From NCBI GenBank assembly GCA_050251055.1, contig JBFWNL010000011.1:32001-96000 (forward strand): a DNA stretch of 64,000 nucleotides, read 5' to 3'. Numbering within the stretch: the first letter of the stretch is position 1; the number at the start of each line of letters is the position of its first letter. This document shows, piece after piece, positions 1 through 64,000 of this stretch. This stretch comes from Bacteriovoracia bacterium. Lineage in GTDB: Bacteria; Bdellovibrionota; UBA1018; JBFWNL01. The translations under genes were made by a program, and so were the position numbers. The notes beneath the pieces were generated by a model, which saw nothing but the letters and a program-made list of their open reading frames with translations, made no database searches and was not told where the DNA came from.

Positions 1-1
1 C

Positions 2-850
2 ACGCAATTCCATCGCCTAGCGGCCGAGCACCCCTATCTCCAATCGCCCCATGGGGTTTTCCACACGCTTTGGATCTCGTTGGGGAACCCGATCGACTAC
101 CCGAAGTTTCTCAACGCCGGAAAATTCCTATTCTGGGGCGGCAGCCTGCTCGCCCTTGCCCATGCCGCGCTGGGGTTCGCGAAAGAACCCGCCACCCGAG
201 GGATTCGGGCCGCGCTCGTCGCCGCTTATTTCTCTACTTGGTATCTTTGGGCCTCCAAACCCGAGACTTGGTTCACGGTCATGATCCACATGACCATGGG
301 TACATTGATGGCCTACGAGCTTGGCCGTTGGGTCCGAGCTAACCCCTCCCGCATGGCGCAGGGGGCGCTAGGCGCCGCCGCGGTCGCGCTCATCGTCGTG
401 CAAAGCGCGGTGGCCTGGGATCAATGGCGAAAGACACGCGAGGAATACACGTGGTCTAACTACCACGCGTGGGTGGATTGCCTGGAACGCGGCCTGGCGG
501 GAAGAAAAAAAATCTGGCAGCCGCACTGGCCGGACGCCCTGAATGAGCTGAAGCGCCGGGATTTTTCGCGCGACCTCACCCGCGCGGTCGACTTCCAAGG
601 CGTGGACGAGCTGATCGAGAAACACGCGGCGAACGTGGATGCAGTACTGCACAGTATCTTTATCCCTTACGGCCATGCCGACTGGCGCCGACGTCACGAG
701 GGCGCACCGACGGAGTCAGACCGCCATTGGGTCGGGGATTTCCCGTGGATGCCATTCAAGAATTTCGCGCGCGCGGAAGATCCCAAAAGCTATGCCTGCC
801 AGGTGGGCCCGTTCTGGGCGCTGCTGAGTTTTCCAAGGAGTAAGCCATGA
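2..850 (+). CDS. Membrane protein, probable GT-C glycosyltransferase (5'-truncated by window)
   Basis: Frame is open from nt 2, so the track start at 80 is internal. Several TM segments followed by a soluble C-terminal domain; ATGA overlap with the next GT-C gene. Confidence 0.6.
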   Translation, partial: TQFHRLAAEHPYLQSPHGVFHTLWISLGNPIDYPKFLNAGKFLFWGGSLLALAHAALGFAKEPATRGIRAALVAAYFSTWYLWASKPETWFTVMIHMTMGTLMAYELGRWVRANPSRMAQGALGAAAVALIVVQSAVAWDQWRKTREEYTWSNYHAWVDCLERGLAGRKKIWQPHWPDALNELKRRDFSRDLTRAVDFQGVDELIEKHAANVDAVLHSIFIPYGHADWRRRHEGAPTESDRHWVGDFPWMPFKNFARAEDPKSYACQVGPFWALLSFPRSKP

Positions 851-2526
851 ATCGCCTGGCGTTTTGGCTTTTGCTGACGCTAGGGATCCGCTTTCTTTCG
901 GCCGTGACGCGATCGAGCTGGAACCATCCCGACGAATGGTATCAAACCGTGGAGTTCGCCAACCTGTTGGTGAATGGGGCGGCCGCGTATACCCAGGAGA
1001 TCGGCCTCCACATGCGCAATCTCAGCTGGCCGCTACTCCTTGCGCTCCCCTTGAAGTTCGCCAACTGGATCGCCCCCGGCCACGTGGGATTTCGGGTTTT
1101 TAGCGTCGAATTCTTCACGGGCTTGGTGAATTTAGGATTGATAGGGGCCTGGTGGAGCTGGCTCACCTCCGCGCTCGCCAGCATCCGGCCCATTGAGCGC
1201 GCCTGGCGCTGGAGATCAATAGGAATGGGGCTTTTCGTGCTCCCGTTTTTCTTTTCCACGGATGCGATCCGGCCCAGCCAAGAGCACCTATCCGTGGTGA
1301 TGAGTTTCCTCGCGCTGGCTTTTTTTCATCGAAAACGCTGGTTGTTCACCGGCATTTGCCTCGTCGGCATCGGTGCCGTGAAGTACCCCGCTGGCCTGCT
1401 CTCGCTAGGAATGCTCGTGGCGTTTTGCCTACGCCATCCCCGTCCCTTTCTCCCGGCCCTGCTCCGCATGGGCGGAGGACTCGCGATCGGAGCGCTGATT
1501 TTTTTCGCGGGCGATGCGGCGGTATACGGAAGAGCGTGGGAAAGCCTTTGGATGTTCGTGCAGTACAACGTGTTCACGGGCCTGAGCCACCAGAACTTCG
1601 GCGCCCAAAGCGGGCTGTCGTACATGGAGCACTTCCAGTCCCGATGGGGATTCGGTTTCGTTTGGATTCCCGTCGGCGCACTCCTGCTTTTCGGCTGGCT
1701 GCGCGGTCTGCCTCGTTTCGTGCGTGACTACGACCCCGCCTTCTGGGGCATCGCTGCCTATCTGGCGGGGCATCTGGCCATCGCCCATAAGGAACCCCGC
1801 TTCATGCTCCCCGTCGAATATTTACTGACGGCTACGGGATTTATCGCGCTCGCCACCGATACGCGCGCGCGCGAGGGAATGGAAGCCGGCTTCGGAAAAT
1901 TTCGCGCCGTGCGCTGGATCAGCTACGCGGCGATGTTCGGGGGCACTCTGCTACTCGCGCACACCTGGCTGCGGGAAAACTGGGTGGCCAAGGAAACTTA
2001 CTTCGAGCTCAACTCCCACCTCGAAGAAATCAAACGCCCCTGCGCGATCGTGACCGTGCGTAAGCCTATGGCGGTGGATCTGCCGCCCTTAAGCGCAGGT
2101 GCTTTGGGTTACCTTACGGCTTCTCGGCGCGTCCTGAGCGACGAAGGACTGGAGCAAATGCCGCTGACTTGGATCGAGTCGGCGCCCCACTGCGAACCCG
2201 GCCAAAGCGTCCTGCTCCATCTGCACAACCCCCGCCCCAGCTGGGAGGAGCGCGGATGCCGCTTGTTACGTTCAGGGATATTGCGCGTGATGCCCGAGTC
2301 CTGGCAGGCGGCGGCGCTGGCGAAAAACTGGGTGAGTGGTCCCTGGTACGCCTGCCCCGCCACGGTGTTAGGCGCGTTTCCCCGCCAGGAAACCCGGGCG
2401 ATTCTCGCACGCGTGATCCGTCCGTTGGCCCAACTACCGCCGCTCGGCACGACCGGAGAGCAGCTCACGGAGCTCTTACGCAGTCGCGAACCCGGCGTCG
2501 GTGACGGAACTCTGGGGGACCGATGA
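847..2526 (+). CDS. Alg9/PIG-B-like (GT22) membrane mannosyltransferase
   Basis: N-terminal HPDEWYQTVE loop and HKEPRFMLP motif typical of GT22; polytopic membrane protein. Confidence 0.75.
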   Translation: MNRLAFWLLLTLGIRFLSAVTRSSWNHPDEWYQTVEFANLLVNGAAAYTQEIGLHMRNLSWPLLLALPLKFANWIAPGHVGFRVFSVEFFTGLVNLGLIGAWWSWLTSALASIRPIERAWRWRSIGMGLFVLPFFFSTDAIRPSQEHLSVVMSFLALAFFHRKRWLFTGICLVGIGAVKYPAGLLSLGMLVAFCLRHPRPFLPALLRMGGGLAIGALIFFAGDAAVYGRAWESLWMFVQYNVFTGLSHQNFGAQSGLSYMEHFQSRWGFGFVWIPVGALLLFGWLRGLPRFVRDYDPAFWGIAAYLAGHLAIAHKEPRFMLPVEYLLTATGFIALATDTRAREGMEAGFGKFRAVRWISYAAMFGGTLLLAHTWLRENWVAKETYFELNSHLEEIKRPCAIVTVRKPMAVDLPPLSAGALGYLTASRRVLSDEGLEQMPLTWIESAPHCEPGQSVLLHLHNPRPSWEERGCRLLRSGILRVMPESWQAAALAKNWVSGPWYACPATVLGAFPRQETRAILARVIRPLAQLPPLGTTGEQLTELLRSREPGVGDGTLGDR

Positions 2527-4343
2527 GGCGCTCCTCCGTATCTTGGTTTGAAAAAACCGCTTTCGCACTCGCCGGCTTGATCGCCGCCATGGGGCTTACC
2601 GGCGGGATCATCCTTTCGCTCCCCTTCGGCAAAATCGAATTTTCCTCCCTGGATCCCTGGATAGCGTGCTTTGCCCTGCTCTACGGCGGCCGTTTTCTAT
2701 TCCACCGGCTCCGCGGCACCACCCCGCCGGCCTCCGAAACGATGGCGAAGATCCGAAAAGCCGTAGGCAGGTTGATCACCCCCCCCGCCCAGGCGCGGGA
2801 TTCCACCCGGGCGGCGGCCCGACGCCCACTCGTGCTGCTTGCGGTTTGCTTCGGCGCGCTCTGGCTTGCGCACGTTTTCAAGCATTGGGCGCTGCAGACC
2901 CACGGATACGATCTCACCTTTCTCCACCAATCGCTTTTTCACCCCATCGTAGACGGGACCTGGCTACGCAACGACCTCAGCTATTGGGCCTCTTATTTCG
3001 GCGAACACTTGAGCTACACCCTATTCTTGTTCGTACCCTTCACGGAAATCTGGCCGTCGGACCTCACGATCTTTCTCTTTCAACCCTTGCTCATCGGGGG
3101 CGCCCTATTCGTGGCCGTTCGCCATGGGCCGCTCCGTCGCAGCCGCGATCTCTGGCTTTACGCCACGCTTTTGCTGATTTGCCACCGCGCCTTACGCAAC
3201 GCCGTGGTGTGGGATTTCCGGGAAGATGACCTGCTTTTTGCGACGCTCACGTGGGCGGCGATCGCACTATACCAAGGGAAATGGGGCCAGTATCTCGTGG
3301 CGCTCGCCTTAAGTCTGGGCACCAAGGAAAACGTCGGCTTGATCACGCCCTTCTTAGCCGTCCCCCTGCTATGGGACCGCCGGCTCAACCTGGGGGCCGG
3401 CGTGCGAAAGATGCTCGCCATCACGACGGTCATCGGTTCGGTGATTTGGGCGTGGGTCTGCTTCAAGATCCTCATCCCCCATTACAACCACGGCATCGAA
3501 TCGGGTAATAACATCGTTCAACGCTTCCCTGGCCTAGGCGCCACTCCCCGCGAAGTCTTGCTGAACATCCTGACCTCTCCCACCACCTGGTGGGTGCTAG
3601 TTCAGACTAAGCTGCTCGCGGCATCGGCGCTCAAGTACTTGCTCCTGCTCGTGGGCCCCTTCGCTTATTTCCTCTGGCGCGGCGGTCCCTCCGCTTGGAC
3701 CTGGCTTTTACCCGCGGCACCGGGCATTGCGATGAACCTGCTTTCGAGCGAGGGCACGCAACGCTCGCTGACCTTTCACTACGATTTGATCATCTTGCCG
3801 TTCCTGATCCTGCCGACGCTGCACGGGCTAGCGACCTTCGGTGGCCAAGTCGGTGCGCAGTCTCGGCATTTCGTCCCGCCGGCCCGGGTGAAGCTTCAGG
3901 CGTTGACGATCGCCCTACTCGTAGCCTTGGGGCTTTCCGGCCGCTGGCCCGGGCACGCCCTTCAAAAGCACCTACCGACTTGGCGGGAGTTTCAAAGCGC
4001 GCGATTCCTCGCAAACCTAGGCGAACCGGATCCCTCGAAGCACATTTACGCCGCAAACCTTTCCACTTTAGCGCAACTTTCTCGTTTCGAGCAGCTACGC
4101 CCGCTGAACGTGCCGTCTCGCCCGCTGGAACTCGATCGTCTCACCGCCTGGAAGATTTTTTGGGAGGGGAATCAGAAGGACCGCACCCAGATCGAAGGGC
4201 ACACGCCGCTCGAAGCGGACCAGATGATCCTCGACCAGACCATTCCGTGGGAAAAGTTCCTCGCTCAGGAGTTTTTGCTACGGGGTTGGTGGGAGCCCCG
4301 AAAAGATCCGGGCGAGCGGTTTATCTGGATCAGTCGGCGGTGA
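2523..4343 (+). CDS. DUF2079-like GT-C membrane protein
   Basis: GYDLTFLHQ, SYFGEHLS, WDFRED, LGTKEN and FHY motifs; many TM helices; ATGA coupling to the upstream gene. Confidence 0.7.
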   Translation: MRRSSVSWFEKTAFALAGLIAAMGLTGGIILSLPFGKIEFSSLDPWIACFALLYGGRFLFHRLRGTTPPASETMAKIRKAVGRLITPPAQARDSTRAAARRPLVLLAVCFGALWLAHVFKHWALQTHGYDLTFLHQSLFHPIVDGTWLRNDLSYWASYFGEHLSYTLFLFVPFTEIWPSDLTIFLFQPLLIGGALFVAVRHGPLRRSRDLWLYATLLLICHRALRNAVVWDFREDDLLFATLTWAAIALYQGKWGQYLVALALSLGTKENVGLITPFLAVPLLWDRRLNLGAGVRKMLAITTVIGSVIWAWVCFKILIPHYNHGIESGNNIVQRFPGLGATPREVLLNILTSPTTWWVLVQTKLLAASALKYLLLLVGPFAYFLWRGGPSAWTWLLPAAPGIAMNLLSSEGTQRSLTFHYDLIILPFLILPTLHGLATFGGQVGAQSRHFVPPARVKLQALTIALLVALGLSGRWPGHALQKHLPTWREFQSARFLANLGEPDPSKHIYAANLSTLAQLSRFEQLRPLNVPSRPLELDRLTAWKIFWEGNQKDRTQIEGHTPLEADQMILDQTIPWEKFLAQEFLLRGWWEPRKDPGERFIWISRR

Positions 4344-4345
4344 CC

Positions 4346-5203
4346 CTACTTCAACGCCCGCCGCATCGCTTCGATCGCCCCTGCGATCGGCTCACGTGAC
4401 GAGGGCAGGAATTCCTCGCTCGTGCGCGTGAACACCCGATCCCGGTTTTCGGCCACCGGCTCCGGCAGCGCCCCGAGCTGAAGCAAGTCGGCTTTCCCAA
4501 ACGCCTCGAACAGCGCACGGGCCAGATCGGCCAGCTGAATCGCTTGCCCGGAGTTCAACTCTAAAACCTGCATCCCTTCCCACGAACGTCTCAACACCTG
4601 GACCACCGAGGCCGCAATATCGTCGACGTGGTGGTACTCGCGGAGCTGTTTGCCCAACGTCATGCGGAACGGCTGTCGGGCGCGAAGGGAAGCCGCGATT
4701 TGCCCAAAGAACATATGCGGGCGAGGGTCGGGACCGTAGACCGTATGCAAGCGAAGATGCAGGAAACGTCCACGGCCTTCCGGACGCCGCGCTTGCGCTT
4801 CCACCCAGGTGCAAAGCTTGCGCTTCGAGCGAAAATAAGGATTCTTCTCCGCCGCGGCGGAAAATGTCTCGAAAACCGTGCCGATCGTCAGCAGGCGTGG
4901 ATTCCAGCGCGCTAAGGCTTCGGTTACCCGTTGGGGAAAGAGGACGTTCGCTTGAATCAACTTTTCCTCGGAAAACGAAGGATCCGTCAACCCATTGGCA
5001 ACGACGACCGTCCAGTCTCCACCCGAAACCGCGGACAATGCCTGCTGCCATTTCGTCGGGTCGGCCTGCCAATCCAGCGAAACCAAAGCCCCCCCATGTA
5101 AGACTTTCGAAGTCAGGTTCTGCAGCGACTGGAAAACCGCGCTTCCGATTTGTCCATCTGCACCGAACAGGGCTATGTTTTGGCGTTCTTGAATGATTTC
5201 CAT
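4346..5203 (-). CDS. NAD-dependent NDP-sugar epimerase/dehydratase (extended SDR)
   Basis: GADGQIG Rossmann motif, YFRSK (YxxxK), LRLHTVYGP and REYHHVDD. Confidence 0.8.
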   Translation of the reverse strand: MEIIQERQNIALFGADGQIGSAVFQSLQNLTSKVLHGGALVSLDWQADPTKWQQALSAVSGGDWTVVVANGLTDPSFSEEKLIQANVLFPQRVTEALARWNPRLLTIGTVFETFSAAAEKNPYFRSKRKLCTWVEAQARRPEGRGRFLHLRLHTVYGPDPRPHMFFGQIAASLRARQPFRMTLGKQLREYHHVDDIAASVVQVLRRSWEGMQVLELNSGQAIQLADLARALFEAFGKADLLQLGALPEPVAENRDRVFTRTSEEFLPSSREPIAGAIEAMRRALK

Positions 5204-5265
5204 AAAAAACGAGGCTGGTTCGTGTTAACCACAGCTATCTATTGAAGGAAAGACTAAAGAAAACT

Positions 5266-5292
5266 GAAAGCTCGCGGCAAAAATGCCGATGA
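5266..5292 (+). promoter_or_regulatory. Candidate sigma28 (FliA)-type promoter upstream of sucA
   Basis: GAAA-N15-GCCGATGA versus consensus TAAA-N15-GCCGATAA; one mismatch in each box and correct spacing. Confidence 0.4.
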
Positions 5293-5337
5293 AATAGCCG
5301 TAGGAATATAGGTAGTGCATCATAACATGAGGCCCCT

Positions 5338-8190
5338 GTGCAGAAATTCAGCTACTTAAAGAGTGGTAACGCGGAATATATCGACGAGCTCCTAGAGAAG
5401 TACCTGGAAAACCCCGAATCGGTCGACGCATCGTGGCGATACTTTTTTGACGGCCTAGAGCTCGGCGTCGAAACCGCGCAGCAAAATGGCCACACAAATG
5501 GGCACGCAAACGGCCACGCCAATGGTTACGCCAACGGAAACGGGACCGTCGCGACCACAGCCCAAGCCGCCACTCACGGGATGGATCTTAGCGCCGAAGC
5601 GAAGGTGGCCGAGCTCATCATGGCCTATCGCAACTTGGGCAAGCTCACGGCGAACCTCAATCCCATCAATCCCCCGCTGACCTCGCATCCGCTCCTTGAG
5701 CTTTCCGCCTTCGGGCTCACCGAAGGCGACCTTGGCCGCACTTTTTCCGCCGGCAAGCTATTAGGTCTCGGCAACGCGCCCCTGAAAGACATCCTCCAGC
5801 ACCTTCGTCAGACTTACAGCGACACGATGGCCGTGGAGTACATGCACATCCAGGATCCCTCCACCCGCGAATGGCTACGGGCGAAGATGGAATCCTCGCG
5901 CAACCGAGAAGCGCTGGAACCCGCCACGCGTAAGCGTATTTTGAAGCGCCTGACCGATAGTGAAACCTTCGAACGGTTCCTGCACACCCGCTACGTCGCG
6001 AAGAAACGTTTCTCCATCGAAGGCGGGGAAAGCCTGATTCCCGCGCTCGATCGCATGATCGAAGTCGCCGCGGAACTCGGCGCCACCAATCTCGTGATGG
6101 GGATGGCCCACCGCGGACGCCTCAACGTCCTCACCCATACCTTCTGTAAGAGCGCTGAATCTATCCTCATCGAGTTCGAGGAAGCGTTCGAAGACCTGGG
6201 CTCCATCGGCGATGTGAAGTATCACATGGGCTTTTCGGCCGATATCACCACGGCCGGCGGAAAAGCCGTGCACCTGTCCCTCGCCAATAACCCCAGCCAC
6301 CTGGAATTCGTCGACCCGATCGTCGTGGGCATGGCTTGCGCGAAGCAGGCGATCTTCAACGACGTCGAACACAACCAAGTGATTCCCGTGTTGATCCATG
6401 GCGAAGCCGCGTTCTCCGGCCAGGGCGTCGTGTACGAAACGCTAAACCTGGCGCAGTTGAAGGGCTACGCAAGCGGCGGCACCGTGCACATCGTGGTCGA
6501 CAATCAAGTCGGCTTCACGGCCGTCGCGGAAGAAACCCGCTCGACTCCGTTCGCCACCGATCTCGCGAAAATGATGGACGTGCCGATCTTTCACGTGAAC
6601 GGCGACGATCCGGAAGCCTTCTGGTACATCTCGCGGCTGGCCATCGAATTTCGCCAAAAGTTCAAGCGCGACGTCTTCATCAACCTGCTGTGCTACCGCA
6701 AGTACGGGCATAACGAGGGCGACGAACCCGCCTTCACGCAGCCGGTCTTCTACGCCAAGGTGAAAACTCATCCCTCCACGCGTGAGCTTTACGCGCAGAA
6801 GCTCGCCGAAGCCGGCGTCACCACCGAGGCCGAAGCCAAAGCCATGGTCGACGAGGTCATCGCCTCCCTCACCCAGGCCCAGCAGAACGCCCGCGCGGCC
6901 AAGCACAAGCCCAACGTAATGTCTTACGGTGGCAAATGGGAAAAGCTACGGCCCGGAACCGACGCGGACATGTTCAAACCCGTGAACACGGCCGTAGCGC
7001 CGATCGTGCTCAAGGAGATTTCCGAAAAAATCAACGTCTTCCCAAAAACCTTCAACCTGCACTCCAAACTCGGCCGCTTCTTTGAAGCTCGCCACAAGGC
7101 CGTTTCCGAAGGCAAGGGCATTGACTGGGGCTGCGCCGAGGCGCTCGCGTACGCGACGCTCGTAAACGAGGGGCACCCCGTCCGCCTTTCCGGCCAGGAC
7201 GTCCAGCGCGGAACCTTCACCCATCGCCATTCCGTTCTGCATGACTCCGTCACCGGCGAACTCTACGCGCCACTGAATCGCATCAGCGAGACTCAGGCCC
7301 GCTACCGCGCGTTCAACAGCCATCTTTCCGAAACCGGCGTGCTGGGATTCGAATACGGTTGGTCGCTTGCCGATCCGAACGCGCTCGTCATCTGGGAAGC
7401 GCAGTTCGGGGACTTCGCCAACGGCGCCCAGGTAATCATCGATCAGTTCATCGCATCTTCCGAAACGAAGTGGCGACGCGCGAGCGGCCTCGTGCTCTTA
7501 CTCCCGCACGGTTACGAAGGGCAAGGCCCCGAGCACTCCAGTGCGAGGCTGGAGCGCTTCTTACAGCTTTGCGGCCAGAATAACCTCTCGGTCTGCAATT
7601 TCACGACGCCGGCGCAGCTCTTCCATGCGCTTCGCCGCCAAATGAAACGGGACTTCCGCAAGCCCATGGTGGTCATGACGCCCAAGAGCTTGCTGCGCCA
7701 TCCGCTGGCGATTTCAAATCTCAGCGAGTTTTCCGGCGGCGGTTTCCACGAGGTGATCGACGATCTCGACTTGGCCTTTCCGGGCAAGTCAGAGGAAGTC
7801 AAACGCGTGCTCTTCTGCTCCGGCAAAGTTTACTATGACCTGTGGCAGGAACGGCAGAAGAAGGAACTGCATCAAACCGCGATCGTGCGCGTGGAGCAGC
7901 TTTACCCCTTCCCGGCCGACGCCATCTTGGGGGTACTGGGCCGCTATCCCAACGCCAAGGAAATCGTTTGGGTCCAGGAAGAACCCCGCAACATGGGGGC
8001 CTGGACCTTTTTCCACGGCCATTGGTCGGGCGCATTCACGGGGACGGATGGCGGCTTCGCCGAAAAGGTTCGGAAAATGCCGGCGTTGCGCTATGTGGGT
8101 CGCGAAGTGGCCGCCGCCCCCGCGGTTGGCTCGCACCACCTCCACGAAGAGCAGCAACACGCGCTTGTAGCCAAGGCCTTTGGCCCATAG
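5338..8190 (+). CDS. sucA: 2-oxoglutarate dehydrogenase E1
   Basis: GMAHRGRLN, GDVKYH, NPSHLE, WEAQFGDF and LLPHGYEGQGPEHSSAR motifs. Confidence 0.97.
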   Translation: MQKFSYLKSGNAEYIDELLEKYLENPESVDASWRYFFDGLELGVETAQQNGHTNGHANGHANGYANGNGTVATTAQAATHGMDLSAEAKVAELIMAYRNLGKLTANLNPINPPLTSHPLLELSAFGLTEGDLGRTFSAGKLLGLGNAPLKDILQHLRQTYSDTMAVEYMHIQDPSTREWLRAKMESSRNREALEPATRKRILKRLTDSETFERFLHTRYVAKKRFSIEGGESLIPALDRMIEVAAELGATNLVMGMAHRGRLNVLTHTFCKSAESILIEFEEAFEDLGSIGDVKYHMGFSADITTAGGKAVHLSLANNPSHLEFVDPIVVGMACAKQAIFNDVEHNQVIPVLIHGEAAFSGQGVVYETLNLAQLKGYASGGTVHIVVDNQVGFTAVAEETRSTPFATDLAKMMDVPIFHVNGDDPEAFWYISRLAIEFRQKFKRDVFINLLCYRKYGHNEGDEPAFTQPVFYAKVKTHPSTRELYAQKLAEAGVTTEAEAKAMVDEVIASLTQAQQNARAAKHKPNVMSYGGKWEKLRPGTDADMFKPVNTAVAPIVLKEISEKINVFPKTFNLHSKLGRFFEARHKAVSEGKGIDWGCAEALAYATLVNEGHPVRLSGQDVQRGTFTHRHSVLHDSVTGELYAPLNRISETQARYRAFNSHLSETGVLGFEYGWSLADPNALVIWEAQFGDFANGAQVIIDQFIASSETKWRRASGLVLLLPHGYEGQGPEHSSARLERFLQLCGQNNLSVCNFTTPAQLFHALRRQMKRDFRKPMVVMTPKSLLRHPLAISNLSEFSGGGFHEVIDDLDLAFPGKSEEVKRVLFCSGKVYYDLWQERQKKELHQTAIVRVEQLYPFPADAILGVLGRYPNAKEIVWVQEEPRNMGAWTFFHGHWSGAFTGTDGGFAEKVRKMPALRYVGREVAAAPAVGSHHLHEEQQHALVAKAFGP
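5485..5544 (+). repeat. Imperfect 12-bp repeat encoding NGHT-NGHA-NGHA-NGYA-NGNG linker in SucA
   Basis: Visible in both DNA and translation. Confidence 0.7.
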
Positions 8191-8268
8191 TTTTGCCGGT
8201 AATTCCGGATAATTATTGAAAAAAAACGTGAACTCCGGTTGAATGGGACTCAATCGCGAGGATCACAT

Positions 8269-9522
8269 ATGAAGCATGGCGTCAAAGCTCCAAACGTGGG
8301 CGAATCCATTACTGAAGTGAGCATCTTGAAGTGGGCCAAGAACGATGGCGAAGCCGTCAATGTTGGAGACGTTCTACTAGAAATCGAGTCAGATAAAGCC
8401 ACGGTGGAAGTCGTCGCGGAAACCAAGGGCGCACTGAAGATCCTCAAGGCCGCCGGTGAGCGCGTGCCGATCGGTGCCACCATTGGCGAGATCGACGACT
8501 CCGCGACGGGAACCGCGTCGGCCGGAGCTACCGCCAAACCCGCGGCAGCTCCCCGCACGCCACCGCCTTCCCCTCCGCCTTCGGCTTCGTCTCCCAGCCG
8601 CGCACCGGCTCCTAGCGCAGCCGCGGCGAGCGTCGCCCCCACTACCTCGGGTAGCGCGCGCATCAGCAAGAACGACTTCCTGAGTTACGTGGCTTCGGGC
8701 GGGGCTGGGGCTACCGCGCACGCAACGCCAGCGGCTCGTCCCGCGACCGCTTCCGTACCCGCGAGCGCACCCACCACGGGCACGGGCGCGACCAAGATGC
8801 AAGACCGTCCCGGCGACCGGCGCGTCCCCATGACCCGCATCCGCGCGAAGATCGCCGAACGCCTCGTGCAGGCCCAGCATACGGCCGCCATTCTCACCAC
8901 CTTCAACGAAGTCGACATGAGCGCGGTGATGAAGGTGCGCTCGGAATTTAAGGAAAAATTCCAAGCCAAGCATGGAGTGCCGCTCACCTTCATGTCTTTC
9001 TTCACGCGTGCCTCGGTCGAGGCGCTCAAGCAATTCCCGGCCGTGAATGCGTACATCGACGGCCAAGACACGATTTTCCACGATTATTACGACATCGGCA
9101 TCGCCGTCGGCACGGAACGCGGCCTCGTCGTGCCCGTCATTCGCAACGCGGAAAGCATGGGCTTCGTGGAGATCGAGAAAGCCATGGGCGATCTTGCCGC
9201 GCGGGCGCGTAACGGCAAGCTCTCGATCGCCGACATGGCGGGAGGCACCTTTACGATCTCCAATGGGGGCACTTACGGTTCGCTGCTCTCGACGCCTATT
9301 CTGAACCCCCCGCAAAGCGGCATCTTAGGTATGCACAAAATTGAAGAGCGCCCGGTCGCGATCGCAGGCAAGGTGGAAATCCGCCCCATGATGTACCTCG
9401 CGCTTTCCTACGATCACCGCATCATCGACGGCAAGGAGGCGGTCAGCTTCCTCGTCGCGCTCAAAGGCTTCCTGGAAAAGCCGGAAACCCTCGGATTGGA
9501 ACAGCTGAATGGCCTCAAATGA
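8269..9522 (+). CDS. sucB: Dihydrolipoamide succinyltransferase E2
   Basis: Lipoyl motif IESDKA and catalytic DHRIIDG; ATG at 8269 follows a GAGGA RBS. Confidence 0.96.
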
Positions 9523-10933
9523 TCACTTTGATTTAGTTGTTATCGGCAGCGGCCCCGGCGGTTACGTCGCCGCCATTCGGGCGGCCCAGCTCGGCATGAA
9601 AACCGCTTGCATCGAGAAGGAGAAGACCCTCGGCGGAACGTGCCTGAACGTAGGCTGCATCCCCTCGAAGGCTCTGCTCGACTCGAGCGAGCACTACCTG
9701 CACGCCTCCAAAGGTAAGCTCACGAAGCACGGCGTGATGGTCGAGAACGTGAAACTCGACCTGCCCCAAATGCTCAAACGCAAAGACGACGTCGTCCGCC
9801 AGCTCACGAATGGCGTGCAATACCTCTTCAAGAAGAACAAAATCGAGTGGATCAAGGGCTCGGGCAAGCTCATCAACATTCAAACCCCGACCAAGCTCAT
9901 CGAGGTGGATAACCAAGGCGTGAAGACCACCCTCACCGCCGACAAGATCATTCTCGCCACCGGCAGTGCCCCGGCGGCGCTTCCCTTTTTGCCGTTTGAC
10001 GAAAAACGCGTGGTGAGTTCCACCGGCGCGCTGGCGCTGCCCACGGTACCCAAGCACCTGGTCGTAATCGGCGGCGGCGTGATCGGGCTCGAGCTGGGTT
10101 CGGTTTGGAAACGCTTGGGCGCCAAGGTGACCGTGATTGAATTCCAAGATCGCATCCTACCCGGCATGGACACGCAAAGCGTACAGGAGTTGCACAAAAT
10201 CCTGGTGAAGCAAGGCATGGAGTTCCTGCTCTCGACCAAATGCCTGGGCGCTCAGGCGTCCGGCGAATGGATGGTGGTGGATATCGAGGAACGCGCCACT
10301 GGAGAAAAAGGCAAGATCGAATGCGATACCATTCTGGTCGCTACCGGTAGGCGCCCCTACACTACCGGACTGGGTCTCGAAGAAGTCGGCATCGCGCTCG
10401 ATCAGGCGGGACGTATTCCTGTGAATGACCGGTTCGAAACCACGGCCAAAGGCATCTACGCGATCGGAGATGTCATCGACGGCCCGATGCTGGCGCACAA
10501 GGCCGAAGACGAGGGCATGGTCGTGGCTGAAATCATCGCGGGCCAGCATAGCCACGTCAACTACAACACGATTCCAGGCGTCGTTTACACGTGGCCCGAG
10601 TTCGCCAGCGTGGGTTTCTCGGAAGACGAGCTTAAGGCTAAATCTCACGCTTACAAGGTGGGCAGCTTTCCCTTCATGATCAACGGGCGCGCTAAGGCCA
10701 TGGATGAAACAGAAGGCTTCGTCAAAATCCTATCTGACGCGAAGTCCGGCATCGTGCTCGGAGTTCACATCGTAGGCCCTCGCGCCAGCGACATGATCGC
10801 CGAAGCGGTGGCGGTGATGGAGGCGCATGGAACGGCGGAAGAAATCGCTCGGACTTGTCACGCGCATCCTTCTCTCGCCGAAGTCATGCGCGAAGCCGCC
10901 TTAGCCGTAGACCAGCGTGCGATTCATCTCTAA
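9509..10933 (+). CDS. lpdA: Dihydrolipoamide dehydrogenase E3
   Basis: [19 protein letters not shown] redox disulfide and HAHPSLAE. Confidence 0.97.
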
Positions 10934-10961
10934 AATAGGTGATCGGTAGTCGCACCTGAAT

Positions 10962-12326
10962 ATGCCCGCGAATAAAGACAAAACAGCTCAGATCTTCGAA
11001 TCTTATATTTCCACGCGAAGAATCGTAATCGCGGACACGAACGCGTCCTCGCGTGCGGGCCTGGCGCGTACGATGATCAATTTGGGCGCAAAGACTACAA
11101 ATATCGCGATCCTATCCACGTACGAGGAAGCGGTCGCCGAAATTGCACGGAACAAACCGCAGGTCGTCATCTGTGACTTCGATCTAGGCAAGTACTGCGG
11201 ACTCAATCTCTTGCAAGAGCAACGCAAACAGAACCCCGAGAGCAAGGACACGCTTTTTGTGCTGGTGACGGGAAACACCTCCCAATCCGCGGTGGCCCAA
11301 GCGGCAGAAGAGGACGTCGACACCTTCATCCTCAAGCCCTACACCCTCGAAATGCTGCGGCAGTCGATGATGAAAGCCGCGCTCGCGAAGATCAACCCGT
11401 CGACCTACCATAAGACGATCGAGGAAGGGAAAAAGCTTCTCTTTGGTGGAAAGCCGGAAGAAGCCATCGCGATCTTTGAAAAGGCCATCCCCATGGACCC
11501 CAAACCGGCCCTGGCGTGCTTCTACAAAGGGCAAGCGCTGCTCGCCAAACAGGTCGCCGACGAAGCCAAAGGGAGTTACGACAAAGGCCTGGATCACAAC
11601 AAGATCCATTACAAATGCCTGATTGGGCTTTACGAGCTCCTAATGGAGCAAAAAAAATTCACAGAAGCGTACGAAGCGGTGAAAAAAGTCTCGCGCTACT
11701 TTCCCGCCAACCCCCAGCGTCTCACCGAGGTTCTGCGGCTCGCCGTGATCAATCAGAAGTTCGAGGACATTGAGCGCTACTACCAGGTCTTCACGACGAT
11801 CGATCAGCGAAATAACGACCTTATCAAATACGTATGCGCGGCCCTCGTGGTCTGCGGAAAGTACTACTTAACGAAGAGCGCTAACTCGCGCGCGCTCGAC
11901 CTCTTCCAGAAGGCCGCCACCACCGGTACGGGGCGCACGAAGATCCTGCGGGAAATTATTTCGGTCCTCGTCGCCAAACAAATGATCAACGACTGCGAAG
12001 TTTTCTTGAAGCGCTTCCCGGCCGACACGATGAAGGGGGAAGACTTCGCCGCCTGCGAGTACATGATCGCCAACGCAAGCCTGACCGCCGACCTGCTCGT
12101 GGACCGTGGCCGGAAATACATTAAAGCCGGCGTGCACGACCCTCTCGTTTACCGCATCCTTATACAGCGCTCCCGCGAAGCGGGCCTAAGCGATTACGCG
12201 GATACCCTCATTCAAGAAGCCTCGACCCGGTGGCCCGCCCAGAAGGACGACTTCACCGCCGCCGGCCAAGCGCCCGCCGGGGGAAAAGACGAAAAGTCCA
12301 AGGCTCCGGCCCCCGCCTCCAACTAA
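10962..12326 (+). CDS. Response-regulator receiver plus TPR-repeat protein
   Basis: Receiver residues VVICD, LVTG and FILKPY followed by TPR-like helices; no DNA-binding domain seen. Confidence 0.8.
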   Translation: MPANKDKTAQIFESYISTRRIVIADTNASSRAGLARTMINLGAKTTNIAILSTYEEAVAEIARNKPQVVICDFDLGKYCGLNLLQEQRKQNPESKDTLFVLVTGNTSQSAVAQAAEEDVDTFILKPYTLEMLRQSMMKAALAKINPSTYHKTIEEGKKLLFGGKPEEAIAIFEKAIPMDPKPALACFYKGQALLAKQVADEAKGSYDKGLDHNKIHYKCLIGLYELLMEQKKFTEAYEAVKKVSRYFPANPQRLTEVLRLAVINQKFEDIERYYQVFTTIDQRNNDLIKYVCAALVVCGKYYLTKSANSRALDLFQKAATTGTGRTKILREIISVLVAKQMINDCEVFLKRFPADTMKGEDFAACEYMIANASLTADLLVDRGRKYIKAGVHDPLVYRILIQRSREAGLSDYADTLIQEASTRWPAQKDDFTAAGQAPAGGKDEKSKAPAPASN

Positions 12327-12357
12327 TTTAATTAAGCCCTCCTTCAGTATATTCCTT

Positions 12358-12373
12358 TAAAAACAATAAGTTA
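12358..12373. promoter_or_regulatory. IHF-like 16-bp motif TAAAAACAATAAGTTA
   Basis: Recurs with one mismatch at 19191 and 59893; resembles the IHF consensus WATCAANNNNTTR. Confidence 0.55.
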
Positions 12374-12404
12374 TTCTGCTTGCATTCTATCTTATAAAGA
12401 TTGT

Positions 12405-12433
12405 TTGCATTTTCTTAATATGTTAAATAGAAT
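12405..12433 (+). promoter_or_regulatory. Sigma70-type promoter of the first Agl-Glt unit
   Basis: TTGCAT-N17-TAGAAT in an AT-rich intergenic region. Confidence 0.6.
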
Positions 12434-12457
12434 TAAGAATTAAAGGGGTATATTGAG

Positions 12458-13669
12458 ATGAGTTCCATGCAGACGCCAAATCAAAAGAAGACACTTCGCA
12501 TTGTATTAGGCTGCGTCCTTGCCATCGCGTTCCTCTTTGGCGGCGTCATGATGCTGAAGAAAAAGACGTGGCAAGCCCCGCAAGATCCGTCGAGCGAAGA
12601 GGGTATCGGGCAAGCCCCAGTGAAAGTGATTCCCGAAGGGCAAGCCCCCGTCGACACGGACCCCAGCCAGCAGGCCAACGCCCCCATGAACAACGCCCCG
12701 GAAGAGTCCGGGAACAACCCCGCTGGCTATCCCGTCGGCCAAGCCGGCCAGGCTCCGGGCACGATTGGCCAATCCGCGCAACCCGGCGCTCAACCCGGAG
12801 CGTTGCCTCCGGCTGAAAAACAAGCTTTGGGAAAATCGGGCGCGAGCCCAGAGGGAAAACCTTATCAAGTCACCGGCGTCGATGGCCGGGTACCGGCTTC
12901 AGTGGATAAAACCGCGCCCGCCAAGGGCGTCCCGCTCACTCCGAGCGCGTTACCAAAGGATGTTCTCGGTCCGATCGGTGGCCTGCTCGGTCCCGTGAAG
13001 GTTGCGTCCCCCGGCCAGCCTGGCGCCGCAGGAACCCCCGGAACCATGACCGCCGCCCCGGGCACCCCGACCAACGTCACCACCGCTCCGGCCGTCGAGA
13101 AGATCGCCGACGACTGCTACAAGATGACCTTCAAGCACCAGAAGCTCTCTTCGCACGAAAACGGCGAAGCCTGCACGATGCACCGAAATCAATTCGCCCT
13201 CCAGGGCGAGAAGATCAACCGAGCTTCGGTTTGCGTGCGCGTGAATGGCACGCCTGTGAAATTCGAATGGGCCAAGGGCAAGGGTGATCAGGTCGTGATC
13301 GCCGCCATCGCCGGCCCCAAGGCCGTGATCACCGCGCAATACTGCACGGGCCGAATCATGTGCGGCGAAGAATGCAAGGTTCCGAAGGACGCCTTCATGG
13401 AAGCCATCGGCGCCACGGACGATAACGGCTCGGAGCTGCCGGTCGTGCAATGGGACGCCCACAACCCCGACAAGAAACAGGCAAAGGAAGAAGCCACGCT
13501 CGACCAAGAGCTCGAAGGCTTCAAGAAAGAGCTGGCCGAGCACAATCCGGCCGAAGCCAAAGTATTCAGCGGTTGGACGCCGGACGCGCCCAACCCGACT
13601 TGTAAGGAAAACCAATACACCGGTGGCGGCGCCGTATCCAAAGTGGCCGCAGCCAAGGAAAAACAATAG
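12458..13669 (+). CDS. Membrane-anchored Pro/Gly-rich exported protein with Cys-containing C-terminal domain
   Basis: N-terminal TM, low-complexity PQGA linker, several Cys in the C-terminal domain; first gene of the Agl-Glt-like cluster. Confidence 0.7.
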   Translation: MSSMQTPNQKKTLRIVLGCVLAIAFLFGGVMMLKKKTWQAPQDPSSEEGIGQAPVKVIPEGQAPVDTDPSQQANAPMNNAPEESGNNPAGYPVGQAGQAPGTIGQSAQPGAQPGALPPAEKQALGKSGASPEGKPYQVTGVDGRVPASVDKTAPAKGVPLTPSALPKDVLGPIGGLLGPVKVASPGQPGAAGTPGTMTAAPGTPTNVTTAPAVEKIADDCYKMTFKHQKLSSHENGEACTMHRNQFALQGEKINRASVCVRVNGTPVKFEWAKGKGDQVVIAAIAGPKAVITAQYCTGRIMCGEECKVPKDAFMEAIGATDDNGSELPVVQWDAHNPDKKQAKEEATLDQELEGFKKELAEHNPAEAKVFSGWTPDAPNPTCKENQYTGGGAVSKVAAAKEKQ

Positions 13670-13697
13670 CTAGCATTGAATCAATAGGAGAACGATC

Positions 13698-14426
13698 ATG
13701 GATTTCTTAGAATTCTTAAAGAACCCCCAGAACATCATGCACGTCGCACCCCTCTTGGTAGTCGGCGCCTTCGCCATCGCCATCGTGGTCGAGCGCATTC
13801 GCTCCGTTTTCTTCACCTACCCCATGCGCAATAGCGAAGGTTTTTTCGAGCGCATCACCGAGCTCACGCTCTCCGGTAAGACCGGCGACGCCGTTCAGCT
13901 CTGCGACAAGCATTTGCATACGCCGCTCGCCAAGGTGACCAAGGCCGCCCTCGTGCGCGCTCACCTGCCGGAAGGCATGATCGAGCACGGCATTGAGTAT
14001 TCGGTGGGTGAAGCCTGCCATGCGATCCAGAAGCGCACGTCGTTTCTGGCCACGATTGCCAACGTTGCCACCTTGCTCGGCTTGTTCGGCACGATCGCGG
14101 GTCTCATTCACTCGTTTAAAGCCATTGAGTTCGCCGACGCGCAAAACCGCGCCAAGCTACTCTCGGCGGGGATCGCTACCGCCATGAACGCTACCATGCT
14201 GGGCTTGGCTATCGCCATTCCCTGCATGATCGCCTACAGCTTTATCATGAACCGCTCGAACCGCCTGATCGGCGAGCTCGAGAACTCCTCCGTCCGCCTG
14301 ATGGAAATCCTCAAGCAGCGCTACTACGCGGTCACCACCGGTGATCTCGAAGAAGCCGGCTGGGACGATCACATGGGTAAGGGCAACGGCCACGCCAAGG
14401 GCAAGGCCGTCGGGAGAGCCGCATGA
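13698..14426 (+). CDS. MotA/TolQ/ExbB proton channel (AglR-like)
   Basis: ANVATLLGLFGTIAGLI and GLAIAIP TM motifs; followed by two ExbD genes. Confidence 0.9.
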   Translation: MDFLEFLKNPQNIMHVAPLLVVGAFAIAIVVERIRSVFFTYPMRNSEGFFERITELTLSGKTGDAVQLCDKHLHTPLAKVTKAALVRAHLPEGMIEHGIEYSVGEACHAIQKRTSFLATIANVATLLGLFGTIAGLIHSFKAIEFADAQNRAKLLSAGIATAMNATMLGLAIAIPCMIAYSFIMNRSNRLIGELENSSVRLMEILKQRYYAVTTGDLEEAGWDDHMGKGNGHAKGKAVGRAA

Positions 14427-14899
14427 GTGCAGGTGTCCCAACCGGAGGCGGCGGTGGTCGCGGACGCGGCCACGGCAGCCAGGACTTCGAAGTCAACATC
14501 ACGCCGATTATCGACTTTTTCACGGTCTTGATCGCGTTCCTGTTGCTCTCGGCGTCTTACATCGCGATCGGTGTCTTCGACGCCGGGATCGCGGCCGGCG
14601 GCCAATCGAAGACCGCGGGCGATCCCCCACCGGTGAATATCTCGGTCGCCTTGGAACCGAACCAGGTGATCGAAGTGAAGGTCACCGGCAAGGCCACCCA
14701 GAACTTCACGCTTAAACCCGTGAATGGCGCATGGAACTACGCCGAGCTGACCGGACAGCTGCAGGCCCTCAAGACAAAGTGGCCTACCGTCACCGGCATG
14801 ACCCTAGTGGCCGATAATGGGATCGAATACAAAACCGTCATTGAAGCGTTGGGCACGGCCCGGAAGACCATCCCGAACGTACTTTTGGGAGGATTCTAG
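14423..14899 (+). CDS. ExbD/TolR family protein (AglQ-like)
   Basis: EVNITPIIDFFTVLIAFLL with the conserved TM Asp. Confidence 0.88.
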   Translation: MSAGVPTGGGGGRGRGHGSQDFEVNITPIIDFFTVLIAFLLLSASYIAIGVFDAGIAAGGQSKTAGDPPPVNISVALEPNQVIEVKVTGKATQNFTLKPVNGAWNYAELTGQLQALKTKWPTVTGMTLVADNGIEYKTVIEALGTARKTIPNVLLGGF

Positions 14900-14901
14900 C
14901 C

Positions 14902-15414
14902 ATGAGTAGTCGCCTGTTCAAAAAGAAGAAGCGCTCCCACGCGAGCGGCGACGATTTCTCGTTGAACATCACTTCGCTCGCCGACGTGATGGTCATCATC
15001 TTGGTGTTTATGCTCAAGAGTTTCAGCGCTGGCGCGATTAGCGTCACGCCTGCCCCCGGCATCGAGCTCCCCGTAGCCGACGTAAAAGGTCCCGAATACG
15101 ACGCCCTGAAGATAGAAATCTCCCAGGACGCCGTCCTGGTGGCCGACAAGCCCGCCGTGGTCCTCGCCAATTTCGTCGTGAACAAACAAGAAATCCTCAC
15201 GAACGGATCCGTTCGCTCGCTCGGCGATATCCTCCAGAAGGAACGCCAGCGGCAGATGCTGATCGCCAAGGCGAACTCCGACGTGAAGATCGATCCGAAG
15301 GTCATCATTGTCGCCGATCAACGCGCGCCTTACGCCACCATCAAGGCGGTGCTCGCTTCGGCGGCCGTGCATGGCTATACCGATTTCAAACTGGCGGTGG
15401 TGCAGCCCAACTAA
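14902..15414 (+). CDS. ExbD/TolR family protein (AglS-like)
   Basis: LNITSLADVMVIILVFMLKSFS and IVADQRAPY. Confidence 0.88.
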   Translation: MSSRLFKKKKRSHASGDDFSLNITSLADVMVIILVFMLKSFSAGAISVTPAPGIELPVADVKGPEYDALKIEISQDAVLVADKPAVVLANFVVNKQEILTNGSVRSLGDILQKERQRQMLIAKANSDVKIDPKVIIVADQRAPYATIKAVLASAAVHGYTDFKLAVVQPN

Positions 15415-15437
15415 GGTTAGCTTATGAGGGTCCGTCC

Positions 15438-18400
15438 ATGTTGAAGCAGCAGAAAACGCGGCTACTCGCCGCCCTACCGATCGCCGCCGCCATTTTCGCG
15501 TTCTGGGCGGTGAATCCCGTCGCGTCCGCCGCCTCCACGAAGGGGGCCTCGCCGAAGGCCGACGTCTCCTTGGATGCGGATGAGGCGCGCGTGATTCCCT
15601 CGTCCAAACTGGGCTCGGAAGAGCGCGAACGAAACGTCGACGCCGCGGCGCTGGAAGCGCAGAAATCCGCCACCACCAAGCTCACGAAGCTACTCGACCG
15701 CTACCGAGGCACGGAACGAGAAAGCCTGATCCTGGCCCGCCTGGCCGAAATTTACCAACAAACCGGCGCCATTTACTTCCGGATCGCGCACGGCCAAGCC
15801 CATACGAAAAAGAAGGCCGTCGACCTGAAGCAATACCATGGCATCATGCGCAAATCGATCGAGGTGATCGACAAGCTCATGCGCAAGTTCCCCCAGTACG
15901 AGCAGATGGACGTCGTGACCTACATGCGCGGAAAAGCTTACGAGGAAATCGGCAACAAGCCCGCCGCCAAACGAGACTACCTCACGATGGTCAAAAAGTA
16001 CCCCGACGCGCCCGAGACGATTTCGGCCTACATGTCGCTCGCGGAGTTTTCGATCGAGGAAAACCAACATCAAGAAGCCATTGGATACCTGCTCCAAGTC
16101 GAGCAACACCCGGAAAGCGCATTCTACCCGTTTTCGCTCTTCAAGCTGGCCTGGTCCTACTACAACCTGCGCGACATCCCAACCGCCATCAGCTATCTCG
16201 AAAAGCACGTCCGTCATTACGACGCTAAGGCGGGCAAACACGGAGGCCTGACGTCTTCGGACTACGCCATTCGCGAAAACAGCCTGCTCGACGTAGCGCT
16301 GTTCTACATGGATGGCATCGAGATGAAGCGCCCCGAATACCAGATCGAGGATGCCCTTTCCTACTTCCGCAAGATGGAGGATGGGCCGGTCATTGGCAAG
16401 ATGCTGCTGCGATTCGCCAAACTTTTGCGCGCCCACGATCACGAGCGCGAGCTTGAGTTCTGGAAGAAGCAAATGATCGAGAAAGAGAACAAGCAACTCG
16501 AATCACTCGAAGTCGTGATCACGGTTTTCGAATACCACCTGCAACGCCGGCACTACACGAAGATCGCCGCCGCCGCGCAGGACATGGTCACGCTCTACCA
16601 GATCAACCAAGGTCGGTTCCGCGATTTTCCGGGCTACGACAACGCCCAGAAACTCTTGCTTGATACGGCCAAGGAATTCCAAGCCCTCACCATCAAGAAC
16701 AAAGCGGCGAGCCGCGTGGGCGAGTTGAGCAACACACTGGTCGCTCTTTATGACACCTTCGCGAAGATCGTCGACGAGAAGGACCCGCGCGTGCCGGGCG
16801 TTCACTACAACCTCGCCGAGACGCTGTTCGAGATCGGCAACTTCGCCGACGCCACTTTCCATTATCGCTGGATCGTGGACCACCCCGTCGCCAAATCCCC
16901 GGTTAGCCTGAAAGATGCAAGCCTGAAGGCCATCGCGGCCCGCTACGAGGTCTTGCGCCGAAGCAAATCCATGCCGGAAAAGCTGAATGCCGTCGCGTTC
17001 AAAGACGAAAGCAAAAAAGCGGTGGCGCCGATGCTCGCCGAGTGGATCGAATGGACCGACTGGCACATGAAGAAGTTCGAAGTAGCCGACGCAACCTTCG
17101 AAAACTTCGTTTTCGAGGCCAACCGCGCGCTCTATGCCCAAAACAAGATCGTGGACGCGACCGAACGCCTGATCCGCTTCGCGAAAAAGTTGCCGAATTC
17201 GAAATTCGCGATCACGTCGGCGTCTCTGGCCCTGGATACCTATATCGCGAGTCAACGCTGGGAGGAGTCGCACGACCTGGCCAACGAATTTATGAATGTC
17301 GCGGCCTGGAAAAAAGACGACTTCCACAAGCACCTTCTCAAGCTCGCCGCCGATTCATTTTATAAGATGATCGAGGGGACCAAGCAGGCCGGCAACCCCG
17401 AAAAGGCGATTGCCATGTGCGACGAATTCGCCAAGAAGTATCCGACGAGCCCCCGCCTAGAAGACGCCCTGCTCCTGGCCGGACTCACCGCTTTGGACCT
17501 CAAGGATAAGGAAAAAGCCGAAAAGTACTTCTCGGGCCTGATCGCCCGCTTCCCGAACTCAGAAAACACGGGATCAGCCATGCTGTCACGCGCCATGCTC
17601 GAGGAGGAACGCTTCGAACACCTGGAAGCTGCCCGCGACTACCAAGCTTACATCGCCCTCATGACGGTCAAGAAGGCCAAGGAGTCGGACCTGCTACCTT
17701 ACCGCAAGAAGGTCCTGCACCTGCATTGGATTTCGGGGGACGTCGCGGTTTTCCGCAAATCACTCGATTCGAAGACGATCTGCGTGGAAGAACTCGCGGA
17801 GCAATGCCAAATGCATCGCACGCTCTTAACCACGCTCGCGCCCAAGGCGCCGTCGATGGACGCGGCCAAGGAATACTTTAAGCATGCCACGCATGCGGAT
17901 AACAAGGATCTACGGCCGCTCTGGGCACTGTCCGCGCTGGCGGCGGACGATGGATTTGAGTTTCCGGACCGCCTGCTTCTGATCCGCGTGATCGCCGGCC
18001 GCTGGGACAACCTCGATCCGCTCGTGCAGTTCACGATTTTGAGCCGCGTCTCGCAGATCATCCCGGCCGCGTTCGAAAAGAACCGCGTGGCTATGCAACG
18101 CTTCGCGAAGCTAACGAACAATGAGCGCTCGATCAATCGGCGCATCGAACTCATCAAGGAAATGGAAAGCACGGCCACCCAGGTCATGAAGATGCCGTGG
18201 GCACACCTGCGTGCCATGGTCATGAATCACGTGGCCACGCTTTATTTGGACTTCGCCCAAGACCTCACCAATCTGCCCGTACCCGAGGGTCTCGCGGAGA
18301 GGGAACTCGCGAATTACCAAGAGATGATCCGCAAGATCACCATGCCATTCGAAGAGAAGGGGCAAGACATCCGCCGCAAGGCGTTTGAGATCGCCAGCCA

Positions 18401-19124
18401 CGCCGCCGTGAATGAGCCGGTCCTGGCCGCCGTGACGAATGCATTCTTTCAGGACAACCCATCTCAAGCCAAGGCGCTGAAGCCCGATCCGGATCTGCGT
18501 CCGAATCCAGAGTTCAACTTCCGTATGCTCGCGGAGCTCGACCCCAAGGGTGAGTGGCGGGATGCCGAAAAAGACCGGCCGAAATACAAGGATGGCGCCG
18601 CGCTCTACCTGAAAGCCCAATGGGCCCAAGCCCTGCGCGCGCAAAACTGGGTACAGGCCACCCACCTGATCCAAGAAGCCAAGAATCGCAAGCTGATCGA
18701 CGTACCGATCGCCTCCCTGATGAAAGCCTATCTCCTGGTAAGCCTCGGGGCACGAGCCGAAGGGCTGAGCGCGCTCGCCGAGCTGCGCCGCGACCTGGCT
18801 CCGCGCCCGGCCGCGAAGGCCGCGACTCTTTTGACCGCGCACTACCTGCACTCGCTCGCCCGCGAGCAAGCCAAGCGCATGGTTGAAGCGATTCAAAGCG
18901 AGAACGAAGAAAAAGGCATCTTGAACGTCGTGCGGGAGGACGAAGACGCATTCACGCTCGCGCTCGCCGCCCGCTGGTCGGGCGCCAAGCTCAGCGAAAA
19001 GAACGAAGTCCCGCTCTTCGAGCAAGCCGCCGACGTATCCGACCGCGCGAAGGAAGCTTGGGCCCGTCAGGTCCTGCGCGAACTCAAGGCCATCCGCGAA
19101 AAACGCTCCTTGGCCAATCGCTAA
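15438..19124 (+). CDS. Large exported TPR protein (GltD/AgmU-like)
   Basis: Signal peptide, many TPR repeats (e.g. SLFKLAWSYYNL), and a PVPEGL..Y...I...PFEEK motif seen in GltD-like proteins; cluster context. Confidence 0.75.
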   Translation: MLKQQKTRLLAALPIAAAIFAFWAVNPVASAASTKGASPKADVSLDADEARVIPSSKLGSEERERNVDAAALEAQKSATTKLTKLLDRYRGTERESLILARLAEIYQQTGAIYFRIAHGQAHTKKKAVDLKQYHGIMRKSIEVIDKLMRKFPQYEQMDVVTYMRGKAYEEIGNKPAAKRDYLTMVKKYPDAPETISAYMSLAEFSIEENQHQEAIGYLLQVEQHPESAFYPFSLFKLAWSYYNLRDIPTAISYLEKHVRHYDAKAGKHGGLTSSDYAIRENSLLDVALFYMDGIEMKRPEYQIEDALSYFRKMEDGPVIGKMLLRFAKLLRAHDHERELEFWKKQMIEKENKQLESLEVVITVFEYHLQRRHYTKIAAAAQDMVTLYQINQGRFRDFPGYDNAQKLLLDTAKEFQALTIKNKAASRVGELSNTLVALYDTFAKIVDEKDPRVPGVHYNLAETLFEIGNFADATFHYRWIVDHPVAKSPVSLKDASLKAIAARYEVLRRSKSMPEKLNAVAFKDESKKAVAPMLAEWIEWTDWHMKKFEVADATFENFVFEANRALYAQNKIVDATERLIRFAKKLPNSKFAITSASLALDTYIASQRWEESHDLANEFMNVAAWKKDDFHKHLLKLAADSFYKMIEGTKQAGNPEKAIAMCDEFAKKYPTSPRLEDALLLAGLTALDLKDKEKAEKYFSGLIARFPNSENTGSAMLSRAMLEEERFEHLEAARDYQAYIALMTVKKAKESDLLPYRKKVLHLHWISGDVAVFRKSLDSKTICVEELAEQCQMHRTLLTTLAPKAPSMDAAKEYFKHATHADNKDLRPLWALSALAADDGFEFPDRLLLIRVIAGRWDNLDPLVQFTILSRVSQIIPAAFEKNRVAMQRFAKLTNNERSINRRIELIKEMESTATQVMKMPWAHLRAMVMNHVATLYLDFAQDLTNLPVPEGLAERELANYQEMIRKITMPFEEKGQDIRRKAFEIASHAAVNEPVLAAVTNAFFQDNPSQAKALKPDPDLRPNPEFNFRMLAELDPKGEWRDAEKDRPKYKDGAALYLKAQWAQALRAQNWVQATHLIQEAKNRKLIDVPIASLMKAYLLVSLGARAEGLSALAELRRDLAPRPAAKAATLLTAHYLHSLAREQAKRMVEAIQSENEEKGILNVVREDEDAFTLALAARWSGAKLSEKNEVPLFEQAADVSDRAKEAWARQVLRELKAIREKRSLANR

Positions 19125-19190
19125 GACCCGGCCCATAAAACCGCGGAAACAGCTCAGAATCCGCACTAGTTCACTAGTTTAATTGATATT

Positions 19191-19206
19191 TAAATTATTG
19201 TTTTTA
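19191..19206. promoter_or_regulatory. IHF-like 16-bp motif TAAATTATTGTTTTTA
   Basis: One mismatch to the reverse complement of 12358-12373. Confidence 0.5.
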
Positions 19207-19236
19207 TTGATAAATTTTATTTGTCAAAAAAATAGT

Positions 19237-19265
19237 TTGTAAAAATTCAAAATATTAAATAAAAT
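19237..19265 (+). promoter_or_regulatory. Sigma70-type promoter of the second Glt unit
   Basis: TTGTAA-N17-TAAAAT in a roughly 90% AT spacer. Confidence 0.5.
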
Positions 19266-19293
19266 TAATACTTAGAGGATCGGGGTCTATTTT

Positions 19294-19557
19294 ATGCAAA
19301 CGAAGAAATTTCTGATCGGTGTTTGGATGATTTTCGCGATGGTCGCCTCTGTGGCGTCGGCCGCCGCCGCCGAACGGCACAAGGTCATCGATTTCGAAGA
19401 CGAGCTCGTCGAAGGCGTGAACAAGAAACCGCTCGATTCCCTCAGCACGCTTTCGGAAAAAGAAAAGAAACGTCGGCGCCTGCACCTCTACCGCAAGCGC
19501 GTGGGCTTCAGCTCGGAGACCGCTGATTCACTCAAAGAAATGAGGTACGCGCAATGA
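19294..19557 (+). CDS. Small exported GltF/CglF-like protein
   Basis: Signal peptide and KVIDFEDELVEG..KP motif of the CglF/GltF family; directly upstream of a GltG-like gene. Confidence 0.7.
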   Translation: MQTKKFLIGVWMIFAMVASVASAAAAERHKVIDFEDELVEGVNKKPLDSLSTLSEKEKKRRRLHLYRKRVGFSSETADSLKEMRYAQ

Positions 19558-21149
19558 GCCTGCCATCCACCGCAAGCCGTGCCGCCATGAAAGAAACCGT
19601 CGAAAAGAAACCGAGCCAGCCCGCAGAATTCGACTACGCGACGTGCACTCATTTCATCGTAAAGATCATGCGCGGCGCCCAAGCCGAGGCGGGCGGGGCC
19701 CAGGCGCCAATACGCGTTTGGGATAGCCAGATGCCGCTCATGCTAGGGCATCCTGTGCGGTGGATCGCCGAGAAAGCCCCGGAAGGCATCCGCATTCGCA
19801 ATATCGCCACTCCCGTCGGGGAAGCCCACGACGACGCCGTCGTCACCCTCGACGTCGCCCAAATCAAGAACGCGGCCACCGTCGCGCTCCCCCTTTCTCC
19901 TCAGCATTGGATCCAGGTAAAGGCCTACCGGCATTTGCCACCGGCTTATCGCGCCCTAAGCGAAACCGCCGGTCGAGCAACCGACATGAAGGTGTTCAGC
20001 TGCATCGGTGGATGGATCAAAGCGACGGACAGCCTCGCCTCCGAATACCAAGGCAGCTTCCAGAAAACCCCGAGCTTCACCATTCAAAAGCAAGCGGACG
20101 GCTTCCAAATCACGAGTCGCCACCCGGGACTGAAGCTCAAGCAGGGCCTAGATACGAAATCGGAGAACGCCCGTACTCTCGAAAACGGGATCGCGATCCA
20201 GCTCACCGCGAGCGAACTCCTCAAGTCGTCGCTGCAGATCGGCCCGTACCGTTGGTTCTTTAACCCGCTCGAAGCCCCCGCCGACTTACGCGTGATCCCG
20301 AACGCCGAAGACCGCGCCGAGGAGACCGCTTGGTTCAAGAAATCCATGAAGGTCACCGGCATCGCCATGGGCGCGCTCACGCTCATCCTATTGCTGATGC
20401 CAAAACCCGCGGTAGAGGTACAGCAGGAGCTGATTCCCGCGCAGTACGCTTCCATCGTGCTCTCCAAACCGCAGAAGGCCGAAGCGCCCGCACCGACGGA
20501 GAACACCCCGGAACAAGCCACCCAAGCCAAGAATACGGCCGTGGTACAGGCTTTCCGGGCCAAGGCCCTCCAGCATGCCGTCAGCGGCTTGCTGAAAGGC
20601 GGTATGACCACCCTACTCGCGCAAAGCGATTTCTTGGGGGATGCCCGCAAGGCCAGCAAACTTTTGGACAACGTGAAAAACGTGGCTGTGGACGCCAGCA
20701 AAGCTTCCGAAGCGAGGTCCGTGCAAGTGGCCTCGATCGGCGGCACTCCGGGATCCAAGGGCGTCGGATATAGCAAGGGACAAGTCGCCGCCGTTAAAGG
20801 CCAAGGCTCGGCCTTCGTCGACTTGGACATCCAGGGCTCCAACGTACAGGAAGGTTTGACGAAGGACGAAGTGGGCAAGGTCATCCACGCCCACCTGAGC
20901 GAAGTCCGCTACTGCTACGAATCCGCCATGTTGCACAACCCCGATATCGAAGGAAAGCTGCTCATCGACTTCACGATCGGCGGCAGCGGCAGCGTAGTCA
21001 GTGGAGCCGTCAAGCAATCCTCCCTGGAAGACGCGCGCCTGGATGACTGCATCCTGCGCCGGCTCACGAAGTGGAAGTTCCCGACCCCGAAAGGCGGGAT
21101 CAACGTGGCCGTGTCCTATCCGTTCATCTTCAAGAGCCTAGGAAGGTAG
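19554..21149 (+). CDS. GltG/PglI-like protein with AgmX/PglI TonB-like C-terminal domain
   Basis: Single TM, Gly-rich linker, C-terminal GLTKDEVGKVI..VRYCYE..EGKL..CI..WKFPTPKGG..VSYPFIF. Confidence 0.85.
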   Translation: MSLPSTASRAAMKETVEKKPSQPAEFDYATCTHFIVKIMRGAQAEAGGAQAPIRVWDSQMPLMLGHPVRWIAEKAPEGIRIRNIATPVGEAHDDAVVTLDVAQIKNAATVALPLSPQHWIQVKAYRHLPPAYRALSETAGRATDMKVFSCIGGWIKATDSLASEYQGSFQKTPSFTIQKQADGFQITSRHPGLKLKQGLDTKSENARTLENGIAIQLTASELLKSSLQIGPYRWFFNPLEAPADLRVIPNAEDRAEETAWFKKSMKVTGIAMGALTLILLLMPKPAVEVQQELIPAQYASIVLSKPQKAEAPAPTENTPEQATQAKNTAVVQAFRAKALQHAVSGLLKGGMTTLLAQSDFLGDARKASKLLDNVKNVAVDASKASEARSVQVASIGGTPGSKGVGYSKGQVAAVKGQGSAFVDLDIQGSNVQEGLTKDEVGKVIHAHLSEVRYCYESAMLHNPDIEGKLLIDFTIGGSGSVVSGAVKQSSLEDARLDDCILRRLTKWKFPTPKGGINVAVSYPFIFKSLGR

Positions 21150-21156
21150 TTACATC

Positions 21157-21978
21157 ATGTTTTCAACCGGCTTGAAATCAACCCATAAACCGCTTTGGGA
21201 GACTTTGGCGCTCCTCATCGCGATTTTTCTAGTGTTAGCGCCCGGGCACGCCTTCGGCGCCGAAAAGAACAAACCCGCGCCCGTGAGTGCCGCCCCTCAA
21301 CCCGAAGCCGAGCAGGTTGACGTGGACAAGATCAAGGAAAAATACTGGGCCAAGGGCAACGAAAGCGAGCTCGGCGTGGTGCAGAACCGTCTCTTCTCGA
21401 AAGCCGGCCACTTCCAGCTCGGCGTCTTCGGCGGCGTGAACTTCAGCGACCCGTTTTTATCCGTCAAGCCTGTCGGCTTCAGCTTCGGCTTTCACTTCAG
21501 TGAGTATGTGGGACTCAACTTCCTCTTCTTCAAGTCGCTAGTCAGCAACTCCAGCGCCTTGGATACGTTCGAGGAAAACCGGCACGCTACTGCCAACACC
21601 AACAAGCCTAACTTCTACACCGGCGCCGAACTGAACTGGAGCTTGCTCTACGGTAAGCTCTCCGTGGTCGGCAAATCCATCATTTACTACGACATGCACC
21701 TCTCGGCCGGCATGGGCGTCACCAAGACCGAATCCGGCAGCTACGTGACTCCCTCTTTTGGCCTGGGTCAGCGGTTCTACCTGTCGAAGCTTGTCTCTTT
21801 CCGCTTTGATTACCGCATGATGGTCTACAAGGAAAACATCGTCGAAAAGCAGATTACCGCGATCCTGGGCACCGTCGTCGGCGACCGCACCAATTTTTCA
21901 AACGTCATGACCTTCGGTTTTGATTTCCTCTTTAGCAGCGGAAACAAGGAAAACCGTGAAGGCGAACAGGGGAAATAG
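21157..21978 (+). CDS. Outer-membrane beta-barrel protein (GltA/GltB-type)
   Basis: Signal peptide, VVQNRLFSK, SDPF and LLYGKLS motifs, amphipathic beta-strands. Confidence 0.8.
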   Translation: MFSTGLKSTHKPLWETLALLIAIFLVLAPGHAFGAEKNKPAPVSAAPQPEAEQVDVDKIKEKYWAKGNESELGVVQNRLFSKAGHFQLGVFGGVNFSDPFLSVKPVGFSFGFHFSEYVGLNFLFFKSLVSNSSALDTFEENRHATANTNKPNFYTGAELNWSLLYGKLSVVGKSIIYYDMHLSAGMGVTKTESGSYVTPSFGLGQRFYLSKLVSFRFDYRMMVYKENIVEKQITAILGTVVGDRTNFSNVMTFGFDFLFSSGNKENREGEQGK

Positions 21979-21981
21979 ATA

Positions 21982-23871
21982 ATGAGAGCGCTTTTGCTTC
22001 GATCCGCACTAGGAATCATCATCGCCGTGAGCTTCGTCTGCCTGATCGGCGTCAGCTGGGTCTACGCGGGCCCAAAAGACCCGCAGGTGTCGTACGCGCT
22101 GCGCGCCTGCACGGACAGCGAAAGCTGGAACTTCAGCGGTAAGATCGATGAAAAGTGGCAAAGCGAATTCAAGGCATTCCTCTCGAAGCGCATTTCGCCA
22201 GTTCGCGCTTTCTCCGAAGGTCTCGCCCTGCGCCGCATTGCCGAAGACGCCGAAGCCCGCACGTTCGGTGAATACTGGGTCTCGCGCGCGCTCCTGCACG
22301 CCGAACTCCCCCACTTGGCCTACGCGGGCTTCTCCGCCATCATCGACCGTCCACTGACGGAAGAAAACATCGGCCCCACCGCGGCCGCCATCGACTGCCT
22401 CATGTGGATCCAAGCCCGCTACCCTTCGCTCGACTTCCCTTCGGCCGTGAGCGCGCGCCTCTTCGAGTTCTCGAAATTTCCGAAGAACCCCACCGCATAC
22501 AATCCGGTCATCTGGAACGCGGCGAACGCCTACGTACGTGATCTGATCCATCGGGGGGGATCGGAAGCCGACGTGAAGCCAGCCCTCGATCTCGTAAGAG
22601 GCGGTGGCTCCTTCGAAGCGCTCGCCAACGGCATGTGGGCGGCCAAGCGGGGTCTGCATTCCAAGGTGATCAAGAGTCTCTATTCGTTTCTATACGAAGC
22701 TCCCATTCCCCCCGTGCTCGAAAAATTCACGGACTCCGCGCGCCTGCTGATCTCGCGCTCGTACTACAGCACGCACAAGTACGGGCTCGCTTCCGACGAG
22801 CTTAAAAAAGTGAAGAAGAGCTCTAATGATTTGGCTGAAGCCTTGTCCGAGCTCTCCTGGGCCTACCTGCAATCCGAGCAATACGGAGAAGCCATCGGCA
22901 CGACGATCAACCTCCAGTCCGGCGGTCTGCGCAAAACGTTCTCGCCGGAAGCGCCTATGGTCATGGCCATGGCCCTGAACGAGATCTGCCAGTTCCCGGA
23001 AGCCATCAAGGCCGTGAATATCTTCCGTCGGAATTTCCACGGTTCGTTCGAATGGCTCAAACAGTGGAATGACGGCGACAAGAGCCAAAGTCTCTATAAC
23101 CTGGCCGTCAAGTACCTCAAGAACGAGGCGAAAGTTCCAGAGCGCGTAGCGAGCGAGTGGGTGCGCTCCCCCCTGTTCATTTCCCGCCAAGACGAGATCA
23201 ATCTCGTCTTCAAGGAAAAGGACTCCACCGCCGGTCTCGGCCGCGCGGGCGCCAAGGAGCAGCTGACCACCGCGAAGGACCTACTCAAGTTCCTCCAGGA
23301 TTTTCGTAAGAAATACCACCTAGCCAAAGTAAAGCTCAAGCCGGGGGAACCGCTCCCACGGCTCCTGCTCGACGAACTCGGTCACCTGCGCGATCAAGTC
23401 GCCCACTATTCCCGATTGCGCCGGGCGGCGCCCGTTTGGCGGACCATCCTGGCCAATTACGAAAAACGCTCTCCGTCCCGGATCGCCAAGCTCTCTCAAG
23501 ACATCAATAGCGATCTTAAGCGCATGACCGCGCGCATGCACCGGCAACTCAACGAGATCGCCGAAAATAACTACTTCATCGAAGTGGAAATTTTCAACGG
23601 GGCGAGCCGCGACATTATCTGGCAGAACGCCTATCCCGACTACGAAAAGGTCGCCAAGAAGCTCGACAAGGACAATCGTCCCAGCACCGGCTCTAAGGAG
23701 TGGGACTGGGGATCGGTTTCCGCCGGGCTCGACGGCAGCGGCGAGATCTGGGAAGACGAGCTGGGCTCTTTCAAGGCCAATCTCTTCGATAACTGCTCCA
23801 GCAAGGATCGCTACCTAGCCATGAAACGCGAGGACGCGTTGAAAAAAGCCGAACTCAAGAAGGTGAAGTAA
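21982..23871 (+). CDS. GltC-like exported TPR protein
   Basis: ALSELSWAY, FSPEA..ICQF and C-terminal GEIWEDELG..C motifs. Confidence 0.7.
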   Translation: MRALLLRSALGIIIAVSFVCLIGVSWVYAGPKDPQVSYALRACTDSESWNFSGKIDEKWQSEFKAFLSKRISPVRAFSEGLALRRIAEDAEARTFGEYWVSRALLHAELPHLAYAGFSAIIDRPLTEENIGPTAAAIDCLMWIQARYPSLDFPSAVSARLFEFSKFPKNPTAYNPVIWNAANAYVRDLIHRGGSEADVKPALDLVRGGGSFEALANGMWAAKRGLHSKVIKSLYSFLYEAPIPPVLEKFTDSARLLISRSYYSTHKYGLASDELKKVKKSSNDLAEALSELSWAYLQSEQYGEAIGTTINLQSGGLRKTFSPEAPMVMAMALNEICQFPEAIKAVNIFRRNFHGSFEWLKQWNDGDKSQSLYNLAVKYLKNEAKVPERVASEWVRSPLFISRQDEINLVFKEKDSTAGLGRAGAKEQLTTAKDLLKFLQDFRKKYHLAKVKLKPGEPLPRLLLDELGHLRDQVAHYSRLRRAAPVWRTILANYEKRSPSRIAKLSQDINSDLKRMTARMHRQLNEIAENNYFIEVEIFNGASRDIIWQNAYPDYEKVAKKLDKDNRPSTGSKEWDWGSVSAGLDGSGEIWEDELGSFKANLFDNCSSKDRYLAMKREDALKKAELKKVK

Positions 23872-23875
23872 GCTC

Positions 23876-24445
23876 ATGAAGAAACAAAAAGTGTTCTTAG
23901 GCGCTCAAGGCAAAGTTCACGGTCCGTACAGCGTGGAGCAGCTGAATGAAATGCAGCGCTCCGGCCGCATCAAGGACTACAGCTGGATCTGGGATTTTCA
24001 GAAGGAAACCTGGTCGCACCTCGACCCCGCGCCTCCAGCTTTGACGGAAGCCCAGTTAGGCGCGGCGCTGATGGAAGAAATGCCGGAAGCTCCGGTACAC
24101 CACCTGCATCAAAAAGCACCCGAGCCCGCCGCCATGCCGGCACCCCGGGCCATCCCGATCACTTCGCTCGCCAAGAACCTGCAAGCCGTTTGTTTTCATC
24201 AGACGGCCGCCGTCAGCGGCATGCTCGCCGGCATGACCCAGCTGGGTTGCGAGCTCGTATCGCTGGATCGCTCGCCCAGTCCTCAGCTCGGCCGTAACCA
24301 ACCCCTGATGCTCAACGTTCTGGATCCCAAATCAGGCCGCACGGTGAACGTACAGGCGCGCATGCACGACGCCAAGCGCTCCGAGGCGGGCTGGACGTAT
24401 CTATTGCAGTGGAAACAGGTCCCTGACTTTAGGGCCTCGGCGTAA
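23876..24445 (+). CDS. GYF_2 (DUF4339) domain plus degenerate PilZ-like domain protein
   Basis: GKVHGPYSVEQL..GRI...SWIW...W GYF signature; C-terminal beta-rich domain. Confidence 0.7.
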   Translation: MKKQKVFLGAQGKVHGPYSVEQLNEMQRSGRIKDYSWIWDFQKETWSHLDPAPPALTEAQLGAALMEEMPEAPVHHLHQKAPEPAAMPAPRAIPITSLAKNLQAVCFHQTAAVSGMLAGMTQLGCELVSLDRSPSPQLGRNQPLMLNVLDPKSGRTVNVQARMHDAKRSEAGWTYLLQWKQVPDFRASA

Positions 24446-25367
24446 AGAACCGGTCTTTTAATACATAAGGCAAGACATACGGGAGCACGATCGGGCCTAG
24501 GTTGGCCACCGGGCCCGCTTCGGCGCCCGAAACGAGCATCGAGGTGCGCGCCAATTGCCGAATCAACGGACGCCGATAGGCAGGCGTGCGGCTCTCCAAG
24601 ACCTCCAGTACATCCGCGGGAATCGGCGTGCCCCAATCCCGAGCCAACATCTGCAGCGCGAGCAAGCTCGCGGCTTGAACCCCACTACGGGCGACCTCAG
24701 CGAGAAAAACCGCCCAGTCGGGCTGACCATTGCGGATCACGCGATCCAGATCGGCGAGACACTGCAAGGATTCACGCCGGGGATCGCTAAACCCCTGCTC
24801 CACGCAATACGCCAGTAGAGTCTCCACCGGCAAGCCTTCAACGTCGCTTGCCTGAAAATCCCGCCCGAGCAAACGCGTACGCAAGGTCGCCACGGGGGTG
24901 TTTTCCCGGCGCGCGATCTGAATGGAGCCCGATCCCTCCGCGTATTTACCCACTACCCGAAAGCCTTCTCGCCCCAAAGCTCGCAAGGCGCGGGTGAAAG
25001 ATTCGCGCTCCACTAGAAACTCGATCGCATCGGCGCCGCGCAGCTCGGGATCCGGATAATATCGGCGCGCGGTATCGACCCCGCCAAGGGCGACGCCGCC
25101 GCACTCCGCGAGCGCCCGTTGCACCCGATCGTGCTCCGCGAGGATCACCGTGAACTTCAGTTTTTCCCGGAAATAGAGATGCTCCAGGTACTGGCGGCTA
25201 GATTCGGACATCGTAGCCGGCCAGCTGCCGTCGCCGCGCAGGCGAGCCAGCGCGGGCAAGAGAATGCCGTAAGCTTCCGCGGTTCCGGCAAGGCCGTACC
25301 AATCCGCGTGGAGTTCGTTCAAATCCAAAAAATTCTTCGTGCCGGTGAAAAGCTGGATGAGATCCAT
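24429..25367 (-). CDS. Nucleotidyltransferase-family (NTP_transf_5-like) protein, degenerate active site
   Basis: ALGG..RRYYPDPELRGADAIEFLV aligns with the family pattern LKG..Y...LR...DIDLLV; C-terminal LADLDRVI..PDW. Confidence 0.65.
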   Translation of the reverse strand: MDLIQLFTGTKNFLDLNELHADWYGLAGTAEAYGILLPALARLRGDGSWPATMSESSRQYLEHLYFREKLKFTVILAEHDRVQRALAECGGVALGGVDTARRYYPDPELRGADAIEFLVERESFTRALRALGREGFRVVGKYAEGSGSIQIARRENTPVATLRTRLLGRDFQASDVEGLPVETLLAYCVEQGFSDPRRESLQCLADLDRVIRNGQPDWAVFLAEVARSGVQAASLLALQMLARDWGTPIPADVLEVLESRTPAYRRPLIRQLARTSMLVSGAEAGPVANLGPIVLPYVLPYVLKDRFFTPRP

Positions 25368-25380
25368 GGAATCCTCCGTG

Positions 25381-25408
25381 AAGAAAACGGGCCAAATCCG
25401 TTTGGCCC
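25381..25408 (-). terminator. Intrinsic terminator after the OMP gene
   Basis: GGGCCAAA-4nt-TTTGGCCC hairpin followed by GTTTTCTT on the minus strand. Confidence 0.6.
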
Positions 25409-25427
25409 TTCCTTCATCCTAAAGGAA

Positions 25428-26360
25428 TCAGAACGAAAAGGAAATGCCGCCGTCGAGATAGACGCCAGAGAGATTGATGGGGATTGGGACGTAATCGGCG
25501 TCCACATCCCCACCCTGCCGGAAAATCTGGTTGCCGTTGCCCTCCACGGTGGGCGTCAAATTTTTGGTTTTAAGGATCCGGTACCCACCGCCCAGAAAAA
25601 TCGCGAAGTTATCCGAGATCGACCAGGCGACATGGGTGTGCAAAAGCGCCGTGAAGGTCGAAGCCGTCAGTAACGTCTGGTTGGGCTCGGTCGCGTTCTC
25701 CACGGTCGCCAGTAGCTCCGTATTGAAAGCCAGGCCCCCGAATCCAGAAAACTCCCAGGCCCAATTTCGGGCAATGGGCAGGCGGGCCCCGACTCCGAGC
25801 ATGATGGGAACGGACGAGACGTCCATTTTATAAATCGTCCCGGCACTGTCGTCGTCCTCCACCCGTTCGGTGTGCCGAAGCAGGTCCGCGCGCAGTCCGA
25901 TAAAGACGTTCGAACTGATGAACAGATCACCTTCCAGCCCGAAGTGGAAAGCCGCGGTGATCGGAAATCCGGTGAGATCGGAAAATTCCTGCAGTTTGTA
26001 GAAATCCAGGCCCATATGAAAGAGGAAGTTCAGCGACTTTTCGGGCGGCCGACCCGTGGTTACGGACGTACCCGCCGACTGCGCGCGCGGCAGGGAGGTT
26101 TCCCCACGGGGCATGACTTTGCGTTCGGGCACCTTCACGTCGGTGACCCGCACCCAACCTAGCTTCCCGCGGGGGGTTTTGATTTTAAAGAAACCTTGGG
26201 TAGCCGTATTACTTGCGGTTACCTTCGCGTCGCGCGGGAGCCGATCCGTAATGCGGGCACTGGCGTTGGGTTTTTCAAAAACGGGGGTGAGCGGCTCAAG
26301 CACCCTCACGATCTGCGAAGCGGAGGCCGACAGGCTAAGCAAAAGCCATAGCCATATCAC
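25428..26360 (-). CDS. SH3b-domain outer-membrane beta-barrel protein
   Basis: Probable GTG start overlapping the M23 stop; signal peptide, SH3-like GFFKIKT..GKLGWV, barrel ending in ISFSF. Confidence 0.7.
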   Translation of the reverse strand: MIWLWLLLSLSASASQIVRVLEPLTPVFEKPNASARITDRLPRDAKVTASNTATQGFFKIKTPRGKLGWVRVTDVKVPERKVMPRGETSLPRAQSAGTSVTTGRPPEKSLNFLFHMGLDFYKLQEFSDLTGFPITAAFHFGLEGDLFISSNVFIGLRADLLRHTERVEDDDSAGTIYKMDVSSVPIMLGVGARLPIARNWAWEFSGFGGLAFNTELLATVENATEPNQTLLTASTFTALLHTHVAWSISDNFAIFLGGGYRILKTKNLTPTVEGNGNQIFRQGGDVDADYVPIPINLSGVYLDGGISFSF

Positions 26361-27355
26361 CGATAGAGCCTCGTCAGTTCCCGCGGGTTCACCTTCACGT
26401 TGTGAATGATGGCGCTCCAATGCAAATGCGGACCATTCGCCCGTCCCGTCATGCCCGCCAAGCCCAACACCCGCCCGGCGCGCACGGCATCTCCGGTGGC
26501 CACCTTGAGCGCGCTTAAATGAGCGTAAAGCGTCAGCAAGCCGTAGCCATGATCCAGGATCACCGTGTAACCCGTGTAGTAAAGATCCTTCGCCAGGACG
26601 ACTTTACCGTAAGCCGGTGCGCGAATCGGGTCGCCGGTTTTAGCCCGCAGGTCGAGCCCCTGGTGGGCGCTCTTGAGCTCCCCGTTGTACACCCGCCGGG
26701 CGCCGTACTTGCTCGTGACCTTGCCCGGTACGGGCATGCGGAAGTTCCCCGACCATTGCTTCTCGGGGGTATTCAACGCGTATAAAGCGCGGATCTCCTC
26801 CATTTCCGCCTGAATGCGCGCCTGGGCTTCCGGCGGGGGATTCACTTTCGAAGGAGGTACCTTGAGCGTCTCCGAGGGATAGTCGCCCGGGGTAACCTTG
26901 AATTCGAGTTCGCTCCGGGCCAACACGTTTTTGCCGATAGGGTCCATGGCGCGGATTTCGAGCCGGCTCGGTCCCGGCGGATGATCGTAGGGAATCCCGA
27001 AGACGACACCAAACACGCCGGGCTGCGCCGGCCCATGCGGGAAACAGGGAAACTCGCGTCCTTCATAGCTTACGCTCACGTTGGGCGCGCGCTCGGCGAG
27101 CTCGGGAGCCAACTCCACCCGCAGCAGGAGCGCTCCCGCGTCCTGCACTTCTCCGCGCGAAAGCGTCGCGTTCACCGCGGCGTCGCGAATGAGGGGAGCG
27201 AGGTTCTTGATTTTCGTGCCGGGCACATCCACCGGCGGGGCATCGGGCGACGCCAGGTCGACCGACGACGACGGGGGCGGCGTCGCGCAGCCCGCGCCAA
27301 TCCCCCACGTTCCGATCACCGCTAAAATGAACCTACTTTGCTTCCACTTGGGCAT
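26357..27355 (-). CDS. M23 family peptidoglycan endopeptidase, lipoprotein
   Basis: Lipobox GAGC, HQGLD and HLH zinc ligands; start moved to ATG 27355 after AAGGA. Confidence 0.88.
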   Translation of the reverse strand: MPKWKQSRFILAVIGTWGIGAGCATPPPSSSVDLASPDAPPVDVPGTKIKNLAPLIRDAAVNATLSRGEVQDAGALLLRVELAPELAERAPNVSVSYEGREFPCFPHGPAQPGVFGVVFGIPYDHPPGPSRLEIRAMDPIGKNVLARSELEFKVTPGDYPSETLKVPPSKVNPPPEAQARIQAEMEEIRALYALNTPEKQWSGNFRMPVPGKVTSKYGARRVYNGELKSAHQGLDLRAKTGDPIRAPAYGKVVLAKDLYYTGYTVILDHGYGLLTLYAHLSALKVATGDAVRAGRVLGLAGMTGRANGPHLHWSAIIHNVKVNPRELTRLYR

Positions 27356-28520
27356 CGCCATCCTTAAAGGTAACCCGGTAGCGGGTTCCCGGCTGCAACT
27401 GCGTTCGAGTTCGAATAATCGCGCCTCCGTCCACGGAGCGCACCAAGGAAAAACCCCGATCCAAAACCCGCAGGGGCGAAAGCGCGTCGAGCTGGGCGGT
27501 GGCACGCTCGAAACGCGCGCGTTTTTTCTCGAGCTGAAAGCGCGCCGCCTTGTCGAGCCGCGCCCGCACCTCCGTGAAAACTCGGGATTGCTGACCGAGT
27601 TTTTCGCGCGGGCTTACCACGCGGGCCGCTAGGTGATCCAATACCTCCTGACGCAACTCCAACGAGCGGCGGGCCTGTTCGCTGAGCCGCGCGCGGAACT
27701 CCGCTAAACGGTCCGCAAACCCCACCCAGTCGGCCGAGATCAGTTCGGCGGCGGCCGACGGCGTCGGGGCCCGTAAGTCGGCGACAAAATCGGAAATCGT
27801 GAAATCCACTTCATGGCCGACGGCCGAGATCACCGGCAGGCGCGACGCGACGATCTGACGGGCAAGACGTTCCGAATTAAAGCACCAAAGATCTTCTAGG
27901 CTACCACCGCCGCGGGCGAGGATCACCGCTTCGCCGATCCCGTGGCGGTTGACCGTCTCCAATGCGCGGACCAGCTGGGGTTCGGCCCCTTCCCCCTGGA
28001 CGACGGCCGGCACGATCGTCACCCGCAGTTGGGGAGCCCGCCGCCCCAAGATATTCAAAATGTCCTGCACCGCCGCGCCCGTCGGCGAAGTAATGATCGA
28101 GACGTGACGGGGGTACCGTGGTAGCGCCCGCTTGCGGCCGGCTTCAAAAAGCCCTTCGGCGAGCAACCGTGCCTTGAGCTGCTCGAAAGCGATCTGCAAT
28201 GCGCCCGCCCCGAGCGGCTCTAGCTTATCCACCACCAGCTGGTAGGTGCCGCGCGGGGGATAAACGCCGATCTTGCCGGAACACAATACCTCCTGGCCGT
28301 CCTTCAAATCAAATTTGATTCCCCGCATACCGCCGAAGAGCGCCGCGGAAATTGAGGCCTGGGCGTCTTTCAGCGAAAAGTAGAGATGGCCGGAGGCCGC
28401 GGGTCGGAAGTTACTAACCTCCCCCCGTATCCACACGCGCTTGAACGGCGGTTCCAGCACGCCGCGGATGCGGGCGGTGAGCTCCGAGACGCTCCAGTAG
28501 GCGGGATTGCTTTCCATCAC
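27333..28520 (-). CDS. xseA: Exodeoxyribonuclease VII large subunit
   Basis: SGHLYFSLKD, ARGGGSLEDLWCFN, GHEVDFTISDFVADLRAPTPSAAAE. Confidence 0.96.
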   Translation of the reverse strand: MMESNPAYWSVSELTARIRGVLEPPFKRVWIRGEVSNFRPAASGHLYFSLKDAQASISAALFGGMRGIKFDLKDGQEVLCSGKIGVYPPRGTYQLVVDKLEPLGAGALQIAFEQLKARLLAEGLFEAGRKRALPRYPRHVSIITSPTGAAVQDILNILGRRAPQLRVTIVPAVVQGEGAEPQLVRALETVNRHGIGEAVILARGGGSLEDLWCFNSERLARQIVASRLPVISAVGHEVDFTISDFVADLRAPTPSAAAELISADWVGFADRLAEFRARLSEQARRSLELRQEVLDHLAARVVSPREKLGQQSRVFTEVRARLDKAARFQLEKKRARFERATAQLDALSPLRVLDRGFSLVRSVDGGAIIRTRTQLQPGTRYRVTFKDGDAQVEAK

Positions 28521-28521
28521 G

Positions 28522-30018
28522 CTAAAGCGCCAGGGTTATGGCCGCGTCCGAATGCAGCCGGGGATCCTGGCGAATTATTGGCGCGGCGCTCGCTTCTTTC
28601 TTGGTGTCGAATTTATTGAATAGCTCGTGTGAGCGCAAATAGTTCAACGCCTCGCGGACCTGGTAATCCTCGCGGGGATCTTGCTTGAGTGCGGCCACGG
28701 ACTCGTCGTCGTCTTCGGCCTTTGCCGACGACGCGGGTTTCTTGCCCGTGCCGACCATCGCATCCATTTCGTCTTTAGAGTACTCGCCCTTCTCGGGTTC
28801 CGCGTCGGACGGCTGGATGTGCCCCGGAAGGTCGCGCTCCCGCATGGAGTCGCTCTTCACGCGTGCCTTGGCCAGGAGCTTGGGGTTGTACTGGTCGAGC
28901 AGGATATCCGGGGTCACGCCTTTCTCCTGGATGCTGGTCCCGTTCGGCGTGTAAAAACGGGCGATCGTCAGCTTCAGTCCCATCGTCTCCCCGAGCTCGA
29001 TCACCTGCTGCACGGACCCTTTGCCGAAAGTGCGCTCGCCCATGACGACGGCCCGGCGATGATCCTGCAGCGCTCCGGCGACAATCTCCGCCGCCGAAGC
29101 CGTGCTGGAGTTGACGAGAATCGCGAGCGAAAAATCTTTTCGCGCTTTTCCACGAGCGGCATGCTTCACTTCTTTCTGGTCGCGATTCCGGCCAATGGTG
29201 GAAACCACGACGCCATCGTCAATAAAAAGGGAAGAAACGTCGACCGCCTGGTCGAGCAGTCCCCCGGGGTTCGTACGGAGATCGAATACCAGGCCCCGGA
29301 GCTTGCTCTTCTTCTCCAGGTTTTCAATGGCGGCACGCACGTCCTTGCCCGCGGTTTCGTTGAAATTCGTCAGCCGGATATAACCGTACCCCTTATCCAG
29401 CTCAGCCAGCTTCACGGACTGGAGCTTGATCACGGCGCGGGTAACCCGAAACTCCTTCGGGACGTCAAAGCCCTTCCGGTAAACGGTGATGAGGACATCA
29501 CTGCCCTTCTTGCCGCGCATCTTCGCCACCGCTTCCACGAGGTTCATCCCCTTGGTGCTGTCGCCGTTGATTTTCACGATGCGGTCACCCGGCATCAGGC
29601 CCGCTTTCCATGCCGGCGTATCTTCGATGGGCGCGACGATGGTGAGCACGTTGTCCCGCATGCCTATCTCGATGCCTAAGCCGCCGAACTGGCCGCTGGT
29701 ATCAATCTTCATGTCCTTAAAGACCTCGGGAGGCAGGAAGTTGGAGTGAGGATCCAGCGTGGCCAGCATCCCTTTGATCGCGCCATAAACAAGGTCGGTG
29801 TTCTTCACGCCATCGACATAGTGGTCTTCCACGAAATGCAGGACCTTCTGAAAGAGCTCCAGATTCTGATAACGCTCTTTCTGGATGGCGGTGGGCACGG
29901 CGGGTTCCGGCGCGGCGTCTTTTATAGCCGGGGGAGCGGCTGACCCGGGGATGGATCCCAGGGCCGTCGTGAGGATCGTGAAGCTAAGAAAAAACCGCGT
30001 TTTTTTAGGGAAGCTCAT
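28522..30018 (-). CDS. ctpA: Carboxyl-terminal processing protease S41 with PDZ domain
   Basis: LDPHS, FGGLGIEI, DLRTNPGG, ASAAE (Ser) and FGKG (Lys). Confidence 0.93.
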   Translation of the reverse strand: MSFPKKTRFFLSFTILTTALGSIPGSAAPPAIKDAAPEPAVPTAIQKERYQNLELFQKVLHFVEDHYVDGVKNTDLVYGAIKGMLATLDPHSNFLPPEVFKDMKIDTSGQFGGLGIEIGMRDNVLTIVAPIEDTPAWKAGLMPGDRIVKINGDSTKGMNLVEAVAKMRGKKGSDVLITVYRKGFDVPKEFRVTRAVIKLQSVKLAELDKGYGYIRLTNFNETAGKDVRAAIENLEKKSKLRGLVFDLRTNPGGLLDQAVDVSSLFIDDGVVVSTIGRNRDQKEVKHAARGKARKDFSLAILVNSSTASAAEIVAGALQDHRRAVVMGERTFGKGSVQQVIELGETMGLKLTIARFYTPNGTSIQEKGVTPDILLDQYNPKLLAKARVKSDSMRERDLPGHIQPSDAEPEKGEYSKDEMDAMVGTGKKPASSAKAEDDDESVAALKQDPREDYQVREALNYLRSHELFNKFDTKKEASAAPIIRQDPRLHSDAAITLAL

Positions 30019-30032
30019 AGAAAAAAGTTAAA

Positions 30033-31232
30033 CTAAATGCGGACCCACTGCAACGGATTCACCGCCACGTTGCGCGCGCGCACTTCAAAATATATAGGCT
30101 GACCATTGCCATCAGCTATGCCCAATTCGTCGCCTTGGGCAATAACGTCACCCACCTGGCGCTTCATCTCGCCCAGCCGGCCACATAGCGAATAGTAGTG
30201 ATCGCCGTGATCCAAAATGACCACATTGTCGTAGCCAGGAAGCTTCCCGGCAAAAACTACCTTGCCGGAGAAAATAGCCTTCACCGACGACTTGGGCGCC
30301 GCCTCGATGTCGACCCCCTTTTTAAACACGGTGAGTTTCGATTGAGCGTCGACCACCCGTCCGAACCCGGTGAGCACCCGGCCGGCGAGCGGCAGGGGAA
30401 GCTTTCCTTTCGCCTTCACGAACTCCCCTCCGTGCATGTCGCGCGAGATCGCGCGTTCGGCTTCGGCGACGCGCTCGAACTCCACCCGCGCGTTGAATTG
30501 GCTCATGAGACCCTCGACCTGGGCTTCCGATTCCTTGAGCCGATGGTAGCTGCGCAGCTGCGCGATGCGCTCCGAGTACTTCGTGCGGATCGTCTCGAGC
30601 TGAAGCTCGCGGTGGAACTTGAGCAGGCCTTGCTGTTCCTGCAGGTCGTGGCTCAGGTTCGCCAACTGCTGACGTTCCTCTTGAATGCGATTCTGCAGGC
30701 CTTCGGCATCCGAGAGATCGGCGCGCAGGCTCTCGAGCTCGCTTACATGAATATCCACTAGCCCGGCGAGCGCCCGGCGATAAGGGGCCTCACGCCGCGC
30801 CTCCTCCGCGAAGTCGGGTGAGGCTGGCAGCGCCTTCGGCTCCCGCCGTCGCGAGCGCGACAGGTCCACGAGGAAGCCACGAATCGCCGTTTGTTTCTCG
30901 CCGATCTTCTCGAGCACCTGATTGCGACGAGTCTCGAGCTCGAGGATATAAGATTCCAGGCGCGCGGTTTTAGCCTGTACGAGCTCCATTTCCTGCTTTT
31001 GTAGCGCGAGGAGCTCGCGAATGCGTTGCACTTTTTGCTGGGCGGCCTTTTGGTCTTGGTCGCTCTGCAGGAGTTCTTTCTGGGCCGCGAGCACGCGGCG
31101 GTGGATCATCTCCAAGGAGGCCGGAGGCTTTGCCGACGGCAGGGTTTGCTTGGGCGGCACCGGGGCGGCGACCGCGTATCCCGCGAACGGCGCCCATGCG
31201 CAGACCAAGGCTAGAACCGCTCGCCTAACCAT
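30033..31232 (-). CDS. envC: Murein hydrolase activator EnvC family
   Basis: Signal peptide, long coiled coil, degenerate LytM domain lacking Zn ligands; downstream of ftsEX. Confidence 0.85.
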   Translation of the reverse strand: MVRRAVLALVCAWAPFAGYAVAAPVPPKQTLPSAKPPASLEMIHRRVLAAQKELLQSDQDQKAAQQKVQRIRELLALQKQEMELVQAKTARLESYILELETRRNQVLEKIGEKQTAIRGFLVDLSRSRRREPKALPASPDFAEEARREAPYRRALAGLVDIHVSELESLRADLSDAEGLQNRIQEERQQLANLSHDLQEQQGLLKFHRELQLETIRTKYSERIAQLRSYHRLKESEAQVEGLMSQFNARVEFERVAEAERAISRDMHGGEFVKAKGKLPLPLAGRVLTGFGRVVDAQSKLTVFKKGVDIEAAPKSSVKAIFSGKVVFAGKLPGYDNVVILDHGDHYYSLCGRLGEMKRQVGDVIAQGDELGIADGNGQPIYFEVRARNVAVNPLQWVRI

Positions 31233-32142
31233 GGCGCCGGAAGCTTCCCTTCCCGACCCGCCCGTCCAAGCGCAGACAACTCGCCGCGGCCGTGCCCAAT
31301 CCCGCGACCATCCCCACCGACACCAAGAGCAGGGAAATCCAGCCGGTGGAACCGAGTGCGCGCACTTCCGCGAGCATGGGGGAAAGCGAAGCCACGGCCG
31401 GGGTGAGCAACCAGACTCCCGTCTGCCATAACCCCAACGCGATCAATCCCGCCGCGCCGCCCGCCAGAAGACCGCTCAGAAGTGCCGGTGCATGCACGCT
31501 CCAACCGTCTGCGCCCCAAAGCCGCATCAAGCTCGCGACTTCCGCGTGAATACCGGCGCTTAGGCGCGAAGCATGGAACATCCCGCTCAAAAGCGCTAAA
31601 CAAAGGCCGATGGCCAACCCAATCGCACCCCAACGCAGTCCCCGATAAGCTCCCACCACGTGGCGATAGCGATCGCGCGAGCTCTCGGCCTGCTCAATAC
31701 CCGGCAATGCCCGCACTTTCGCGAGTACGCCGCTTCCGCTGGCCTGGGCGGAGACCGGAAAAACGCCCGCGATCGAAACGTAGCGCGGTACCACGCGCGG
31801 CATGTCCGCCCCCAGGTGCAAGATCTCTTGGTGCATCTCCGGATCCGTCTCGGCGAGTTCCTTCAGGAACGCAGAAGTACCCACGAGCTGGATATCGGCC
31901 GCGCCCACTGCCACGCGAATCGTGTCGACTAGCTTTCCTTCATCGGCCGGATCCAGGGTGGGCGCGACGTAGGCCGTGATGACCTGTTCATGCTCCAGCC
32001 GATGGACGACCGGACGTAAAACCGCCTGAGCCCAGATCATGAGACCGAACAAGAAAATCAGAGTCGCCATCGAAACCACGCTGATCGCCTGGGCGCCGGG
32101 AGCAAGCCGGAAAGGGCGCAAGGCCAATCTCAGTAGGTGCAT
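31225..32142 (-). CDS. ftsX: Cell division permease FtsX (divergent)
   Basis: 4-TM topology with periplasmic domain, EVASLMRLWGA motif, located between ftsE and envC; start at MHLLRL. Confidence 0.8.
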   Translation of the reverse strand: MHLLRLALRPFRLAPGAQAISVVSMATLIFLFGLMIWAQAVLRPVVHRLEHEQVITAYVAPTLDPADEGKLVDTIRVAVGAADIQLVGTSAFLKELAETDPEMHQEILHLGADMPRVVPRYVSIAGVFPVSAQASGSGVLAKVRALPGIEQAESSRDRYRHVVGAYRGLRWGAIGLAIGLCLALLSGMFHASRLSAGIHAEVASLMRLWGADGWSVHAPALLSGLLAGGAAGLIALGLWQTGVWLLTPAVASLSPMLAEVRALGSTGWISLLLVSVGMVAGLGTAAASCLRLDGRVGKGSFRRHG

Positions 32143-32813
32143 ACGTGATGCTCCTCCAAGGTCAGGCGCCCCCCGTTCAAGATCGCGCATTTCTTGCGTA
32201 CCCGGCGGACGATTTCGCGGTCGTGCGTGGCGACCACCACCGTGGCCCCCTGCTTGTTGGCCTTGATCAATAGATCCATCAACGCCCAGGTAAAGTCGCG
32301 GTCCTGCGCGCCCGTGGGCTCATCGGCGATGATTAGATCGGGCTGGCGCACGAACGCCCGCGCGGCGGCCACGCGTTGGGCCTCGCCTCCCGAAAGCGTC
32401 CCCGCCGGCTTGGCGCGTTTGGCGGACAACCCCATCATGCGCAGGTAATCCTCAACGCGATCGCGCGACTCGGCGCCCGCGTACTTCTTGTGCGCGAACC
32501 TCATGGCCAGCGCGACGTTTTCATAAACGCTAAGATCCGGGATCAGCCGGACATTTTGGGGGATGTAGCCGACCGCCTGTCGAAGCGAGCGCAAGGTACT
32601 GGGGGTGATCCTTCCCAAGTCGTAACCCATCACGGAGACCTGGCCCTGGGTAGGCGCTTCCTCGGTGGCCATTAGACGCAAGAGCGAAGACTTGCCCGCA
32701 CCCGTTCCACCGACGACATACAGGAACTCACCGCGCTGGAGGTGCAGATCCACGCCGTCCAAGGTCTTGGCCGATTCTTGATAGGATTTGGATACCCCTT
32801 TTAGGGTCAACAT
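32130..32813 (-). CDS. ftsE: Cell division ABC ATPase FtsE
   Basis: GGTGAGKSS, LSGGEAQRV, IADEPTG, VATHD; ftsX adjacent. Confidence 0.88.
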   Translation of the reverse strand: MLTLKGVSKSYQESAKTLDGVDLHLQRGEFLYVVGGTGAGKSSLLRLMATEEAPTQGQVSVMGYDLGRITPSTLRSLRQAVGYIPQNVRLIPDLSVYENVALAMRFAHKKYAGAESRDRVEDYLRMMGLSAKRAKPAGTLSGGEAQRVAAARAFVRQPDLIIADEPTGAQDRDFTWALMDLLIKANKQGATVVVATHDREIVRRVRKKCAILNGGRLTLEEHHVCTY

Positions 32814-32878
32814 CGCGTTCTTTCCCCGATTAAAAACATATCATTTTTTTTAGGGGGAAGGGGAAGTATGCTGGGAAG

Positions 32879-33832
32879 ATGCGGGAATCGCCCCTTGGCC
32901 GCGCGCTGACTCGGATCGGCGGCATCTACTTCTCCTACTTGCTCTGGTTTTTCCTGTTTCAGCTCATTATTTTGACGTTCATTACTTATTTTTTAATTTC
33001 GCCCAGTTCACGCGTGCCGAAGCTGCAGGAGATCAGCGAAGTCGTGCTCTCCAACCAGATTCCGGTGGCGGCGGTGGGTGCCGCCCTCTTCGTCACTTTC
33101 TTGACGCTCATTCGACCTTACCTCGTCCGTGACGCCCGCCAAGATCTCCTGCATTGGGACGAGCTGCGCCGGTTTTACTTTCCGGCGATGTTAGGGGGCA
33201 CCGTGCTAGGCGCGGGGCTCACCCTGGCGCTCTTCCTCAGCGGGCACTACCGTTTCCTGGGCACCACGCTCCATTTCGAGGAAGCGGTATCGATCATCGC
33301 GGGCGTACTCGCCAAAAGCTCCATGCTCGCCCTACTGGTTTACTGCGAAGAGTATCTTTTCCGCAAAAAACTGCTCGAAGCTGTCCGTCGACACGTGCCG
33401 GATCTCTACGCCGCGGCCTTCTGTGCCATCCTCTTTTGTGGCGCGAAAGCGCTGCAGTTTCAGTTAGGCGTCATGCAGGTCACGACGCTTTTCCTCGCGG
33501 GGCTTTGGCTCGGCTTAAAGGCCTGTGCCGATCGTCAATTCCAAGGTGGCGCTGGCTTCTGGACCGCGTTCCTCGTGCTTCTGCACGCCATCTTGGGTTT
33601 GCCGATTCTCGGCAACGACGCGAACGGAATTTTTCTGATCAAATATAGCAGCACCACGGAAGCGATCTGGAGCGCTTGGGGCGCCGATAGCCGCACGACG
33701 CTTTTTCTGACCGGCGGGATCGGTGGCCCGCTCTCGAGTTTTGCCGTGCAAATCATTCTTTTGATGCAAAGTATTAGAATTCTGGTTAAAAATCATGGGA
33801 TAGGTAGGATTCTCAAAAATGCCCACGACTGA
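32879..33832 (+). CDS. CPBP/Abi-family intramembrane protein with altered motifs
   Basis: CEEYLFR motif, polytopic topology, LTGGIGGP motif near the C-terminus. Confidence 0.65.
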   Translation: MRESPLGRALTRIGGIYFSYLLWFFLFQLIILTFITYFLISPSSRVPKLQEISEVVLSNQIPVAAVGAALFVTFLTLIRPYLVRDARQDLLHWDELRRFYFPAMLGGTVLGAGLTLALFLSGHYRFLGTTLHFEEAVSIIAGVLAKSSMLALLVYCEEYLFRKKLLEAVRRHVPDLYAAAFCAILFCGAKALQFQLGVMQVTTLFLAGLWLGLKACADRQFQGGAGFWTAFLVLLHAILGLPILGNDANGIFLIKYSSTTEAIWSAWGADSRTTLFLTGGIGGPLSSFAVQIILLMQSIRILVKNHGIGRILKNAHD

Positions 33833-34526
33833 ACTAGCCTCGACCGGAGTTTTCGCCTTGATCGCCCAAGCCGGACTGGTCGTCAAAGCCGTCCTGCTCA
33901 TGCTTGCTTCGGCCTCCGTGTTTTGTTGGGCCATCATCCTGACTAAACGTCGCGTGCTGAAAGTCGCGATGAAAGAAAATGGCAAATTTCTTGACGCATT
34001 CTGGCAAAGCAAGAGCTTAGACGAAGTTTTCGGTAAGAGCGAAAGCTTCAAGAGCTCCCCCGTGGCCAATGTTTTCCGCAGCGGCTTCAAGGAGCTGCAG
34101 AAGCTCTCCTTGACCGAACGCAACGGCGGCACTTTCCAAGAAGTAGACAACGTCAATCGCGCCCTGGTGCGCGCCTCCATGCACGAAATGTCCAACATGG
34201 AGAAGTACCTGAGTTGGCTCGCGACCACGGCGAGCGCCTCTCCGTTCGTGGGACTCTTCGGGACCGTTTGGGGGATCATGAACTCCTTCCAGCGCATCGG
34301 CACCGCCGAGACGGTGAACCTCGCGGTCGTGGCGCCGGGCATCTCGGAGGCGCTTATCGCGACGGCCGTGGGTCTCGCCGCCGCCATCCCGGCCGTGATC
34401 GCGTATAACCATTTCGTCAATCACGTGAAGAAGATCGGGGTGGACGTGGACAATTTCTCGAACGACTTCCTCAATATCATTCAACGGGGACTGATGGCCG
34501 GCGGCAAGACCCCGGCCAAGAGGTAA
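33819..34526 (+). CDS. tolQ: TolQ
   Basis: SPFVGLFGTVWGIMNSF and VAPGISEALIATAVGL. Confidence 0.95.
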   Translation: MPTTELASTGVFALIAQAGLVVKAVLLMLASASVFCWAIILTKRRVLKVAMKENGKFLDAFWQSKSLDEVFGKSESFKSSPVANVFRSGFKELQKLSLTERNGGTFQEVDNVNRALVRASMHEMSNMEKYLSWLATTASASPFVGLFGTVWGIMNSFQRIGTAETVNLAVVAPGISEALIATAVGLAAAIPAVIAYNHFVNHVKKIGVDVDNFSNDFLNIIQRGLMAGGKTPAKR

Positions 34527-34530
34527 TTGC

Positions 34531-34962
34531 GTGGCGTTTTCCAATCCTAACAAAGGTCGGCAGATGACCGCCTTAGCGGAAATCAACGTCACACCTTTCG
34601 TCGACGTCATGCTCGTGCTCCTGATCGTCTTCATGGTCTCGGCGCCGCTCATGCAGCAAGGCGTGCAGGTCCACCTGCCGAAGGCCAACGCCGGCTCGAT
34701 GGACGACGTCCCCGACCAGCTCAATCTCATGATCTCCAAGGACCAGACCATCGCCTTCAACGGAAAGGCCCTCAAAAAAGGCACGCTGCGTGAACGCCTG
34801 CTCGCGATCTCCGCCGCCAAGCCTGGCGTCCAGGTCGTGGTCCAAGCCGATAAAGACGTCGCGTACGGTTTTATCGCCCAAGTCATTTCCGAAGTGAAGA
34901 ATGCAAAAATCAGCCGGGTGGGTCTCAAGACTGCTCCGGCCGACAAGAATTTTCATTTATAA
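34531..34962 (+). CDS. tolR: TolR
   Basis: EINVTPFVDVMLVLLIVFMV. Confidence 0.93.
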   Translation: MAFSNPNKGRQMTALAEINVTPFVDVMLVLLIVFMVSAPLMQQGVQVHLPKANAGSMDDVPDQLNLMISKDQTIAFNGKALKKGTLRERLLAISAAKPGVQVVVQADKDVAYGFIAQVISEVKNAKISRVGLKTAPADKNFHL

Positions 34963-34965
34963 AAC

Positions 34966-35739
34966 ATGAGCTCGTCCGCTTTGCGTCCGTTGGATACTCC
35001 CGCCGACCCCAATTCCCGCCTTTCGCGCGGGCTGCGCTGGTCTTTTATCTTGCACGCGCTATTCCTCGCGGTTGTTTTCGTGAAAACCGTGGTGCTGCCC
35101 GATAACTTCGAGGTTTATACGCCCACCCTGCGCGTGGATCTCGTCGGCTTGCCGGACATTCTCTCCAAGGACCTCGACAAGGTGAGCCCGATCGTTCCCA
35201 AGGAAGACGCCGGCGACGACATGAAGGCGCCGGCCGAGCAGAAGATCAAGACCGGCGACATGACGCTGAAAGAGCAGGAGAAGAAAAAGAAAGCCACCCA
35301 GGAAGCCGAGGCGAAAAAGCGTAAATCGAAGATGTCCAACGCGCTCGAACGCATCAAGGCGCTCGCCAAGCTCTCCGAGGAAGAACCGAAGAACCAAGCC
35401 TTGATCAAAGGCAACCAGGTTTCGAAAGGCACGACGCTCACCGGAAACGCGAAGGAGGCCGCGAACCTCAGCTACAACGACCTGCTGCTGGAGCGTCTGA
35501 AACAGAACTGGGAACTTCCCGTATGGCTCGACCGGCAGAATCTTTCGGCCAAAGTGCTGCTCTACATCGACGCGCGCGGCAGCGTGCGCGGCATTCGCTT
35601 TGAGAAAAACTCCGGTAATCCCAAGTTCGACGCCGCCGTTCGTGACGCAATTACGGCCAGTGACCCGTTTCCCGTTCCCCCCAAGGAGCTGCAGAGCCAG
35701 ATGATGTCATCGGGCGTGCTGTTGGGATTTCCGCTATGA
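34966..35739 (+). CDS. tolA: TolA/TonB-family energy transducer
   Basis: SFILH TM motif, charged linker, C-terminal SGNPKFDAAV..PFP.PP; lies between tolR and tolB. Confidence 0.85.
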   Translation: MSSSALRPLDTPADPNSRLSRGLRWSFILHALFLAVVFVKTVVLPDNFEVYTPTLRVDLVGLPDILSKDLDKVSPIVPKEDAGDDMKAPAEQKIKTGDMTLKEQEKKKKATQEAEAKKRKSKMSNALERIKALAKLSEEEPKNQALIKGNQVSKGTTLTGNAKEAANLSYNDLLLERLKQNWELPVWLDRQNLSAKVLLYIDARGSVRGIRFEKNSGNPKFDAAVRDAITASDPFPVPPKELQSQMMSSGVLLGFPL

Positions 35740-35767
35740 CGCTACAGAAATAAAGAGGACCAAGCTT

Positions 35768-37114
35768 ATGAAAAAAAGGAACCAATCGAGCGCATTCCCT
35801 CTCCTCTCCACCGCCGTTTTAGGCTTTTACCTTGCCCTTCCCGCCACTTCCACCGCGGAAACCACGGCTTACATCCCGGTCGGCAAGGCCAAGACGAAGA
35901 AGACCGTCATCGCTTTCCCCCCGATTCGGACGAAGGATGGCGACCCCCGCGGCATCGCCAAAACCATCGCGAGCACCGTAAACGATGACCTCGTGTTCAT
36001 GGACATCTTCTCGTTCATGGCTCCGGGCGCTTTCATCGAGGACGCCGGCAAAGCTGGCATCGCTCCCGACACCTTCAAGTACTCCGACTGGTCGGTGATT
36101 GGCACCGATATCCTCATCAAGGCGGCCCTGAGCTCGGAAGGCTCCAACGTGGTGCTCGAAGCTTATGTCTACGACCCGAGTAAAAGCTCCCAAGTGATGG
36201 CCAAGCGCTACGTCGCCAGCCCCGCTGATGCGGTGTCCATCGGCCACACGTTCGCCAATGAGCTCGTCGAAAAACTCACCGGGCTTAAGGGCATCTTTAT
36301 GTCGCGAATCGCGATGGTGTGCAACCTGACGGGCAAGGATGAGATCTACGTCATGGACTTCGACGGCAAGAACTCCAAGCAGCTTACTCGCCACCGCTCG
36401 CTCGCGTTCTCTCCCGGCTGGAGTCCTGACGGCTCCAAGATCGCGTACACGGTGGTGAACCGCAATGCCAAGAACGTGCGCAACCACGATCTTTTCGAAT
36501 ACAGCTTCATCGAGAACTCCACGCGGCAGCTCTCCAACCGTACCGGCATGAATAGCGGCGCCGACTATTCGCCCGATGGCTCCAAGATCGCGCTTACCAT
36601 GAGCTTCCTGGGCAACCCCGAGATTTTCTCGCTCGATCCCAAGACTAAGACGATCACCCGGCTCACGAAATCGTTTGGTTCGAATGTCGACCCGCGCTGG
36701 AGCCCGGACGGGTCAAAGCTAGCGTTCATTTCCGATCGCACCGGCCAGCCGATGGTTTTCAGCATGAACGCCGACGGCTCGAACGTACAACGCCTGACCT
36801 TTGCCGGCCGCTATAACGCAACCCCGTCGTGGTCGTCGACCAATAACAAAATCGCCTTTGCCGGTTGGACCACGGGCCACTTTGATATTTTCATCATGAA
36901 CCCGGATGGTACCAAGATCGAGCGTCTCACTAAGGACCAAGGGAATAACGAGGACCCCGATTTCAGCCCCGACGGAAATTTCTTGGTCTTCAGCTCGAAT
37001 CGAACGGGAAAAAAGAACATCTACGTCATGAATATCGACGGTACCTTCGTGAAGCGCTTGACTTACGGTCTCGGGAACTGCCAATCTCCTCGTTGGTCCA
37101 AAGCGCCCAAGTAA
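35768..37114 (+). CDS. tolB: TolB beta-propeller protein
   Basis: Signal peptide, TolB N-domain, PD40 repeats (WSPDG). Confidence 0.92.
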   Translation: MKKRNQSSAFPLLSTAVLGFYLALPATSTAETTAYIPVGKAKTKKTVIAFPPIRTKDGDPRGIAKTIASTVNDDLVFMDIFSFMAPGAFIEDAGKAGIAPDTFKYSDWSVIGTDILIKAALSSEGSNVVLEAYVYDPSKSSQVMAKRYVASPADAVSIGHTFANELVEKLTGLKGIFMSRIAMVCNLTGKDEIYVMDFDGKNSKQLTRHRSLAFSPGWSPDGSKIAYTVVNRNAKNVRNHDLFEYSFIENSTRQLSNRTGMNSGADYSPDGSKIALTMSFLGNPEIFSLDPKTKTITRLTKSFGSNVDPRWSPDGSKLAFISDRTGQPMVFSMNADGSNVQRLTFAGRYNATPSWSSTNNKIAFAGWTTGHFDIFIMNPDGTKIERLTKDQGNNEDPDFSPDGNFLVFSSNRTGKKNIYVMNIDGTFVKRLTYGLGNCQSPRWSKAPK

Positions 37115-37127
37115 AGGATTCAATTTT

Positions 37128-37454
37128 ATGGAAGCACGTGCCGTATTTCCGGCAGAAATTCAGGAGCAAATCCGTAAAGGATACATTATCCGGCTGGATC
37201 AACGCGTCAAGCGCATGCGTAAGTTCTTTGCGGAACGCAACTGGGTGGACCTCCGCCAGGAGTGCATGCACTTGCGCAAAACCGCCCCCGGCTTTGGCCT
37301 CGCGGACCTCGCTTCGCTCGCCGAACGCGTGGAGCTGAGCCTCGAAGCCGCCGGCGGCCTGAGCCGCGCGCAAGTTCGCCCCGAAGCAAAGCTTGCCGCC
37401 GAGAATCTTTTTTCTGAAATCTACAAAACCCTGAGCCAGGAGAGCCTGATATGA
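37128..37454 (+). CDS. Hpt-like four-helix protein, non-canonical phosphoacceptor motif
   Basis: NWVDLRQECMHLRKTAPGFGLADLASLAERVE matches the Hpt pattern. Confidence 0.6.
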   Translation: MEARAVFPAEIQEQIRKGYIIRLDQRVKRMRKFFAERNWVDLRQECMHLRKTAPGFGLADLASLAERVELSLEAAGGLSRAQVRPEAKLAAENLFSEIYKTLSQESLI

Positions 37455-38740
37455 GTTCCATGAACGGAGACCGCGTCGTCATTGTCAACGGAGCCCGCAC
37501 GCCATTTGCACGCGCGCGCAGCGTGTACCAGAAAATGCCGGCTTCGGCCTTGGGCGGGATTCCGCTCCGAGAAACCATCGCCCGCTCGGATCTCGATCCC
37601 AAGCTCGTGGAAGAAGTCTACTACGGCATCGTGAGCTCGCCCGCCGAGGGCACGAACGTGGCCCGCGAGGCTTTGTTCGACTCTGGCCTACCGCCGACGA
37701 TTCCCTGCACCACCATCAATCGTTACTGCGCTTCGGCCATGGAAGCCGCGGCCGGGATCGCGGCCAAGATCCAGTCCGGACAGATTTCCGTCGGCATCGC
37801 CGGGGGCGTCGAGTCCATCAGCTCCATCCGCGCGCTCTTCAGCCAGAAGGCGACCGATTACTTCCAAGATATCGCCCGCGCGAAGACCGCGGGCCAACGC
37901 CTCGGCATGCTCTCGCAGTTTCGCCCGGCGCTGCTCGCGCCGCACGCGCCCGGCATCAAGGAACCGACGACCAACCTCAGCATGGGGCAGTCGGCGGACC
38001 TCATGGCTCGCGAGTTCAACGTAAGCCGCGAGGAGCAAGACAAATTCGCCTTGGGCAGCCATCAAAAGGCCCATGCCGCTTGGGAGAACGGTTTTTTCCG
38101 TACGCACGTCGCCCCCGTGGCTAACCCCGAAGGCAAAGTCGTGGAGCGCGATACGGACGTACGCGCCGATTCCACCCTGGAAAAACTCGCCTCACTGAAG
38201 CCCGTCTTCTATAAGGATGGGACGATCAGCGCGGGCAATGCGAGTCCCCTTACCGATGGTGCGGCGGCCGTTCTCATGATGTCCGAATCGCGCGCGCGCG
38301 AGCTGAACATGAAGCCCATCGGCGTCGTTCGCAGCTACGCCGCGGCCGCCATCGACATCAAGAAGGAAGCCCTACTCATTGGCCCCGTGTACGCCATCCC
38401 ACGCGCGCTCAAAGCCGCGGGCGTCACCTGGAAAGACCTTGATCTGCTTGAAGTTCACGAAGCTTTCGCGGCGCAGGTGCTGGCCACGGTCAATGCCATC
38501 GAGTCAGCCGAGTTCTGCAAATCGAAACTTGGCTTAGACGGTCCTATCGGCAGCGTGGACTTCACCAAGCTCAACGTGCACGGCGGATCGGTCTCCATCG
38601 GCCACCCCTTCGGCGCCACTGGCGCCCGCATGATCCTGCAAACGCTATACGGGCTTCGCGCCAAGAAGAAAAATCTGGGCCTGATCTCGGTTTGCGCCGC
38701 GGGTGGCCTGGGCTCCGTCATGGTGTTAGAGGCGATCTAA
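37451..38740 (+). CDS. fadI: 3-ketoacyl-CoA thiolase, FadI-like
   Basis: NRYCASA, HEAFAAQ, GHPFGATG and CAAGG. Confidence 0.88.
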   Translation: MSSMNGDRVVIVNGARTPFARARSVYQKMPASALGGIPLRETIARSDLDPKLVEEVYYGIVSSPAEGTNVAREALFDSGLPPTIPCTTINRYCASAMEAAAGIAAKIQSGQISVGIAGGVESISSIRALFSQKATDYFQDIARAKTAGQRLGMLSQFRPALLAPHAPGIKEPTTNLSMGQSADLMAREFNVSREEQDKFALGSHQKAHAAWENGFFRTHVAPVANPEGKVVERDTDVRADSTLEKLASLKPVFYKDGTISAGNASPLTDGAAAVLMMSESRARELNMKPIGVVRSYAAAAIDIKKEALLIGPVYAIPRALKAAGVTWKDLDLLEVHEAFAAQVLATVNAIESAEFCKSKLGLDGPIGSVDFTKLNVHGGSVSIGHPFGATGARMILQTLYGLRAKKKNLGLISVCAAGGLGSVMVLEAI

Positions 38741-38747
38741 GCCCCGC

Positions 38748-39443
38748 ATGCCGTGGGAATTTCCCGATCCCCGGACCGCGACCGAAGACGGCATCGTCGC
38801 CATCGGCGGGGACATGCGCCCCGAGATCCTGATCACGGCCTACTCGCAAGGCATCTTTCCTTGGCCCATTGAAGGCGTTCCCGTCCTGACCTGGTTTTGT
38901 CCCGCCAAGCGGGCGATATTGAAGTTCTCAAATCTCCACGTCGCCCGTAGTCTGCGCCAGGCCCAGAAAAAAACGAAATTCACGTTCACGATCGACCAGG
39001 CATTTAGTGAAGTAATTGCCGAATGCGCGACCGCCAAGCGCGGGGATTGGGGCGCACCCGGCGCGGAGCTGCCCAGCACCTGGATCACGCCCGCGCTCAA
39101 GAAAGCCTACATTCAATTTCATAAAGAACGCGCGCCCGGGCGCGGCGCCCATAGCGTCGAAGTCTGGGACGGTAAAGAGCTGGTGGGCGGGGTTTACGGC
39201 GTGGAGGTGGACGGGGTGTTTTCGGCCGAGAGCATGTTCTTCCATAAATCCAATGCTTCTAAACTGGCGCTGCTTCACCTTGTGGAGCACCTCCGCTCGC
39301 GGGGGGCGGAATGGATGGACATCCAAGTCATGTCCAAGCACATGCGAGCCCTCGGCGCGACGGAGCTATCACGCGAGCGGTTCTTGAAGCTCCTTTCGGA
39401 TACCCAGAATACCGCGCTTAAGTTGTTCGATTCGTACGGGTAA
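38748..39443 (+). CDS. aat: Leucyl/phenylalanyl-tRNA-protein transferase
   Basis: AYSQGIFPW, TWIT, AHSVEVW..LVGGVYGV, ESMF..NASK. Confidence 0.95.
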   Translation: MPWEFPDPRTATEDGIVAIGGDMRPEILITAYSQGIFPWPIEGVPVLTWFCPAKRAILKFSNLHVARSLRQAQKKTKFTFTIDQAFSEVIAECATAKRGDWGAPGAELPSTWITPALKKAYIQFHKERAPGRGAHSVEVWDGKELVGGVYGVEVDGVFSAESMFFHKSNASKLALLHLVEHLRSRGAEWMDIQVMSKHMRALGATELSRERFLKLLSDTQNTALKLFDSYG

Positions 39444-41829
39444 CCGCCGTCGTCTCCGGGTCTGATTCCGATTTGCCCGCCTCGATATCGAAACCAAGCT
39501 CACCCTCATCCTTCATGCGTACACGCACCTTGCCGCCCTTTTCCAACTTACCGAAGAGAATCTCTTCGGACAGCGGGCGCTTGATGCGGTCCTGGATCAG
39601 CCGGCCCATCGGGCGGGCGCCCAGGCGGGCGTCGTAGCCGTGCTTGGCGAGCCACTCGCGAACGTCCGGCTCGATTTCGATCTCGATGGCGCGGGCGAGC
39701 AGCTGGTTTTCGAGCTCCAAAAGCTGTTTCCCGACAACTTGGGCGATCGTATATGGATCAAGCGGGTTGAAGTAAACAATCGCATCCAGGCGGTTGCGGA
39801 ACTCGGGGCTGAACGCGCGCTCGACCTCCCGCTTGGAAACCGACCCGTTCGTGGCCTCACCTCGCGCAAATCCCAGGCCGCCCCGCTCGGCTTCGCGAGA
39901 GCCGACATTGGACGTCATAATGATGATCGTGTGCCGGAAGTCGGCCTTACGTCCGTTATTGTCGGTGAGCGTGCCGTGATCCATCACCTGTAACAGGATA
40001 TTCCAGATGTCGTGGTGGGCCTTCTCGATCTCATCCAACAAAACCACGCTGTGCGGATTCTTCAACACCGCGTCCGTGAGGAGACCAGCTTGCTCAAAAC
40101 CGACGTAACCTGGCGGCGCGCCGATTAAGCGAGATACGGTGTGCTTTTCCATGTACTCACTCATATCGAAGCGCAGGAACGTCACGCCCAGGCTGTGGGC
40201 GAGCTGCTTGCTAAGCTCCGTCTTGCCGACCCCCGTCGGGCCACAAAAGAGGAATGACCCCACGGGCTTTTCTCCCGTCCGTAATCCGGAACGCGCCAGT
40301 CGAATCGCGGTGACCAACGCTTCAATCGCGTGGTCTTGGCCGAAAAGGGTCAATCGCAAATCGCGATCCAGGTTCTTCAGCCGCGTCTTCTGGCTCGTGT
40401 TCACGGACCGGGGTGGAATCTTCGCGATCTTGGCCACGATCTCTTCGACCTGGGGCGCGTCCACGACGGAATTCCCCACCGCATCGGCACCGGACTGGAT
40501 ACGGGCTCGGGCGCCCGCCTCATCAATCACGTCGATCGCTTTATCCGGAAGAAAGCGGTCTTGAATGTGCTTGCTCGAGAGCTCCACGGCCGCGCGTATC
40601 GCTTCCGGGGTGAAATGAGCCCGATGGTGTTCCTCGAAGCGTTCCTTTAATCCACTCAATATCTGCACGGCTTCTTCGATCGAAGGCTCAGCGATCTCGA
40701 TTTTTTGGAACCGGCGCGCCAGCGCGTGATCCTTTTCGAAGATGTTGCGGTACTCTTGATAGGTGGTCGAACCGATGCACTGGATCTCGCCGCGCGAAAG
40801 CAAGGGCTTGAGCAGGTTTGCCGCGTCGAGCGTCCCCCCACTCACCGCGCCCGCGCCGATGATGGTATGGATCTCGTCAATCATGAGCAAGGGGCGAATA
40901 CCCCCGAGCTTCTTGCGTTCCAGGGACTTCAGAATCTGCTTGAAGCGGTTCTCGAAATCACCGCGAAACTTGGCGCCCGCCAGCAAAGAGCCGAGGTCGA
41001 GCGCGTACACTTCCGCATTCGCCAGCAAGTCAGGCACTTCGCCGTTGACGATCTTCAGTGCCAGGCCTTCGGCGAGGGCAGATTTCCCCACGCCCGCTTC
41101 GCCGATGAGAATCGGGTTATTTTTTCTCCGCCGGCACAGCGTCTGCACGATACGCTCAAGCTCATTTTTCCGGCCGATTAACGGATCGATCTTTCCTTCG
41201 CGGGCCAATACATTTAGATTCACCGCATAGGTTTCCAGTGCATCTTCCTGCGCACGTGGTCGATTTACCGACCGGGCGACTGGCCGCTCGACATGATTTC
41301 CGTCTTCGGCGGATTCGCCGGAGGACTCTTTCTTTTCCGACTTGGTGACCCCGTGGCTGACATAACTCAGCACGTCCAACCGCTCCACGCCGTGTTTCTT
41401 TAGCAGATGCAACGCATACGAATCTTTAGACTGAAAGAGCGCGACCAAGAGGTCCACCGGATGGATCTCGTCCTTGCCCGCCGACTGCACGTGGAAAAGT
41501 GCGCGCTGAATGAGGCGCTGGATGCTCAGCGTCGCCACCGGATGCTCATCACCCGGCTCCTCTTCCGCGTCCGACGCTTCCGAGTCATCCCCGGCCGGTG
41601 TCACGCTCGGCAGACTCGCTTTCTTCTTCGGAACTTCGGTGTCGAGGTAGCGCACCAGATCCGTTTTCAATTCGCTGGCGATCCCGCCGCAGGCGTGGAT
41701 CACCTCGAGGATGTCGGCGTCTTCGAGCAAGCTAAACAGCACATGCTCGAGCGTAAAATACTCGTGTTGTCGCTCGAATGCCGCGCGAACCGCGCGATTC
41801 AGCACTTCTTCTGCGTCACGTCCGATCAT
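39418..41829 (-). CDS. clpA: ATP-dependent Clp protease ATPase ClpA
   Basis: Clp N-domain, two AAA modules (GEAGVGKS, GPTGVGKT), no M-domain, LGF loop; clpS upstream. Confidence 0.95.
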   Translation of the reverse strand: MIGRDAEEVLNRAVRAAFERQHEYFTLEHVLFSLLEDADILEVIHACGGIASELKTDLVRYLDTEVPKKKASLPSVTPAGDDSEASDAEEEPGDEHPVATLSIQRLIQRALFHVQSAGKDEIHPVDLLVALFQSKDSYALHLLKKHGVERLDVLSYVSHGVTKSEKKESSGESAEDGNHVERPVARSVNRPRAQEDALETYAVNLNVLAREGKIDPLIGRKNELERIVQTLCRRRKNNPILIGEAGVGKSALAEGLALKIVNGEVPDLLANAEVYALDLGSLLAGAKFRGDFENRFKQILKSLERKKLGGIRPLLMIDEIHTIIGAGAVSGGTLDAANLLKPLLSRGEIQCIGSTTYQEYRNIFEKDHALARRFQKIEIAEPSIEEAVQILSGLKERFEEHHRAHFTPEAIRAAVELSSKHIQDRFLPDKAIDVIDEAGARARIQSGADAVGNSVVDAPQVEEIVAKIAKIPPRSVNTSQKTRLKNLDRDLRLTLFGQDHAIEALVTAIRLARSGLRTGEKPVGSFLFCGPTGVGKTELSKQLAHSLGVTFLRFDMSEYMEKHTVSRLIGAPPGYVGFEQAGLLTDAVLKNPHSVVLLDEIEKAHHDIWNILLQVMDHGTLTDNNGRKADFRHTIIIMTSNVGSREAERGGLGFARGEATNGSVSKREVERAFSPEFRNRLDAIVYFNPLDPYTIAQVVGKQLLELENQLLARAIEIEIEPDVREWLAKHGYDARLGARPMGRLIQDRIKRPLSEEILFGKLEKGGKVRVRMKDEGELGFDIEAGKSESDPETTAVTRTNRTT

Positions 41830-42169
41830 TTGAACTCCCTATCGGTTCCAGAGTGCACTTCAAGGGGTGGCCATGCTCGCGGGCGTCTTGGGTGACCTGC
41901 TCGACTTTCGTCTCGGCGATCTCGAAACTGTAGATTCCCGCGACGCCCCGGCCATCCTGATGTACTTTTAACATAATTTCCACCGCCGCTTCATGTGACT
42001 TATGAAAAAATTTTCCCAAGACCTCAATCACGTACTCCATGGTCGTGTAATCGTCGTTGTGGAGAATCACGGCATACTTGGGCGGCTCGGATAAATCTGG
42101 GCGGTCCTCGTCTACCACCGCCAGATCTGATGAATTTTCTTTGGTTTCTTCGTTTGGACGGCCGGCCAT
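41816..42169 (-). CDS. clpS: Clp protease adaptor ClpS
   Basis: YAVILHNDDYTTMEYV and HPLKCTLE. Confidence 0.96.
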   Translation of the reverse strand: MAGRPNEETKENSSDLAVVDEDRPDLSEPPKYAVILHNDDYTTMEYVIEVLGKFFHKSHEAAVEIMLKVHQDGRGVAGIYSFEIAETKVEQVTQDAREHGHPLKCTLEPIGSSNDRT

Positions 42170-42215
42170 ATTGTCCCAGTTCCTATTTCATCATTGAACG
42201 CATCGACTGGCAAAC

Positions 42216-42230
42216 CGGCAATAATTGCCG
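42216..42230. promoter_or_regulatory. Palindrome CGGCAAT-A-ATTGCCG between divergent clpS and cpaF
   Basis: Perfect 7-bp inverted repeat with a 1-nt spacer; candidate operator. Confidence 0.45.
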
Positions 42231-42267
42231 ACGTTTCTCCTTCAGATGAAAATGGTATCCTAAAAGC

Positions 42268-43458
42268 ATGGCGCCGAAGGGCACTCCTCCGAATTCCCAT
42301 CCCTCCATCCTCGATCGGGATGAAGAAGCGACCGATCCCGGCCTCTCGCCCACGGTGAGCAACCCAGGAATCGTGCGGCCGGCATCTCCCGCGACCGCCC
42401 CGCGCATGCCGGACTTGGGCCCGCTTCGCCGACTCATGCAGGACCCCGCCGTAACGGAAATCATGGTCAACGATGTCCGGGAGATCGTAGTCGAAAAAGA
42501 CGGACGCCTGCTCAACACTTCCATGCGCTTCACCTCTCTCGACGAGCTCAATCAACTCGTGCGAAACATCCAAGACTTCACCGGCCGCTACGTCACGCCC
42601 GAGAGCCCTTACATGGACGTTACGCTGCCCGATGGATCGCGCGTGAACATCGTTTCCCCGCCGGTGACCCCCCAAGGCCCTTGCCTGACCATCCGACGCT
42701 TTCCCAAACGCCTCACGGTGGATCACCTCTTCGCCCAGGGAACGCTCGACCAAAAGATGGGGTACTTTCTCAACGCCTGTGTCGTGGGCAAACGGAATAT
42801 CCTCCTTTGCGGAGGGACCGGTAGCGGCAAGACTACCTTTCTCAATGCCCTCGCGATGTACATCCCGGCCCAGGAACGTATCGTCACGATCGAAGACACG
42901 CCGGAGCTCATGATCCAGCATAAAAACAGCGTGAAGATGCAAACCAAAGCGGCCACGCCAACTGCTCCGGGCGTCACTCAACGCGAACTCGTGGCCAACG
43001 CCCTGCGGATGCGGCCGGATCGATTGATCCTGGGCGAATGCCGACGTGGCGAAGCCCTCGACATGCTTCAAGCCATGAACACCGGGCACGAAGGCTCGCT
43101 CACGACCGTGCACGCGAATTCCCCCCGCGACGCCCTCGCCCGCTTAGAAACGCTGTGTCTCCTTGATGGCGCGGAGATCCCGCTCACGGCCGTGCGCAAG
43201 CAGATCGCCTCGGCCATCGAAGTGATCGTGCAGCTCAAGCGCTACCGCAACGGACGCCGGCGCGTGACCGAGATCGTCGAGCTCACGGGTCTCGAGACGG
43301 AAAACTATACTCTGCAGGAAATTTTCAAGTTCGAGCCCGATCCCGCGGCTCCACTCAACCCCGATACGGGTATCTTCAAATGCACGGGATTCGTGCCAAA
43401 ATTCATCACGGATCTCAAGGAACAGGGGATCGAAATTCCCGAGGACTTCTTTATCTGA
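42268..43458 (+). CDS. cpaF: CpaF/TadA family pilus assembly ATPase (orphan)
   Basis: EIMVN, LPDGSRVN, GGTGSGKTT, TIEDTPEL, ALRMRPDR, AMNTGHEG, TVHANSP. Confidence 0.92.
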   Translation: MAPKGTPPNSHPSILDRDEEATDPGLSPTVSNPGIVRPASPATAPRMPDLGPLRRLMQDPAVTEIMVNDVREIVVEKDGRLLNTSMRFTSLDELNQLVRNIQDFTGRYVTPESPYMDVTLPDGSRVNIVSPPVTPQGPCLTIRRFPKRLTVDHLFAQGTLDQKMGYFLNACVVGKRNILLCGGTGSGKTTFLNALAMYIPAQERIVTIEDTPELMIQHKNSVKMQTKAATPTAPGVTQRELVANALRMRPDRLILGECRRGEALDMLQAMNTGHEGSLTTVHANSPRDALARLETLCLLDGAEIPLTAVRKQIASAIEVIVQLKRYRNGRRRVTEIVELTGLETENYTLQEIFKFEPDPAAPLNPDTGIFKCTGFVPKFITDLKEQGIEIPEDFFI

Positions 43459-44224
43459 TGGATGCGCGGAGATAATCCGCGATGCGCTCGCGCTGCCCCC
43501 GCTCCAGCTGTTCGATATTCATCACGAACTTCACCGCTAAATCAAGATCTGTCTTGTTCGTGGTCGCGACCAGGTCGACCAGGGCCGAGCCCTTGCCCTT
43601 CACTCCCTTGTCGTCCTCAATGATGTGCCCGTACTTCACCGGCTTTCCTTCGCCGCCTTCGAAGAAGTTGCCGAAAAACGCGATATTGAAGCGAACGACT
43701 TTCCCTTCCGATTCGACCACGAAAAGCTCGCAGCGGTCCGAGCTACAAAACCAGCGGGGCTTTCCGTCCGGCTCCGGCTTCAGCATCTTGGCGTTCACTT
43801 CGTACATCTTGATCGCCCCGATCTCGGCATTGAAATATTGAATGACCATCTTCTCGGCCTCGCGCTGAAGATCTTCGAAGCGACCGCCAATGATCTTGGT
43901 ATGGGAATGCATGACGCGAATCGCGGCGGGGCACTGCAATCCGGGGATCACAAACACCCCTTTAAAGAGCTCCCCAGGCGCGACGGCAATTCCCGAGTTC
44001 CCCTTGAAAATACCGGCGCCGGTGACGGAAATATTCGCCACCGACATCGCCGGGCTCGTGCGTCCCGCCGCACTCTCCGGAATGAAGGAAATGTCGTGCA
44101 GGGGAAGAATCTCCACACGCGGTGCCCGTGCGGAAAACGCCCGATCGGGGGCGGCGGCGGTATCGACGGGCCCCGCCGGACGAGCGGCGGGGGTGCCTTT
44201 AGCGCGTTTGAACCAGTTGAGCAT
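43451..44224 (-). CDS. PilZ-like domain protein
   Basis: ARAPRV and ANISVTGAG motifs; paralogue of the next gene. Confidence 0.65.
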   Translation of the reverse strand: MLNWFKRAKGTPAARPAGPVDTAAAPDRAFSARAPRVEILPLHDISFIPESAAGRTSPAMSVANISVTGAGIFKGNSGIAVAPGELFKGVFVIPGLQCPAAIRVMHSHTKIIGGRFEDLQREAEKMVIQYFNAEIGAIKMYEVNAKMLKPEPDGKPRWFCSSDRCELFVVESEGKVVRFNIAFFGNFFEGGEGKPVKYGHIIEDDKGVKGKGSALVDLVATTNKTDLDLAVKFVMNIEQLERGQRERIADYLRASIR

Positions 44225-44225
44225 G

Positions 44226-44963
44226 CTAGCCGCCAGCCCGCGTGATGTGCCCGAGAAGCGCTTCTCGCCGGGGATTATCGAGATTCCTCACGGCGCCCAC
44301 GTAGCGGCGCGCGAGCTTCAACATCTCCGCGGAGGGTGACCGGAGGTCCGTAATTACCGCGGCGCCTTTGTAATGGGGCTTGCCCGGATGTTCGTCGTCC
44401 AGCAAGGATCCGGACTTCAGGTCCTGGTCACGCCCACCTTGAAAATAATTCCCAAAGAACGTGAAGTGAAATTTTTCGATTTTGCCGCCCACTTCGACCA
44501 GGAAAAGATCGCAGTTGTTCGCGCCGCGATACCACGTCACCTCGCCTTCTTCGCTCTTGGCCAAGACGTCCGGGTTTACCTCGATCAGCTTCATGGCTGC
44601 CAGCTCCACGCGAAAAAAACTCGCAACCACGCTCTCGATCGAAGCGAGATTAGTCTCAAACTGACAACCCACGTATTGCTCGGAAACGTGCACGACCCGA
44701 CAGCGGGTTTCGACCTCGAACTTGCCGATCTTCAGCCGGCCCTTCAAAGTATGCCCGGGTTCGGGCCAGGTCTGGCGCGAGGTCTTTAGCACGCCCATGC
44801 CCCCCGTGGATACGTTTCCCAAGCTCACGACCTCGCCGATTCCTTCGGGGAAAAACATGGCGTCGTGAATCGCCACGACCTGAATGCGGGGCGACCGCTG
44901 CCGCTGCAGGCCCAGAAAAGACAAAATCGACTCCCGCCAACGGCGGATCCGGTCCGAGATCAT
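44226..44963 (-). CDS. PilZ-like domain protein
   Basis: RQRSPRI, GNVSTGGMG and VGCQF motifs. Confidence 0.7.
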   Translation of the reverse strand: MISDRIRRWRESILSFLGLQRQRSPRIQVVAIHDAMFFPEGIGEVVSLGNVSTGGMGVLKTSRQTWPEPGHTLKGRLKIGKFEVETRCRVVHVSEQYVGCQFETNLASIESVVASFFRVELAAMKLIEVNPDVLAKSEEGEVTWYRGANNCDLFLVEVGGKIEKFHFTFFGNYFQGGRDQDLKSGSLLDDEHPGKPHYKGAAVITDLRSPSAEMLKLARRYVGAVRNLDNPRREALLGHITRAGG

Positions 44964-44970
44964 GGCTGGC

Positions 44971-45849
44971 TTAAATCCCCTTCGCGTTCATCACGCGATG
45001 AATACGGTTCAGTACTTCCCAAGTTAACTGATCGTCTTTAGCCTTCATAGCCCAATTCCGATGAAACGCCTCATCCGATTTGTTGCGGTCGGTCAAACCG
45101 AAGTCCACACCGAACCCCGCCATCTCGACGGCAAACCGCGCGTACCAGCCCGCCAGGGCCTCGCCCGCACGGCCGTCCGGTTCGCGTTTCGCGTGGATGA
45201 CTTTCAAAGCCTCGTCCCCGAGCACCCGTTTCAACGTATAAATCGAAGCTTTTTGAAAAATTTTTTCGTAAGGCGGAGGTGCGGGAGTTCCCGAATCCGA
45301 CGGGGACTTGCCCTTGAACTCGATGACTTCGACGCTACCTGGTTCCATCGGGACGGCCGGTACGGTTTCTTCTGGCGCCGCCGGATCAACCGGTTTCGCG
45401 AGCGGCATGGCCGAAGCCTCGGTGAACAATGTCGGCGCGGGCAGCTCCTTCTCGAGTCGACCGAGGAGCGTGGCGAATGCCGCCAGCGCCCCGTCCTTTT
45501 GTCCGATGTGCGCGGCCTCCAGCTGGCGATATCGAGAAGAGTGCACGAACCCGTTATAAATTCCCTCGACGGAAGCCCCCTGGTTCATCGTATCGAGCCA
45601 ACCACCGAACTCCTTGCGGTCTTGAGGATCTTTAATATAGATCACGCGGAAAAATTCTTGCAGGATCTCGGAATTCTGTTTGGCCCGTTTGGCTTGGACG
45701 GACGTCAGCTCGATGCCATCCCCGGAGGCCGACGGAGGATTCCCCGAAGGCGTCGGTGCGGGAGTCGAGGTCAACCAAGGGAGCTGGCAGGCCGAAAAAA
45801 TCGCGATGAGGGCGGCTAAACTACAGCGCGAAGCTGAGCTTAGCGCCAT
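44971..45849 (-). CDS. Hypothetical lipoprotein, DUF4214-like helical domain
   Basis: Lipobox FSAC, Pro-rich tether, FFRVIY.KDP..EFGGW...GAS...GFVHS.RY pattern. Confidence 0.55.
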   Translation of the reverse strand: MALSSASRCSLAALIAIFSACQLPWLTSTPAPTPSGNPPSASGDGIELTSVQAKRAKQNSEILQEFFRVIYIKDPQDRKEFGGWLDTMNQGASVEGIYNGFVHSSRYRQLEAAHIGQKDGALAAFATLLGRLEKELPAPTLFTEASAMPLAKPVDPAAPEETVPAVPMEPGSVEVIEFKGKSPSDSGTPAPPPYEKIFQKASIYTLKRVLGDEALKVIHAKREPDGRAGEALAGWYARFAVEMAGFGVDFGLTDRNKSDEAFHRNWAMKAKDDQLTWEVLNRIHRVMNAKGI

Positions 45850-46579
45850 AGGTGCTGTAACCCGAGAAGTTCATATTATACTCCGCCGTCAGCTTCAGAA
45901 TAAAAAGCTTGATCGGCAAACCGAAGAACAGGTGACCAGCCGCGTACGATCCGTCTCCCGAAATTGGCAAAGTGCCAGTATCAAAGTTCAGGGATCCGCG
46001 CGCGGTTTGGAGACCAAAACCTAAATAAGGGTCGATGATTCCTATCGGCAAAGAACCGAGCACGTCAAAAGAAAGCGTATTGGAATTGATGTAACTCAGT
46101 TTCGCTTTCGTATAGGAAGTCCGGGCGGCTAGACTCAGCATCGGCGAGCGGACAAATGCCCATTGCAAATCAAATCCGATCAAAGAATACCCACCGTAGG
46201 CAATCCAGGAAAACCCCAAGTCGATGCCCGCGGGCAAACCTTTGTGGATGTTTAATCGGGGCAGAGGAAGTGAGCTACTATTACTCCCTGAGTTACCGAC
46301 CGTGGTGAGCGCGCTGCGAAAATCATCACTGAACGAAACCAAAGTGACATCGACGCCCACGTCCAAGCCTAATGCAACTCCCAAGGGGGTCGCCGAACGA
46401 TAGGAGCGATGCTCGGTCTGGTATCCCGCCGTCTTCAACATCGCGTCCTTGAGTGAAGTAGTCAATGCACTGAGTTGGGCGGGATCATACGTAAAATCAG
46501 CGTGAGCCGCGGTGCCTAAGGAACTGATGAGCGCCACTGGCAACGCAAATTTCAGAAAGGATTGGATATAAGGTTGCAT
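45821..46579 (-). CDS. Exported probable outer-membrane beta-barrel protein
   Basis: Signal peptide ending AHA, LPLPRLNIHKGLP motif, alternating beta-strands; start set at ATG 46579. Confidence 0.6.
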   Translation of the reverse strand: MQPYIQSFLKFALPVALISSLGTAAHADFTYDPAQLSALTTSLKDAMLKTAGYQTEHRSYRSATPLGVALGLDVGVDVTLVSFSDDFRSALTTVGNSGSNSSSLPLPRLNIHKGLPAGIDLGFSWIAYGGYSLIGFDLQWAFVRSPMLSLAARTSYTKAKLSYINSNTLSFDVLGSLPIGIIDPYLGFGLQTARGSLNFDTGTLPISGDGSYAAGHLFFGLPIKLFILKLTAEYNMNFSGYSTYGAKLSFAL

Positions 46580-46657
46580 GACTCTAATGCTAACAGATAT
46601 TCTGTGCCTCGCCAGCTCGATGTAGGAGCCAAAAACCAGACACTTAATGGAAACGCC

Positions 46658-48439
46658 ATGAAAGACCGCAAAAATATCCCTACTGAACAAACTTGGAACT
46701 TAGCTTCGATTTACGCGAACGACGCCGAATGGGAAGCTGACTTATTGACTCTCGATCCTATTCTGAATGATTTGCTCCAATACCGGGGGAAACTCGGACA
46801 AGGCGCGGAAAAATTGGCGCGCGCCTTCCAGCTGCGCGACGACCTCGGCCGCAAAATGAACAAGATCTATGTCTACGCACATCTGCATGCGGACCAAGAC
46901 ACGACTAATGCCCATTACATGGGTCTGCAGGGACGAATTCAGACCAAGGCCGTGCAGATTGGCGCCGCGCTTTCGTGGATGGATCCGGAGATCCTCGCCC
47001 TGTCGAGTACCACAATCGCGGAGTATTCGAAGGCCGCGGCGCTCAAGCCATTCGCGCGCGCGTTGGAGCTTCTGCTGCGCCAAAAGCCACACACCCTCAG
47101 TGAAAAGGAAGAGAATCTACTGACCCAGGCGTCGGACCCCCTTTCCTCGATCCATAAGGCATTCGGCATGCTCAACAACGCCGACATGCGCTTTCCGAAC
47201 ACGAAGGATGATCAAGGAAAAAGCGTAGAGCTCACTCACGGCAACTACATTAAGTTCTTGGATAATCCGAACCGCGACGTGCGGAAGCAGGCTTTCGAAG
47301 CACTCTTCAGCGCATATGGTGCGCACAAACACACCTTCGCCGCGATTCTCGAGGGCCAGACGAAGATGCACGTCTTCCACGCGCGCACCAAGAACTTCAA
47401 GTCTTCGCTCGAAGCGAGCCTCTTTGACGATAACGTCCCGAAAAGCGTTTACGATAGCTTGGTCGCCACCGTGCGCGGCCATCTGCCGCTTTTTCATCGC
47501 TACATCCGGCTGCGCAAGCGCCTGCTCCAGCTCGACCATCTCGACATGTACGACTTGTACGTACCCATCGTTAAGGATTTCAAACTGAACGTCCCGTTTG
47601 AGACCGCCCGCGGCTGGATCACCGACGCGTTCAAAGTTATGGGTGAAGACTATACGAAGGTGGTGGAGAGCGCGTTCCGCGACCGCTGGATCGACGTGCA
47701 TGAGTCGCGCGGAAAGCGCTCGGGCGCCTACTCTTCGGGCTGTTATGACACGATGCCGTTCATCCTGATGAACTACCAAGACAATCTCAACAGTGCATTC
47801 ACGCTGGCGCACGAGCTCGGGCATTCGCTCCACTCCTACTACTCTCGCAAAACCCAGCCCCATACCACGGCGTCGTATCGGATCTTCGTAGCGGAAGTGG
47901 CCTCGACCACGAACGAGGCGCTCCTGCACCATCATCTGCTAAAGAGTACGACCGACCCGAAATTCCGCGCCTACCTTCTCAACCATTTCTGCGAAGAATT
48001 CCGAGGGACCGTGTTCCGGCAGACGATGTTCGCCGAATTCGAGCGGATGATCCACGCCAAGGTCGAAGCGGGGGTGTCCCTCACTCCGGACGAGCTTTGC
48101 CAGGCGTACTACCAACTCAATGCCGACTATTATGGACCGGACGTCCAAGCGGACCGCCGTATCGAGTTGGAATGGGCGCGCATCCCCCATCTCTACTACG
48201 GATTTTACGTCTACAAGTATGCGACGGGATTTTCGGCGGCACAGGCCTTCTCCTCGCGAATTCTCGCGGGCGACCGCAAGGCAATCGATGCGTATCAACG
48301 ATTCCTCTGCGCCGGCGGGAGCAAAGATCCGCTCGATATCCTGATTGACGCGGGCGTGGACCTACGAGGGCCCCAGCCTATCGTAGATGCACTCAAGAAT
48401 TTCGAGGCGGCCGTGACCGAACTCGAAAAACTGCTCTAG
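46658..48439 (+). CDS. pepF: Oligoendopeptidase F (M3B)
   Basis: GKRSGAYS, TLAHELGHSLH, FVAEVAS, WARIPHLY; start at ATG 46658. Confidence 0.95.
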   Translation: MKDRKNIPTEQTWNLASIYANDAEWEADLLTLDPILNDLLQYRGKLGQGAEKLARAFQLRDDLGRKMNKIYVYAHLHADQDTTNAHYMGLQGRIQTKAVQIGAALSWMDPEILALSSTTIAEYSKAAALKPFARALELLLRQKPHTLSEKEENLLTQASDPLSSIHKAFGMLNNADMRFPNTKDDQGKSVELTHGNYIKFLDNPNRDVRKQAFEALFSAYGAHKHTFAAILEGQTKMHVFHARTKNFKSSLEASLFDDNVPKSVYDSLVATVRGHLPLFHRYIRLRKRLLQLDHLDMYDLYVPIVKDFKLNVPFETARGWITDAFKVMGEDYTKVVESAFRDRWIDVHESRGKRSGAYSSGCYDTMPFILMNYQDNLNSAFTLAHELGHSLHSYYSRKTQPHTTASYRIFVAEVASTTNEALLHHHLLKSTTDPKFRAYLLNHFCEEFRGTVFRQTMFAEFERMIHAKVEAGVSLTPDELCQAYYQLNADYYGPDVQADRRIELEWARIPHLYYGFYVYKYATGFSAAQAFSSRILAGDRKAIDAYQRFLCAGGSKDPLDILIDAGVDLRGPQPIVDALKNFEAAVTELEKLL

Positions 48440-48447
48440 CTAAGCCG

Positions 48448-49089
48448 CTATTGCTTCTGCTCCCAGCCCGATTCGTTCTGGAGCCAAGTATTGGATGGCG
48501 ACATCGACTGGAAGGAGCGCGAGAAACTCTTCTCGATGTTCACCTTACGCGTGTCGGGAAGGTTGTTGCTCTTGAGGACTTCGGCGTAAAGCTCCCGGCG
48601 CAACTCGTTTTCATTACTGACGATTTTCTCCACGGCCTTCTTCTCGATCGGGGAAAGCGCTTTACCGTCGGCCTTCTTGTCTCCACGCACGACGAGCAGA
48701 CCCGCCTGGCTTTCGCCCAAGATGCCGGCGCGCTTGTATTTTAATACGTCTTCGGCCTGGGCCGCGAGTTTGTCTTTAATTTGTGCGGCTTTTGGTGAAT
48801 CCAGGTTGAACGAAAAGTCTTCGGCCACTGCTTGCGGAATCAGCGAAAAATAGCTCGTGCCCGTGGGTTTCACCGCTGGCGTCTCGCCTTCCTTGTCCTT
48901 CTTCTTGCTACGGTAAAGCTCGCGGACGTAATCGTCGGTGGCCTTTTGCACGGCGCTCTCCGGAAAATTCACGTTTACCGTGACGCAACCGGCCGCTACC
49001 GCCAGGGCGGCGATCATAACGACGGCGCCGACGGAAACTCCGCGTTCAGAAGTTGGGATCAAAGCATTGGCGATCTTTTTCATTTTCAT
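48448..49089 (-). CDS. YdbL/DUF1318 family lipoprotein
   Basis: AAGCVTVNVNFP lipoprotein segment; GILGESQAGLL and NENELRRELY motifs. Confidence 0.75.
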   Translation of the reverse strand: MKMKKIANALIPTSERGVSVGAVVMIAALAVAAGCVTVNVNFPESAVQKATDDYVRELYRSKKKDKEGETPAVKPTGTSYFSLIPQAVAEDFSFNLDSPKAAQIKDKLAAQAEDVLKYKRAGILGESQAGLLVVRGDKKADGKALSPIEKKAVEKIVSNENELRRELYAEVLKSNNLPDTRKVNIEKSFSRSFQSMSPSNTWLQNESGWEQKQ

Positions 49090-51334
49090 CTTCCTTTTTT
49101 TCCGACGTTATCTCGGGGGGAGGCGTCGAATTGGCTCGCTGGATGCGCTGCAAGTTCTCGATCTGCTTGGCGAGGTAGCGGCCCAAATTACCTAAACCCG
49201 ATGCATCCAAAACTACCGGATATCGGCTGGTTCGTAAAGGGATCTTAAAGCGGGGTCCGTACAAGATAAAATGCCGATGCTCCTGCTCGAAGATCTCCGG
49301 CGGATCGAGCGTCTGCAGGATCACCGTGCCTTCCGTCGAAAACGCGGACATCCCCGCGTAAAGCACGTCGTATCCACCGAAAATCCGGCTTGGCCACCCA
49401 AAGGCAATCCAATCCGCGATTCCGGGAAGGTTATTGTCCAAGTCCTCTCCCGCGAAGATCCGCACGAAATTCTTCATGGCGTCCGGGGAAAACACCACCT
49501 TGTAACGGCTATAGGGTTTCACCTGGACGCGGAAATCGTACTCCGCCGGGAACCAGGACTGAAACACCACGTCGTGGGCGTAGCCCTCCAGGGTCCCGTC
49601 CATTTCACCAAAGTTGGTCCAAGCCCCCAGCTGGTCCAGCCGAATGCTGCCCCAGTCGAGGTCGAAATGAACCTCAGGAACTTCCGTGTCGAAATCGTAG
49701 ACCGCGAGATTGCGTAAGATCACGAAGCCAGAAAAAAGCGTCGCCCGCGCCTCCCCTTGAATCTCGATTTCCGAGTCTCCGCCGCTCACGATTTGCACCG
49801 GACCAAAGTGAGCCCGTACGTCTCCGGGAGGCACCCGCGCGGGATCCACGCAAAACTTCTCCGCGAGCGCCGCGAGAGGGATCGCATTCAAAGCGAAGGA
49901 CCCGCCGAGCTTCGCCTGTCGACCCCAGCTCGCCGAAATGGGACCGACCTGGATGGGCAACTCCGTTTCGGGGGCGCGTAGGGGTAGGTTTTTCACGACT
50001 TTAAAGGTTCCCACGGTCGGCGCGCCCGCCACGTAATCCACGCTGAAATCGATCGGGGTCTTATCCAGAGCGGCCACCCATCGGAACGCACGTAGCCGCG
50101 CCACCGATAGAACCGGTTGCGACGAGAGTGAGAACCGTGCGCCGTTCTGGCGAACGGTGAACGGAGCCCGAAGCTCAATTCCCCGCGCGCCGGCTTTCGC
50201 CTTGGGAAGCAACACCCCCAACTCTCGAATCGCCAGCCGACCGCGGCCCCGCACATCCGCCAACGCTCCCGTCCGCAGCCGGGCTTGAGCTTCGCCGGTG
50301 AAATCCAAAACGCCGCTCTCTAGACGCCAATCTTCGGCGGCCTCGACCCCTAACATTTGCTGCGCGCGCGCGAGCGAGGCCGCCACCGGCAGGGCGGGCA
50401 CCCGCCAACTGGCCCGCAGCTCGCCCTCCCCACTCGCCGCGAAGGACAGTTTCGCGGCGCGGGAGCCGGGTCCGATCTCCATTTCGCCACGCTTCACCGG
50501 TAAAACCGAAGCCTCGTCACGGCCAAAGAGCTCGGCCCGGAGGCGTACGGGAAAATCCGCCAGCCCCAAATCAAAATACTTGGTCCCCCAGAGGATCTCC
50601 GCCTTCTGCGCTCCCGCGGAAAGCACCACTTCACCCACCTGCAAGGCTGGTTCGAACGCAAGCGGCGCCTTGGCCTCTGCACGCAAGCTGGCCGCCTGTA
50701 CCAAGTGTTCGCCCGCGGCATCGCTCCAGCCCGCCGCGCCCAGCGTCAGCTTCAGGTCTAATTGCTCCTTCGCCCAGCTCGCCTGCAAATCCAAGCCTTC
50801 GGCCGAGACATTCCAAAGGCGCCATCCCCACTTCGAACTTGCCGCTTTGAATCCGAATTCCGTGAGGGCCGATACCTTTTTGATCTTCAAAAGATCGAGC
50901 AGGGACTCTAGCTTGCGCGATCCACGCAGCCAAAATTCCAACTCGACGGGATCCGAGACCTCTCCCGGGCCTCCCTTCCGCGCCGCGGGTTCCACGGTAG
51001 CCCGCGCGGGATAGAGGACGGCAAACGCGCGCTCGCTGCCGAAGCTCTTTAACTGCAATGGTCCCGATAGGCGCACTCGCCACGGCCCCCAACGCAAGAC
51101 CAGGCGCAACCCGTCTAGGTGGCCTTTGAGGACGTCGCTCAACTCAGTGTCGAACTTTGCACTTTCGACGATAAAGGGAAGGTGCGGTTGTACCTCACGC
51201 AGGAAGGCCTCCACCGCGCGCTGCTTCACCCACGCGGAAAGCGCGCCTTGCCGCCAAGCCACGACCAGCCCGAGGGAAGCCACGAGAAAAAACACGCTCG
51301 CGACGACGGCGACTTTGCGGATGCGCGGCCTCAT
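49046..51334 (-). CDS. YdbH/AsmA-like periplasmic bridge protein
   Basis: N-terminal TM anchor, long beta-rich body, LFSG..FGEMDGTLEG motif; immediately upstream of the YdbL-like gene. Confidence 0.6.
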   Translation of the reverse strand: MRPRIRKVAVVASVFFLVASLGLVVAWRQGALSAWVKQRAVEAFLREVQPHLPFIVESAKFDTELSDVLKGHLDGLRLVLRWGPWRVRLSGPLQLKSFGSERAFAVLYPARATVEPAARKGGPGEVSDPVELEFWLRGSRKLESLLDLLKIKKVSALTEFGFKAASSKWGWRLWNVSAEGLDLQASWAKEQLDLKLTLGAAGWSDAAGEHLVQAASLRAEAKAPLAFEPALQVGEVVLSAGAQKAEILWGTKYFDLGLADFPVRLRAELFGRDEASVLPVKRGEMEIGPGSRAAKLSFAASGEGELRASWRVPALPVAASLARAQQMLGVEAAEDWRLESGVLDFTGEAQARLRTGALADVRGRGRLAIRELGVLLPKAKAGARGIELRAPFTVRQNGARFSLSSQPVLSVARLRAFRWVAALDKTPIDFSVDYVAGAPTVGTFKVVKNLPLRAPETELPIQVGPISASWGRQAKLGGSFALNAIPLAALAEKFCVDPARVPPGDVRAHFGPVQIVSGGDSEIEIQGEARATLFSGFVILRNLAVYDFDTEVPEVHFDLDWGSIRLDQLGAWTNFGEMDGTLEGYAHDVVFQSWFPAEYDFRVQVKPYSRYKVVFSPDAMKNFVRIFAGEDLDNNLPGIADWIAFGWPSRIFGGYDVLYAGMSAFSTEGTVILQTLDPPEIFEQEHRHFILYGPRFKIPLRTSRYPVVLDASGLGNLGRYLAKQIENLQRIQRANSTPPPEITSEKKEDENEKDRQCFDPNF

Positions 51335-52209
51335 GTCGCGAAAGGCACTCCGAGCCTACGGGGCGCGCGGGCCTGGCCCACGAAACCGGCCAGTACCAGC
51401 ACGGTCACCCAATACGGCAGGATCTGGATGAACTGCACGGGTACGTGAAACTCCGCCAGAAAGCTCGCCCCTTGTAGTTGCATCTGAAGCGCATCGAAGA
51501 ATCCGAAAAGCACGCACGCTAATGCCGTGGGTACCGGGCGCCACTTACCTAAGATCAACGCGGCGAGCGCCATGAAACCCCGGCCCGCCGTCATATCCTT
51601 GGTGTACGACGAAGAAAGGCACATTGAGAGCGTAGCTCCACCCAGGCCGGCCAGGACCCCGGCGGCCAGTAGCGCCCCCCAGCGCACCCGTTTCACGCTC
51701 ACGCCCGCGGCATGGAGGGACTCGGGACTCTCGCCCGCGAACTGCAACCATAATCCCGATCGGGTCCAACGTAGCCAAGCGGCCACGATCGAAAGCGCGA
51801 TCCATCCCATCACGAGCGGAGCCAACGTAAAACGCTCCTCGATGGGAAGCGAAGGGGTCGAGGTCGTGGAATTAAACCAAAGCTTGCAGAGCACCGGCGG
51901 AACGCCGAAGGCAAGAAAGTTGATTGCGGTTCCCGCGACAATCTGGTCCGCGCGCCAACGAATTACGGTCACCCCGTAGAGGCCAGCCAGCGCCGCGCCA
52001 CCCGCGGCCGCCCCAAAGAGTCCCAATGTCGGCGAATGCGACCCCAAAGTCACGACCACCCCGCAAAACGCGCCAATCAACATCAAGCCTTCGAGTGCGA
52101 TATTCACCACGCCCGAGCGCTCGCTCAGCAGACCACCGAGCGCCGCAAAAAGCAGCGGCATCGACATCCGCATCGTGGAATCCAACAACGCTAAAAGGAT
52201 TTGGGTCAT
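51331..52209 (-). CDS. Nucleoside-type ABC transporter permease
   Basis: SERSGVVNIALEG, TAGRGFMALAALILGKW and APRRLGVP. Confidence 0.9.
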   Translation of the reverse strand: MTQILLALLDSTMRMSMPLLFAALGGLLSERSGVVNIALEGLMLIGAFCGVVVTLGSHSPTLGLFGAAAGGAALAGLYGVTVIRWRADQIVAGTAINFLAFGVPPVLCKLWFNSTTSTPSLPIEERFTLAPLVMGWIALSIVAAWLRWTRSGLWLQFAGESPESLHAAGVSVKRVRWGALLAAGVLAGLGGATLSMCLSSSYTKDMTAGRGFMALAALILGKWRPVPTALACVLFGFFDALQMQLQGASFLAEFHVPVQFIQILPYWVTVLVLAGFVGQARAPRRLGVPFAT

Positions 52210-53252
52210 ATGCTCGCCCGCTTCCCACTCGCTCGGACACGCCTACGTTCCAAAAAATCCCAAAGCCCCGGCGAGGCCGCGAACAGGATGATCAGCGCCT
52301 GCATGATCTGCGAAACGTCGCGAGTTACGTGCTGCGTTTCGAAATCCAAATCCCCGGTCGCCTTATGGAGCGCGCCAAAGAGCAGCGCGCACGGAATCAC
52401 GCCGAGTGGGCTACGTCGCGCAAGCAATGCCACCGCGATCCCGATAAACCCGTATCCCGGAGAAAATCCGGGCTTGAAACGATAGGCATTCCCCATAACT
52501 TCGATGAGCCCCACCAATCCCGCCAACGCGCCTACGGCGGTCATGCCCAAAATTCGCAGGCGATCAGTCGGTAATCCCGCCAGCCGCGCGGCCTCCGCGT
52601 TCTCCCCCAGGGCGCGGATCTCGTAGCCCAGCTTGCTCCGGCGCAAGAAAAAATGGAGCACCACCGCCGCGAGGAGCGCAAGATAGATCGCCGCCCCAAC
52701 CGGCGCGCCTTGAAAGAAGTCGTAGTGCCGCCACTGGAATCCCATCCCCACCACGCTCGTTTCCGGGTTCTGGCTCTCGGTGTTTTTCAGTAACTCCAAA
52801 GTCACCCAGCTCGCCAGTCCCGCCGCGATGAAATTGAGCATGATCGTGGTAATCACCTCGTGACTGCCGCGCCGAACGCGTAGCCAGCCCGCGATGAAAC
52901 CCCAAGCTCCGCCGCCTATCACCGCGGCGGAGAAGCCCGCGAGAAGCGCCAAGGCGGCCGGCAACCCGGGAAACGCGATACCGACCGCGGCAACCGCGAG
53001 CGCGCCCATTACCAGCTGCCCCTCCGCTCCGATATTGAACAAACCGACCTGGCTCGCGAAAACGACCGATAGCCCCGTAAATACGAGGGGAATGCTGTAA
53101 AACAGCGTCATCCCGAAGTCGTAGCGGGTACCGAAAACGCTTTTCACGAGTACGGTGAACACGTGCCAAGGACTTTCTCCGAGGAGCGCCGTCAGCGCGA
53201 TTCCGAGCGCCAACCCTAACGCCGCCGAGGCTGGATAGCGCCACGTCTTCAC
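52206..53252 (-). CDS. Nucleoside-type ABC transporter permease
   Basis: GLFNIGAEGQ, HEVITTIMLNF and GYGFIGIAVALL. Confidence 0.9.
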   Translation of the reverse strand: MKTWRYPASAALGLALGIALTALLGESPWHVFTVLVKSVFGTRYDFGMTLFYSIPLVFTGLSVVFASQVGLFNIGAEGQLVMGALAVAAVGIAFPGLPAALALLAGFSAAVIGGGAWGFIAGWLRVRRGSHEVITTIMLNFIAAGLASWVTLELLKNTESQNPETSVVGMGFQWRHYDFFQGAPVGAAIYLALLAAVVLHFFLRRSKLGYEIRALGENAEAARLAGLPTDRLRILGMTAVGALAGLVGLIEVMGNAYRFKPGFSPGYGFIGIAVALLARRSPLGVIPCALLFGALHKATGDLDFETQHVTRDVSQIMQALIILFAASPGLWDFLERRRVRASGKRASI

Positions 53253-54826
53253 GCGACCTCCGGAGCCGCGCCCGCCATGGCAAGTCCGAGCGACTTCTCG
53301 TCAAAGCGCGCGGGATCGTCGAACCGGGCCACGATCCGGCCGCCGTACATCACGACAATACGATCCGCCAGCCGCATGGCTTCCTCGAGCTCCGAGGTGA
53401 CGAGCAATATCCCGCTGCCCGCCTCGCGCGCTTCGATCAAGCGAGCGTGAATCGATTCGATGGCGCCGATGTCCACGCCCCGCGTGGGTTTGGCCGCGAT
53501 GATCACGCGCGGAAAGGCCCCTTTCGCCTTCCGCGCGAATTCGCGCGCAATGATCACTTTCTGCTGATTGCCGCCAGAGAGCGCGCGAATGGGGAGCTCC
53601 ACATCGCGGGGACGCACGTCCCAAGCCTCGTTCGCCGCCGCCGCCTCCGCCCGCACGGCGGGCCACGGCACGAGCTGGCCGGGAAGCGCGCGCTGGCGGC
53701 CTAACAGATAATTCTCGTAGACCGGCCGGTCCATCAGAAGTCCCTCGTAATGGCGATCCTCGGGAATGAGCGCGACATCAAGTTTTCTTACGTCCTGGCA
53801 CCGCCATCCGTTCGCCACTTCACCGAACCAGCTCACCTTACCCGCCTGGACCGCGCACTCGCGCGGAGACACGAGCAGCTCCACCAGCTCGCGTTGCCCA
53901 TTGCCTTCGACGCCCACGACCCCCACGATCTCGCTGGCCCGGACCGAAAGCCCGATGTCCGCAAGCTTCACCCGCTCCGGCAGACGGCCCGCGGCCGTCA
54001 CGCCGTCCAGCCGTAGATATTCGTCCCCGGCCACGGCTCGACGCGGAACCCGGTGGCCCAGGTCGACCGCGTGTCCAACCATAAGTTCCGCTAGCGCCGG
54101 AATGCTCGTTGCCGCCACGCGAATCCCCGCGGCCGGTTGGCCAGCTGGCCCGGTCGCCACACGGCCCCGGCTTATCACGGTCACCTCGTCGGCAATCGCC
54201 ATTACCTCTTTCAATTTGTGGGTAATCAAGAGGATCGTTTTACCTTCGGCTTTCAGTCGACGCAGGTTCGCGAAAAACGCGGTTACTTCGTCTGGCGTGA
54301 GCACGGCGGTCGGCTCATCTAAAATCAAGATACGGGCATCGCGGTAAAGCAGTTTCAGGATTTCCACGCGCTGCTGCTCACCAACGGAAAGATCCTCGAC
54401 CCAAGCATCGGGATCGAGCGCCAAACCGAAGCGCGTGCTCAGCTCGCGGATCCGTGCCCTCGCTTGCCCGCGGTCGACCACGCCAAAGCGCCCCGGCTCC
54501 ACCCCTAAGATGATGTTCTCGAGCACGGTATGGGGTCCCGCCAAGGTAAAGTGCTGGTAAACCATGCCGATGCCGGCCGCGATCGCATCCGCCGGCCCAC
54601 GCCACGTCCGGGATTGGCCTTCGACTCGGATCTCACCCTCGGTCGGCGAAATCTCCCCGTATAAAAGCTTCATCGCGGTCGACTTGCCCGCGCCGTTTTC
54701 TCCCACGATCGCGTGCACCGTGCCGCCGGTTACCCGCAAGTTCAGCGCGTGGTTGGCCACCACGTCGCCGAAGCGCTTGGTCACGTTGCAAAACTCAACG
54801 GCAATCGAGGGAGCCGCGCCGTGCAT
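53249..54826 (-). CDS. ABC ATPase with two NBDs (sugar/nucleoside type)
   Basis: GENGAGKST, LSVGEQQRVE, LSGGNQQK and PTRGVD. Confidence 0.92.
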   Translation of the reverse strand: MHGAAPSIAVEFCNVTKRFGDVVANHALNLRVTGGTVHAIVGENGAGKSTAMKLLYGEISPTEGEIRVEGQSRTWRGPADAIAAGIGMVYQHFTLAGPHTVLENIILGVEPGRFGVVDRGQARARIRELSTRFGLALDPDAWVEDLSVGEQQRVEILKLLYRDARILILDEPTAVLTPDEVTAFFANLRRLKAEGKTILLITHKLKEVMAIADEVTVISRGRVATGPAGQPAAGIRVAATSIPALAELMVGHAVDLGHRVPRRAVAGDEYLRLDGVTAAGRLPERVKLADIGLSVRASEIVGVVGVEGNGQRELVELLVSPRECAVQAGKVSWFGEVANGWRCQDVRKLDVALIPEDRHYEGLLMDRPVYENYLLGRQRALPGQLVPWPAVRAEAAAANEAWDVRPRDVELPIRALSGGNQQKVIIAREFARKAKGAFPRVIIAAKPTRGVDIGAIESIHARLIEAREAGSGILLVTSELEEAMRLADRIVVMYGGRIVARFDDPARFDEKSLGLAMAGAAPEVA

Positions 54827-54827
54827 G

Positions 54828-55829
54828 CTATTTTTTCTGGTGGTAGTAATCGGGCACCTGGAGTTTGCCCGACAGGATCGCGGCCCGAAAACCCTGCAGC
54901 TTCTTTAGCTCTTCCGCCGTAATCAGCGATTTATTGTATTGATCCATCGCCATGTCGATGCCGGAGTTACCGAGCCCGAAACGCTTGATACCGCCCGTGA
55001 ATTTCCCGTCCTTCACGTCCTGGCAGGCGTCGAAGACGGCGACGTCCACGCGCTTGAGCATGCTCGTGAGAATAAAGCCTGGCTTGATGTAGTTCTGATT
55101 CGAGTCCACGCCGATCGCGAGCTTTTTGGCCTCCTCGGCCGCATCGAAAAGCCCCATGCCCGAGGCCCCGGCGGCGCTGAAAATCACGGCCGCGCCGTTC
55201 TTGTATTGGGCGCGCGCCAGCTCTTTCGCGCGAGGCGGATCGTTCCAGGCGCCGGAGGTGACGCCCACGTAGTTCGTCAGCACCTCCATTTTAGGATTCA
55301 CGGCCTTCACGCCGTGCTCGTATCCCATCTGGAAGCGGCGAATGAGCGGAATGTCCATCCCGCCGATGAAGCCGACCTTCCCTCCCGACTTGGAGGCTTT
55401 CAGCGCCGCGATCGCGCCCATCAGGAATGAGCCCTCATGTTCTTGGAAGAGCAGCGAGCGGACATTGGGGAGGTTCACCTCCGCGTCCACGATGGCAAAA
55501 TGTTTTTGTGGAAATTGCGCGGCCACGGTTTTCACCGCGTCGGCCTGCCCCACACCGATGCCTACGATTAAGTCATAGTTACCGGTAGCGAACTTGCGCA
55601 GCATGGGTACGAACGCGTTGTCATCGGTGGCTTCCACGTACTTGAGTTGGATGCCCAACTCTTTTTCCGCACGCTGCACGCCTTCATACGCGGATTGATT
55701 GAAGGAGCGATCGTTTTTTCCGCCCCGATCGAACACCACACCCACCGTCACGGCCTGGGCGGAAATCCCACCCGCCGCCGCCATGAACGCACCCAATACC
55801 GCGAACCCCATGAGTTTTTTCATGCCCAC
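54828..55829 (-). CDS. BMP family substrate-binding protein (probably purine nucleoside)
   Basis: GGKNDRSFNQSA, IGVDSNQ and TSMLKRVD; Sec signal without a lipobox. Confidence 0.9.
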   Translation of the reverse strand: MGMKKLMGFAVLGAFMAAAGGISAQAVTVGVVFDRGGKNDRSFNQSAYEGVQRAEKELGIQLKYVEATDDNAFVPMLRKFATGNYDLIVGIGVGQADAVKTVAAQFPQKHFAIVDAEVNLPNVRSLLFQEHEGSFLMGAIAALKASKSGGKVGFIGGMDIPLIRRFQMGYEHGVKAVNPKMEVLTNYVGVTSGAWNDPPRAKELARAQYKNGAAVIFSAAGASGMGLFDAAEEAKKLAIGVDSNQNYIKPGFILTSMLKRVDVAVFDACQDVKDGKFTGGIKRFGLGNSGIDMAMDQYNKSLITAEELKKLQGFRAAILSGKLQVPDYYHQKK

Positions 55830-55858
55830 GTTCTAGCGGCGATGAGGAGGCCGGGCAA

Positions 55859-56743
55859 TCAATTTTCGTCTATTGATGCGGAGCGCGAAAACCGCTCCCC
55901 CAGGAGGAAACAAAGCGAATAAATTCCAGTGGAAGCGCTCGGCACCGCCTGCATTTGGACCGTGCGCATCATGAGTCTTTCCACGCCTTCGATCACCAAG
56001 CCCACTTGTTCAGCGGAAAGCTCGCGGGTCACCACTCCCCGCATGGCTCGTTTGGCCACGATATCTTCGTGCTTCAGCTTGCCGAGGAGGTTGTCCATAT
56101 TGTGACGAAGGTTTTGATTCCGCAGTCCAAAGAATTCTTCGTCGTCCGGAAAGTAAAACGTGCTCTTCGCCGCGGTCCACTGCTGCCGCTCGTGCTTGCC
56201 CGTCCCTTTCGCCCGGATCACGCCCAGGTCTGCCAGATCGGCCACACGCTTCGCGACTTTTTCCCGGGAAATTCCTAATGCGGCCGCGAGTTCTCCTTCC
56301 GAAATCCAATCCGGATAATAGGCACTGATGAAGGTGAACACGTCGCGGTAACTGGGATCAGACTCGAAGACTTTGAGATGGCTGCGGTTGAAGACGATCA
56401 CTTCGTCCAAATTCACGTTCGCCTGCGGAGCCGTGCGGGCCACTTGTCCCGGCCCGGCGGCGGGGGCCACGCCGGTAGACTGATCGATCAGGCGCTCAAG
56501 CGCAATCACCGAGGCATTTTCCTTCGCCTGGGACTGACACCATATAAGGATGCCTTGCATGAGAGGGATCTCGAGGCGTTCCATGATGAGGACCGCCTGA
56601 TCCAGACTCGGCAGCTGCTCCCCCGATTCATAACGCGAATACTGGGGATAACTGATCTTTAAGTCCACCTGCTGGCCAAATTGACGGGCTGAACGGTACT
56701 TTTCAGATCGTGTTTTTTTTAGTAATTTCGCAAAGTTATTCAC
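55859..56743 (-). CDS. XRE HTH regulator with wHTH/DUF4423-like C-terminus
   Basis: ISYPQYSRYESGEQLP XRE helix, second HTH ELAAALGISREKV; probable GTG start at 56743. Confidence 0.75.
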   Translation of the reverse strand: MNNFAKLLKKTRSEKYRSARQFGQQVDLKISYPQYSRYESGEQLPSLDQAVLIMERLEIPLMQGILIWCQSQAKENASVIALERLIDQSTGVAPAAGPGQVARTAPQANVNLDEVIVFNRSHLKVFESDPSYRDVFTFISAYYPDWISEGELAAALGISREKVAKRVADLADLGVIRAKGTGKHERQQWTAAKSTFYFPDDEEFFGLRNQNLRHNMDNLLGKLKHEDIVAKRAMRGVVTRELSAEQVGLVIEGVERLMMRTVQMQAVPSASTGIYSLCFLLGERFSRSASIDEN

Positions 56744-56750
56744 GACGCAT

Positions 56751-56864
56751 TGCAATATTGCACACATTGATAAATATTGCCAGAAAAATCACTTTTCGCA
56801 TTGACGAAATATATGCAGCGCGTTATCAATGGCGCGTCACGAAATAGCCATATTGGCAATGTTG
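56751..56864. promoter_or_regulatory. Divergent control region with multiple palindromes
   Basis: TGCAATATTGCA (56751-62); CATTGATAA/TTATCAATG inverted pair; AATATTGCCA/TGGCAATGTT inverted pair; TTGACG at 56801. Confidence 0.6.
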
Positions 56865-56883
56865 TATTTGGGGAACTGAACTA

Positions 56884-57741
56884 ATGGAAATCGTGCATTT
56901 CATTCCACCCACTCAGAGACGGCTGGCCTTGCTCGCCGCTCAGACCGACTCGGCGCCGGTCCTCATTTGCGGCGCCAGCGGCACGGGTAAGGGCATCATC
57001 GCCCGCTGGGTGCACGCCAACAGCCCCCGCTCCGGCAAGCTCATCATGTCCGCATCCCGTGAAAAGGCGCTCGGCGCTCAAATCGCGGAAGCGCAAGGTG
57101 GCACCTTGGTGGTCGGCGAAATCGGCAGCTGGCCACTGGGCGAACAAAAGACGCTTTTGAATTATTTGAACACGAAATCAGTGGCGCATCCGGACGGCAA
57201 CGGCACGCGCATGCTCGTCAACACGCGCATCATGGCCACCACCAGTCAGGCGCTCGAAGGCCGCGCCCAAGGCGGACTCTTCAACGCCGAGCTGCTGGGT
57301 AAGCTCAACGTGTTCCGCCTGGAAATGCCGGAGCTCGCGGAGCGCACCAACGAGCTCAACGATATCATCCGCGGCATCCTGGGCGAAATCACCCGCGAGC
57401 TGCACAAAGAGCACCTCAAGGATTTCTCCGCCGACGCCTGGACGAAATTGAAAGATTATCACTGGCCGGGCAACCTGCGCGAGTTGCGCAACGTGCTTCG
57501 CGTCGCCACGATCACCGCCCAGGGCGACCAGATCGAAGCCACCGATATTCCCGATTTTGATCACGATCGCATCGACTTCCGCGCCACGCGCGAAGAGTTC
57601 GAGAAGGTCTACATCATGGAGTTACTGAAAACGTTTAATTGGCAGTTTGATAAAACGTGCCGGATCAGCCGTATTGATAAGGATGTCCTGATGGGCAAAA
57701 TTAAAAAATACGGCATCACGATTCCCGCACCTTTATCGTAG
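56884..57741 (+). CDS. Degenerate sigma54-interaction-type AAA+ protein with Fis-like HTH
   Basis: GASGTGKG and WPGNLRELRNV present; no GAFTGA, Walker B reads VVGE, no sensor domain. Confidence 0.8.
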   Translation: MEIVHFIPPTQRRLALLAAQTDSAPVLICGASGTGKGIIARWVHANSPRSGKLIMSASREKALGAQIAEAQGGTLVVGEIGSWPLGEQKTLLNYLNTKSVAHPDGNGTRMLVNTRIMATTSQALEGRAQGGLFNAELLGKLNVFRLEMPELAERTNELNDIIRGILGEITRELHKEHLKDFSADAWTKLKDYHWPGNLRELRNVLRVATITAQGDQIEATDIPDFDHDRIDFRATREEFEKVYIMELLKTFNWQFDKTCRISRIDKDVLMGKIKKYGITIPAPLS

Positions 57742-57793
57742 CCGCTTCTGGGAGCCCGTCCCCCCATTCCCCCCCTAGGGCTCCCAGAAGCGG
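57742..57793. terminator. 16-bp perfect hairpin with C-rich 20-nt loop between convergent genes
   Basis: CCGCTTCTGGGAGCCC ... GGGCTCCCAGAAGCGG; weak U-tract. Confidence 0.5.
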
Positions 57794-57826
57794 TGATTTT
57801 TAAGATCAAGCCGACGACCTGGCCGA

Positions 57827-59821
57827 TCACTCACCGTTAATGGGATATGCATGCATAGTGACGCCGCTGACGGCGCCGTCGTGAAAGACGCAGCTTCGCG
57901 TCGTATAGTCTCCGCTGCCCTGGTAGGCGCCAAAGTTAGGCGTGTAGAAACAAGTTTCGTCCGATTCACACAGCCCGTTGTCGTTACCACCCGAGCCAAT
58001 CACTTCCAAAGCGTGCCGCAGATGGGTCTGCCCGAGAGAATTCACCTGGGTCACGTTCCCGTCCACGGCCGCCGGACAGGCGGCGCCATTCACGAAGGGA
58101 TCATTCAAGGTCGAGCCGTGCTCGACGTAACCCAAAAACTGATCATCCGCCGCGGAGAGACGGAAATCCCAGATACGGCAGGTGCCGGATACGCAACGAT
58201 TCCGGTTGTTCACCGCCGGGAAAGCACCGCCATCCAAGCCCCAAAGCCGGAATGGGTTCTCGAAGCGCGACCAATCCACGATCGAAGTGAAAGCCGAAAG
58301 ACCGGCCGTATTGTTGGTGTTCACGGTATCCGTGGTCGTCACCTTGCCTTTGAAGCTATTGGCGGCCGTCTTGCCCGTAACGAGCGCCGCATCCGAAGTG
58401 CCTTGATTACCGCAGGTCGTGTTGACTAACCCCGGATTCGTGCCGCCGACGACACTACAGTCGACGCCATTGCCGCCCAAGAGTATTTTTTTCGTGAACG
58501 TACTGTTATCCAAATTCTCCGCATAGATCCCGGTGGCGTTGTTCACGGCTGCCACGTCCGCGGTAGTTGTAGAATACGAATTCGTAGCAAAAAACCCGTG
58601 CGAAAGTCCAACCGCGTTGTTCGCCAAAAGCAAATTGGAAAAAAGTTGATGGTGGCTGATCTGAGCGGTGCTTAACCCAATATCCGAGTTGACCGCCGTT
58701 GCGTGCGAAATCGTATTATACGAAGAACCGTCGGACCAGGTCAGCGCGCCCACCCCGGCGGAACCAAGAACTTGTGAATAGTAGCTGCGAAAACTGACCG
58801 AATTCCAAAAGCCCTGAATTTCGGTGTTGCTGACGCGGATGCCGCGAAAGACGTTGTATTCGGAAAAGTTAGCAATGACCATCGCCCACTTTCCGTTAAA
58901 GACATTAACTCCTTCAAACAGGTTGCCAGTAATCCCGTCGCCGTAAAACGCGTTATTCAAGCCACCCTCCGCGCCTAGGTTCTTAAAGCGCGAAAACTTC
59001 ACGGCGTTTATCTCGACGACTGTACTGATGTTGCCACCGCTGGTCGGCGTCCCCATGTAGTTGCCTTCCACCCATATGAATTTGCGGTTAGTGGCGCTGA
59101 GCAGGCGCGTGCCGTTGCTGCCGGAATACCGAACCAGGGCGCCCTCCAGCGGCACAATCGCCACGCGGTCGGCTCCGATCACCAGGCCATCGGAGATCAG
59201 GTAGGTGTAGGGCTGGACATAATACACCGTACCGGCCGCAGACAACGTCTGCACTCCGGTACCGTTGTTCTCGATGATTTCCGAAATCGGGTTCGACCAC
59301 CAAGCCGCCGCAGTCGTCTCCGCGACCGGGCAGCCGGAGCGCTGGATCTTCACTGAATTCGGCTGCCACACAAACACGCCGGCGACCTTGCTGATCAGAT
59401 GTTTCAATGAAACTTCGGGTTTCAAGCCGGTGCTGATGAAACGCGCGGTCCCGCCGGACACCTCGCACTTCCATTGAAAATGTCCCAGCGTCTCGGAAAG
59501 CGAAAGACCGTCGCAGCTCGTGTAGCCCGGTAACGAGACCTGCTTCCATTCCCCGCCGTTACGGCAAGCAGAATGAATCCCCGTCTCGGTGCCATCACAA
59601 AGCGTGGCCGGGCTTGCGGTACGGACGTAGGTGTTCCAATTCGGGGCGGCGGAAAAATAGGGCTCGACGCTCGTGCTGACCGTCGCCACGCCCGCGCAAG
59701 GCTCGACGATCGCAACTTCCGCGCTCCGCACGCCGACTTCGGCCAAAAGACAACCGGACAAGCCCACGGCAAGCGCGACCAAAGCCAGCTGACTGAGAAA
59801 GTTTTTAAAACTCGTGCTCAT
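57827..59821 (-). CDS. Surface lipoprotein with right-handed beta-helix and Cys-rich ends
   Basis: Lipobox LSGC, Asn/Gly-rich beta-helix repeats, C-terminal GNDNGLCES.ETC.YTPN.GAYQG. Confidence 0.75.
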   Translation of the reverse strand: MSTSFKNFLSQLALVALAVGLSGCLLAEVGVRSAEVAIVEPCAGVATVSTSVEPYFSAAPNWNTYVRTASPATLCDGTETGIHSACRNGGEWKQVSLPGYTSCDGLSLSETLGHFQWKCEVSGGTARFISTGLKPEVSLKHLISKVAGVFVWQPNSVKIQRSGCPVAETTAAAWWSNPISEIIENNGTGVQTLSAAGTVYYVQPYTYLISDGLVIGADRVAIVPLEGALVRYSGSNGTRLLSATNRKFIWVEGNYMGTPTSGGNISTVVEINAVKFSRFKNLGAEGGLNNAFYGDGITGNLFEGVNVFNGKWAMVIANFSEYNVFRGIRVSNTEIQGFWNSVSFRSYYSQVLGSAGVGALTWSDGSSYNTISHATAVNSDIGLSTAQISHHQLFSNLLLANNAVGLSHGFFATNSYSTTTADVAAVNNATGIYAENLDNSTFTKKILLGGNGVDCSVVGGTNPGLVNTTCGNQGTSDAALVTGKTAANSFKGKVTTTDTVNTNNTAGLSAFTSIVDWSRFENPFRLWGLDGGAFPAVNNRNRCVSGTCRIWDFRLSAADDQFLGYVEHGSTLNDPFVNGAACPAAVDGNVTQVNSLGQTHLRHALEVIGSGGNDNGLCESDETCFYTPNFGAYQGSGDYTTRSCVFHDGAVSGVTMHAYPINGE

Positions 59822-59847
59822 AACGTACTACTAGGAGTTCACTTTCT

Positions 59848-59877
59848 ATTTTACCCCAAAAAGACGCGAAGCATCAA
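59848..59877 (-). promoter_or_regulatory. Sigma70-type promoter for the beta-helix lipoprotein
   Basis: TTGATG-N18-TAAAAT on the minus strand. Confidence 0.45.
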
Positions 59878-59892
59878 GTAGATACTTTTTTG

Positions 59893-59908
59893 TAACTTAT
59901 TGTTTTAA
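59893..59908. promoter_or_regulatory. IHF-like 16-bp motif TAACTTATTGTTTTAA
   Basis: One mismatch to the reverse complement of 12358-12373. Confidence 0.5.
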
Positions 59909-60954
59909 AAAGAATATCCAGCACTAATCGTGGTCGACTTCGCCTGAATTACCACTCCGGAAACCGTTACCAACCGGAGGTCTGAAATGTCCAGCGCGAG
60001 CGACCACGAACGGCGGTCCTCCAGGGGCCAAACCCAAGCCCAGCCCACCGCGATCTCCCGCTTTTCAAACGAGATGTCGAAGAACCCCGACCCCAGCGGA
60101 ACGTACTTCAAATACATGACCGCCGCCTGACGATTGCGGAACGTGTAACGGAGCGCGGGGTAAAGCTGGAAATTCAGGAGCCCCGTATAGCCAAAGGCGT
60201 TGTTCGTGACGAAGGTGGTGCTGTAAAAAATTCCGGTCGAGAAGGTCAGGCGCCAGGGCGAGCGCACGAAAGGAAAGACGTATCCTCCACGCACATTCGC
60301 GCCCAAAATTGAAATCGCGTTTCCCGCCACGCTGGAGCCGAGCGGAACGAAATTGAAATAGACATTGGCCCCGATATCCCAGCGCGGGGGGCCGATGAGG
60401 TAAGAGAACGAAGCCTTGAACGCGAGCGACGTCAGCGAGAACGGGGTGACGCCGGTTTGCTCGTAGCTCAAGAAGTTGAACCCGAGCGAGGGCGTAAAAT
60501 GCGTAAATTTCGGCGGTTGCTTACCAAGCGTTCGACGATAGACGTCGACATCCTTGACGTAAAGATAAACTCGCTCGATCGCGACCTGGCCCTGGGGCCC
60601 GACGAGGGTGAAATCCACGTCATTTACTTCCTCGGTCACTTCAAATTCAAAAGCGAAGGCCTGATTCCTTCGGGTGGAAGCGCCAGCCTTCTTAGCGCCG
60701 TCCCAAACGAGAGCCCAAAGGGGATCCGTGAACTTACCTTCCAGCTTCACGTAAGCGGACATCTTTCCCGGAGGAGTTGAAGCGGGATTTTTACGGAAGA
60801 TCAGGGGAAAGCTTGCAGCCTTCCATTCAATCCAGACCGGCGGGATATCCGGATCGTAGCGCTTGAGCTCAAGCATGGCCTCAGCCGCGCGCGCGGGCCG
60901 GACGGCGAACACCTCGAGCGCCATCGCCGCGAAAAACACGGTAAACTTAATCAA
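59905..60954 (-). CDS. Exported protein with C-terminal outer-membrane beta-barrel
   Basis: Signal peptide, beta-sandwich-like N-domain, amphipathic strands, terminal AGYSF. Confidence 0.65.
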   Translation of the reverse strand: MIKFTVFFAAMALEVFAVRPARAAEAMLELKRYDPDIPPVWIEWKAASFPLIFRKNPASTPPGKMSAYVKLEGKFTDPLWALVWDGAKKAGASTRRNQAFAFEFEVTEEVNDVDFTLVGPQGQVAIERVYLYVKDVDVYRRTLGKQPPKFTHFTPSLGFNFLSYEQTGVTPFSLTSLAFKASFSYLIGPPRWDIGANVYFNFVPLGSSVAGNAISILGANVRGGYVFPFVRSPWRLTFSTGIFYSTTFVTNNAFGYTGLLNFQLYPALRYTFRNRQAAVMYLKYVPLGSGFFDISFEKREIAVGWAWVWPLEDRRSWSLALDISDLRLVTVSGVVIQAKSTTISAGYSF

Positions 60955-61016
60955 ACCCGAACTCCGCCCATTCCTCTCATTGTAGCATCAGGGAATCGAT
61001 GGAGTGAATGTACGAA

Positions 61017-61406
61017 TTACGGAGAGGTTGGCTCGAGCTTCAAAAAGCCGAGCTTCTGAGCGGCCGCGAAATCTTTTTGGGGAATGCGGTACGCATTGAA
61101 GGACCCCGTAGTCGCCCCGCACATTTGAATCATGGGCTGGCCGTCATCACCCTTCTTCGCTTCGAGCACGGTGACCTTGGCGCCCTGCAGCTCCCGCTGA
61201 GCCTGCTCGATCGTCTTGCCCGCCCCCATGCCGCAGCTTTGGGTACCGTCTTTTTGGTAAATCCAAACCGAATCACCGGCCGCCGCCGCGGCTTTTTCCG
61301 GTTGCGTATTCGGCTTAGAAGAGCTCAATCCTAAGAGCGCCCCGGATCCCAGAATCAAGACCATCCCCGCCATTGCCGAACCCATCTTTCGTTTCATGCG
61401 CGGCAT
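61017..61406 (-). CDS. Small exported protein with one Cys pair
   Basis: Hydrophobic N-terminus; DGTQSCG and IQMCGATTG; start at 61406 or 61397. Confidence 0.65.
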   Translation of the reverse strand: MPRMKRKMGSAMAGMVLILGSGALLGLSSSKPNTQPEKAAAAAGDSVWIYQKDGTQSCGMGAGKTIEQAQRELQGAKVTVLEAKKGDDGQPMIQMCGATTGSFNAYRIPQKDFAAAQKLGFLKLEPTSP

Positions 61407-61425
61407 GCTATCATAGGACCCCACG

Positions 61426-62052
61426 ATGTCGCGCAGCGGAAAAAAAGCCGAAAAACAGCCCTGGATTCGCGAGGGCACCGAGGAAATGCTCGTCGACTCG
61501 CCCGTGGTCAAAGTCGTTCGGCAGCTTTACCGACGCCAAGATCACCCGGAACCGCGAACGCACCGCTTTTACAAACTGATTTCTCCCGACTGGTGCAACG
61601 TCATTCCCATCACCGAAAGCGGCGCCGTAGTCTTCGTCCGACAGTTTCGCGTAGGTCCCGATCAGATGACGCTCGAGTTACCGGGCGGCATCATCGATGC
61701 CACGGATGCCGATATCTCGGCCGCCGCCTTACGGGAGATGACCGAAGAGACGGGCTTCACTGCCGGCCCCGACGCCCAGCTCACCTCACTGGGCTGGACC
61801 CACCCCAACCCAGCCATGCAGGGGAACCGCTGCTTCAGCTTCGTGATCGGCCCCGTTCGCCAAACGCACCCACAAAAACTCGACCCCGGCGAGGACATTG
61901 AAGTGGTCGAAGTGCCCATCTCTGAAATCCCGGAGCGCTTGAGGAACGGTGAAATCTCCCACGCCCTGATGCAGACCGCATTTTTTCGCTTGGCCTTACA
62001 CGCCGGCCGCGATCTGGAGAGTTCCCTCCGCGAATACACGTGTCCACGCTAA
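61426..62052 (+). CDS. NUDIX hydrolase (ADP-ribose pyrophosphatase-like)
   Basis: ELPGGIID..AALREMTEETG Nudix box; VRQFR and LDPGEDIEV. Confidence 0.9.
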   Translation: MSRSGKKAEKQPWIREGTEEMLVDSPVVKVVRQLYRRQDHPEPRTHRFYKLISPDWCNVIPITESGAVVFVRQFRVGPDQMTLELPGGIIDATDADISAAALREMTEETGFTAGPDAQLTSLGWTHPNPAMQGNRCFSFVIGPVRQTHPQKLDPGEDIEVVEVPISEIPERLRNGEISHALMQTAFFRLALHAGRDLESSLREYTCPR

Positions 62053-62552
62053 GCGTCCGGCGTGTGTTCCGCGGATAAGAAAAGCAGAAAGCGCGCATCG
62101 AAGCGGCCTCCCGAATGCTTCCCACAGCAGTCCGCGCAAGCGAGCGCCCGCAGTCGCTTGCGTACCTGAAATTCCTTACGGCAGGCTGGACAAGTGTACG
62201 TGTATTTCATCGGTCGCCGCCGCGGGACCGGGTTGTAACGACTCACGCCCATCTCGACCATCTTGCGGCGAAACTGTGCCGTATGCCCGTAAGGCTTGCG
62301 GCTCAGCCACAGCCAATAGTGAATCATTTCGTGACCAAGCGTATCCCGGATGAGCCTTTCCGCTTCCGCCTCTTCGCGTAAATACAAGGCGATCTCAATA
62401 GCTGGCGCGCGTCGCCACCACAGCGTCCGATGGCCCGGCACGAACCGACCGGCGGCGATCCGCAGCCGGGAGTTCCAAACCAACTTCGGCGGCGGGAGGG
62501 TCCCCCCGAAATGCTGGCGATTCAAGGCGTTGAATTCGGACAAAAGGTCCAT
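62049..62552 (-). CDS. SprT-like zinc metalloprotease with zinc ribbon
   Basis: LNRQHFGG.L, RL..AGRF, TLGHEMIH, GH..F, CPAC...CADC. Confidence 0.88.
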   Translation of the reverse strand: MDLLSEFNALNRQHFGGTLPPPKLVWNSRLRIAAGRFVPGHRTLWWRRAPAIEIALYLREEAEAERLIRDTLGHEMIHYWLWLSRKPYGHTAQFRRKMVEMGVSRYNPVPRRRPMKYTYTCPACRKEFQVRKRLRALACADCCGKHSGGRFDARFLLFLSAEHTPDA

Positions 62553-62766
62553 CGATGCCCTACATACCAATTCGAAGCGTAGATTACTGCTCTTTGTAAG
62601 AATTACCTGATTTATTTTATAATCTATATCCTAGCCGTGCTTGGGGGGTGAAATAATTTTTAGCAATTCCAATAAGTTCGCCTTGCGTCAATCCACTTAA
62701 AAGCGGTATACGCGTTGCAGTATGGGGCCCGGATAGTTGGTTTCTGAGGCTACGTTAGGAGGTACA

Positions 62767-64000
62767 TTGCAGTCACTGCGAAGAGCGGCGGCCTGGGGGC
62801 TGCTGTTTTCGTATTCTATTTCATCTGCCCACGCGGCGCCGGCGGACCTGCTTCGTCTGGTCACGGGCCCGGTGGGCCGTTACGTTTTCCAGGAAACGGA
62901 AGCGGGCGCCGAACTCGCACGCCGCCTGCTCGGTCGGCAGCTCACGTCCCAGGCAGAAGATCTCACTTACCTTGCGCAAAAAATCAGCGCGGAAGAAAAA
63001 CTCGCGCCGATCGCTTCCGCCCTGGAGCGACGCTTGATCAGCATGGAAAACGAATTGAAGCTGGGTCGCGCCGCCGGCGTGTCCCGAGAAGCGGGGGTAA
63101 CGAGCCTGGAAGATGCGCTCGCGGCGAACCCTGCTCTGCGCTTGGAAGAAAAGCTGTTCCTGCAGGCGCGGGCGCTGGCGCCGGCTGTCCAGGAAGGTCT
63201 CGCCGATCTTGCTCACGCGTTGCCGGCGGAATACCAAACCCTCGGCACGCGCACCGCCCGGACCTATCGTGGAGTAGTACAAGGCGTGAAAACGCACTGG
63301 CCCCGGTTTGCGGACCGTGCCGAATCGCTGCCGGTGCAACTACGCAACGGGCTGCTCATCTCGCCAAAGGCGGCCGAGGCGAACCTTTTGAAGAAGTTTA
63401 CACGCGCTGAATTGGATGACGCCGTCACGTACCTCATGGGCAAGTACGGCATTTCCGAAGGCGAGCTGCTTCAGCGGCTGGGCAACCATCACATCAACGT
63501 CGAGGAAGTTCTGACCCGTTTTCAGCAGGGCGGCCGCCTCAATCCAGCCGGCACCGTCTTCGAGCGTATCTACGAAACCTTGGCCTGGGGACTGGTCGAT
63601 CGTCAGCTGAACCACCCCGAGTATCTCAAGAAGCTCGGCCTGCTCGTGGGCGCCGAGCTGCTCGTCACCGCGGTGGCCGAATACTACTTCCGCGGTGATA
63701 AGCTGGCCGAAGAATTTGATCTCTTCATTGGGGACGTCATCGGCTTCACCCTCACCGAGCTGATCTTAGGCTGGACGACGGCCGGGAGAGTGACGAACGA
63801 ACTCTCCCGCCGCGGCGGCGTGCCGATGCCGGCGACCATCTGGTCCCGCGACTTCTCAGCCAAAGCCAAGAGCACGATGTTCCTGAAAAAAGGCATTACC
63901 GTGGGCGCCGGCGGGTTCGCCACCTGTTTCGCTGGTTTCGCAGCCTCCGAGGCGCTCAACTACTGGGACGAGCTGGACGATCCGAACTCCGCGTCCGTGT
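62767..64000 (+). CDS. Signal-peptide membrane protein with RETICULATA/DUF3411-like domain (3'-truncated, absent from ORF track)
   Basis: AGGAGGT RBS then TTG; frame open to the window end (about 411 codons): MQSLRRAAAWGLLFSYSISSAHA...GLVDRQLNHPEYLKKL...AEYYFRGDKLAEEFDLFIGDVI...FLKKGITVGAGGFATCFAGFAASEAL. Confidence 0.75.
   Translation, partial: MQSLRRAAAWGLLFSYSISSAHAAPADLLRLVTGPVGRYVFQETEAGAELARRLLGRQLTSQAEDLTYLAQKISAEEKLAPIASALERRLISMENELKLGRAAGVSREAGVTSLEDALAANPALRLEEKLFLQARALAPAVQEGLADLAHALPAEYQTLGTRTARTYRGVVQGVKTHWPRFADRAESLPVQLRNGLLISPKAAEANLLKKFTRAELDDAVTYLMGKYGISEGELLQRLGNHHINVEEVLTRFQQGGRLNPAGTVFERIYETLAWGLVDRQLNHPEYLKKLGLLVGAELLVTAVAEYYFRGDKLAEEFDLFIGDVIGFTLTELILGWTTAGRVTNELSRRGGVPMPATIWSRDFSAKAKSTMFLKKGITVGAGGFATCFAGFAASEALNYWDELDDPNSASV

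Follow-up and report, generated by a model that had tools for sequence, protein, structure and literature searches.

A distant RETICULATA-like domain in a putatively Sec-exported membrane protein of Bdellovibrionota

Gene and genomic setting

We analyzed a 64,000-nucleotide window of contig JBFWNL010000011.1 (positions 32,001 to 96,000, forward strand; G000:C11:32001-96000) from the 21-contig assembly of a Bacteriovoracia bacterium (GCA_050251055.1). At its downstream edge, the ORF listing contains a stop-free plus-strand frame of 421 aa that reaches from 62737 to the window end, in which an initial annotation had placed a TTG-started gene with a strong Shine-Dalgarno sequence and no stop in the window. 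Extension along the contig confirmed this gene: the coding sequence (62767..64000 in the window, + strand) begins with TTG, separated by a 4-nt spacer from an AGGAGG read from the sequence at 62757..62762 (+), and runs past the window to 64335, stop included, to encode 522 aa (the gene end is position 3236 of locus L001, window coordinates being L001 coordinates + 61099). The public record of the same protein, P0002, also has 522 aa, so its gene caller picked the same start.

The gene adjoins NUDIX, SprT-like and mutS2 genes. Its 3′ end overlaps by 4 nt the 3′ end of the convergent mutS2, which shows Smr and MutS_V domains in Pfam. Within the A+T-rich gap that separates the divergent SprT-like gene from the RETICULATA-like gene lies a promoter-like site, TTGTAA-18 nt-TATAAT (62594..62623, +; L001 1495-1524), matching 10/12 consensus positions; with one site found versus 0.6 expected in shuffles, it is a mere consensus match. 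The G+C content of the gene is about that of neighboring genes, and the gene order NUDIX(+), RETICULATA-like gene(+), mutS2(−) recurs on a metagenome contig at the 34%-identical relative P0005. These two features point to an old resident gene, probably a vertically kept locus that forms no operon and carries a separate promoter-like site. Using tblastn, no match to the protein (P0001) was found in plasmids and none to the same-order relative P0021 in phages, and Pfam results for the gene and its neighbors indicated no link to defence or phages. Among sequencing runs, two DNA runs from a single study, possibly the source of the assembly, and no RNA run were listed as holding the sequence, which gives no evidence on expression.

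Signal peptide and a shared leader module

Residues 1–23 (62767..62835, +), LQSLRRAAAWGLLFSYSISSAHA, followed by AP, were judged by eye to be a signal peptide with two Arg, a 12-aa hydrophobic core and a terminal A-H-A. This agrees with the initial annotation, and relatives with alignable N termini begin with comparable hydrophobic leaders ending in A-x-A or A-x-G. The signal peptide is followed by a lineage-specific leader module (residues 24 to ~100; 62836..63066, +) with the pattern L.RL..GPVGRY...ETE.GAEL..RLLGR ... LERRL, which no Pfam family matches. The module is present on three other ORFs of the source genome (891 aa, 452 aa and a pentapeptide-repeat protein of 321 aa), heads the pentapeptide-repeat proteins P0019 and P0020 and occurs on a protein of the same order that carries a cytidylyltransferase-like domain (PF01467, E 8.7e-11). 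Overall, 11/116 genomes of the order carry it, with one to four copies per genome.

A helical linker (residues 101–200) and a conserved pre-domain region (residues 201–277) complete the N-terminal half (63067..63597, +), as delimited by alignment A1 and predicted helices; E215 and R237 in the pre-domain region are invariant in the type-A clade introduced below. This half is large, helical and conserved in A1. The soluble helical region of about 250 aa proposed earlier corresponds to residues 24–270, for which an all-helical structure was predicted at low confidence (pLDDT <50 for residues 61–210 and ~62–66 beyond 210). Compared with the Atlas, the N-terminal half gave no usable feature match and structure TM values of at most 0.32.

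The shared leader raises the question of where the protein acts. It could be a prey- or host-directed effector with the leader as its delivery domain. Once exported by Sec, such a protein would leave the cell, and its weakly hydrophobic helical domain would insert into the membrane of another cell and leak amino acids or ions to feed the predator. Attachment of the same signal peptide and module to unrelated C termini fits such a role, as does the pattern of one to four copies in 11/116 genomes, which resembles a modular secreted-protein family, and the lineage is Bdellovibrionota. Cytidylyltransferase-type enzymes use nucleotides, which the periplasm lacks, and a leader on cargo that makes little sense in the periplasm favors delivery elsewhere. 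However, no secretion system, chaperone or immunity gene adjoins the gene, and the scenario presupposes predation by an organism known here from its genome assembly alone. With the further evidence given below, we regard an effector function as unlikely.

Homology of the C-terminal half to RETICULATA proteins

Within the window, the RETICULATA-like domain (PF11891, formerly DUF3411) comprises residues 278–411 (63598..64000, +). Beyond it, the Pfam match continues to residue 439 (position 64083) and hhalign homology with plant proteins to residue 486 (position 64224). The complete protein matched PF11891 with 43.2 bits (E 4.7e-11; residues 278–439, profile positions 1–173 of 177; gathering cut-off 25 bits), while the 411 aa in the window alone reached 28.1 bits. 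A six-frame search of the genome gave a sole PF11891 match at 44.8 bits, and 0/14 control genomes matched. The peptides on which the initial annotation had based the resemblance, RQLNHPEYLKKL, AEYYFRGDKLAEEFDLFIGDVI, ELILGW and PATIWSRDFSAKAKSTMFLKKGITVGAGGFATCFAGFAASEAL, are all present in the translation, and the similarity is genuine and extends beyond the ~130 aa claimed.

A phmmer search of 1.84 billion representatives retrieved only 19 proteins; ten, the protein itself included, had E values up to 1e-10, with full-length relatives at 24–34% identity. PF11891 was detected in 13/18 relatives scanned (31–93.6 bits); of the remaining five, P0013 had no Pfam match and four share the N-terminal module only. 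Profile–profile comparison of the bacteria-only alignment A1 with the eukaryote-only alignment A6, which consists of two sequences, aligned 199 columns (hhalign 97.3%, E 1.9e-11) and paired residues 273–486 of P0001 with 271–485 of P0024. R279, R436 and N469 are invariant in 18/18 aligned rows, P0024 from a plant and the eukaryote-like P0025 among them, and R309, N434 and G473 are conserved at ≥90% in the same rows. Seven columns are invariant over the 12-member clade A, to which the protein belongs and whose other members are database proteins and metagenome contigs only. Word-indexed protein searches with the protein and with the 18-row alignment A3 returned the protein itself only, no NCBIfam family matched it, and a species-genome scan with a conserved peptide from alignment A2 gave 25 pattern matches, none of them confirmed; alignment A1 proved too variable to supply such a peptide.

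For structural comparison with the family, as suggested by the initial annotation, an ESM Atlas model (mean pLDDT 0.52) was aligned to eukaryotic PF11891 clusters, resulting in TM values of 0.73/0.72 (199 residues), 0.74 and 0.70 over 199–211 residues within residues 265–489, both sides of the comparison being predictions. The Pfam score, the relatives, the profile–profile match and the Atlas match agree in showing that the C-terminal half is truly, though distantly, related to plant RETICULATA proteins. A chance resemblance, or a non-coding frame with a spurious Pfam match, might have been suspected from the ~60% G+C of the DNA, the shadow ORFs of 91–172 aa on the opposite strand and the mere 28.1 bits of the in-window piece. 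This explanation is already refuted and keeps next to no probability: full-length relatives exist at 24–34% identity, seven columns are invariant in clade A, independent profile and structure evidence agree and synteny is conserved.

Comparison with plant family members

Like RE1 and RER1 of the Arabidopsis plastid inner envelope, the protein carries its PF11891/DUF3411 domain in the C-terminal half, with homology from the ‘DR..(A)NP.F’ start via ‘SSN.RYQ’ to the last helix with N...G, and is predicted to consist entirely of helices, four to six of which may be membrane helices; four to six are also reported for plant members. The similarity is distant (43 bits to the family profile), with RE1 and RER1 compared by profile and published description. 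Unlike the proteins described there (PMC12449267), ours has a bacterial Sec-type AxA leader rather than a plastid transit peptide, lacks a polyglycine stretch (the longest Gly run in 522 aa is two) and ends in ...DASVAPSP rather than in a C-terminal GxQ with terminal Gln. In addition, a 250-aa helical N-terminal region with the Bdellovibrionota-specific leader module replaces the plant N terminus. The GxQ ending is likewise absent in 11/11 clade-A relatives, P0024 and P0025; its absence from the latter two marks it as a subgroup rather than a family feature. P0024 from the liverwort Calypogeia fissa (555 aa) and P0025 (529 aa; taken as eukaryotic only on 43% identity and an N-terminal make-up like that of P0024) share the 199 aligned columns, R279, R436 and N469 with our protein but differ in their acidic, Gly-rich N-terminal region and another type of pre-domain.

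Predicted fold and membrane topology

A model of the domain (mean pLDDT 83.4, pTM 0.76) contains one short and five long helices of 28–41 residues. The membrane domain proposed by the initial annotation is a candidate polytopic one, with these five long helices, alternating loop charges and only moderate hydropathy: the best 19-aa Kyte–Doolittle window scores 1.51, Asp or Glu sit inside helices, and the final two helices average 0.52 and 0.28 over clade A. Across the 12 clade-A members, mean net charges are +4.0 for loop 341–374 and +4.8 for loop 435–462, versus −1.8 for loop 311–316 and −3.5 for the C-terminal tail. The low hydropathy, and predicted helices far longer than a bilayer is thick, count against a membrane transporter. 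The low hydrophobicity also speaks for the effector scenario, as it would let the domain pass through Sec without arrest.

Comparisons with solved structures brought up none that resembles the domain and were taken for neither a fold assignment nor a new-fold claim. A sequence-profile search gave designed proteins over 34 positions as best match (E 0.0015), Foldseek reached best E values of 0.23 (full model) and 0.35 (domain model), and the best VIA-align Z scores, 7.4 and 7.3, lay below the chance level of helical models. Co-folding of four copies of residues 268–492 scored 0.00 against a mark of 0.42 in a run without controls and is uninformative either way.

Distribution and relationship to eukaryotic sequences

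PF11891 exceeded the cut-off in 11/116 genomes of the same order, one of which is titled ‘Bdellovibrionales bacterium’ and agrees with the bacterial setting assumed from the outset. The remaining 309 genomes sampled from the phylum gave a single match, at 20.1 bits in G297. It lies under the cut-off and was rejected as a family member, since a search with our profile of the domain missed it at E up to 1e-3. Searches of prokaryotes outside this one Bdellovibrionota order, cyanobacteria included, found no PF11891 member. The family is thus rare in prokaryotes. Even within the order it is patchy: 0/19 genomes of family f11, the second most sampled here, contain PF11891, which argues against a general effector tool of the order.

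The domain forms at least three deep clades (A, B and C) within this single order. Clade C comprises P0021, a ‘RETICULATA-related protein’ from a Bdellovibrionales genome that is identical to P0022, and the 69%-identical P0023, all from the same GTDB order. These proteins of 515–551 aa share the architecture of our clade-A protein (signal peptide, same leader module, helical region, PF11891), but their domain is far nearer to the plant type, with 140.9 and 133.6 bits compared to 44.8 in the same genome searches. Clade B (P0014, P0017 and loci L007, L009, L010, L011, L016 and L019; ~800–980 aa), also from this order, resembles the clade-A gene in a PF11891-type domain near the C terminus and in adjoining mutS2. 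It differs in a distinct type of N-terminal region, 500–600 aa long and containing a hydrophobic stretch of its own, in a Y.FDFL-type motif at the end of most members and in the position of mutS2, which is downstream on the same strand and not convergent.

In an unrooted tree, the eukaryote-type rows group with clade C and not with clade A (support 100/98). Clade C proteins are thus bacterial sisters of these rows, and their likeness to plant proteins reaches into the pre-domain. Eukaryotes are represented in the tree by P0024 and P0025, which are of the same type, with no RE1/RER1, RER2/3, RER4, RER5/6, red-algal, glaucophyte, Paulinella and secondary-plastid sequences.

Candidate role

Judged by homology, the most likely role is that of a membrane pathway for solutes, which may be amino acids. 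The solute channel in the organism's own or a prey membrane suggested by the initial annotation likewise draws on analogy with Arabidopsis RE1 (PMC12449267). More specifically, we propose a Sec-exported membrane protein in which the C-terminal 220 aa, a RETICULATA-like helical domain, would provide an oligomeric pathway for small solutes, with basic amino acids as possible substrates; our confidence in this full proposal is evenly balanced. In such a protein, the signal peptide would be cleaved, and the helical N-terminal ~250 aa (leader module, linker and pre-domain) would stay periplasmic. The domain would reside in the cell’s own cytoplasmic membrane with predicted spans at ~317–340, 375–397, 416–434 and 463–486, placing the basic loops 341–374 and 435–462 in the cytoplasm and helix 288–310 and the acidic C-terminal tail on the periplasmic side. 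Several copies together would make the pathway. The model here is RE1, in 2025 the first transporter of basic amino acids to be demonstrated in plastids. According to the published account (PMC12449267), RE1 rescues the ornithine uptake of yeast arg11, membranes containing it exchange Orn, Arg, Citr and Lys in liposomes, and it runs as a ~250 kDa complex, a stable homo-oligomer, in chloroplasts. The plant relatives are described as resident inner-membrane proteins (PMC12449267), which argues against an effector that leaves the cell.

Several observations count against transport. The protein lacks the polyglycine stretch and the GxQ motif, the latter reported as essential in RE1 (PMC12449267), it is distant from RE1 and the eukaryote-type rows group with clade C. 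It might instead be a non-transporter with a RETICULATA-like fold, for example, an envelope scaffold or sensor, in which DUF3411 serves as a helical oligomerization or membrane-association module and transport evolved in the RE1/RER1 branch only. Within the family, the RE1 study describes transport as shown for RE1, proposed for RER1 and merely suggested for others (PMC12449267), and RER5 and RER6 reportedly reside in the thylakoid lumen (PMC12114778). The missing RE1-specific GxQ motif, helices of 37–41 residues with a low hydrophobicity untypical of carriers and the large, conserved, helical N-terminal half also fit a structural function. On the other hand, R279, R309, N434, R436 and N469 lie inside helices and are conserved across kingdoms, which suits a substrate path better than a scaffold, and alternating loop charges are the pattern of a polytopic membrane protein. 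A purely structural or sensory role is therefore possible, if doubtful, and we retain the solute pathway as the preferred reading.

Family origin and annotation status

Two 2025 plant papers refer to the domain as plant-specific (PMC12114778) or plastid-exclusive. Given this gene and its relatives, with at least three deep clades in one Bdellovibrionota order, these statements are too strong. As the initial annotation had anticipated, the protein bears on the origin of the family, which becomes testable as a transfer from an alga to bacteria or the reverse. A more speculative scenario, which we consider quite improbable, is that the plastid RETICULATA family descends from a Bdellovibrionota-type secreted membrane protein, carried by predators behind a modular leader and used to tap amino acids of other cells. 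An early alga might then have acquired this tap for the envelope of its cyanobacterial endosymbiont, drawing out basic amino acids. This scenario requires the eukaryote-type rows to stand beside one of the three deep bacterial clades, as they do in the unrooted tree, and all prokaryotic members found belong to a single non-cyanobacterial order.

The bacterial versions also open the family to biochemical and structural work; plant RE1 produced in E. coli, cell-free systems or oocytes was inactive according to supplementary text by the RE1 authors (PMC12449267). For the bacterium, our analysis brings up an unstudied exported membrane protein and a leader module common to several exported proteins. 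The initial annotation had allowed that bacterial members might be widespread and already characterized; they are rare, and our literature search found no paper that discusses them. Its description of the gene as unannotated holds for the ORF track, from which the gene is absent, but not for public collections, which already contain the protein with PF11891 precomputed and in which NCBI names a same-order relative ‘RETICULATA-related protein’.

Gene structure and genomic context

The initial annotation had proposed an exported RETICULATA homologue encoded by a frame with a strong Shine-Dalgarno sequence, a TTG start and no stop inside the window, and this gene structure held. The ORF listing shows a single plus-strand frame without a stop between 62737 and the window end; the sequence reads AGGAGG (62757-62762, +), four intervening bases and a TTG codon at 62767 (+). 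In the contig, one of 21 in an assembly totalling 3.77 Mb with 93.5% completeness, the frame ends at window position 64335, giving a product of 522 aa counted from TTG, here termed P0001. Its description as unannotated did not survive: an identical 522-aa protein is public with a precomputed label for PF11891 (the RETICULATA-like domain, formerly DUF3411), the family itself is known, and the NCBI pipeline has assigned a name to one bacterial member.

The A+T-rich gap ahead of the gene contains a promoter-like TTGTAA-18-TATAAT (62594-62623, +), which is weak evidence because one site was observed versus 0.6 expected. On the upstream side are a divergent SprT-like gene (62049-62570, -) and a NUDIX gene (61426-62052, +); ahead of the latter, three successive ORFs on the minus strand (664, 349 and 164 aa; 57827-59821, 59905-60954 and 61017-61511) gave no Pfam family at E <= 0.001. 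Downstream, a convergent mutS2 gene (-) encoding Smr and MutS_V domains overlaps the studied gene by 4 nt at the 3' ends. The G+C content of the gene showed no difference from its neighbors.

Homology to the RETICULATA family

P0001 is a RETICULATA/DUF3411 relative, as initially claimed, and the homology is solid. The PF11891 score rose from 28.1 bits for the 411 aa in the window to 43.2 bits for the full protein (cut-off 25, E = 4.7e-11), with aa 278-439 covering positions 1-173 of the 177-position profile; P0001 was the sole match in its genome, and 0 of 14 control genomes matched. Among 1.84 billion representative proteins, phmmer returned 19 at E <= 0.001 (P0001 counted), with 10 reaching 1e-10 and 7 reaching 1e-30. 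A Pfam scan detected PF11891 in 13 of the 18 other relatives (31 to 93.6 bits), while P0013 aligned over the domain without a Pfam match and four had only the N-terminus in common with P0001. Profile-profile comparison of 12 bacterial proteins (clade A, below) with two eukaryote-type proteins, one from the liverwort Calypogeia fissa and one unnamed, gave 97.3% probability (E = 1.9e-11, 199 columns). This match pairs P0001 273-486 with liverwort 271-485, and homology therefore extends past the Pfam borders. All 18 aligned rows, both eukaryote-type proteins included, retain R279, R436 and N469, and R309, N434 and G473 are nearly invariant. The stored ESM Atlas model of P0001, itself of low confidence (pLDDT 0.52), matched eukaryotic PF11891 clusters with TM scores of 0.73, 0.74 and 0.70, and its best feature match was a RETICULATA-related cluster (0.88, 195 of 256 features in common). 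Against this evidence, chance resemblance is highly improbable.

Distribution among prokaryotes

PF11891 was detected at E <= 0.001 in 8 of 401 genomes sampled from the phylum (92 in the window's order and 309 outside, by family tallies), and the seven above the cut-off all belong to that order. The eighth match, from another order, was rejected, as it scored 20.1 bits, below the cut-off, and our own domain profile did not recover it. When the order's full set of 116 genomes was searched, 12 contained matches at E <= 0.01, 11 of them above the cut-off, with none among the 19 genomes of family f11. A clade-A profile found a full-length match in the studied genome only. A scan of single genomes from 185,579 species with two plant-like peptide patterns, which detects only sequences retaining them, yielded 79 pattern matches and two confirmed loci, both from records titled Bdellovibrionales or Bdellovibrionota, one of which (P0021, equal to P0022) bears the NCBI name 'RETICULATA-related protein'. 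The genome encoding P0021 belongs to the window's order, and the assignment of the window to Bdellovibrionota follows from this. Three further clade-A loci came from a metagenome scan; at one, encoding P0005 (34% identical to P0001), the order of NUDIX, PF11891 gene and convergent mutS2 is the same.

The Pfam text on DUF3411 reportedly places the domain in both bacteria and eukaryotes. We found no papers on bacterial DUF3411, PF11891 or RETICULATA members in the literature searched; the papers richest in DUF3411 matches list the domain solely in tables of plant genes, and those mentioning PF11891 deal with plants; among the matches listed, 'reticulata' alongside Bdellovibrio was a species name only. 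Passages in two 2025 papers (PMC12449267, PMC12114778) call the domain plastid-exclusive or plant-specific, a generalization that the bacterial homology corrects. New here is a divergent bacterial clade of RETICULATA-like proteins with an architecture of its own.

Protein architecture and likely function

By eye, the N-terminal 23 residues resemble a Sec signal peptide composed of RR, a hydrophobic stretch and AHA, with AP next, in agreement with the initial annotation; relatives have similar leaders. The signal peptide is followed by a module of ~80 aa (aa 24 to ~100; 62836-63066, +) with the consensus L.RL..SPVGR..L.ET..GA.L..RLLGR ... LE.RL, which matched no Pfam family. This leader recurs on other proteins, including those of loci L004 (1411-1800, +), L038 (568-1926, -), L003 (1414-3201, +) and L026 (1336-3351, +). 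The studied genome has four copies of the module, the other three on ORFs of 891, 452 and 321 aa, of which the 321-aa one contains pentapeptide repeats; a module-only profile found one to four copies in each of 11 of the order's 116 genomes. It also heads the pentapeptide-repeat proteins P0019 and P0020 and a protein of the same order that contains a cytidylyltransferase-like domain. The C-termini behind it are unrelated (PF11891, pentapeptide repeats, cytidylyltransferase-like and two uncharacterized domains), and the module may serve in sorting or delivery. The main rival reading, P0001 as a delivered effector, draws on this unrelated cargo and on its inclusion of a nucleotide-using enzyme type, which would be idle in the periplasm; we consider it quite unlikely.

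Beyond the module, helices are predicted with low-to-middling confidence (aa 101-277, of which 201-277 are conserved within clade A). The domain alone, folded with a 19-row alignment (mean pLDDT 83.4, pTM 0.76), comprises one short and five long predicted helices (286-313, 317-348, 365-401, 411-451 and 455-494). Sequence-profile and structure searches found no solved structures resembling it. Hydropathy of P0001 is modest (best window 1.51), and loop charges alternate across the 12-member clade (-1.8, +4.0, -0.6, +4.8 and -3.5 for the C-tail). With an exported N-terminus, a topology in which four helices cross the membrane and both termini lie outside would satisfy the positive-inside rule.

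Arabidopsis RE1, the sole tested family member, rescues the ornithine uptake of a yeast mutant, mediates exchange of Orn, Arg, Citr and Lys across liposome membranes and migrates as a ~250-kDa complex (PMC12449267). On the basis of homology to the RE1 family, there is about an even chance that P0001 would form a pathway for solutes through the cytoplasmic membrane of the producing cell, the N-terminal half of the protein lying in the periplasm. Two differences make a close functional correspondence less likely: P0001 lacks the GxQ end and polyglycine stretch of RE1 and RER1, and the plant-like bacterial proteins fall in a different clade. A role other than transport is possible, if unlikely.

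Phylogeny and direction of transfer

An unrooted maximum-likelihood tree was calculated from 26 domain rows, omitting two f12-type proteins with large inserts, the weak match from the other order (G297) and L043, a near duplicate of P0004; short masked stretches were closed up in three clade-B rows. It resolved clade A (12 rows including P0001, support 98/97), clade B (10 rows, proteins of 800-980 aa, 99/98) and clade C (two rows), the last grouped with the two eukaryote-type rows at 100/98. Since the tree is unrooted and its eukaryote-type rows are just two, including the unnamed protein, a single transfer from alga to bacteria would fit as well as the reverse.

Clade-B genes (L007, L009 and L010) also adjoin mutS2, which they precede in the same orientation, whereas clade-A genes converge with mutS2 at the 3' end; the adjacency was further located at L001, the studied locus (mutS2 at 3233-4399, -), and L042 (6605-9094, -). 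The common neighbor hints at descent of clades A and B from one old locus that was rearranged, with coincidence as the alternative.

Clade-B proteins (about 800-980 aa; P0014, P0015, P0017 and the L009, L016 and L019 ORFs) have a glycine-rich hydrophobic stretch mid-protein and a conserved Y-x-F-D-F-L-type motif shortly before the C-terminus. A far more plant-like RETICULATA domain is encoded in two genomes of the same order, at L006 in G005 (1153-2805, -; 140.9 bits) and L015 in G014 (133.6 bits). These proteins carry the same bacterial leader, their likeness to the liverwort protein reaches into the pre-domain and they are sisters of the eukaryote-type rows in the tree. In family f12, L008 (G011) and L018 (G017) contain ORFs of 814 and 926 aa (31.5 and 21.1 bits), whose products display a plant-like domain start, VDV.CVF..D.ALV.FLSPR, with the remainder split by long inserts.
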